Shown here: piece after piece, positions 1-47,025 of the stretch | How positions within the stretch are numbered: the first letter of the stretch is position 1 | How the letters are laid out: each line of letters starts with the position of its first letter | Source of the DNA: an uncultured Candidatus Saccharibacteria bacterium | Lineage (GTDB): Bacteria; Patescibacteriota; Saccharimonadia; Saccharimonadales; Saccharimonadaceae | Length of the DNA stretch: 47,025 nucleotides | Assembly: GCA_963546555.1 (NCBI GenBank) | Contig: CAUUND010000001.1 | Span: 1 to 47,025, forward strand | Direction of reading: 5' to 3' | Program-made: the position numbers and the translations under genes | Notes under the pieces: model-generated | Told to the model about the DNA's origin: nothing | What the model saw: only the letters and a program-made list of their open reading frames with translations | Databases searched by the model: none

Positions 1-523
1 CCTTTTGGTTAATGGTGAAGATAGCATTGGTCTCGACGCCGGGGTCGTTCCAGTCTAGCTGAGGTAAATAGCGATGTGACGAAATGACTCGGTCGATGAT
101 GTCGCCGATATTTACTTCGCTCAGTACTTGTCGCCAGACGGCGTCAGCGGTCATGAAGATGCGGTGTACCGCCTGGTCGGCTGTAGTGATGGCTTGGTGG
201 GCGTTAGTGCTAGTTTGGCTAGCAAAGATAGCACTAAAGAGCCCCGTGCTGGGAAAACTGTCCACCCTGCCCTCCAGTGCTTCGACTACCTCCAGGATGG
301 AGATCTGTCCGACGGGGCGAGCCAGGGCGAATCCACCACTATTCCCCGGCACTGATTTGACGATACCGGCTACGACCAGCTTGCGCAGCAACTTCTGGCT
401 ATAAGTCATAGACGTCGGCAGGCGTCGCTGTAGAGTGCGAGATGAGACGGGAATAGCCTTAGCCTGAGTGGCGAGGATTGCCATCAGGCAGACCCCCTGC
501 TCAAAGCTCTTAGTTAGCTTCAT
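1..523 (-). CDS. Rrf2-family transcriptional regulator (3' end runs off the window)
   Basis: Not in the ORF track. Manual translation from the ATG at 523 gives MKLTKSFEQGVCLMAILATQAKAIPVSSRTLQRRLPTSMTYSQKLLRKLVVAGIVKSVPGNSGGFALARPVGQISILEVVEALEG, which carries the Rrf2 wHTH signature. GGGAGG SD upstream; frame stays open to position 1. Confidence 0.9.
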   Translation of the reverse strand, partial: MKLTKSFEQGVCLMAILATQAKAIPVSSRTLQRRLPTSMTYSQKLLRKLVVAGIVKSVPGNSGGFALARPVGQISILEVVEALEGRVDSFPSTGLFSAIFASQTSTNAHQAITTADQAVHRIFMTADAVWRQVLSEVNIGDIIDRVISSHRYLPQLDWNDPGVETNAIFTINQK

Positions 524-547
524 GCGGCCTCCCTAGCTGATATCCAA

Positions 548-562
548 TATCCATCGTGGATA
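548..562. promoter_or_regulatory. Inverted repeat TATCCA-N3-TGGATA upstream of the Rrf2 gene; candidate autoregulatory operator
   Basis: Perfect 6-bp palindrome 25 nt upstream of the Rrf2 start, with an extra TATCCA half-site at 541-546. Confidence 0.5.
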
Positions 563-639
563 AAATATATCTATAATGAAAAATAGTCAAGGGTATGCTA
601 ACTATTATTGATACATGTAGCCAACGTCAATGTAGGGAG

Positions 640-1971
640 CCTACATTAACACCCTAACTGCAACAATTTGCCTTAAAGACTTCAAGCGGGGTTAAGCCGC
701 CTAGACGTTTTCTGGGCCCGTTGTTTAATAGATTTTCTAGGTCTAATATACATTGAGTCGTAAGCTTTTTGAAGTCAGTGCCTTTAGGATAAAAATCTCT
801 AATTAGCCCATTAAAGTTTTCATTCCTGCCACGCTGACCGGATTTATACGGGTCAGCAAAGTAAATGTCTACATCCAGTGTTTTCTCAGTGGCACGCCAG
901 CTACTAAACTCAACCCCATTGTCATAAGTAATGGTGGCAACATTGCTTTTACCAAAGACTCTTTCAATATCCACCTTGGTTTGCTTGGTAATATCGGCGG
1001 CATTGTAGCCAATAACTAAACTAATAGAGCCTAACCCGGATTTACGCTCGGTATAGGTCAATAGTCTATCCTTGGTATCTAATCCAAAGACGGTATCTCC
1101 CTCCAGGTCGGTATAACTTTCCAGATCATCTATACTCGCCGGTCGGTCATGAATAGAATGCTTGCCCCTATTGGTATTGTTGTATGGTAATTTGGCAGTA
1201 TTCTTAAACGGCTTACCACGTCTACGGAGTAAACCAACCGCTTTCTTGCGCTCATTGCCATTAAGGCCATAGATGTAACGGTAGATGGCCATGTGGGATA
1301 TGGGGCGAAGCCCCATGTCTCCCGTCCAACCATCGTTATCTTTAAGGGTTTGGTCTGCTAGTAAGGCATCTATTCGCAGGGAGATTTGTTCCGGTGACCA
1401 TCGTAATTTGAGTTTAGCCTTAATATATGCCAGTGTCCGGGCATATATTGGTTCAGTCAGTTTCTTGCCGGTTCTGCAGACGCCCGCATGGCGTTCAGCA
1501 GCATATTCTCGGGCTAGCTTGGCATTGTAGCTATATAGCTTGTTATGTAGCCTCTGACGCCTTTTAACGCCCTCTTTAGCCTTACGAATGGTACTAACCA
1601 TAACTTGGCCGCGGTACTTGCGGCCATCTAGGTTAGTAATGGCCGGTACATTGACACGCCGTCTATTTTTATCTCGTTTTCGACCAGGCAGTCTTTTTAT
1701 CTGTTCCTCAATAAAGCTATTAACCTCACGAGAGATAGTACTGGTTGAGCGTCCAAGTGATTTGGCAATAGCAGTGTATGATTCACCATTCTTTAACCTA
1801 TTCTCGATAACTATACGTTCATCGTAGCAAAGTTGTATATACTTGTTGTTAGACACGTTTCTAACGTCCTTTCCGGTTAATTGACTTTCCAAAAATCCAT
1901 TAAACCACGGGGCTAAAATTGAAACGTGTCTTTATTAAGCTCATCCTTTGCAGTTAAGGTGTTAATTTAGA
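640..1971 (-). mobile_element. IS30-family insertion sequence
   Basis: Imperfect terminal IRs: left cCTACATTAACACCCTAACTGCAA (640-663) and reverse complement of the right end tCTAAATTAACACCTTAACTGCAA (1948-1971). GAG direct repeats at 637-639 and 1972-1974. Low GC. Confidence 0.9.
654..1892 (-). CDS. IS30-family DDE transposase
   Basis: N-terminal HTH (IAKSLGRSTSTISREV), WSPEQIS, DDE motifs EGDTV, TYDNGVEF and GRNENFNGLIRDFYPKG, C-terminal LNNGPRKRLGGLTPLE. Confidence 0.95.
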   Translation of the reverse strand: MESQLTGKDVRNVSNNKYIQLCYDERIVIENRLKNGESYTAIAKSLGRSTSTISREVNSFIEEQIKRLPGRKRDKNRRRVNVPAITNLDGRKYRGQVMVSTIRKAKEGVKRRQRLHNKLYSYNAKLAREYAAERHAGVCRTGKKLTEPIYARTLAYIKAKLKLRWSPEQISLRIDALLADQTLKDNDGWTGDMGLRPISHMAIYRYIYGLNGNERKKAVGLLRRRGKPFKNTAKLPYNNTNRGKHSIHDRPASIDDLESYTDLEGDTVFGLDTKDRLLTYTERKSGLGSISLVIGYNAADITKQTKVDIERVFGKSNVATITYDNGVEFSSWRATEKTLDVDIYFADPYKSGQRGRNENFNGLIRDFYPKGTDFKKLTTQCILDLENLLNNGPRKRLGGLTPLEVFKANCCS

Positions 1972-1978
1972 GAGCTAC

Positions 1979-2007
1979 TTGACAAAATAAGGATAGAGTG
2001 TTATAAA
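1979..2007 (+). promoter_or_regulatory. Sigma70 promoter TTGACA-N17-TATAAA with extended -10 TG
   Basis: TTGACA at 1979-1984, TG at 1999-2000, TATAAA at 2002-2007. The -10 box lies inside an AGTGTT..AACACT inverted repeat. Confidence 0.75.
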
Positions 2008-2068
2008 TGAACACTATCAGGTTGCATGCGAGACAAGCTCGTATGACCTGCGTCCCTTGGGAGGAAAT

Positions 2069-2434
2069 ATGTCTTATGAGGAAGACTGCGTATCGCTTAG
2101 GACATTGCATATGGGCTACGAGCTCCAGGGGGCTCGTATCCAGATGGAGCGGGCGCTTGAAAGTGCCCGCTCGGTAGTGGGCGCATGCCTCGAGGACTCG
2201 CTCGAGCGGGCGCTCGAGTGTATTGAGAATGCAGAGCAGCATTTGTATGCTCTGCAGAGAGAGTTTCGGAGTAGTGGTGACAACCACCATTGCTCCGAAA
2301 CGACTGAGACGACTAACTCCTCCTTAAAAGAGGAGGAGCTAGTCCTTGCAACCCCTGTTCAGGGGGTGCAAGTGGATGGTCGCCTGATCTTAGGCGACCC
2401 CAAGCTCTTGAGAGCTGACACTCTCAAGAGCTAG
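2069..2434 (+). CDS. Orphan 121-aa hypothetical protein embedded in the hairpin array
   Basis: GGGAGGA SD at 2059-2065, ATG at 2069, TAG at 2432-2434. Repeated ERALE motif; no recognised family. Confidence 0.45.
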   Translation: MSYEEDCVSLRTLHMGYELQGARIQMERALESARSVVGACLEDSLERALECIENAEQHLYALQREFRSSGDNHHCSETTETTNSSLKEEELVLATPVQGVQVDGRLILGDPKLLRADTLKS

Positions 2435-2505
2435 CACTGCCCTGGCGGGCTAGCGCATGTTCTCTGTGCGCCGGCTCGCCGGCATCCTATCCACCCTCCA
2501 CCCTC

Positions 2506-2542
2506 ATCCCCCTACTTACGAGTAGGGGGATTTTCCTTTTTT
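2506..2542 (+). terminator. Rho-independent terminator
   Basis: ATCCCCCTACT-TACG-AGTAGGGGGAT stem followed by TTTCCTTTTTT. Confidence 0.8.
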
Positions 2543-2580
2543 ACCGACCTCGGAATGGTGTATAATCTTAGTAGCTTTAC

Positions 2581-2655
2581 TGGGATGTCGCCAAGTGGTA
2601 AGGCATCAGGTTTTGGTCCTGACATTCGGGGGTTCGAATCCCTCCATCCCAACCA
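2581..2655 (+). tRNA. tRNA-Gln(TTG) with encoded CCA
   Basis: Acceptor TGGGATG/CATCCCA, D-arm GCCAAGTGGTAAGGC, anticodon arm TCAGG-TT-TTG-GT-CCTGA, T-arm GGTTCGAATCC, CCA at 2653-2655. TATAAT at 2561-2566. Confidence 0.96.
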
Positions 2656-2704
2656 AAGCTTATTTTGTTGCCCCACTATATAACTTAACTTATGAGGAGA
2701 AGAT

Positions 2705-3541
2705 ATGGCAGATGACTTGGTTTTCGTACTATTTCGATTAACGGTCGATAAAATGCGGGGGGCGGTAAGTGCCGGCTCAGGATGTGTCACTAAGCGAAGC
2801 CAAGTGGCTAGCTATCTAGATCAAATCACCGACGAGCTAAAGTCTCGCCGGGTCGGCAAAGAGCTGACGCTGAAGAAGCATAGCGACGACGTCTATGCCT
2901 ACGAATTCAAGAAGCCGACCAAGACTATCTTCGTCCGCATCATGCCGACCGCTGACATATCTTATCGCATCGGCACGATTAATGAGAAAGGACAGCTGGT
3001 CGATGCGGCGAAGACGGATAGCTACCCCGCTGCCGTCAAGTGGATACAGGGGCACGAGGCGTCAGATCCATCTCGCCATTATCAGCTGGTGGCTAGCCTG
3101 CCTAATGTCGAGATCCCGGTCATAGTTAGCGACGTGCTGGAGCAGATCAAGTCGGGCGAGAATAATATCTTCGTAGCGAAAGCCGGCCATCTCGGCAAGG
3201 TCAACCGGATTGATGACCCGAACGGCAAGAAGAAAGCCAACAAGGGTTGGCTGGGTAAAGTCTTGGAGACGAACAAGGCAGGGCGGATCATCTTCTACAT
3301 CGGGCTGATTCCGTTTATCCTGTGCGGTGTGGACGCCTTGATGTCGATGGTCTTTAGTGATGGCGGGCGTCATCGAGTCAATGTGATCCTCTATCTTGTC
3401 TGGGCGGTGACCAAGCCTGTCGTGACTGATTATGGTCAGTGGCTATTGCCTGTCTCTATCGTGCTGGTGCTGGGTGGCTTTAGTTCTTGTCTGAATAGTT
3501 ACCTGTCCGACAAGAAGAAGACGAAGCAATCAGACCACTAG
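2705..3541 (+). CDS. Hypothetical membrane protein (soluble N-terminus, C-terminal hydrophobic helices)
   Basis: 278-aa ORF with GAGGAG SD; C-terminal hydrophobic segments IIFYIGLIPFILCG and WLLPVSIVLVLGGF. Confidence 0.7.
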   Translation: MADDLVFVLFRLTVDKMRGAVSAGSGCVTKRSQVASYLDQITDELKSRRVGKELTLKKHSDDVYAYEFKKPTKTIFVRIMPTADISYRIGTINEKGQLVDAAKTDSYPAAVKWIQGHEASDPSRHYQLVASLPNVEIPVIVSDVLEQIKSGENNIFVAKAGHLGKVNRIDDPNGKKKANKGWLGKVLETNKAGRIIFYIGLIPFILCGVDALMSMVFSDGGRHRVNVILYLVWAVTKPVVTDYGQWLLPVSIVLVLGGFSSCLNSYLSDKKKTKQSDH

Positions 3542-3580
3542 ACGTAGGCGTAGCGAGAGTTTATCCTACTTCTAAAGTAG

Positions 3581-3611
3581 AATACGACCGGCGTTGAGGC
3601 CGGCCATACTT
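3581..3611 (-). terminator. Probable terminator of ackA
   Basis: Minus-strand hairpin AGTATGGCCGGC-CTCAAC-GCCGGTCGTATT between convergent genes. Confidence 0.5.
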
Positions 3612-3634
3612 TCTTCGTTAGACTCCGGTGCAGA

Positions 3635-4906
3635 CTACTCGTCGTTCCAATTGCGGGGAGTGAAACGTGGTCGCTTGGCCGGCTTAGTGTCTTTGCCTTT
3701 GGCTGCTGTTTTCTTGCCGCTGACCACCGCCTCGGTTTCTTCGGCGATGACCAGCTCTTCGTTGGTGCGGATAGCCATGATCACCGGTGTATCTTTCTCT
3801 GATATCACCCCATCCAGTCCGTTGCGTCCACGAATTCGCTTGTTCTGATCTTTATCTATCTGATAGTTAAACACCTTGAGGTGCTCGACGATCCCTGCTC
3901 GTAGCCCCGAGGCATTCTCGCCGGCACCGGCGGTGAAGACAAGGGCGTCAACTCTGGGTAGCGCCACCATCATAGCGGCAATATTCTTAGCTATACTATA
4001 GGCTAGCGTCTCCATAGCGATGGCCGACTTCTCGTCGCCTTTAGTAGCAGCGGCGGAGACTTCTCGCTGGTCGCTGCTAAAGCCTGACATGCCGAGTAGC
4101 CCCGAACGGTGATTCAAGTCGTCGACTATCTCCTCAGCACTCTCGCCCAGTCGATCCATCATATAAGGAATAATGGCCGGGTCAACTGAGCCGGCTCTAG
4201 TACACATGACGATACCGTCCAGTGGGGTGAAGCCCATGGTAGTATCGACTGATTGACCGTTGAGCACCGCCGCCAGCGAGGCGCCACTGCCGATATGAGC
4301 GATGACGAAAGCGCTATCTTCTATCGGTATATTGAGGAGCTGGGCGGCCCGATTGCTGACGTACTTGTAGCTAGTGCCGTGAAAGCCGTAGCGTCGGACA
4401 CCGTAATCTTGATACCAGTCATCGGGTACAGCGTAGCGGAAGGCATACTCGGGCATAGTGCTGTGAAAAGCGGTGTCAAAGACGGCTACCTGGGGTAGCT
4501 CGGGCATAACCTTCATGGCGGCTCGCATGGCAGCGGCAGCCGGTGGATTGTGCAAGGGGGCGTAGGGCTTCAGCGCCTCAATCTCGTCGACTATCTTGTC
4601 GGTCAGGCGGACCGGATGGGTGAACTTATCGATGCCGTTTACCACTCTGTGCCCCACCGCCATGACGGTACGCTTGAGCCCTCGCTCCTCCAGCTCGTCA
4701 AATAGGCGCTGCATCGCTCCCTCGAAAGACGGATCGTCCAGCTTGTCCGTCTCCTTGGCGTCATTAGCCTTGATGGTGAAGTTAGCTCGGGGCGTCTTTA
4801 GCTCCTCAGCGATGCCCTTGGCGATGACTTGATGGGTGGCGGTGTCTAGCAGCGAGAACTTGAGCGAAGAACTGCCGCTATTGATGACGAGAATACTACT
4901 TTCCAT
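3635..4906 (-). CDS. ackA: Acetate kinase
   Basis: ILVINSGSSSLKF, GHRVVNG, APLHNP, VAVFDTAFH, RRYGFHGTSY, MGFTPLDG, TNEEL. Confidence 0.96.
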   Translation of the reverse strand: MESSILVINSGSSSLKFSLLDTATHQVIAKGIAEELKTPRANFTIKANDAKETDKLDDPSFEGAMQRLFDELEERGLKRTVMAVGHRVVNGIDKFTHPVRLTDKIVDEIEALKPYAPLHNPPAAAAMRAAMKVMPELPQVAVFDTAFHSTMPEYAFRYAVPDDWYQDYGVRRYGFHGTSYKYVSNRAAQLLNIPIEDSAFVIAHIGSGASLAAVLNGQSVDTTMGFTPLDGIVMCTRAGSVDPAIIPYMMDRLGESAEEIVDDLNHRSGLLGMSGFSSDQREVSAAATKGDEKSAIAMETLAYSIAKNIAAMMVALPRVDALVFTAGAGENASGLRAGIVEHLKVFNYQIDKDQNKRIRGRNGLDGVISEKDTPVIMAIRTNEELVIAEETEAVVSGKKTAAKGKDTKPAKRPRFTPRNWNDE

Positions 4907-4949
4907 ATGTCCATATTCTACCATAGCCCTAACTGATATAATATCTAGC

Positions 4950-6194
4950 GTGAATCAGTCAAGCTTTGGCTTCCGGATAGTGTCTCAGGGCGATACTCGC
5001 TATCCGTTGATGCGAGCCGGCGTCATTCGTACGCCACATGGCGATATCAAGACGCCGAACTTTAACTTGGTCGGGACGATGGGCTCGGTGCGGTTCTTGC
5101 CGCCGTCAGACATGCGGACGGTCGGGGCGCAGGTCATGCTGAGCAATGGCTACCACCTGTATCGTCGAGCGACTGTTATCTCGGCGAGCGGTGGATTGGC
5201 TCAGTGGTCGGGTTGGCAGGGTCCGACCTTCACCGACTCGGGCGGCTTTCAGGTAATGTCGCTGGGGTCGGGTCTAGGTAAGGTGATTTCAATGGCGGGT
5301 GACAAAGCTAATCAGAGCGAGCTACGTGAACCGGACGAGCGTCTGGCGCTGGTCGATGAAGAGGGGGTGGAGTTTCGTGATCCATTTAGCGGTCGAATCA
5401 TCAAGTTTACCCCCGAGATATCAATCGCCACCCAGCACAAGATCGGAGCGGATGTGATGATGTCTTTTGATGAGCTGACTAATATCAATGATACTTATGA
5501 GTATAATGTTCGCTCGCTGGAGCGGACTAGGCGCTGGGCAGAGCGTGGTCTGGCCGAGCACATCAAGCAGACGGCTCTACGTTCAGACCGCCCCTACCAG
5601 GCTCTCTATGGAGTACTTCAGGGCAGCTATTTTCTCGACTTGAGGCGTCGGGCGGCTCGAGATATCTCAAGGATGAATATCAACGGTCACTATTTCGACG
5701 GTTTTGGGCTGGGCGGCGCACTGGACAAGGCGAACCTAAGCGAGATTTTGGTGGCGATGAATGAAATCTTACCTGCCGACAAGCCTCGCCATTTACTGGG
5801 ATTAAGTCACCCCGACGATATCTTCGTCGGCGTAGAAGCCGGGGTTGATACATTTGACTGCGTAGCACCGACTCGGGAGGCTCGCCACGGGCGGATCTAT
5901 ACCCCAGACGGCAATTATAATATCAAGCGATCGATGTATCGGGATGACACACAGGTACTATCCCCGGGTTGCGACTGCCCGACCTGTCGGGCTGGTTATA
6001 CTAGAGCCGAGCTACGAGCTCTGCTCAAATCAGCTGAGCATACTGAACGAGCTAGGGCGTTTAATCTGCTGACGGCACACAATACTCGCTTTATCATCCG
6101 GTTGTGTGAGCAGATACGCCGGGCTATCATGGATGGTAGCTACCGGCAATTTCGTGATGACTTTTGTCGTCGATATTACCGGGCTAATGCTTAG
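4950..6194 (+). CDS. tgt: tRNA-guanine transglycosylase
   Basis: TPHGDIKTP, TDSGGFQV, PRHLLG, GVDTFDCVAPTREARHG, Zn site CDCPTC...HN. GTG start at 4950, 7 nt after TGATATAAT. Confidence 0.93.
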   Translation: MNQSSFGFRIVSQGDTRYPLMRAGVIRTPHGDIKTPNFNLVGTMGSVRFLPPSDMRTVGAQVMLSNGYHLYRRATVISASGGLAQWSGWQGPTFTDSGGFQVMSLGSGLGKVISMAGDKANQSELREPDERLALVDEEGVEFRDPFSGRIIKFTPEISIATQHKIGADVMMSFDELTNINDTYEYNVRSLERTRRWAERGLAEHIKQTALRSDRPYQALYGVLQGSYFLDLRRRAARDISRMNINGHYFDGFGLGGALDKANLSEILVAMNEILPADKPRHLLGLSHPDDIFVGVEAGVDTFDCVAPTREARHGRIYTPDGNYNIKRSMYRDDTQVLSPGCDCPTCRAGYTRAELRALLKSAEHTERARAFNLLTAHNTRFIIRLCEQIRRAIMDGSYRQFRDDFCRRYYRANA

Positions 6195-7446
6195 AGCGCC
6201 TACCTGGTCGACGACGACGTCTCTGGCCACGGTCATTACCCAGGGGCGGAATGATATCCAGCTCCGGTCCGATGTATTTGCGATCAGCCGGCACGAAGAT
6301 GACCGGCGCGCTGGATACACCGGCAAGGTGCGCTTCACTGGAGCCATCTTGACTTACCTCGCCTCGCCCATGTGACTGCAGGAAATCACGCATCAGGATG
6401 ATGACGCAACCGGACAGAGGAATGGCGATCATCGCTCCTAGTAGTCCACCGGCCTGCATACCTAGCGTTATGGCAATTAGAATAATCAAAGCCGAGGTCT
6501 CCATGTGCCTGGACTGAATACGGGGCTGGACGAAATTATTCTCGATCTGCTGCTCAATGGTGAAGACAATGGCGTAGATAATGGCGGCCGGCGGAGAATA
6601 CACCATTAGGATCAGGGTAACGATTGTGCCACCGATGACGGCGCCAAACATCGGCACGAAGATCATCATAAAGATAGTGATCCAGGCTGGCCAGACCAGG
6701 CTGATATCAAAACGAAAGACTGTAGCCAAGACGCCTACTACTACGGCGGTAAAAGTACCACTGATCACTCCGACTGTTGCCTGCCCGACCATGTAGCCAC
6801 TGACCACGTCATACATCTTTCGAGCCATCCGGCGATGGCGTTGACGGCGTGCCGGATTGGCGTAGGCGAAGCGCCAGAACTTTTCTTCCCATTTCGGTCC
6901 TTCTACCAGCATAAAGAAGGTGGCGAAAAGCACCAGACAGGTATTGCCGAGTACGGCGAAGATGTTTGATAGAGCATTGATAAAGGCCGCCCCCATATTG
7001 CCGGTAGTATGTCTTAGCTGCAATCCGACATCAATGAGCCACTGATTAAACTGATCTGTCAGGTGGTAATGAGCCAGGAGCCCACCCAGCCAGCCAGATT
7101 CTTGCTTTAATTGATTGATCGTTCTAGGTAGATTGGCGATAAATGACGATAGTTGACGGGCAAAGATTGGCACTATCGTCAGGAGCAAGACGCTGATCAT
7201 CGTGGCAATGATTAGATAAGCGATGAAGATAGCCGCAGTGCGGGACTTGCCCGGCAGGTAGCGAGCAATAAAGGAGACGGGGCGATTCAGCACTAGCGCC
7301 AGGAAGAAAGAGATAGCCAGTAGCGCCAGGGGCACCCGAGCCGCCCAACCGATCAGGGCTAAGGCAATGAATCCTAGAATCACCAGCCAGAACCGAATGA
7401 AAGTCTTAGTGCTAATGGTCAGCTCGACATCAGGCGATTGCTTCAT
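6184..7446 (-). CDS. AI-2E (PerM) family transporter
   Basis: Multi-TM protein with FVPMFGAVIG, EQQIENNFVQPRIQ and GGLLGAMIAIP motifs. Confidence 0.9.
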   Translation of the reverse strand: MKQSPDVELTISTKTFIRFWLVILGFIALALIGWAARVPLALLAISFFLALVLNRPVSFIARYLPGKSRTAAIFIAYLIIATMISVLLLTIVPIFARQLSSFIANLPRTINQLKQESGWLGGLLAHYHLTDQFNQWLIDVGLQLRHTTGNMGAAFINALSNIFAVLGNTCLVLFATFFMLVEGPKWEEKFWRFAYANPARRQRHRRMARKMYDVVSGYMVGQATVGVISGTFTAVVVGVLATVFRFDISLVWPAWITIFMMIFVPMFGAVIGGTIVTLILMVYSPPAAIIYAIVFTIEQQIENNFVQPRIQSRHMETSALIILIAITLGMQAGGLLGAMIAIPLSGCVIILMRDFLQSHGRGEVSQDGSSEAHLAGVSSAPVIFVPADRKYIGPELDIIPPLGNDRGQRRRRRPGRRSKH

Positions 7447-7490
7447 GCTACCAGTCTAACACAAGAGGAGTACTAGGGACTATTTAGAGC

Positions 7491-7829
7491 TTAGTGATAT
7501 TTAGCGAGTATGTAGACGTTATGTTGGTCGGTGCCGTCTTGGGCGAAGAAGGCTGATAGTGTCCCCTCATCGCCCTTACTCTGCACGCCGGTCTTAGGTG
7601 GGATTAGCTTGACCTCCTCGGCGCTAAATATCTCACTGATTATCCTTATCGCCTCGGCGTCGTTATAGATATAGTCGGCTTTGATCATAGCGTACTTGTC
7701 GCCCGGTGTAGAGGGAACCAGTTCGTATACTTTAATATCCGGCGAATAGTCGATTCGGGTAGTCACGCTGAAATGCTGGTCGGTCGCTAGGTCAAAGTTG
7801 CTAGGGATGGTGCTGATTTGATTAGTCAT
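7491..7829 (-). CDS. Hypothetical protein, translationally coupled to cysS
   Basis: ATG at 7829 overlaps the cysS 3' end; GGAG upstream. Confidence 0.6.
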   Translation of the reverse strand: MTNQISTIPSNFDLATDQHFSVTTRIDYSPDIKVYELVPSTPGDKYAMIKADYIYNDAEAIRIISEIFSAEEVKLIPPKTGVQSKGDEGTLSAFFAQDGTDQHNVYILAKYH

Positions 7830-9234
7830 TGTTTCTACTCCAAATAGGCGTAACGCCGTCATTAATAGTGATGTGACGATCAGCCAGCCGATCTCGCAGT
7901 TGGTCAGACTTAGCCCAGTCTTTCGCTTCCCTTGCCTTCTGACGCTGAGCGATAAGCTCGTAGTCTTCGGGCGGGATATCGGGCGTTGTCTCCCCTACTT
8001 TAATACCGAGTAACTGATCGCCGGTTTCGATGAGCAGATCCAGGGCAGCTAGGTCGGTCTGATCTGGGCTAAATAGATTGTACGCTTGGTCAAGGTATCG
8101 GAGGGCGCCGGGAGTGTCGAGGTCGTTTTCCAGAGCAGAGGTCAGCTCTTCGACTAGCTGATGAACTTGCTCGGTCTGCTCTTGGCTGGGGTTATCTGAT
8201 ACTTGCCAGCGCAGAACGGCGACCTCTTGCCAGTGATGGCGTCGATTACGAGCGGCGGTTAGGCTTTGCCAGCTGAAGTTAGTGGCACTACGATAATGTG
8301 ACTGCAAGACTAGTACCCGAAAATCAAGCGGGCTGTAGCCTCTGCTAATCAGGTCGGGCAAGGTAAAGAAGTTGTGGGCTGATTTCGACATCTTCGCACC
8401 GTCGACCAGCAAATGCTCGTTATGGACGAAGAAGTTGGCGTAAAGCTCGGGCTGATCGCCGGCTGTACTCTGAGCAATCTCGTTCTCATGATGAGGAAAG
8501 ATGAGATCGACCCCGCCGGTGTGGATATCGAAAGGTTGCCCTAGGTTGTGGCTGCTCATGACTGAGCATTCAATATGCCAGCCGGGACGACCCGCCAGGC
8601 GAGTACCGTCAGCCAGGGTGAAATCCCAAGCCGGCTCGCCGGGCTTTTGCTTCTTCCAGAGAGCAAAATCGCTCGGGTTATCCTTATCATATTCATCGTT
8701 CACGATCCTCTCTTGGTGATGGCTGTGTAGGTCGATATGAGACAGCTGGCCATACTGACGCTTCTTGGCGTATGTATCGACTGAGAAATAGATGCCGTCA
8801 CTAGCGACATAGGCTACCTTCTGCTCCAACAGCTTCAGGATAAGCTGCTGGATCTCGGCGATACTGTCGGTGGCTTTGACCAGGGTGATATCGTCGATGC
8901 TGTTGCCTACCGCCCTCATCTCATCAAGAAAGATCTGCTGATAATGACTGGTCAAGCGTTGAAGTGCCTGCCTCGGCGACCGGTCGGGATATTTGGCTAG
9001 TGAGTCTCTGATGGTCTTATCATCAACGTCGGTAATATTCATCACATGCTTAGTGGTGCCGAAGCACTGCTTGAGCGTCCGGCGCAAGATATCGGCATAA
9101 ATGTACGAGCTTAGATTGCCGATATGAGCGTGGTTGTAAACCGTCGGACCGCAAGAATACATCCGGACGGAGTCGGGATGAAGTGGTGTGAACTGCTGGA
9201 GCTTATGCCCTCTGGTATTAAACAGCTGCATCAT
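7822..9234 (-). CDS. cysS: Cysteine--tRNA ligase
   Basis: MYSCGPTVY..HIGN, NITDVDDK, DFALWK, GRPGWHIECS, GGVDLIFPHHENE, KMSKS. Confidence 0.97.
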   Translation of the reverse strand: MMQLFNTRGHKLQQFTPLHPDSVRMYSCGPTVYNHAHIGNLSSYIYADILRRTLKQCFGTTKHVMNITDVDDKTIRDSLAKYPDRSPRQALQRLTSHYQQIFLDEMRAVGNSIDDITLVKATDSIAEIQQLILKLLEQKVAYVASDGIYFSVDTYAKKRQYGQLSHIDLHSHHQERIVNDEYDKDNPSDFALWKKQKPGEPAWDFTLADGTRLAGRPGWHIECSVMSSHNLGQPFDIHTGGVDLIFPHHENEIAQSTAGDQPELYANFFVHNEHLLVDGAKMSKSAHNFFTLPDLISRGYSPLDFRVLVLQSHYRSATNFSWQSLTAARNRRHHWQEVAVLRWQVSDNPSQEQTEQVHQLVEELTSALENDLDTPGALRYLDQAYNLFSPDQTDLAALDLLIETGDQLLGIKVGETTPDIPPEDYELIAQRQKAREAKDWAKSDQLRDRLADRHITINDGVTPIWSRNND

Positions 9235-10360
9235 CGCTCCTTTGTCTGACTCGGAAGCTCCCCAGCTTCGCCTGATCAAGGCTGGCGTGACTTCCCTTTT
9301 CAGCTGCTTGCTCTGCCTTAGCTAAGGCGTCGTCAACATTGCGACTTGCTTTGTCCTCCCCCACCCCGGCGTCGTACTCCCGGTAGACCTGGGTCAGCTG
9401 GTCGGTCAGGTCCGGCAGGAAGTCGTCTAGACTGGCGTAAGTACGAAAGCCGGCAGCGTAAGGGTGTCCATCGCCACCGAAGCGCTTGGCCAGCAGGTTG
9501 GATACGGGGATATTGGAGCGGATCTTGCCGGTCAGCTTGTCGTCAGGATAAGTCTTGATACCGATGGCGACATCGACACCGGTCACTTGGCGCATCTCGT
9601 CAATCACCAGCATGGTCGGGTTGTATTCGTTGCTATACTCATGAATCTCTTCGAATGGTATATGGACAAAGGCGGTACGACCGTCATTTAGATAGTCGAT
9701 GCGTTCGATCAATTTACCCTTGTAGCTCAAGATGCGGGGCGACTTCTTCATCAGCTCTCGCCTGGCCTCTTCGACCTTAGCTGGACTGGCGCCAAGCCGG
9801 ACTAGACCGGCACAAGTCTCGAAACTATCGGCGGTAGTTGACTCGGTTGATAGCCCCAGGGAGTCAGTTTGAATGGAAATGAAAAGGTCAGTAGCAGCCA
9901 CCGGGGATATCGCCCAGCCTTCCTCTTTAGCGATGGTGTAGATTAGCTCACCGGTGGCAACCGCCTGGTCGCTAAAGATATACTCTGCCTCGAAAGGCAG
10001 ATCCGGCTCGACGCCGACATGGTGGTCAAGGACAATGACGGGGTGGGTGGCGAAGAAGTTCATCACTGCCGGGTTGTCAATCGTCTTGCTCATCAGCGTC
10101 TTAGATGAAGTGTCAACGATGATGGCGATATCTGCTCTCGTCGGGAAGTCATTAGTTACCCTGCTCCAGCCCTCAATGTAGCGCAGATAGGTCGGTATCT
10201 GAACGGGGCAATGCATGGTTATCGCCTTGCCCTGCTCGGCAAGAATCTCCTCTAGGGCCAAGGCTGAGCCGAGCGAATCGCCGTCAGGATTCTCAGCTTG
10301 ACAGACCACGACTGACTCTGCATGCTCAATCAGCTGACGAACCCGGTCGGTTAGAATCAT
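9218..10360 (-). CDS. DHH/DHHA1 family phosphoesterase (NrnA-like nanoRNase / pAp phosphatase)
   Basis: NPDGDSLGS, IIVDT, LDHH, QTDS, GGDGHPYAAG. Confidence 0.88.
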   Translation of the reverse strand: MILTDRVRQLIEHAESVVVCQAENPDGDSLGSALALEEILAEQGKAITMHCPVQIPTYLRYIEGWSRVTNDFPTRADIAIIVDTSSKTLMSKTIDNPAVMNFFATHPVIVLDHHVGVEPDLPFEAEYIFSDQAVATGELIYTIAKEEGWAISPVAATDLFISIQTDSLGLSTESTTADSFETCAGLVRLGASPAKVEEARRELMKKSPRILSYKGKLIERIDYLNDGRTAFVHIPFEEIHEYSNEYNPTMLVIDEMRQVTGVDVAIGIKTYPDDKLTGKIRSNIPVSNLLAKRFGGDGHPYAAGFRTYASLDDFLPDLTDQLTQVYREYDAGVGEDKASRNVDDALAKAEQAAEKGSHASLDQAKLGSFRVRQRSDDAAV

Positions 10361-10410
10361 AGGGCTATTATACCATCTTTGGGGTGCCATCAGAGCTCGG
10401 AGTGAGCTCT

Positions 10411-11391
10411 TTAGCGAGATGCTCCGCCGCTAGGTGACTTATCAGTATAGTCATCTTCCCGGCGGGGTTGATAGCTGATCTCGGCAAGCTCCAGCTTAGT
10501 CAGCACCTGCCTGATATTGGCCGCCGTCAAGAGAGAGCTTACTCCGGCCTGCCCGGTCAGTACGTTTAGGTCACTGTAGATGTCAATTAGCGTCCGGTCA
10601 TCGATCAACTCTTTGAGACGAGTAGCTAGTCCGTCCAAGGACGACTGGTTCGGTGTCGGGAGTGAAGCGAGAGCGCTACTTAGTCGCTGTTTGATTCGGC
10701 GATGAATTGGGCGTCGACGCAGGAGGAAGCTCTGTCTGAGAGTGACTTGCTCTTTAGAGCCATCAACGATGGCGCCATTAGGGTACAATCCCAGGTCGGC
10801 GACCGTTTGTCTGGTTATCTGCCACCAGACACCCCGGGCAATTAGTCGAAAAATAATCATCTCCGCTACTGTCGGGTTCGTCACTACTAAGCTAGTAGTC
10901 ATCTTTTCGAATAGCTCAGGCCGACGCCTCATCCGAAAGAGACCCCGGTGGCAATTCTCTTCATCCGGCTCCGGTGTATAGATTAGTCGGTCTAGCTGAT
11001 CCGAGGGGATGAATCTCATCCGGGCCAGTTGATCCAGCTCGGCTCGTAACCCTGTCCAATTCATCACTGTGTAGCGAGTGCCCAGCTCAGCTTCGACTTC
11101 ACCGAGACAGCTGCGTACTACGGTATCGGGGATAGCTCGACCGGACTGAGTGACGTATTCGTCTATCGCCGGCACCATATCAGTACAGCAGTCAACTGCT
11201 AGATAAATGTAATGAAGAAAGCTTTCGCCGCCGACGTAACTAGCCGGGTATGGCGGCATCGGATAACACTCGGCCAGGAACCGGTCAAGTTGATGAATGA
11301 AGCAGTGCTCGTAGAGATGAATAACCCGTTCGTCAATATCGCCATCAACATGCAGCCAGTAGTGACGAGTAATCGGTCGAGGACTAATCAT
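10411..11391 (-). CDS. Divergent M16 (inverzincin)-like protein with HxxEH motif
   Basis: N-terminal IHLYEHCF followed by YVGGES. GGAGGAG SD; the ATG overlaps the upstream gene's end. Confidence 0.55.
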   Translation of the reverse strand: MISPRPITRHYWLHVDGDIDERVIHLYEHCFIHQLDRFLAECYPMPPYPASYVGGESFLHYIYLAVDCCTDMVPAIDEYVTQSGRAIPDTVVRSCLGEVEAELGTRYTVMNWTGLRAELDQLARMRFIPSDQLDRLIYTPEPDEENCHRGLFRMRRRPELFEKMTTSLVVTNPTVAEMIIFRLIARGVWWQITRQTVADLGLYPNGAIVDGSKEQVTLRQSFLLRRRPIHRRIKQRLSSALASLPTPNQSSLDGLATRLKELIDDRTLIDIYSDLNVLTGQAGVSSLLTAANIRQVLTKLELAEISYQPRREDDYTDKSPSGGASR

Positions 11392-12388
11392 TCTCTCCTC
11401 CGTTGAGAATAAATGGCTGGAAGCTGCCGGCGGGTACTTGGTCATAGCTAATCCACCGGAGGGATGTCTCGGTTATGGCACCAAGAATGCGATGAGGCGA
11501 AAGGTAACTCTCCATCTGACCATCGGGTATGATGATGCCGAGATTACGATAGGTGTCACCCGGCCCCGGTGAACTCCAGCCCTGACAGTGGCGCCGGATA
11601 GCCGACCTGATATTACGGCGCATTTGCCGGGGCGAGTTGACTGCCAAGCGTTGGGCTTGATTAAGCTGGTCAAGCACGGCTTGCTTGATCCTGCGGCGAT
11701 GGCGGTGGTCGTCTCGGATGATGAGGCGATAGTGCAGGACGGCTTTGTCGTCATAGTCGTAGCAAGTATTTTCCCTAAGATGACCGCCATACTGAACTAG
11801 ACCTTGTTCGACATAGCTAGCCAGAATGTATAGCAGCACCGGGGCGACAACTCTATTCGACACTTGACCATCCAGCCGGAAAGATACAGTGACAGAAGAA
11901 AAGGATCGTTCGGCTCGCCGTAGCTGCAGCCAGTCCGGCTTAGTGTAGCTGACTAGCGGTGATTGGTCGGTGTCGGTTCCAACTACGCCGCCACTCAGGT
12001 CTAGTTTGGTGAAGGGGCGACGTAATAGCTCGGCTAGCTGTTTGCTCAGTCTACCTCGGCTGTTGATTCGAGCTATCTGCCCTGTCTCGGTCTCGGTCCG
12101 GCTGAGGCTAAGGTGTATTAGCTCCTCGGACAAAGCTACTGAGGGCATCTCGTTGATGATCTGCTCTATCTGCCCTACTGCCTGATCATCATACAGTCGG
12201 ACATTAATGGTGGCTCGCCGGCTGTTAAAGTTAACCATCAGGATGCAGATGGCGCTGGGAATGAGGTGATATTTCTCGATCAGCTCTCGCTGGATATATA
12301 GGTAGACATAATGACAAAGGATATCTGCCAGGTAGACATTAGTTTGATCAAGTGGTAGATAGTAGAATAGATGCTTTTCGACTGACAT
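11384..12388 (-). CDS. Hypothetical protein, probable catalytically degenerate paralogue of the downstream M16-like gene
   Basis: Similar length and shared segments (LQLRRAERSFSSVTVSF vs FRMRRRPELFEKMTTSL; HRRRIKQ vs HRRIKQ). The HxxEH position reads DILCH. Confidence 0.55.
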   Translation of the reverse strand: MSVEKHLFYYLPLDQTNVYLADILCHYVYLYIQRELIEKYHLIPSAICILMVNFNSRRATINVRLYDDQAVGQIEQIINEMPSVALSEELIHLSLSRTETETGQIARINSRGRLSKQLAELLRRPFTKLDLSGGVVGTDTDQSPLVSYTKPDWLQLRRAERSFSSVTVSFRLDGQVSNRVVAPVLLYILASYVEQGLVQYGGHLRENTCYDYDDKAVLHYRLIIRDDHRHRRRIKQAVLDQLNQAQRLAVNSPRQMRRNIRSAIRRHCQGWSSPGPGDTYRNLGIIIPDGQMESYLSPHRILGAITETSLRWISYDQVPAGSFQPFILNGGEND

Positions 12389-12509
12389 AATTATAACTCT
12401 GAGAGCTTCGTCATCCTGCTCTTAACACTATATTAGCAGGACTAGCCATGTTCGGCGTATGGGCGGATGGGCGTCATTGTCGCAGCATTCCCTACGATAT
12501 AATGTAGCC

Positions 12510-14246
12510 ATGCTAAGGCAAGGACAGTCGAAAAGATGGCAAGTGTTTACCCTAGGTGCACTTATCGGTCTGGTCGTCTTTGGCTTTCTCTATGGCTTTG
12601 AGATAGTCAACCCTACTTACACTGATTGGATCTGGCATAGTGAGACCCATGACACGGCTCAACATCAGCTGGGCTGGGAGTTTTACCGAGCCGAATCGTC
12701 CGGCGGGATGATCAAGCGGTTAGTGCCACCGACCGGGCTGTCGATGGTCTTTATGGATGTTATTCCGCTAGTGGCGCTGATGGTCAAACCGCTAGCAGGT
12801 GTCTTACCGGCGAACTTTCAGTACTTTGGACTATGGGGGCTTGGCTGCTACATCCTGATGGGTGGATTGGGGGCGCTACTGGTTGACGCAGTTTGGCGTC
12901 GGACTAGATTAGCTAAGTCAGCCGGACTGCCCCGGCATTGGCTGGCAATTGGCGCCGGGGCGAGCCTCTTTGCTCTCTCGCCGATGGTGCTGGCTCGTAG
13001 CTTTTATCATCCTGCCCTGGCCGGTCAATGGATAATCCTCCTAGGGATATTGCTGGTGGTAGAAACGTCGGGGCTTAAGTCGACAGGTCGCCTAACGGCT
13101 ATCTGGGCGGCTGTGCTCACCGGGGCTATCTTGATCCACCCCTACTTCCTGCCAATGACGGGAGTGCTGATGGTGTTATCCGTCGTCCGCTTGATTGACC
13201 GGCAAGGTTGGTGTAGTCGGTGCCGCTGGCGAGCGTTAGCGATAATGACGATCGTCCCCGCCACAGTGGCGGTAGGCATATTTTATTTAGTCGGAGGCTT
13301 TAGTTTGGGGACGGGGGCGGAGGTGTATGACCTGGCAGACAAGGGCTTTAATCTGCTGAGCTTCGCCAACCCGCTGGGCTACTCCATACTGCCCGCCTTC
13401 CCCAATCGCTCTACTTCCGGCGAGACGATGATGTGGCTGGGGCTCGGCGTCTGGTTGATGCTTTTGCTCGCTGCTTGGCTATGGCGAGGGAATTATCGGG
13501 TGGCTTGGCTTCGCCTGAGGCGGTATTGGCGGCGACATCGCTGGATGTGTCGAGTTGGCTTGGCTGTCTCTACACTACTACTGATCTTTGCCGTCGGAGT
13601 GCGAATTGATGTCGGCCCTGCGACTTTAGTCCAATATAGCGTGCCTAAGCCAATCTACGAGCTATGGTCGGCTTTCCGGGCTTCAGCTCGAGAAGCTTGG
13701 GTCTTTTATTATACGACTATCCTGCTGGCCGGCTACTTCTTTGCTAGTGGGCTGACGAAGTGGCGAGAGCACCGTCACGGTCGATCGGCGGGAGTAATAG
13801 TGGCGATGATAATACTGATCGTAGTCGGCGTACAGGCGGTTGACATCTTGGCTAGCCCTCGAGCCATAGCCAAGCGAAGGGATTTCCGGCGAATTACCGG
13901 AACACCGGCTCAGTTCACACCTCTTGACCTCGGCTCAATTTATCATGGGCAGAAGCAACTGATCGCACTAGATGAGTCCTTTCGAGGCGACCAGTCGGGT
14001 ACTTATATCATTGGTCGGACAGCACTTCGCTATGGCATGTCGCTCAATGCCGGATTTTTTGCTCGCCTGCCCGATAGAGTGCGCCGTGAGCAGGCCGACT
14101 GGCGAGCTAAACTGACGACGGATCAGCTGACAGCACACCGGCTGGAGAGCGTGGTACTCTTTACCGGAGACGATCGGATAGTAAAAGCCCTCCCCCATTG
14201 GGTTAAGCATCGTCGACTCGGCCGGTGGACGTTCCTGTGTGTTTAG
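12510..14246 (+). CDS. Large multi-TM membrane protein, GT-C glycosyltransferase-like (DUF6311-like)
   Basis: DTAQHQLGWEFYR, FQYFGLW, HPALAGQW, IHPYF, FRASAR and many TM segments. Start 6 nt after TATAAT. Confidence 0.65.
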   Translation: MLRQGQSKRWQVFTLGALIGLVVFGFLYGFEIVNPTYTDWIWHSETHDTAQHQLGWEFYRAESSGGMIKRLVPPTGLSMVFMDVIPLVALMVKPLAGVLPANFQYFGLWGLGCYILMGGLGALLVDAVWRRTRLAKSAGLPRHWLAIGAGASLFALSPMVLARSFYHPALAGQWIILLGILLVVETSGLKSTGRLTAIWAAVLTGAILIHPYFLPMTGVLMVLSVVRLIDRQGWCSRCRWRALAIMTIVPATVAVGIFYLVGGFSLGTGAEVYDLADKGFNLLSFANPLGYSILPAFPNRSTSGETMMWLGLGVWLMLLLAAWLWRGNYRVAWLRLRRYWRRHRWMCRVGLAVSTLLLIFAVGVRIDVGPATLVQYSVPKPIYELWSAFRASAREAWVFYYTTILLAGYFFASGLTKWREHRHGRSAGVIVAMIILIVVGVQAVDILASPRAIAKRRDFRRITGTPAQFTPLDLGSIYHGQKQLIALDESFRGDQSGTYIIGRTALRYGMSLNAGFFARLPDRVRREQADWRAKLTTDQLTAHRLESVVLFTGDDRIVKALPHWVKHRRLGRWTFLCV

Positions 14247-14292
14247 CTCAGGCTAGCACATCGGCGTGATGTGAGGAAACGGTTAGAAATCG

Positions 14293-14934
14293 CTATATCT
14301 CACGCCAGGCGTCAAGCCAGCGTTTATAAGCTTCCTTATAGTCAAGCTGTTCATGCGGAAAATCAATATCAATTTTGCGAGTAGAAGCATCTTTAACGAG
14401 AAGACGCAGCGCCTCGCCGGTTAGCTCAACTCCTCTGGTGTTTCTACCTTGTGCTGGTAGCTTCAAGTAATTGCTGACCCCAAGCTTTGTTAGGATTTCC
14501 CTCTGGGAGTGCTTCTTAAATAAATACAGATGACCGGTGTCATCCCAACGGATTTCGACTAGCATCATGTCGCAAGACGGGAAGTATTCCTTCTTGAATT
14601 TCAAAGCCGTCTCTGTGTCTACTGACCATGATACTTTGACACCTCTGATTGGCAAATTATGCGGAATCGTGATTGTTTTAATTGATAACGGTTCATCGTC
14701 CACTATGACGTCTATTTCCGGCTCGGTAATAGCAATGCCAGTGTCTACCCTATCTAGTCCGAACTTATACATCAGTAGGGCGATTAATATCTTTTCACGT
14801 ACCGATCCGACTTCCATGCCCACCTTGCCGTTGCGTTGACTCTCTAGTTCTGCCAACAGAAACAAGCGAGGTAACTTCTGCTGGACTTGCCTGACTACTT
14901 GTTGATCGTCAAACAATTCGTCGTATACACTCAT
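14293..14934 (-). CDS. ThaI-family type II restriction endonuclease
   Basis: LPRLFLLAELESQRNGKVGMEVGSVREKILIALLMYKFG..ITEPEIDV..LSIKT (PD-D/ExK-like). ATGA overlap with the upstream methyltransferase. Confidence 0.8.
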   Translation of the reverse strand: MSVYDELFDDQQVVRQVQQKLPRLFLLAELESQRNGKVGMEVGSVREKILIALLMYKFGLDRVDTGIAITEPEIDVIVDDEPLSIKTITIPHNLPIRGVKVSWSVDTETALKFKKEYFPSCDMMLVEIRWDDTGHLYLFKKHSQREILTKLGVSNYLKLPAQGRNTRGVELTGEALRLLVKDASTRKIDIDFPHEQLDYKEAYKRWLDAWREI

Positions 14935-15986
14935 CCTGCGATGCTAAGCTCCCGGGGAAGCTCCTCCAATGAACCGGCACGGTTGTAGTGATCCTGATCG
15001 AGAATATCGAGAAGCATCTGCGCTAGATGCCAACCAAAGACAGGGGCGACGGCGTTGCCAATCTGCCGATAGGCGTCGGTGATTGACGAGACGAAGATGA
15101 AATCATCAGGAAACGACTGAATGCGAGCAGCCTCACGAGCGGACAAGCGTCGATCCAGGCGGTAATGAAACTCTATATTGCCATGATGCTCAGCTCGCAT
15201 CGTCGGACCGGGCCTATCAGCCCTGGTTCGACTGTTGCCTTGAGTACCTGGAAATAGTTTCGCTTTGGAATAGCCAAAGTTCGGCAACTTTCTCTGTTGG
15301 TAGTCATCCTCTATGTCACCAATCGCCTCTTTAAGGGTTATCCAAGGAGGCAATCTATCGCCGGTTTTTGAGTGGGTCGGACCGACCCATAGCAAACGGG
15401 CGTTGATATCGTGACGGATACCAATAATTATTACTCTTTCACGAGTCTGGGGTACACCATAATCAGCCGTGTTTAATAGCCGATACTCTACGTGATAACC
15501 TAGATTTGTAAAATCATCAGTGATGGTCTTAATAGCGAGGCCATTCTGCCAAGATAGTAGCCCCTTCACGTTCTCAGCTAAGAATACTTTGGGCTTAGTT
15601 ATCTCTATCACTTTTGCCATACTCTGATACAGCTTGCCTCGCTTGACATTTAGCCCGCCCCTCTTGCCAGCCAGGCTGAAGTCCTGACAGGGGAAGCCAC
15701 CAGTAACAACATCTGCCTTAGGAAAAGTAAGTTTGTCCTCTAGTAAAGACAAAGCGCTATTCTCATTATCGTCGATACCGAGCAACTTAGTGATGTCACC
15801 ACAAATAATATTCGAATGAGGAAAGTTGAGTTGCCATGTCTTAGTAGCTCGCTCGTTAATATCATTAGCCCAAACGATCTTAAAAGGGTTCTTGTGATAC
15901 TTCTTGCCGAGGGAACTGAACCCGCCCAAAATCCCAAGATCAAGTCCGCCACAACCAGAAAAGAGGGAAATCACCCTATAACTCAT
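14931..15986 (-). CDS. DNA cytosine-5 methyltransferase
   Basis: Motifs I (SLFSGCGG), IV (GFPCQDFS), VI (ENVKG), VIII (QTRERV), IX (REAARIQSFPD) and X (QIGNAV). Confidence 0.96.
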   Translation of the reverse strand: MSYRVISLFSGCGGLDLGILGGFSSLGKKYHKNPFKIVWANDINERATKTWQLNFPHSNIICGDITKLLGIDDNENSALSLLEDKLTFPKADVVTGGFPCQDFSLAGKRGGLNVKRGKLYQSMAKVIEITKPKVFLAENVKGLLSWQNGLAIKTITDDFTNLGYHVEYRLLNTADYGVPQTRERVIIIGIRHDINARLLWVGPTHSKTGDRLPPWITLKEAIGDIEDDYQQRKLPNFGYSKAKLFPGTQGNSRTRADRPGPTMRAEHHGNIEFHYRLDRRLSAREAARIQSFPDDFIFVSSITDAYRQIGNAVAPVFGWHLAQMLLDILDQDHYNRAGSLEELPRELSIAG

Positions 15987-16070
15987 GTTGAAATTATAAC
16001 ATGATCGGATTACCATTATTGGCTAACGACCGTATAGCTATCATCCTAATGATGCGATGGCGAAGCTAGC

Positions 16071-26218: not shown

Positions 26219-26851
26219 CTAGTCCAGTCGCTTGCGCCCACTCAAAGCATGCCCCAGAGTGATCTTGTCGGCATATTCCAAGTCGACGCCGATCGGTATA
26301 CCTCGAGCCAGACGGCTCACCATCAGATCCGCCAGTTCCGCCTCTTCTAATTGACGCTGGATGTAGAGGGCTGTCGACTCGCCTTCGACACTGGCGTTAG
26401 TGGCCAAGATGACTTCCTTGACCTGGTCACGACGTAGGCGGTCAATCAGCTCGCTGATATGCAGCTGATCTGGACCGATACCGTCGATCGGCGAGATAAC
26501 CCCGCCCAGCACATGGTAAGTCCCCCGGTATTGCCCGGTTGATTCCAGCGCCAGCACATCGAAAGGATCTTCGACTACAGCGACTAGCTGCTTGTTGCGA
26601 CGATCGTCGCTATATAGAGGTGACACTTCGTCCTCGGTGTCGATCAGGGCGAAAGTAACCGGGCAACGCTTGACCTTATCGTGCAGGGCGCTCAGAGTCG
26701 AGGCTAATTGGCGAGACTTAGACCGGTCACTCTTGAGGCAAGCGTAAGCATAGCGCTCGGCGGTCTTAAAGCCGACGCCGGGCAGGGCGCTAAAAGCTTC
26801 AATCAGCTCGTTTAGAGCACGAGGCAGAGCGGAATAATCGCTAGGTGGCAT
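26219..26851 (-). CDS. recR: Recombination mediator RecR
   Basis: LPGVGFKTAER HhH, VVED, YHVLGGVISPIDGIGP, ILATNASVEGESTA, RLARGIP. Confidence 0.96.
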   Translation of the reverse strand: MPPSDYSALPRALNELIEAFSALPGVGFKTAERYAYACLKSDRSKSRQLASTLSALHDKVKRCPVTFALIDTEDEVSPLYSDDRRNKQLVAVVEDPFDVLALESTGQYRGTYHVLGGVISPIDGIGPDQLHISELIDRLRRDQVKEVILATNASVEGESTALYIQRQLEEAELADLMVSRLARGIPIGVDLEYADKITLGHALSGRKRLD

Positions 26852-26856
26852 CGACT

Positions 26857-27156
26857 CTACATGCCCATCATGCCGCCTAGACCGCCCATTAGTGGCTTCA
26901 TCTTCTCGGTGGCTACTTCCTGGGCAGCTTTCAAGCCGTCACGGATGGCGCTCTTGATCCAACCCTCCAGCTGGGCTTTATTGTCCAGGTCAATCAGCTC
27001 CGGGTCAATCTTGACATCTACTACTTTGAGCTCACCGCTAAACTGAATCACTACTGCCCCGTCGCCTGCTTCAACCTCGACCAGCTCGTTAGCCAGCTCC
27101 TTTTGTGCTTTGCGCAACTTCTGCATCATCGCCATCTGATCCTTGAACCCGGCCAT
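26857..27156 (-). CDS. ybaB: YbaB/EbfC nucleoid-associated protein
   Basis: 99 aa, VEVEAGDGAV..SGE..VKIDP, adjacent to recR, AAGGAGG SD. Confidence 0.92.
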   Translation of the reverse strand: MAGFKDQMAMMQKLRKAQKELANELVEVEAGDGAVVIQFSGELKVVDVKIDPELIDLDNKAQLEGWIKSAIRDGLKAAQEVATEKMKPLMGGLGGMMGM

Positions 27157-27183
27157 TATCCTCCTTCTCTTAAAACTCCTCAG

Positions 27184-27203
27184 ATTATAACATATGCTAA
27201 AAT
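27184..27203. promoter_or_regulatory. Back-to-back extended -10 promoters for ybaB-recR (-) and the GT39-like gene (+)
   Basis: Minus-strand TGTTATAAT (27192-27184) and plus-strand TGCTAAAAT (27195-27203). Confidence 0.6.
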
Positions 27204-27212
27204 GGGCAGTAA

Positions 27213-28718
27213 ATGAGACGCAAGCGTTCCATCCAGCGAAGTTGGCTCTATCGGTATCGCTATCTACTGGCTAGCATTTTACTGGCGGTGATAGTGCTGG
27301 CTATCAGTATCTATCGCTTCTGGTCAGTACCGTCCGGTCTGTCAGCTAGCGAGAAGCTATCGGCGATAGCTAGTGGGCGGCTAGCTAGTGGTAATATTAC
27401 CAGTCTAGTCAATGCTCCTTGGCTGATCCCTGAGGCCCTAGCGATCAAGCTCTATGGCATGACGATCTTTGCCCTGAGATTACCTGCTTTATTCTTAGTG
27501 GTGGCTAGTATCTTGACGATGATGCTGGCGATCAGAGCTATCTATCGACCAAGTCTAGCCATGATGGGTGGCTTACTGATGGCTTGTTCAGCCTTTACTA
27601 TCAGCTTGGGGCGAGCCGGCACGCCGGCAGTCATGACAGTACTACTGCTAGCCCTGGCAATTTTACTTGGCTACTATGTCGTCAATGCCAAGCAAAAAGT
27701 CGCTCTGGCGATTGGTTTAGCACTGGATCTAATGGCACTTAGTTATATGTCGGGTGGACTCTATATCGTAGCAGCTCTAGCGGTAGTTGCCCTCCTCCAC
27801 CCCAAATCTCGCTACACCATCAAGCGTCACAAGAAGCTACTCGCCGGGATAGCTGCGGCTTACTTGATCTTACTACTCGTACCCATACTGCTAATCGGTA
27901 GGGGCCGCACCACCTTGACAAGCCTACTGGCTATCGGTGTCCCTAGCCTAGCCAACCTGCGTCAGCTTGCGTCCGGCTATGTCGCCGGCTCAGCCGGTCT
28001 GACCGGTGGACTAATGACCCCGATGCTGACTATCACCGGCGCTATCATGGTGGTCATTGGCTTGATCACTCTAGCTAGGCGAGGCGGACTACTTAGTCTG
28101 CGCTCATATGTGATCATCAGTCTGTTGGTTGCCGGCGTAAGTATGACTACGTTTAACCCCGACTATATTTACTTGTTATTCATCCCGACCATCCTGCTGG
28201 AGGTTATTGCCATCGGATATATCGTTGACAAATGGCATGGGCTCTTTCCCCAGAACCCCTACGCCCGTAGCCTCGCTATCTTGGCTCTGTCGATCCTGAT
28301 TGGCTCGATCAGCCTATTAGATATCAACCGTTACATTAGTGCGGCCAACTACCGGGCCAGCGTGGTCTATCAGTATGACCAGACCTTACCCGCCGTCAAC
28401 CAGCTCCTCACGAGTAACCCCCACGCTGAGATACGGCTGGTGGTGCACTCAGAGACGGACTATCAGCTATATAGCTTGCTGACTAATCGCTATAGCAATC
28501 TACGGGTCTATCGCCACGATGATAAACGGATCAGTGAGCTAATAAAGTCGCTCGAGGCAAAGCAAACCGGTGGTAGCCTGGTTGATTCGAAAGCCCCGCC
28601 GCTCAAGCTGGCGATCGCCAGTAGGGCGATCAGGTCTGACGTGCAGAAGCTGAAGTTGAGCCACGTCTACACCGGCTGGATTCAGCACGACTCACTGCTG
28701 CTTGCCGTCTACGAATAA
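27213..28718 (+). CDS. GT-C fold glycosyltransferase (ArnT/PMT, GT39-like)
   Basis: About 12 TM segments; PSGLSASE loop, APW..KLYGMTIFALRLP, SLGRAG. Confidence 0.7.
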   Translation: MRRKRSIQRSWLYRYRYLLASILLAVIVLAISIYRFWSVPSGLSASEKLSAIASGRLASGNITSLVNAPWLIPEALAIKLYGMTIFALRLPALFLVVASILTMMLAIRAIYRPSLAMMGGLLMACSAFTISLGRAGTPAVMTVLLLALAILLGYYVVNAKQKVALAIGLALDLMALSYMSGGLYIVAALAVVALLHPKSRYTIKRHKKLLAGIAAAYLILLLVPILLIGRGRTTLTSLLAIGVPSLANLRQLASGYVAGSAGLTGGLMTPMLTITGAIMVVIGLITLARRGGLLSLRSYVIISLLVAGVSMTTFNPDYIYLLFIPTILLEVIAIGYIVDKWHGLFPQNPYARSLAILALSILIGSISLLDINRYISAANYRASVVYQYDQTLPAVNQLLTSNPHAEIRLVVHSETDYQLYSLLTNRYSNLRVYRHDDKRISELIKSLEAKQTGGSLVDSKAPPLKLAIASRAIRSDVQKLKLSHVYTGWIQHDSLLLAVYE

Positions 28719-28766
28719 GCCGACTTAGTCAACCGGAAGCGAGCTAGGACTAGACTCGCCCCGGGG

Positions 28767-30224
28767 CTACTTATCGTGTTTGCGTTTCTCCAGCGACATA
28801 AACTTGAGTTTCTCGGGGTGGAAGTACAGCTCGACGGTACCGACCGGACCATTACGGTGTTTACCGATAATCAGGTCAGTGATGTGCTGACGCTCAGTGT
28901 CGGGATTGTAATAATCCTCGCGGTAGACGAACATGACGATATCGGCATCCTGCTCGATAGAGCCGGACTCTCGTAAGTCAGATAGCATCGGTCGCTTGTC
29001 AGGGCGTTGCTCGACGGAGCGGCTCAACTGAGACAGCGCCAGCACTGGTACATCCAGCTCTCGTGCCATCAGCTTGAGCCCTCGGGAGATCTCGCTGATC
29101 TCTTGCACTCGGTTATCGCCGTACTGGCGACTACCCGACATTAGCTGGAGATAGTCAACGATGATCAGCCCGAGGGGGTTCTTATGCGCCTCTCGCTGTG
29201 CCTTGACTTTCATCTCCAGCATGGTCATGCCAGGCTTGTCTTCAAACTTGATTGGTATCTCACTCATCTCCCCCATAGTGTCGCTAATCTTGCTAAAGTC
29301 CTCTTGAGTAAGGTTGCCGGTGCGGATATTCCAGCTATCGACCCCGGAGGCCTCTGAGATCATCCGGTCTACCACCTGCGAGTTACTCATCTCCAGGCTA
29401 AAGAAGAGAACCGACTTGCCTTCCCGCATCGCCACATTGTAAGCGATATTCTGGGCCAGGGTGGACTTACCCATAGCCGGTCGAGCTGCTAGGACGATCA
29501 GGTCGGACTTCTGCAGACCAGCTGTCATCTTGTCCAGGTCCTTAAAGCCGGTGCGAATACCTCGCAGCTCACCTTTATTCTGTTGCAGGTTGGACATCTT
29601 TTCGAAGGCGTCGCTGAGCAAAGACTCCAGAGAGACCATGTCGCTGTGCTGTGAGCCGGAGCTGACAGCATAGAGGCTCGCCTCAGCCTGCGATAGAATC
29701 TCCTGGATGTCGTCCGCTGACTTACTGGCTAGATCCGAGATCGCCTCTCCTGCCTTAGTCAGCTTACGTCGGACGGATGCCTCCCGAACGATCCGGGCGT
29801 AGTCAACGGCGTGACTAGCACTCGGTATGGTATTGGTTAAGTCGCTGAGGTAGCTACGCCCGCCGGCTTGATCAAGCTGGTGTGCCTTACTAAGCTCGCT
29901 GCTTACGGTCAGTAGATCAACCCGGGAGTTATTCTGATACAGCTTCATGATAGCCTTAAAAATAGCCTGGTGGCGTCGGTCGTAGAAATCATCTGCTTTG
30001 ACTTGATCGGCTATATCAACCAGAGTCTCATCATCAATCAAGAGCGCCCCCAGGAGAGACATCTCAGCAGCCAAGTTCTGTGGGGGAAGCTTGCCCCCCT
30101 CGGCAGTAGTAGTCTCAACCGTGCCGGAGTAATCAACCGAGCTGGCAACGGCCGCCTCGACCAGTGGTTGGTCGCCGGGGCGACTATCAGATAAATCAGC
30201 TGAAGTGGAACTAGATCGTGCCAT
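28767..30224 (-). CDS. dnaB: Replicative DNA helicase
   Basis: LPPQNLAAE, LAARPAMGKS, FSLEM, IVDYLQL, LSQLSR, SDLRESGSIEQDAD, KHRNGP. Confidence 0.98.
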   Translation of the reverse strand: MARSSSTSADLSDSRPGDQPLVEAAVASSVDYSGTVETTTAEGGKLPPQNLAAEMSLLGALLIDDETLVDIADQVKADDFYDRRHQAIFKAIMKLYQNNSRVDLLTVSSELSKAHQLDQAGGRSYLSDLTNTIPSASHAVDYARIVREASVRRKLTKAGEAISDLASKSADDIQEILSQAEASLYAVSSGSQHSDMVSLESLLSDAFEKMSNLQQNKGELRGIRTGFKDLDKMTAGLQKSDLIVLAARPAMGKSTLAQNIAYNVAMREGKSVLFFSLEMSNSQVVDRMISEASGVDSWNIRTGNLTQEDFSKISDTMGEMSEIPIKFEDKPGMTMLEMKVKAQREAHKNPLGLIIVDYLQLMSGSRQYGDNRVQEISEISRGLKLMARELDVPVLALSQLSRSVEQRPDKRPMLSDLRESGSIEQDADIVMFVYREDYYNPDTERQHITDLIIGKHRNGPVGTVELYFHPEKLKFMSLEKRKHDK

Positions 30225-31707
30225 CGCTAACAGTGGTTACCTCTCCACCCACTACACTTAGAACTGCGGCGACGTCAGAGTCAAGCGGAGCCGGCTCCTC
30301 TGATATGACAATCGTTGGCTTAACCTGATAGAGCTCGTCCAGCGTGGTCAGCAAGCTATCTTGGAAACGGCCTGTCTTAGCTTGCTTGCGGTGAAAAGCT
30401 TTACCAAAGAATAACGTCAGAGTGTTCGTCGAAGCGCTGTAGCGATAGTCCGCCTGCTCCAGCAGTGATTTAGCAGAAGGACGATTCTGCTCTGCCAGTT
30501 GGTTGATCACGTCCTCCCAGACCAGCTCTTTGATCGACTCGGTTGCCTCTGCTAGCTCGGCCGATACCGGAGTGGCAGTTGGAGTGGCTTTCTTGGTGCT
30601 TGTCGTCTTCGGCTGACTGTCATTAGCCGAGTTAGCCTTAGTGGCGGGTTTGGAAACCGGGGTGGATTTAGTAGTCGCTTGAGCTACGGCGGATTGAGCT
30701 GCTTTCGTAGCCCTAGGTGCGACTGACGGGCTAGCGGACACTCTCGGTAATGATGCGTCGACTAAGATAGCCATCAGCTTGACCTCGGGCAGACCGGCTC
30801 GGCCGACTTCCAACAGGCGCTCTATTAGCCGATAAAGCTCGGGCTGATCCGGTGCCAGCTTAGTCAGGTAGTCGATTAGTTGCTTGGCTAAAGCTGTAGC
30901 ACCGACTCCATTACTGATCAGTTGATTAACCTGGCTGATGACCGGCTGAGGTTTCCCTTTGGTGATATTGGTCGCTAATTGGCTCATCTCAGCTTGCGAG
31001 ATTAGCCCCAGGACGTCATTGACCGTCTCTACGGTGATGGATTGGTTGCCGGCTAGCTGATCCAGCAGAGTAATCGCATCACGCACACTGCCACCACCAT
31101 GCTCAGCGATCAATCTCAGGGCGTCGTCATCGACGTTGATCTGTTCCGACTCGGCGATCATACGCAGATGTTTGACCAAGAGATCCACCGGTACGGGCTT
31201 GAAATGAAACCGTTGCACTCGTGACAAAATAGTAGCCGGCACCTTTTGCAATTCGGTAGTGGCGAGGACGAAAATGACGTACTCGGGCGGCTCCTCAATC
31301 GTTTTGAGTAGAGCGTTGAAAGCCGGCTTGCTGAGCATGTGGAACTCGTCAATGATATAGATCTTGTAGCGACAGTTCATCGGTGCCAGCTGGACGCTGT
31401 CTCGGATCTGCCGCACATCGTCAACGCCATTATTACTGGCGGCATCTATCTCAATGATATCAATGCTGTCGTTGCTCAGGTTGTCGCTGTAGTCCAGCCC
31501 ATTGACTAAGTGTGCCAGGATACGAGCTACGGTCGTCTTGCCGGTGCCTCGCTGCCCGGTAAAGAGATAAGCATGGGTAAAGGCGCCATGGTCGAGCGAG
31601 GCTTGCAATATCTCTGTCACTTGTGGCTGGCCGATCACCTGGGCCAAGCTAGTTGGTCGATACTTACGATACAGGGCAAGCCTAGTACCACCTCCACTAT
31701 TATTCAT
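30211..31707 (-). CDS. dnaX: DNA polymerase III subunit gamma/tau
   Basis: LYRKYRP, GQRGTGKTT, EIDAASNNGVD, IIDEFHML, FNALLKTIEEPP, TILSR. Confidence 0.97.
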   Translation of the reverse strand: MNNSGGGTRLALYRKYRPTSLAQVIGQPQVTEILQASLDHGAFTHAYLFTGQRGTGKTTVARILAHLVNGLDYSDNLSNDSIDIIEIDAASNNGVDDVRQIRDSVQLAPMNCRYKIYIIDEFHMLSKPAFNALLKTIEEPPEYVIFVLATTELQKVPATILSRVQRFHFKPVPVDLLVKHLRMIAESEQINVDDDALRLIAEHGGGSVRDAITLLDQLAGNQSITVETVNDVLGLISQAEMSQLATNITKGKPQPVISQVNQLISNGVGATALAKQLIDYLTKLAPDQPELYRLIERLLEVGRAGLPEVKLMAILVDASLPRVSASPSVAPRATKAAQSAVAQATTKSTPVSKPATKANSANDSQPKTTSTKKATPTATPVSAELAEATESIKELVWEDVINQLAEQNRPSAKSLLEQADYRYSASTNTLTLFFGKAFHRKQAKTGRFQDSLLTTLDELYQVKPTIVISEEPAPLDSDVAAVLSVVGGEVTTVSDGTI

Positions 31708-31740
31708 GAGGCTATTATAGCAAATGAAAAACGCTAAAGC

Positions 31741-32613
31741 TCACTTAGTCAATTCTTCGAGTGTGCCGGTGATAGCAGAGGCCGAGCTATTTACTTTCTT
31801 TTTATTGATAAACCAAGTCGGCGTACCGGCCACACTCGAATCTTGTGCTAGCTGACGGTCTCGCTTAATCTTCTCGTCTATGCCGTTATTGACGCTGTCG
31901 TTATACTTATCGACCACCGCTCCGCTATCAAGCCCGACTTTATCTGCCAGCTGACGAATTTTATCTTGCAACCGGTCGGTATTCATGTATTCACCTGCCA
32001 TCCAGGTGCTATCTCGGTACATCTGGTCAGCAGCCTTCCAGAACGCATCTTCGCCTCCCACCAGATAAGCCGCCTCGGCGATCTTAGAGGTGACCTCTGA
32101 GTAAGTGTGGCCAACATTGTAGTGGCGATAGATGAACTGCACCTTCTTATCGTATTTATCATGAACCGAGATGAGATTAGTGGCTAGCCGGACGCAGTAC
32201 GGACAGGTAAAATCTGCATACTCAATGGCCACCACCTTAGCCCCTTCTTTACCCCGGAAGTGGTCGGGGATTTTACCTTCACCCACCTTACTCGGCGACT
32301 GATACTCGCTCGCCTCGCCCGAGATACCGGAGTTTGAGTCGTCGTCGCTTGACTGAGCAGTATTCGACTTCTCTGAGTCGGCCGACTTAGCCGAGACAGA
32401 GTTACTCTTACTGCTCTTCTTGCCCGCATCATAACCGACGGAGTAGCTGATAAAGCCGACCACGATCAAGATGAAGATGACGACCATCACCACTAAAGTG
32501 ACTGCACCTCTGATGACCTGCTTCTGCTTAGCTCGCTGCTCTTCCGGGGAGATCGGTGTGTAATTAAACTGATTACCGCCGGCTTCCTTATTGGATTGAT
32601 TAGACTCAGCCAT
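31741..32613 (-). CDS. Membrane-anchored DsbA/thioredoxin-like protein
   Basis: N-terminal TM helix, Ser-rich linker, EYADFTCPYC, GTPTWFIN. Confidence 0.9.
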   Translation of the reverse strand: MAESNQSNKEAGGNQFNYTPISPEEQRAKQKQVIRGAVTLVVMVVIFILIVVGFISYSVGYDAGKKSSKSNSVSAKSADSEKSNTAQSSDDDSNSGISGEASEYQSPSKVGEGKIPDHFRGKEGAKVVAIEYADFTCPYCVRLATNLISVHDKYDKKVQFIYRHYNVGHTYSEVTSKIAEAAYLVGGEDAFWKAADQMYRDSTWMAGEYMNTDRLQDKIRQLADKVGLDSGAVVDKYNDSVNNGIDEKIKRDRQLAQDSSVAGTPTWFINKKKVNSSASAITGTLEELTK

Positions 32614-32615
32614 AA

Positions 32616-33143
32616 CTATAGTATTGCCTCAACTGCCGCCCACTCGGCATCACGATTATCTTCGGGAATGATTACCGATAGCTGATCACCGATATGCGCC
32701 TTGAAGAATGTAACCGACGCCAGCAACACTCGATACTCCTTGGTACCCGCCTCGACATAGTAAGCACCGTCGTGCTGAGTCAAAACGCCGACTACCTGCT
32801 TGCGGGCGACCGGACCAATCTGTTTATAGATAAATGAGCCGTCGTCGGCAATAGTCAGCTTCAAGATATCGCCCTCTACCAGCTTTGATTTCGAGGCATA
32901 GTTCGCCGGCACAGGGTAGGATTTACCCTCACCGTCATGCATGGTTTGCCCGTCGAAGACGCCTTCTATCACCCGCCCCGTCAGCTGCTCGTTAGTCCGA
33001 GCCGGGATATCATTTGGCCCTAGGATAGAAGTCAGCAGCTCTCTGGCTGCCGCCAAATTAGTCTCAGCCTCGCTAAGAAGAACCTGCAGTCGCTTGACTT
33101 GCTTCTCGGGCAGGGCTGAGTCGTCTATATTATTCTCGCTCAT
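32616..33143 (-). CDS. Conserved hypothetical protein (N-terminal coiled coil plus beta-rich domain), CPR-type
   Basis: VIEGVFDGQ..YPVPANYASKSKLVEGDILKLTI..FIYKQIGP; recalled as a family common in CPR genomes, not verified. Confidence 0.75.
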   Translation of the reverse strand: MSENNIDDSALPEKQVKRLQVLLSEAETNLAAARELLTSILGPNDIPARTNEQLTGRVIEGVFDGQTMHDGEGKSYPVPANYASKSKLVEGDILKLTIADDGSFIYKQIGPVARKQVVGVLTQHDGAYYVEAGTKEYRVLLASVTFFKAHIGDQLSVIIPEDNRDAEWAAVEAIL

Positions 33144-33222
33144 AAGTAGACTCTCTTTCTGTCTGTATCTTAACCTATACTGGCTGGATTATACCGCCGA
33201 GTCCGTCTGTAGTCAATAGCCG

Positions 33223-33365
33223 TGTACTAACTCACTACATTCTGGACTTTCGAGTTCCGCTGGCTGTATTGTAACAGAAACTCAGCCGGCGTCATGAACC
33301 TAAGGCTCATGTGAGGACGTTCATTGTTGTAGAAGTCTAGATAGGACTCAATGGTTCGGCTGGCT
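33223..33365 (-). pseudogene. Remnant of an IS481/IS3-type transposase (integrase core C-terminus) with element end
   Basis: IESYLDFYNNERPHMSLRFMTPAEF. The stop is followed immediately by a ...TACA terminus (TGTA at 33223 on +), as in IS481-like ends. Confidence 0.7.
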
Positions 33366-33439
33366 TCTTGTTTATCTAACCTAGTGTCAATTTTTGGATT
33401 GGAACGCAGAGGATACATTTATCGTGTACAATATAGAGC

Positions 33440-33778
33440 ATGAAAACACATAAGATGCATTTGAAAGAGCCGTATTTTAGCTATATCAAAGATGGCACAA
33501 AACGTATAGAATTACGACTTTTTGACGAGAAACGTCGCCGGATTGACCTGGGGGACCTCATCGAGTTTTCCGAGTCTAATGACAAAAGTATTCAAGTAAG
33601 GGTCGTCGGACTATTACACTATGACTCATTCGTTGACTTATGTAAGGACTTTGACATTGCTATACTAGCCGACAAAGCCACAACCAAGGATGACCTCATA
33701 GCTACACTCGACGAATTCTATAGCCCCGAGCAGCAGGCGCAATTTGGAGTTATCGGCATCAGATTTGACCTATCCTAA
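33440..33778 (+). CDS. ASCH domain protein
   Basis: MHLKEPYFSYIKDGTKRIELRLFDEKR..GDLIEF (GxKxxExR), FYS.EQ...GVIGI. Confidence 0.9.
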   Translation: MKTHKMHLKEPYFSYIKDGTKRIELRLFDEKRRRIDLGDLIEFSESNDKSIQVRVVGLLHYDSFVDLCKDFDIAILADKATTKDDLIATLDEFYSPEQQAQFGVIGIRFDLS

Positions 33779-33790
33779 GACCCGAAGCAT

Positions 33791-33820
33791 AAAAAAACGG
33801 GCATCCCGCATGGGATGCCC
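33791..33820 (-). terminator. Rho-independent terminator of the ASCH-GNAT operon
   Basis: Minus strand GGGCATCCC-ATGC-GGGATGCCC-GTTTTTTT. Confidence 0.8.
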
Positions 33821-33825
33821 TTGAG

Positions 33826-34335
33826 CTAGTGATCGCCGTTGAATACATACTCTCTTGAGTGCTTATTGTAAAAGCCCCTTGCAAGTACTTGCGTTCTTTG
33901 CCAATTATATTTTTTAATAATACTAGCAAATTGACAAACTTTATAGTCTGCAACGGTTATAAGTGGCTTACTGGTATCCAGCCAGCAAAAGCACTTCCCG
34001 AGCAGCTCCGTACCGACACCACTTCCCTGATATCCTCTTTTAACAAAGAGAGTACTAATCTTGCGCTCTTTATCGTCTTTCTTCAGAAATGATGTCGCAA
34101 CTATCTTGCCGCCAATGTAGCACGATATAATATTGCGCTTACCCAGAAAGATACCCGGCACGTATTTACAGTAAAAATGCTTCAAGTGATTAGGATAGTC
34201 TTTAGAGATCCAGTCCGTTATCCAATAGCTTTCTTCAATCAGCTTCGACAGAGCCTCTCCATCTTCTACTAATTTAGACGCCTCTACGTAGGTCCTTTCG
34301 GAGGACGTGTGGCTCAAGCTCAAATACATAGACAT
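33826..34335 (-). CDS. GNAT-family N-acetyltransferase
   Basis: KISTLFVKRGYQGSGVGTELL acetyl-CoA motif A; DYP..FYCKYVPG..GKR. Start position uncertain because it overlaps the upstream ASCH gene. Confidence 0.85.
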   Translation of the reverse strand: MSMYLSLSHTSSERTYVEASKLVEDGEALSKLIEESYWITDWISKDYPNHLKHFYCKYVPGIFLGKRNIISCYIGGKIVATSFLKKDDKERKISTLFVKRGYQGSGVGTELLGKCFCWLDTSKPLITVADYKVCQFASIIKKYNWQRTQVLARGFYNKHSREYVFNGDH

Positions 34336-34636
34336 TTAGCTTCTCCTTATCCTTATGGTAAATACCTTGAAGAATCTTTAGCGCTTCGACAGAGGTTACA
34401 CCAGGCAAAATCATATCTACATCCTCGGATTCAAGCATAGACTCAAAACTCTTATAGATGCTTATGCGTTTAACCAAGAATGTATTTGGGGTATCATAAT
34501 GCTCAAAGCGTATAAGATCGCCCTTCTCGACTTTTCTAACCCATGAATTACCTACTCGTATCTCTAAGTTCTTTACACCACTCTTGAGCTGATAAAAGTA
34601 TTCTTTTTTTATTCTCCAAGTATGTATTGTTGGCAT
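34274..34636 (-). CDS. ASCH domain protein
   Basis: IKKEYFYQLKSGVKNLEIRV..GDLIRF..YKSFESML..IYHKDKE..VYVFEL; AAGGAG SD. Confidence 0.88.
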   Translation of the reverse strand: MPTIHTWRIKKEYFYQLKSGVKNLEIRVGNSWVRKVEKGDLIRFEHYDTPNTFLVKRISIYKSFESMLESEDVDMILPGVTSVEALKILQGIYHKDKEKLNVYVFELEPHVLRKDLRRGV

Positions 34637-34773
34637 TCTACTAGCTCCTTTCAAAGAACGCAGGTCATGTGAGCTGGTCTCGCATACAACCTGATGGTGT
34701 CCACTGTAACACACCCCTCGCATTTGTCAAGCTTTCCACAACTACGTCGGGGGCTCAGGTGTATAATCAGATC

Positions 34774-35448
34774 ATGAGTCGGATACATCTCTACATTGCA
34801 AATGCCAGCAAGGATTTTACCGATACGGACGTGACCGCTATTCGTCGTGCCGTTAAGAGAGCGGAGACCTTCGTCTCCGGGGTATTCCGGTCATTTGATT
34901 ACGACCTCGACCTGATAGTTGTCTCATCATCACCCACGACACCGACTATCCCGCAGGATGGTATTGGCGGACGAACTTATCACTCTCGTCTAATAGTCGT
35001 AGCACTGGATAAAAGTCAGCACGAACCGAGCGAGGACTTCATCTTTGAGACGGTCTGTCATGAGCTATCCCACTCGCTACGCTGGGAGAAAGTACTCGAG
35101 TTTGCCGAGACGTTATTTGACGGTATGATCATGGAGGGTCTGGCGGTAGTGCTGGAGGAGCAAGCAATGAATCAATCCGGCTACGAGCTACGACAGTTCT
35201 TCCTGACTGAAATCCGGCGAACAGAGCCGAAAGAAATCGGCACTATGATAACAGTCCTAAGGAATAAATTTGACAACACGGAGTACGACTACGAAACGAT
35301 CTTTTTCTCCGGCAATGATCTGCTACCCCGCTGGGCAGGATATAAATTAGGCTATTATTTAGTTAAGCGTTATCTATCTAAAACTAAACAGACAATTGAC
35401 CAGGCTACTCTAGCTAGCTACAAAGAACTGCGTCGGAAAAGTAAATAA
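34774..35448 (+). CDS. DUF2268-like predicted Zn-dependent protease
   Basis: HELSH motif, MEGLA, LPRWAGYKLGYYLV. Start 6 nt after TATAAT. Confidence 0.82.
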   Translation: MSRIHLYIANASKDFTDTDVTAIRRAVKRAETFVSGVFRSFDYDLDLIVVSSSPTTPTIPQDGIGGRTYHSRLIVVALDKSQHEPSEDFIFETVCHELSHSLRWEKVLEFAETLFDGMIMEGLAVVLEEQAMNQSGYELRQFFLTEIRRTEPKEIGTMITVLRNKFDNTEYDYETIFFSGNDLLPRWAGYKLGYYLVKRYLSKTKQTIDQATLASYKELRRKSK

Positions 35449-35650
35449 CCCCGAGAAGTGCCGGTGCAGCCGACACCGCCAATTATCGCAGTCATTACCG
35501 TCGCTCATTTTATAGTAGATTTAACGACCGACTTTCCACAACTGCGCCAGAGGTCAAGTGCGATACGTTGTGATATTGATGAATAAATGCTGAAGTGTTG
35601 CAAGTATCAAGCGGCTATTCCAGCCGCTTGTCCAGCTATTGCGAATATTA

Positions 35651-35682
35651 CAAAAAGCCGACCCCGCTAGAGGATCGGCTCT
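35651..35682 (-). terminator. Terminator of rplJL
   Basis: Minus strand AGCCGATCC-TCTAGC-GGGGTCGGCT-TTTT. Confidence 0.75.
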
Positions 35683-35712
35683 AAGTATAACAATTAGGTT
35701 CGGTTATTTTTA

Positions 35713-36087
35713 CTAAGCTAGCTCAACGGTAGCGCCGGCGTCTTCCAGGGCTTTCTTGGCTGTCTCAGCCTCGTCTTTACTAACTTTCTCCTTGACTGCC
35801 TTGGGGGCGTCCTCGACAATGGCTTTCGCCTCGCCCAAGCTCAGACCGGTGATCTCCTTGACCGCCTTGATAACGGCGACCTTTTGTCCACCGACTTCCT
35901 TGAGGACTACGTCAAACTCTGTCTTCTCCTCACCGGCGTCAGCACTGGCAGCCGGACCGGCTGCTACAGCGACAGCTGCCGCAGCCGGCTCGATACCGTA
36001 TTCGTCTTTTAATACGTTCTTTAGCTCGTTGACCTCAAGTACGGTCAACTTGGTTAGCTCTTCTGCTAATTTCTTTACATCAGCCAT
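35713..36087 (-). CDS. rplL: 50S ribosomal protein L7/L12
   Basis: [45 protein letters not shown]. Confidence 0.98.
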
Positions 36088-36122
36088 AGTTATCTCCTTA
36101 GATATTTATTATGATTACCGAA

Positions 36123-36647
36123 TTACGCCGAAGCGTGGTCAGCAACGCCATCCAGCAATGCCGATAGATTGCCGGACAGTGCATTGACGGTGTCGTTGAC
36201 CGGTGACAGCAGCTGAGCCACCGTCTGAGCGATCAGCTCGTTCTTGGTCGGTAGCTTAGCTAGATCAGTCACTTCAGTCGTGTTCAGGCTCTGCCCCAGG
36301 CTATTAAAGGCCCCAACCAGCTTAAGCTCGGGAGTTTTATCAGCGAACTGAGCCAGCACCTTAGCCGGCAGCACCTCGTCGTCATTGGAAATGGCGTAGA
36401 GCACTTGCCCCTTCATAGCGCTAGTGTCAGTCTGTTTCAGCGCATCATGCTGATCCATGGCGACTCTCATCAGGCGATTCTTGACCACCTTGATGGCGAC
36501 ACCATTTTCTCTCGCTTGACGACGCAATTGCTGCAGGTCAGCCACGCTAATACCGCTGTACTCGGCGTAGACAACCATCTGTGCATCAGCCAGATCTTGG
36601 ACTAATTCGGCAACCAAAGCTTCTTTCTTGCTACGTGATATAGCCAT
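36123..36647 (-). CDS. rplJ: 50S ribosomal protein L10
   Basis: EYSGISVADLQQLRR, KVVKNRL, LAKLPTKNEL. Confidence 0.97.
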   Translation of the reverse strand: MAISRSKKEALVAELVQDLADAQMVVYAEYSGISVADLQQLRRQARENGVAIKVVKNRLMRVAMDQHDALKQTDTSAMKGQVLYAISNDDEVLPAKVLAQFADKTPELKLVGAFNSLGQSLNTTEVTDLAKLPTKNELIAQTVAQLLSPVNDTVNALSGNLSALLDGVADHASA

Positions 36648-36786
36648 AAATCTCCTTTGGTTTTAGATAGTTTTAGATAAATGCGAACCTAATTGTTAAG
36701 GTATCGTTATCTAGAAAAGGGTTTATCTCGGTAGCTTGATTAAGTGCTATTACTCTTATAGCGACCGCCACTGTCTCTGATAACGT
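36648..36786 (-). promoter_or_regulatory. L10 ribosomal leader
   Basis: Minus strand ..TCAGAGACAGTGG..TTAAT..CTACCGAGAT.. matches the AGACAG/UUAA/CCGAG core of L10 leaders, directly upstream of rplJ. Confidence 0.75.
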
Positions 36787-36833
36787 TACAAGTATAGTAG
36801 CAGATATGGCGATAAGTTCAAGCGTTGCAACAC

Positions 36834-37478
36834 TCAGTCGGCATTATCCTGCTCAACCAGCTTGCCCGCCTTTAATCTGAGTACTATATCTGCCGTCTTC
36901 GCCAGACGCTTGCTGTGAGTGACCACGATGACACACTTGTTGTCCTGCTTGGTCACCCGGTGGAGTATATCGATGATATCACCGGCCGTCGCTTCATCCA
37001 GATTGCCGGTTGGCTCATCCGCCAAGATAATCGGCGCCGGTGATACCAGTGCTCTGCCGATAGCCACTCGCTGTTGCTGTCCTCCGGAGAGCTTCATGAC
37101 ATTGCGGTTGATATGCTCATCATCCAGCCCCATCGTGCGTAAAGTCTCGGTGGTGGCTCGAGGGTTAACCAGCTTAAGGTTCTCCAGTGGTGTGAGATAG
37201 TCGATCAGATTGTAATTCTGAAAGACGAGTGAGACGTGATGCTTGCGGTGATAAGAATAACCCTGCTGAACGATATCCTTATTCTTAAACAAGATTTGCC
37301 CACCGGTCGGCTTATCCAGCCCGGCTAATAGCCCCAGTAGCGTTGACTTGCCGGTGCCGGAATTACCCACGATGGCATAGAACTTGCCCTGCTCAAACTG
37401 ATAGTTAGCTCCGCTCAGTACGTTCTTGGTGCCGTCAGCATACGAGTAGGCGATATTCTGTAGCGTTAATATAGACAT
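36834..37478 (-). CDS. ABC transporter ATP-binding protein (Vex2-like)
   Basis: [50 protein letters not shown]. Confidence 0.93.
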
Positions 37479-37486
37479 AGTCCTCC

Positions 37487-38722
37487 TTAATTCATTTTAC
37501 TTAAAATACGTTTGGGCGGTTGGCTCATTATCGGCGTCATGGCAACGACGGTTGATAGCCCCATCACCAAGTAGCCTAAAGCAAACGCCGTAAGATAAGC
37601 GACCGGTGCTACGACCGCCTCGCCCGAGCTCCCGGCTAATTGATTATGGTCTACCGACGAAGTCAGGCTTGCTGATAGTTGCGCTGAGATAACTGAGCCG
37701 ACCAGGGTGGCACAGACGGAGCTGACTACAGCTACAACCGCCAGCTCAATGATGAACTGCCCGACAATCTGACGCTTCGGCGTACCAATCGCCAGCAAGA
37801 TGCCGATCTCGTGCAATCGCCCCCTCACCCAGAAGACCAGCACCAGCGACATAACCACCAGCCCCGTCACCGCCACAGCGATGGTGGCGATAGTTAGGAT
37901 GCGCTGAACTCGCATGATGTTTTCCAGTACACCGGCGAAGGAGGTGGCGTTATCGGTCAGATTGTATCGACCCCAATCTACGCCGGACAACTTCCGAGCT
38001 TGATCGGTAACTTCTTTGAGCCGGTCCGGACGCTTGACCAGATACGTGGCTCCGGTTAAAGCCGTGCTGCCGTTGAGTTGCTGCGCTGTTTCAAGATTAG
38101 TGATTAGCCGATTCTCCGCCATCTCGGCCGGCATGATAGTCGGCTTTTCGTCCTTACCGTCAAATATACCGACGATCGTGACCGTCACTCGCCGCTCCCC
38201 CTTAGTGATCACCATCTGATCACCCGGCTTGAGTTTGTTCTGTTCGGCGAATGCCTCGTGGACTAACGCTACGTTCCGGCTACCGGGCGTGATGTGTTTG
38301 CCCCGCCTTAAGCGATAGAGTCTACCGGTGAATTCACTCAAGTAGTCACTTCTCTCCACTCCGATCAGCTTAGTTTCCTCGGTCGGCCGGTCATCCAGCT
38401 GAACTCCTCGATTAGTCGCCTCAACCAAGTGTTTATCCGGTAGAGCTGCGACTACTTCCACTTGGTAGTTATGCGCCTTGACCCCCTTAAGCTGACTGAC
38501 CTTCCAGGCTAGGCTACTCGGTACGATATCTGATGTCCGCCGGCTGGTTAAGCTAAAGCCCGCTCTGATACCACCTTCAATAGATTTTCTTAGCTGCTCC
38601 ATGGTATGCTGTACGGTCAAAGTGCTAACCAGTAGAGTTAGAACCAGGGTCATGATCAGACCGATGACGAAACTGCGCTGACGCTTGCGTCGGACAGCTA
38701 CTAAAGCTTGCTTGATCATCAC
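37487..38722 (-). CDS. FtsX/MacB-type ABC permease (Vex1-like)
   Basis: N-terminal TM, large extracellular loop, RLHEIGILLAIG, C-terminal PKRIL. Confidence 0.88.
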   Translation of the reverse strand: MMIKQALVAVRRKRQRSFVIGLIMTLVLTLLVSTLTVQHTMEQLRKSIEGGIRAGFSLTSRRTSDIVPSSLAWKVSQLKGVKAHNYQVEVVAALPDKHLVEATNRGVQLDDRPTEETKLIGVERSDYLSEFTGRLYRLRRGKHITPGSRNVALVHEAFAEQNKLKPGDQMVITKGERRVTVTIVGIFDGKDEKPTIMPAEMAENRLITNLETAQQLNGSTALTGATYLVKRPDRLKEVTDQARKLSGVDWGRYNLTDNATSFAGVLENIMRVQRILTIATIAVAVTGLVVMSLVLVFWVRGRLHEIGILLAIGTPKRQIVGQFIIELAVVAVVSSVCATLVGSVISAQLSASLTSSVDHNQLAGSSGEAVVAPVAYLTAFALGYLVMGLSTVVAMTPIMSQPPKRILSKMN

Positions 38723-38729
38723 ACTCCTC

Positions 38730-40112
38730 CTAGCTTATGTCGGTTAATAGCTTCTTCGGCGTTGACCCGGTGATTGGACGAGAAGCGAATAGCACGGCGA
38801 TGACGATCACCACTAGTCCCACCCCCCACACCGCTATCAGGTCAGCCGGAGTAGTACCGACGGTTACTTTGTCTAAGGTGCGAGACGAAGTGACCGAATC
38901 AGCATCAGCCCCCAGCGAAGCTCCGTTGAGAGATTCGCTCGCCTGGCTCGCAGCAGCTTGCGAGGCCTGCGACACCATCTGGTTGCCTAGCTGCTGAGCG
39001 ATTAGCCCGGAAGTAAAGTAGGACGCACCGAAGCTGAGTATGGCTATCATGATCAGCTCGGCTACGTACTGCAAGATGACCTCAGACTGCGATATGCCGG
39101 TCGCCATCAGCACCCCCGCCTCACGCTTGCGCTCGTTCATCCACAGATATAGCACCATGCCAATCACAGCGATGCTGACCAGTGCAGTCGCCCAGAGCAT
39201 ACCATCCACCAGATGATAGACGCCATTCACCGACTCGGTCACACCGGCTAACTCTTGACTATTCTTGTTCAGCTGATATTTATTCCAGTCAACCGACAGT
39301 TGACGAGCTTGTTTCATCACCTCGTCAAGCTGCTTACTACCTTTAGTGAAGAAATTGGCGTCTTGGTAAATCTCATTCTGCGCCGTATAAGCATTGAGTT
39401 GACGAGTCGTCGCTATGTCGGTCAGGAAGATATTCTCAAAGAGTTCCACCTGATAGGCAGCCTCCTTGGGATTCTTCCCGCTAAAGATGCCGACGACCTC
39501 GACCTCCACTTCGTCCTTTGACGGGTGCTCATTATCGGTGTCGTATTGGTTGGCCTTGAGTTTAAGCTTACTACCCAGCTTGAGCTTATTTGCCTTAGCA
39601 AAAGCCTGGTGTACCAATATCTTGTGGCTATCTTGCTCAGTGATGTGACGCCCCGCCACCAGTTTGAGTGACCCCGCACGAAACTTGTTCTCCAGCTCTG
39701 ATTTGTTGACTCCTAGAATTGTTGCCGCATTGCCGAACTGCTTGTCCTTCTCGGCATCATAGCCACTACCGCCATTGGACAAGGGTACTAACTTGGTGCC
39801 AGTGAAGTCCACCGTAGCATTCTGGCGCTTGACATAGTCGGTCACCCCCGGCAGTTTCCTGATCTCATCGATAGCTTTACCCGAGACAGTGCCCGAGCCA
39901 CGAGCCGTGCCGGGATTGGTGCGAGGATTGTTCCCCAGGTTAAAACCGACTTTCAGCGTTTTATCCAGCGACTGTGCCGCCCTGTCTGTCGAATGCTTGA
40001 TGGCGAAACCGCTGAGCATCACCGTCGCCATACAGAGCAAGATCGCCAGTAAGATCAGTGTTTTGAGCTTTTTCCTGGTGATATACAACCAAGCTCGTCG
40101 AATGAATGACAT
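38730..40112 (-). CDS. FtsX/MacB-type ABC permease (Vex3-like)
   Basis: NPRTNPGTARGSG, YVKRQNA, NQYDTDNE, ERKREAGVL; resembles pneumococcal Vex3 as recalled. Confidence 0.88.
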   Translation of the reverse strand: MSFIRRAWLYITRKKLKTLILLAILLCMATVMLSGFAIKHSTDRAAQSLDKTLKVGFNLGNNPRTNPGTARGSGTVSGKAIDEIRKLPGVTDYVKRQNATVDFTGTKLVPLSNGGSGYDAEKDKQFGNAATILGVNKSELENKFRAGSLKLVAGRHITEQDSHKILVHQAFAKANKLKLGSKLKLKANQYDTDNEHPSKDEVEVEVVGIFSGKNPKEAAYQVELFENIFLTDIATTRQLNAYTAQNEIYQDANFFTKGSKQLDEVMKQARQLSVDWNKYQLNKNSQELAGVTESVNGVYHLVDGMLWATALVSIAVIGMVLYLWMNERKREAGVLMATGISQSEVILQYVAELIMIAILSFGASYFTSGLIAQQLGNQMVSQASQAAASQASESLNGASLGADADSVTSSRTLDKVTVGTTPADLIAVWGVGLVVIVIAVLFASRPITGSTPKKLLTDIS

Positions 40113-40140
40113 TTTCCTCCTTTCAAATATATCCTGAGCT

Positions 40141-40175
40141 AATCTAGCAGGTATATGTGAAATGAGTATGAAATG
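40141..40175 (-). promoter_or_regulatory. Promoter of the ABC operon with an OmpR-type tandem direct repeat
   Basis: TGTGAAATG (40156-40164) and TATGAAATG (40167-40175), 11-bp period, next to a minus-strand TGCTAGATT -10 (40149-40141). Confidence 0.65.
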
Positions 40176-40223
40176 GCGTGAGCGCTACAGACAATTAACG
40201 GTGTCTCTGCGATAGAGGTGTAA

Positions 40224-41609
40224 TTATGGAAAATTGATAGTGAAGGCCATACCCTGCTTGACCGGAGAGAAGCTGTATTCCAGCCCCTTAGCCTCTAGCA
40301 GCATTTTGACGATATATAGCCCCACCCCGCTGCCGTCTGACTCCGACGACGCTTGGCGATCTGTGTGGTAAAAGGGGTCGAACACTCGCTGTAGCTGTGC
40401 CTGAGTCAGTGGCTGGCATTTATTGGTTACCACCAATCTATGCTGACGGCAGGTAATCTTGACCACGCTGCCCACCTCGCTATAGCGTACGGCATTTGAG
40501 ACCAGGTTAGAGATGACGTGGCGCATCATATCGTAGTTAACCTTAACGAAAGTTGGCGCCAGATCCGGCCGACAGGTGACCCGACGAGCTTTGGCTAGCA
40601 AGTGATAATCATCGACTACCTCAGCAACGATCTGATCGATCCGCAACTTCTTCTCATCCCGCAAGGCATTCTCAGCTAGACTACCCGCCTTTAAGACGTC
40701 GTTGACCATTTTAGTCAGACGATCAACCTGCGCTAGCGATTCCGCCAGGTAGCGGTCACGGTCTTGATACTCGCCGATATTCAGCTGCATATTCTCCAGC
40801 ATAATTCGCAGGCTGGTAAGTGGTGTCTTAAGCTCGTGCGATGTAGCCCTTAGCAGCACCAACCTCTCTTTCTCTAGCTTGCTAATTCGCCTATTTTCCT
40901 GCTCCAGCGAGCGGATCATTTGCCATAGGCTCTGATAAAGCTCGTTAATGTTGCGTCCCAGCACGCCAATCTCATCGCTACTCTCGACCGAATACTGCAC
41001 TCCTTTCTCCAGGCGCTGCATCAGAGTGGTGACCTTAGCCATCCGGCGAATCGGCTTGGTTATGAATCGACTATAGCAGTAGGAAAAGAGCAGTGCCACC
41101 AGTAGCGAAGCAGATACCGTATAAGGCAGGGCATGGAGTGTCGCCAGCTTAGCTTGCTTGACCGGCTCAACATTCACCAGCAGTCTGACACTAAGCTTTC
41201 GTCCATCGGCATCTTTTAAGCTGCCCTGCTTTAGGATCACCGAGCGTGGATCGACTGACTGCCCATCGGCGATCTTGACCACATCAACGTCAGCCGACTT
41301 GCCCCTATCTGTCACGATGTTGATCGTCTGAAATCCTTGGAAGTAGTCGTCTCGCCCGCTAGCAGTCAGAGTGATGTTGACATTCTTAGCGACAGAAAAC
41401 TTCTGACAAATTTGACGCATCTGGCTAAGCGACTGGTCCTTTAACTGAGCCTCCAGCGAAGCCAAGCTCTCCGAAGCTTCTTGCTGCTTTTGGTTGAGAT
41501 AAAGCTGAGGCATCAGGATGTAGATCAGCAGATGCATCAGTACGATTAGCGCCAGGAAGAGCCCCATCGAGACTAAGAAGGTCTTCGGGAAGAGCTTAAG
41601 ACGCTTCAT
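40224..41609 (-). CDS. HAMP-domain sensor histidine kinase (VncS-like)
   Basis: Two TM helices, HAMP (DEIGVLGRNIN), H-box SHELKTPL, NLVSNAVRY, GSGVGLYIV. Confidence 0.93.
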   Translation of the reverse strand: MKRLKLFPKTFLVSMGLFLALIVLMHLLIYILMPQLYLNQKQQEASESLASLEAQLKDQSLSQMRQICQKFSVAKNVNITLTASGRDDYFQGFQTINIVTDRGKSADVDVVKIADGQSVDPRSVILKQGSLKDADGRKLSVRLLVNVEPVKQAKLATLHALPYTVSASLLVALLFSYCYSRFITKPIRRMAKVTTLMQRLEKGVQYSVESSDEIGVLGRNINELYQSLWQMIRSLEQENRRISKLEKERLVLLRATSHELKTPLTSLRIMLENMQLNIGEYQDRDRYLAESLAQVDRLTKMVNDVLKAGSLAENALRDEKKLRIDQIVAEVVDDYHLLAKARRVTCRPDLAPTFVKVNYDMMRHVISNLVSNAVRYSEVGSVVKITCRQHRLVVTNKCQPLTQAQLQRVFDPFYHTDRQASSESDGSGVGLYIVKMLLEAKGLEYSFSPVKQGMAFTINFP

Positions 41610-42252
41610 AGCGATAACCGACCCCCTTAACGGTAACGATACAGTCGAGCCGCAGCTTGTGACGCAGGTTCTTGATATAGACATCTATTACTCGATCAAA
41701 GGGCACATCTGCTGCATCGTGCCATAGCCTTTCGATAATCGTTTGACGAGACCAGACTACACCGGGATTATCCACCAGAAGCTTTAGAAGCTGGACTTCT
41801 TTGGGCTTGAGATGAGCGTCACTACCATCATAAAAGCCCTGGTACGCCTCGAAATCTACCGTGGCCAAGCCTCGTCGCCATTGAGCCTTGGTAGCCGACC
41901 TCTGACGTCGCAATAGAGCTCGGATGTGCTTCTCCAGGATCACCAGCGAGAAGGGCTTACTGATATAATCATCCGCCAGTTCGTCGAAGCTGGCGATCTG
42001 GGTCGGCTCGTCCTGCAGAGCCGTCAGCATCAATACCGGCACATCGCTCTGCTGACGAATACGACTGAGCACCTCTATACCGCTTAGGCCCGGCAACATG
42101 ATATCTAAGATCACCACATCCGCTCGGCTATGCTTAGCCAGTGCCTCCTCGCCACTAGTGGCAACTAACACCGTAAAGCCACGTTGGCGCAGAAACAGCT
42201 CCGTGCCATGACGAACCGCCGGCTCGTCCTCAACTAAGAGCAGAGTGCCCAC
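41596..42252 (-). CDS. OmpR-family response regulator (VncR-like)
   Basis: LLVEDE, ILDIMLP, KPFS, VPFDRVIDVYIKNLRHKLRLDCIVTVKGVGY. Confidence 0.95.
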   Translation of the reverse strand: MGTLLLVEDEPAVRHGTELFLRQRGFTVLVATSGEEALAKHSRADVVILDIMLPGLSGIEVLSRIRQQSDVPVLMLTALQDEPTQIASFDELADDYISKPFSLVILEKHIRALLRRQRSATKAQWRRGLATVDFEAYQGFYDGSDAHLKPKEVQLLKLLVDNPGVVWSRQTIIERLWHDAADVPFDRVIDVYIKNLRHKLRLDCIVTVKGVGYRYEAS

Positions 42253-42258
42253 GCTCAG

Positions 42259-44109
42259 CTAGCTACTACCTCTCCCCGAAGTGTCACCTCGGCGTCGTCG
42301 ATACGCCTCCTCTGCACCGTACATATGCTTGACACGATCATCCCGCCAGACGATATCTCCCACGACGGGCGGTAGAGCTATCGTCCCGATAGTTCGGGTG
42401 ACGATACTCCTTGACTGCATTAAGTCACTGATAAAGCGGATAGCGTCTCGTTCACTTCTACCGATGCAAGGTCGGTCAGTGATGCCGTCGCCATTCTGAT
42501 CCTCCGGAAACGAACCAATCAGCATAGGCTTACCGATCCGCAGACGCCGTCGTCGAATATCCGCCAGCAGCTTCGCCCACTGCAACCGATCTTCACTCTT
42601 GATCAAGCCATTGCCATTATTTTTATAGATGATATGAGCCAGCTGCCCCGTCTGCATCGAGTCACGATACTCCCTGGTAACACACTGCAACTCGAAAGGA
42701 AGACCATGATAAAAGCCGGTAATCTTACCTAGGTGCAACGCCTCGGGCGATCCCACCTGGTGTAAGTCAAGCTGTGACGGGTCAATGTCTATTCCTCTCG
42801 CCATCCGGTTGATGAAGTCGTCCGTACCCCGCAGATGAATAGCCGAGGTACGAGAGGGCGATGGATACGGTACCAGCTGATTGTCGTCTCGGCACAGCCC
42901 TTTGACCATGGCGTTAAATAGCGCCTGCTGATCCGCCTCGTCCTTGACCACGGCGGTGATACCCAGGATATCCATCGGTATATGTTCGTTAGACCCACCC
43001 TCACACTCTCGCTGATACATCTTCCACGCCAGCGACCCGCTCGTCTTTAAGCGAAACCGCCAGGACACGTCGATCGGTTGCCCGTCAGCCCGCACCATAG
43101 TCGGCGCAGTATCACCGTAAACAGAATCATTGCCGTCATTGTAACTGACCGGCAAGTTTGGCTTTGGGTCGATATTATCATCACCAAAAAGTTGTTTAGT
43201 AATATCGCAAAAGGCAGTCTGAGCATTGTGCGCAACGCTATGATTGCCGTCGAAATCTTGAAAGCGCTCCAGGATAGCGTCAGCTCGCATGATCAGGTCG
43301 CCTCGACCACCATAGTTGAGACGCACCTTTTTCGATAGACCATTGAGCGACATGGCTAATGTATCATAGCCGATCACCTCGGCGACCGGAGCGATAAATT
43401 TCTCCGAGTAGAGCACCCGGTCAAAGGTCTTGCGGTTATCATCCTGGTGACTCTGTAGCCAGCGCAGCATCTCGACGCCGGAAATGAGCATTGACTCGAC
43501 GTTGATATCATTCACCATGCCATAGAGCACATCAGGCGTTACCAGCTGAGGGTCGGACAGCCATTCTTCCTGCTTTGGTCGGAAATAACAATCATGGCGA
43601 CTCTGCCCCTCGGTCATAATGCTCTTATAATACAGGTCAAGCCGGCGTCGATCCTGTAATAGTCCGGCGATATAAATATTCTCAGGATCATACACCTCGT
43701 CAGGTGTCTTACCATCGGCGAAGAAATGGCTCAGAGGCACTCCGCCCGATACCACGCCGATATTCCGGTTCTCGGCCAGACCGTCGTTGATATCCTCCAC
43801 CGTGCCCAATGCCGCTGCCACGTACGCCGACGATGCCAGCTCGTCGCCACAGTAGTTACGAATCATACGTTGCTGCTGATTGATATCAGACAGCTTGACT
43901 CGTTGTTCCATCTCGCCGACGTTCGCTTGATCGTAATGATCAACATCATTGATCGAAAAACACCGTTCCAGCGTCGCCCGAGCCTCGGTCGGGATATTGT
44001 TGTATGGATAAACGTGAGCGTAGCTCTCAGTATCCACCACCTCCTCGGTATTCTCCCTATCTTGATCGTTCGTCTCAGCCGACGAGCCGGCACTCTCATA
44101 ATTCTTCAT
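42259..44109 (-). CDS. Divergent RelA/SpoT homologue (degenerate HD region plus synthetase-like domain)
   Basis: AGLLQD, FIAPVAEVIGY, RLKTSGSLAWK, DILGITAV, FELQCVT, AHIIYK, in canonical RSH order. Confidence 0.72.
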   Translation of the reverse strand: MKNYESAGSSAETNDQDRENTEEVVDTESYAHVYPYNNIPTEARATLERCFSINDVDHYDQANVGEMEQRVKLSDINQQQRMIRNYCGDELASSAYVAAALGTVEDINDGLAENRNIGVVSGGVPLSHFFADGKTPDEVYDPENIYIAGLLQDRRRLDLYYKSIMTEGQSRHDCYFRPKQEEWLSDPQLVTPDVLYGMVNDINVESMLISGVEMLRWLQSHQDDNRKTFDRVLYSEKFIAPVAEVIGYDTLAMSLNGLSKKVRLNYGGRGDLIMRADAILERFQDFDGNHSVAHNAQTAFCDITKQLFGDDNIDPKPNLPVSYNDGNDSVYGDTAPTMVRADGQPIDVSWRFRLKTSGSLAWKMYQRECEGGSNEHIPMDILGITAVVKDEADQQALFNAMVKGLCRDDNQLVPYPSPSRTSAIHLRGTDDFINRMARGIDIDPSQLDLHQVGSPEALHLGKITGFYHGLPFELQCVTREYRDSMQTGQLAHIIYKNNGNGLIKSEDRLQWAKLLADIRRRRLRIGKPMLIGSFPEDQNGDGITDRPCIGRSERDAIRFISDLMQSRSIVTRTIGTIALPPVVGDIVWRDDRVKHMYGAEEAYRRRRGDTSGRGSS

Positions 44110-44169
44110 AAACCTAACGTTATTATAGCAAACTAAGCTCTAACGAGATATAACAATGCACTAGACGAC

Positions 44170-45222
44170 CTAACTTTCTTGAACCAATCGCCCGTAGCAA
44201 CTTAGCAATTGCCGCCAAGTACGACCGACTCCGGCCTGATCATCAAATCTCTGGTAACCGACCCCGGCGGATATGCCGCAAGCCAGAAAGGTGTCGTCAC
44301 CAACATAGATACCGACGTGGCTCAAGTTATTCTGCCGGTAGGACGTATCAAATGTCCCGGTAAAAAAGACCAGATCGCCGGGCTGCGCTTCGCTAGGCTG
44401 AATAGGCTGACACTTCTCATAGATACCGTCGTAAAAAGTGCCGTCAATCTGCCTGCCCGCTACCGGCAGACGCACTGCTCGCCCCTCGATCTGATTGCGG
44501 TAGCAGCACCCCAGGTGACACATAATAAAATCAATAAAACCCGAGCAGTCAAATGATGTCTCCGGGTCTGAGCCGCTCCAGACATATGGATAGCCGATAT
44601 ACGGCTCGCCAATCTTTAGCATCCGGTCTAACAGTGGGTACTGTCGGCGCAACTCACCGGACACCTGATAGCGTCGAACGACCGGTAGCGTGGAAGCATG
44701 AGGGTAGCTAGATACCGGGAATAAATCAGGACGTGAACCATGGCTACGCATATAGCCGGCATAACGAGCCAGCTGATCGTGATCCAGGATACTATCTACC
44801 GTACAATATAGATCATAATTAGTCAGCTTAACACTGAGATCAAGGAAACGGTCATCCAGTCGGTCAGTTGATTTGCCTCGGCATTCAGCCCGGTATTCAT
44901 CCGCTACGACCTTGCTAATAGTTAGCGTGTATTGTCGGCGTGGCTGACGAAGCTCTTTTAGAAGCGCCTGGATATCCGGATCATCCAGCTGAAAGTCCGG
45001 CTTAATGGCACTGGCCATGGCGATCAACACATAGGGGTCGTGCCCGACCTCATCTAGGCTAAACTTAGCATCGTGGTACCTATCAGACTCAGCTTTTAGC
45101 CGCTCAATCTTCCCCGTCAGCTCTTTCTCGTAATCCTGATAAGCTTGTTCAAGTCCATAAATATCCTTATCGCTAGCCAGGAAACAGGCGTCAGTCGCGC
45201 CGGCTGTGATTCGCTTTTCCAT
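44170..45222 (-). CDS. NlpC/P60 (C40) peptidase
   Basis: IGYPYVWSG..FDCSGF, PGDLVFF, SHVGIYVG. The N-terminal LDEVGHDPYVL segment recalls CD1108-like ICE proteins. Confidence 0.88.
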   Translation of the reverse strand: MEKRITAGATDACFLASDKDIYGLEQAYQDYEKELTGKIERLKAESDRYHDAKFSLDEVGHDPYVLIAMASAIKPDFQLDDPDIQALLKELRQPRRQYTLTISKVVADEYRAECRGKSTDRLDDRFLDLSVKLTNYDLYCTVDSILDHDQLARYAGYMRSHGSRPDLFPVSSYPHASTLPVVRRYQVSGELRRQYPLLDRMLKIGEPYIGYPYVWSGSDPETSFDCSGFIDFIMCHLGCCYRNQIEGRAVRLPVAGRQIDGTFYDGIYEKCQPIQPSEAQPGDLVFFTGTFDTSYRQNNLSHVGIYVGDDTFLACGISAGVGYQRFDDQAGVGRTWRQLLSCYGRLVQES

Positions 45223-45243
45223 CTCACCAATTTTAGCACATCT

Positions 45244-45283
45244 AAAAGAGGGCTGACACTCCCGGTGCCGACCCCTGCTTTTT
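45244..45283 (-). terminator. Terminator of rplKA
   Basis: Minus strand GGGGTCGGCAC-CGGGA-GTGTCAGCCCT-CTTTT (imperfect stem). Confidence 0.6.
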
Positions 45284-45301
45284 CAGAGTCAATCGGACAA
45301 G

Positions 45302-47025: not shown

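Follow-up and report, generated by a model that had tools for sequence, protein, structure and literature searches.

A chain of covarying hairpins within a small-protein gene confined to one Saccharibacteria genus

The locus at positions 1979-2542 of a 47,025-nt stretch of DNA from an uncultured Candidatus Saccharibacteria bacterium (the window) is best read as a self-contained transcription unit that produces an mRNA encoding a 121-residue protein. Two constraints act on its sequence together, that of the protein and that of a chain of hairpins on the sense strand, and the locus is one of 6-13 small genes per genome with a common promoter and a covarying 5' hairpin. To our knowledge, bacterial coding sequences are usually thought to be weakly structured, and the known stabilizers act at mRNA ends.

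Architecture of the transcription unit

The features of the locus, by position in the window, are as follows.

1979-2007, + strand: promoter read from the sequence, with -35 TTGACA (1979-1984), a 17-nt spacer and -10 TATAAA (2002-2007)
1998-2002 and 2010-2014: GTGTT and AACAC, a DNA inverted repeat around the -10 element, candidate operator
2018-2050, + strand: 5' leader hairpin CAGGUUGCAUG...CAUGACCUG with a 2-nt UG bulge, about 4 nt past the predicted start
2059-2071, + strand: Shine-Dalgarno sequence GGGAGG (2059-2064; GGAGG 2060-2064) and start codon ATG (2069-2071)
2069-2434, + strand: 121-codon ORF (P0001), stop codon TAG (2432-2434), about 10 hairpins inside
2114-2141, + strand: hairpin GGCUACGAGCUCC / GGGGCUCGUAUCC; helix 6, 12 pairs, 98.5% of cells paired
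2147-2172, + strand: hairpin GAGCGGGCGCUU / AAGUGCCCGCUC; helix 7
2177-2218, + strand: two short hairpins around CUCGAG repeats; helices 9 and 10
2230-2256, + strand: hairpin UGCAGAGCA / UGCUCUGCA; helix 11
2263-2301, + strand: hairpin with 17-nt arms; helices 12 and 13, 5 pairs changed on both sides
2311-2344, + strand: hairpin around CUCCUCCU / AGGAGGAG; helix 14
2345-2372, + strand: hairpin CUUGCAACCCCUG / CAGGGGGUGCAAG; helix 15, MFE fold
2376-2399, + strand: hairpin GGUCGCCU / AGGCGACC; helix 16
2403-2432, + strand: hairpin AGCUCUUGAGAG / CUCUCAAGAGCU, ending at the stop codon; helix 17, 3 pairs changed on both sides
2441-2482, + strand: 3' UTR hairpin; helix 18, 16 pairs, part of a 3' tail module common to other cassettes
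2491-2505, + strand: C-rich single-stranded motif CCACCCUCCACCCUC; its CCUCC (2495-2499) mimics an anti-Shine-Dalgarno sequence and is the predicted Shine-Dalgarno partner
2506-2541, + strand: intrinsic terminator with an 11-bp stem (2506-2531), UACG loop and T run; helix 19
2581-2655, + strand: tRNA-Gln(ttg), the syntenic downstream neighbour, outside the transcript

A first-pass annotation of the window had described this locus as a consensus promoter (TTGACA-17-TATAAA), about 11 stem-loops and an intrinsic terminator ahead of tRNA-Gln. The promoter, the terminator and every inverted repeat that it quoted are present; the chain of hairpins stands as well, but its count was slightly low, as the consensus fold contains about 13-14 local hairpins running from the leader to the terminator. 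Most of the -35 element and of the GTGTTA..AACAC frame is kept in 15 aligned leader copies, with four of the six TTGACA bases invariant. An automated promoter scan did not report this promoter because its rule requires the -10 hexamer to end in T. The inverted repeat enclosing the -10 element may act as an operator, and transcription is predicted, from the position of the -10 element only, to start near 2014.

The leader hairpin comprises 13 pairs, six of which carry compensatory changes among the 15 copies, and both GGAGG and ATG are invariant in 18 homologues. Most relatives have UACG in the terminator loop; 4 of 18 sequences have UUCG instead. Directly upstream of the locus lies an IS30-like transposase. 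A search of sequencing runs listed no RNA run with the stretch, and the best DNA run contained 0.29 of the sampled words.

Exceptional folding of the message

The sense strand of positions 2010-2542 folds with an MFE of -281.3 kcal/mol, compared with -193.5 ± 7.1 kcal/mol for 100 dinucleotide shuffles (z = -12.4), none of which folds as well. For the ORF alone (MFE -200.0), z is -11.8 with 60 dinucleotide shuffles as the reference and -9.3 with 60 synonymous-codon shuffles, the ORF being 64 kcal/mol more stable than its own synonymous shuffles, and three control coding stretches from the same window give z values of -0.4 to -2.2. The folding beyond shuffled sequence that had been expected at first pass was thus found under both dinucleotide- and codon-preserving randomization.

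The hairpin chain makes up about 70% of the transcript, and its consensus consists of simple hairpins only, with no multi-stem junctions and no signal of long-range tertiary contacts; the stems are for the most part perfect Watson-Crick palindromes. Consistent with the earlier description of the hairpins as differing from one another and not forming a repeat array, no body hairpin recurs anywhere else in the genome, where only the 5' leader (query positions 19-106) is found again. This single-copy hairpin body does not fit a REP or MITE repeat, which would have many near-identical genomic copies. The earlier impression that nothing comparable exists elsewhere holds for the window but not for the genome: among 5955 genome segments of 200 nt the locus is in the top ranks, which it shares with small genes on contigs C5, C10 and C56.

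A class of genes with a common leader

A model of the leader (R1) identifies 8 copies in this genome; across the genus, 34 of 41 genomes carry 6-13 copies each, and none was found in 120 other genomes of the order. Other genes that carry the leader fold at z = -13.5 and -12.4, and four of six other leader-gene ORFs tested give z = -3.3 to -8.3 when compared with synonymous shuffles. In a pair of paralogues that are 65% identical in nucleotide sequence, 50 pairs occupy the same columns. An ASCH-like gene driven by the leader (34274-34636) is not hairpin-rich (z = -0.5), indicating that leader and hairpin packing are separable. At the other end of the message, the 3' tail module of hairpin, CCUCC motif and terminator recurs in several families, such that the 5' and 3' modules are common to unrelated ORFs, and the cassettes are mosaic between genomes. 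These shared modules of the gene class (promoter, leader and 3' tail) had been overlooked at first pass.

Close orthologues (at least 95% identity) of the neighbouring, divergent Rrf2 regulator occur only in leader-positive genomes, a co-occurrence confounded by the seven leader-negative genomes, which look like more distant species.

Predicted pairing of the message ends

The Shine-Dalgarno sequence is predicted to be paired (P unpaired ≤0.05) in all 18 homologues, mostly with the 3' CCUCC, for which the predicted pairing probability, computed without a control, exceeds 0.8 in 13 of the 18 and is 0.19-0.44 in the other 5. The GGAGG:CCUCC helix (helix 4), a candidate for hbs- or icaR-like pairing of leader with tail, consists of 5 pairs that are invariant in 17 distinct sequences and hence without covariation. 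In other cassettes, the Shine-Dalgarno sequence is likewise predicted to pair with its own 3' tail (P 0.5-0.9).

With slightly better than even confidence, we read the transcript as a nuclease-hardened mRNA, perhaps with a locked ribosome-binding site, its stabilizing role, Shine-Dalgarno lock and regulator all being putative. RNases J, Y and III are present in five of five genomes. The 5'-terminal hairpin would block 5'-end-dependent decay by RNase J, the wall-to-wall hairpins would offer the endonuclease RNase Y few single-stranded sites, and 3' exonucleases would be blocked by the 3' hairpins. RNase III requires roughly two helical turns, and every predicted stem is shorter than this. Through pairing of the 3' CCUCC with the Shine-Dalgarno sequence, the message may be stored translationally closed with its ends paired. 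Stable hairpins within the ORF should slow ribosomes, and strong expression is therefore not guaranteed. Avoidance of Rho-dependent termination was also considered and was rejected, as no Rho was found in five of five genomes.

The predicted pairing of the Shine-Dalgarno sequence, here and in the other cassettes, together with some 10 stable stems in the path of the ribosome, could also be taken to mean that the hairpins chiefly throttle or gate translation, as an ORF-wide thermometer, through a need for an RNA helicase, or as a Shine-Dalgarno-locked store opened by a signal. We consider this unlikely as the chief role, since the predicted ensemble leaves about half of the start codon and of the region from -15 to +12 unpaired, the 5-bp lock does not vary and had no control, and gating alone leaves both the conserved hairpin at the extreme 5' end and the 3' UTR hairpins unexplained.

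The ORF and its predicted protein

Comparison of related sequences indicates that the ORF is a real gene, confined to one genus and under purifying selection in its own frame, for a predicted protein. In 17 of 20 related loci, representing 15 distinct sequences, the frame stays open at 113-121 aa, the indels among relatives (12, 12 and 3 nt) are all in frame, and variable columns at codon positions 1, 2 and 3 number 38, 37 and 62 of 121. The median dN/dS over 99 pairs is 0.32, compared with 1.77 and 1.10 in the shifted frames. The ORF had been called an orphan at first pass, which is accurate in that it has no Pfam or PHROG family and no distant relatives, but the 121-aa protein has 129 relatives at 68-98% identity, and its paralogues of 129-162 aa, located beside rpsJ, have a C-terminal domain and motif in common with it.

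Searches by family, profile and structure gave the protein no recognizable function. Neither Pfam nor PHROGs contained a match for it or for any small cassette protein (8 or 9 sister proteins searched), the ESM Atlas returned no usable match for it, and a profile search of 1.84 billion representatives yielded 17 matches, comprising the family itself, paralogues, fragments and coiled-coil noise. In the AlphaFold model (mean pLDDT 68.8), residues 4-68 are predicted to form a helical hairpin, followed by a disordered linker; residues 91-115 form a small beta domain that is modelled confidently (pLDDT 88-92). Foldseek comparison of the model with the PDB identified only generic antiparallel coiled coils (best E = 0.23). 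A type I toxin was considered and rejected, as the protein is hydrophilic.

In 3 of the 20 loci, an internal deletion cuts the ORF to 79 aa, and among the 120 protein clusters listed there are variants of about 79-124 aa, truncated or frameshifted past about residue 79, that cover 62-68% or 82% of the query. The 79-aa variants still have the hairpins that lie beyond their frameshift or deletion, so the 3' third of the ORF may be more important as RNA than as protein. That persistence, the frequency of truncated forms, the strong covariation and the end modules common to unrelated ORFs would all suit a structured or dual-function RNA that is itself the main product (such as a scaffold, a protein sponge or a small-RNA precursor), with the ORF secondary or decaying. 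Such a reading is quite improbable, given that the low dN/dS is confined to the annotated frame, with an excess of third-position variation and in-frame indels, that the Shine-Dalgarno sequence and ATG do not vary, and that paralogues conserve the C-terminal motif at the protein level. Simple hairpins with neither junctions nor tertiary signals also speak against it, as does the lack of an Rfam match: with Rfam 15 at E ≤ 1 on positions 1800-2800, only tRNA reaches threshold, the best others (E = 0.16-0.2) being far below their gathering scores, and at the gathering threshold five sister loci likewise gave only tRNA. The first-pass proposal of an undescribed large structured RNA thus survives only insofar as no Rfam family matches it; the RNA is an mRNA and not purely non-coding. 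A hammerhead ribozyme at the 3' end was rejected for lack of an Rfam hammerhead match here or at the sister loci.

Selection on the sense strand

The consensus contains 157 pairs, with 98.0% of cells paired and 27 pairs changed on both sides. Shuffles contain 15.8 ± 2.5 such compensatory pairs (0 of 500 reach 27) and slid controls 1-7; covariation was counted over related sequences, and the shuffle result is support and not a probability. In helix 11, for example, 9 sequences have G-C at column pair 262/272 where 8 have A-U. Covariation among homologues and conservation of the ORF, which the first-pass annotation had set against each other, were both found (27 of 157 pairs beside a dN/dS of 0.32).

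The antisense strand of 2010-2542 also folds very well (z = -10.6). Folding of both strands far beyond shuffles, and the prevalence of perfect palindromes, would be expected if the palindromes were a DNA-level phenomenon, created and homogenized by replication template switching between imperfect inverted repeats or serving as cruciform or single-stranded DNA hairpins, with the RNA fold a by-product; hairpins that show apparent compensatory changes are reported to arise and be kept through template switching (10.1101/2021.04.15.439925). The two strands, however, are not equivalent. The + strand has a consensus energy of -223 kcal/mol and the - strand one of -180 kcal/mol, compared with -136 kcal/mol on both when G·U is forbidden; with G·U pairs admitted, the + strand consensus gains 87 kcal/mol and that of the - strand only 45 kcal/mol. 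G·U cells outnumber A·C cells 312 to 138, a moderate bias of about 2.3:1 that is counted over related sequences. In this sequence alone, the pairs predicted on either strand include 19 G·U and 8 A·C, which in part bears out the earlier remark that imperfections are mostly G-U, the sense bias being present. Hairpin packing is furthermore confined to transcription units, from promoter to terminator, and occupies matching positions in the paralogues of 65% identity, and mutational bias would not account for its restriction to a few small genes. A DNA-level explanation is accordingly very unlikely, and the hairpins are under selection with a wobble bias that favours the sense strand.

Least probable by far is the first-pass suggestion of a captured piece of a single-stranded replicon (of RNA or DNA), considered here together with other mobile elements: the upstream transposase and the mosaic cassettes are compatible with it, but in 14 of 14 related loci examined the element keeps its place about 35 nt upstream of tRNA-Gln, relatives retain it with the insertion sequence missing or reduced to a remnant, and neither blastn against phages and plasmids nor the PHROG search gave a match.

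Two further identities were rejected. Integron attC cassettes are at odds with a promoter and terminator for each unit and with hairpins inside the ORF, and a retron or reverse-transcriptase template RNA with the absence of a reverse transcriptase among the neighbouring ORFs listed.

Discussion

Among the options raised at first pass, an unusually stabilized or translationally locked mRNA is the one that fits both the purifying selection on the ORF and the covariation of its sense-strand hairpins, the mechanism being putative. Such a message can be compared with several known systems. Positive-strand RNA viruses have genome-scale ordered RNA structure, and MS2-type phages have highly folded coding RNA; the present locus is likewise a coding RNA with pervasive, selected secondary structure but belongs to a bacterial chromosome, has a promoter and terminator of its own, and shows neither a replicase nor any match to phages. 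ROOL and GOLLD are large structured non-coding RNAs often found beside tRNA genes, and the transcript resembles them in being about 500 nt long, highly structured and adjacent to a tRNA gene. In contrast to these RNAs, it has no Rfam match to E = 1, is a simple string of hairpins without multi-stem junctions and contains a selected ORF. Repetitive extragenic palindromes and MITEs have a similar density of palindromes, but here the body hairpins are all different, occur once in the genome and lie inside an ORF.

Closer parallels concern mRNA stability. Stem-loops at the 5' terminus stabilize the Escherichia coli ompA and papA mRNAs and act in the Bacillus subtilis aprE leader and ermC, as outlined in PMC3997798. 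The present leader is similar in placing a stable hairpin a few nucleotides from the predicted 5' end, followed by a strong Shine-Dalgarno sequence, in a genome with the RNase J and RNase Y machinery; it differs from the stabilizers of that account in that one covarying leader serves 6-13 genes per genome and that the putative protection spans the ORF and 3' UTR. In the B. subtilis hbs mRNA, a 14-bp interaction of the 5' and 3' UTRs is described as modulating RNase Y cleavage and protecting the message (PMC5737220). Both are small-protein mRNAs with structured leaders and ends that pair (here by prediction), but the end helix here is only the 5-bp SD:CCUCC pairing, which would mask the ribosome-binding site, and the hbs ORF, as that account presents it, is not hairpin-packed. 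Designed 'superfolder' mRNAs, according to PMC7457604 and PMC8940940, have ORFs recoded for maximal pairing and resistance to hydrolysis. As in those designs, synonymous and amino-acid freedom appears to place most nucleotides in stems; unlike the molecules described there, the present one is natural, conserved and covarying and is built of many short independent hairpins instead of long helices.

A literature search, with subscription journals outside its scope, found no description of such a hairpin-packed gene class. This chromosomal gene and its sister genes have conserved, covarying hairpins throughout the message and yet encode a selected protein, and they illustrate how far one sequence can serve both. 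If the hairpins prolong the life of the RNA or gate its translation, the design rule for stable mRNAs would be many stems with none longer than 17 bp, and the genes would provide a way into the gene regulation of CPR bacteria, which are hard to study.

A broader proposal, which we regard as doubtful, is that this genus, perhaps along with other CPR bacteria, maintains a dedicated regulon of naturally 'superfolded' small-protein mRNAs, armoured from the 5' hairpin to the terminator and with the ribosome-binding site clamped by an anti-Shine-Dalgarno mimic in their own tail, that would be made ahead, stay long-lived and untranslated, and be opened by a signal such as contact with the host cell. 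Were this true, bacteria would have an equivalent of stored maternal mRNAs, and engineered ultra-stable mRNAs would have a precedent in nature. If the hairpins do lengthen RNA life or gate translation, the shared promoter, possible operator and leader of the gene class would define a regulon whose trigger could inform the episymbiotic life cycle.

Anatomy and folding of the transcription unit

Judged from the sequence, positions 1979-2541 look like a complete transcription unit from promoter through terminator, and every inverted repeat quoted in the first-pass annotation is present within it.

1979-1984 (+): -35 hexamer TTGACA, read from sequence; 17-nt spacer before the -10
2002-2007 (+): -10 hexamer TATAAA, read from sequence
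2018-2050 (+): leader hairpin
2059-2064 (+): Shine-Dalgarno (SD) sequence GGGAGG
2069-2434 (+): 121-codon ORF, ATG at 2069, TAG at 2432-2434
2441-2482 (+): 3' UTR hairpin
2491-2505 (+): C-rich stretch CCACCCTCCACCCTC
2506-2541 (+): intrinsic terminator
2581-2655 (+): tRNA-Gln(ttg), downstream of the terminator

The promoter is missing from our promoter scan because the scan accepts only -10 hexamers ending in T. Within the 3' UTR, genomes differ in how many times the CCACCCUC unit (window 2491-2505, columns 515-545 of homologue alignment A2) is present, from once up to four times, the latter in the related genome G031.

The proposal that this RNA is exceptionally structured held up against shuffled sequences, with an MFE for 2010-2542 of -281.3 kcal/mol compared with -193.5±7.1 for dinucleotide shuffles (z = -12.4), none of 100 of which folded as well. 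The antisense strand also folds strongly (z = -10.6). The ORF by itself reached z = -11.8 against dinucleotide shuffles and z = -9.3 against shuffles preserving protein and codon set, while three control coding stretches from the window gave z of -0.4 to -2.2. When the whole 606-kb assembly was scanned in 5955 windows of 200 nt, those covering 2101-2500 placed second, sixth and seventh.

Selection on the protein and on the sense RNA

Of 20 loci, 17 (15 distinct sequences) keep an uninterrupted frame of 113-121 aa, with ORF indels of 12, 12 and 3 nt; in three loci an internal deletion cuts it to 79 aa. Variable columns at codon positions 1, 2 and 3 number 38, 37 and 62 of 121, and the median pairwise dN/dS is 0.32 (99 pairs), compared with 1.77 and 1.10 in frame-shifted controls. 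Judged by this pattern of substitution, the element encodes a protein. The product, P0001, has 129 relatives in the protein database at 68-98% identity, none with a name, and sequence and structure comparison gave no assignable role. In its AlphaFold model a helical hairpin is joined by a disordered linker to a small beta domain (pLDDT 88-92 for the latter). Paralogues of 129-162 aa adjoin rpsJ, share the C-terminal motif KEEEL..P[VI].GV...GRL.LGD.K and the element's 3' tail, and are likewise hairpin-rich.

Over 157 consensus pairs in 17 distinct sequences, 98.0% of cells are paired. Because these sequences are related, the following counts are to be read as support and not as probabilities: both sides changed in 27 pairs (shuffles 15.8±2.5, observed value reached in 0/500; slid controls 1-7), and, among pairs predicted on either strand, 312 cells are G·U and 138 are A·C (19 and 8, respectively, for the window sequence alone). 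The consensus energy is -223 kcal/mol on the plus strand and -180 on the minus strand, and becomes -136 on both when G·U pairs are forbidden. By these comparative measures the hairpins are under selection as well, at the level of the sense RNA.

The full unit was found at 78-93% identity in 30 of 61 genomes searched, comprising the source genome and 29 of 36 other members of its genus, and was absent from all 24 genomes outside, each from another family. Alleles are mosaic among genomes in two homologue alignments, as in G029, where a leader of the G031 type is joined to the deleted body type of G018, which suggests frequent recombination between cassettes (small genes of this class) or strains.

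The element is one member of a gene class

Other small ORFs are also preceded by the promoter and leader (1979-2071). Compensatory changes affect 6 of the 13 pairs of the leader hairpin (15 copies). R1, our covariance model of the leader, detects 8 copies in the source genome (75% complete). Across 41 genus members it scores 6-13 copies apiece in 34 and none in 7. It also found none in a further 120 genomes from elsewhere in the order, two of which represent other genera within the family. The 3' tail (hairpin, CCACCCUCC motif and terminator) is common to at least three cassette families. The element is one member of a gene class. Other leader-driven genes match its density of hairpins: those at 8600-9048 and 4060-4560 of L025, a locus from source contig C5, fold with z = -13.5 and -12.4. 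Against synonymous shuffles, 4 of 6 other leader-gene ORFs gave z of -3.3 to -8.3, and those of 87 and 105 aa gave -1.7 and -3.0. A paralogous pair (72 and 74 aa, DNA identity 65%) retains 50 pairs at matching alignment columns, and in 5 of these both bases have changed. The second promoter-and-leader copy in the window (34638-34730, -) precedes an ASCH/DUF3850-domain ORF (34274-34636, -) that is not hairpin-rich (z = -0.5).

An island at C5:9400-17547 (L025 900-9048) carries five or more small hairpin-packed genes (72-130 aa), of which four follow R1-detected leaders, interleaved with an NYN-domain (RNase-like) gene and an HATPase_c_4 regulator-like gene; it also holds what we take, from reading the translations, to be a 465-aa tRNA-synthetase-like ORF and a 424-aa ATPase-like ORF. 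Frequently near cassettes is a repeated element of ~120 nt, with five copies in the source genome (C5:16432, C12:5990, C19:10694, C45:4234, C61:2897); it is also seen in loci L026 (169-372) and L027 (1307-1498). It ends in a long inverted repeat, GTACGAGTAGTACAGGTGG ... CCACACTGTACTACTCGTAC, has outer ends TGTAATTTCCC / GGGAAATTACA, and may be either MITE-like or a structured RNA; an Rfam search of L026 and L027 returned no match.

A single-cysteine regulator of the Rrf2 family (2-523, -) is divergent to the cassette array in relatives, and its orthologues at ≥95% identity were found only in leader-positive genomes, a co-occurrence confounded by phylogeny. A DNA inverted repeat flanks the element's -10 hexamer, which together with the divergent Rrf2 gene suggests a putative common repressor. 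The DNA separating the Rrf2 gene from the element holds a 412-aa IS30-like transposase ORF with an HTH_38 domain (654-1892, -), reduced in the relative G014 to a 65-codon N-terminal remnant (L031 2135-2332, -); upstream there (L031 1780-2110, +) is another leader-driven cassette, of 49 codons, with the same 3' tail.

Possible roles of the hairpins

RNase J, RNase Y and RNase III are encoded in all five genomes of the genus searched for them, and Rho was found in 0/5. Stems occupy ~70% of the element's nucleotides in predicted ensembles, the longest being 17 bp; RNase III requires a substrate of about two helical turns. On balance, we lean towards an armoured mRNA, in which the hairpins protect the message from nucleases: the leader hairpin, ~4 nt downstream of the predicted transcript start, the extensive pairing and the 3'-end hairpins would each confer resistance to the RNase decay machinery, and stems of at most 17 bp would fit resistance that includes RNase III. 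Counted against this are truncated ORF variants that retain the 3' hairpins without a reading frame, the strong antisense folding, and template switching, described as able in principle to imitate compensatory change (10.1101/2021.04.15.439925).

The SD is paired in 18/18 homologues in predicted ensembles, its partner being an invariant 3' CCUCC (P>0.8 in 13/18), with similar SD-tail pairing predicted in sister cassettes (P 0.5-0.9); the helix has 5 bp without covariation. The predicted pairing hints at a translationally closed form of the mRNA.

That the hairpins serve mainly to gate translation is unlikely, and we are somewhat more doubtful still that the RNA itself is the main product. A DNA-level origin of the hairpins, with which the antisense folding agrees, is quite improbable given the excess of G·U over A·C cells and the lower plus-strand consensus energy. 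Capture of a replicon is scarcely credible for an element fixed ~35 nt upstream of tRNA-Gln in 14/14 loci checked.

Our literature search found no paper describing such a hairpin-packed small-gene mRNA. For an armoured mRNA, precedents are described for 5' stabiliser hairpins (PMC3997798) and for protective 5'/3'-UTR pairing in the B. subtilis hbs mRNA (PMC5737220), and the closest engineered analogue of the element's hairpin-packed message is the 'superfolder' mRNA, as presented in PMC7457604 and PMC8940940.
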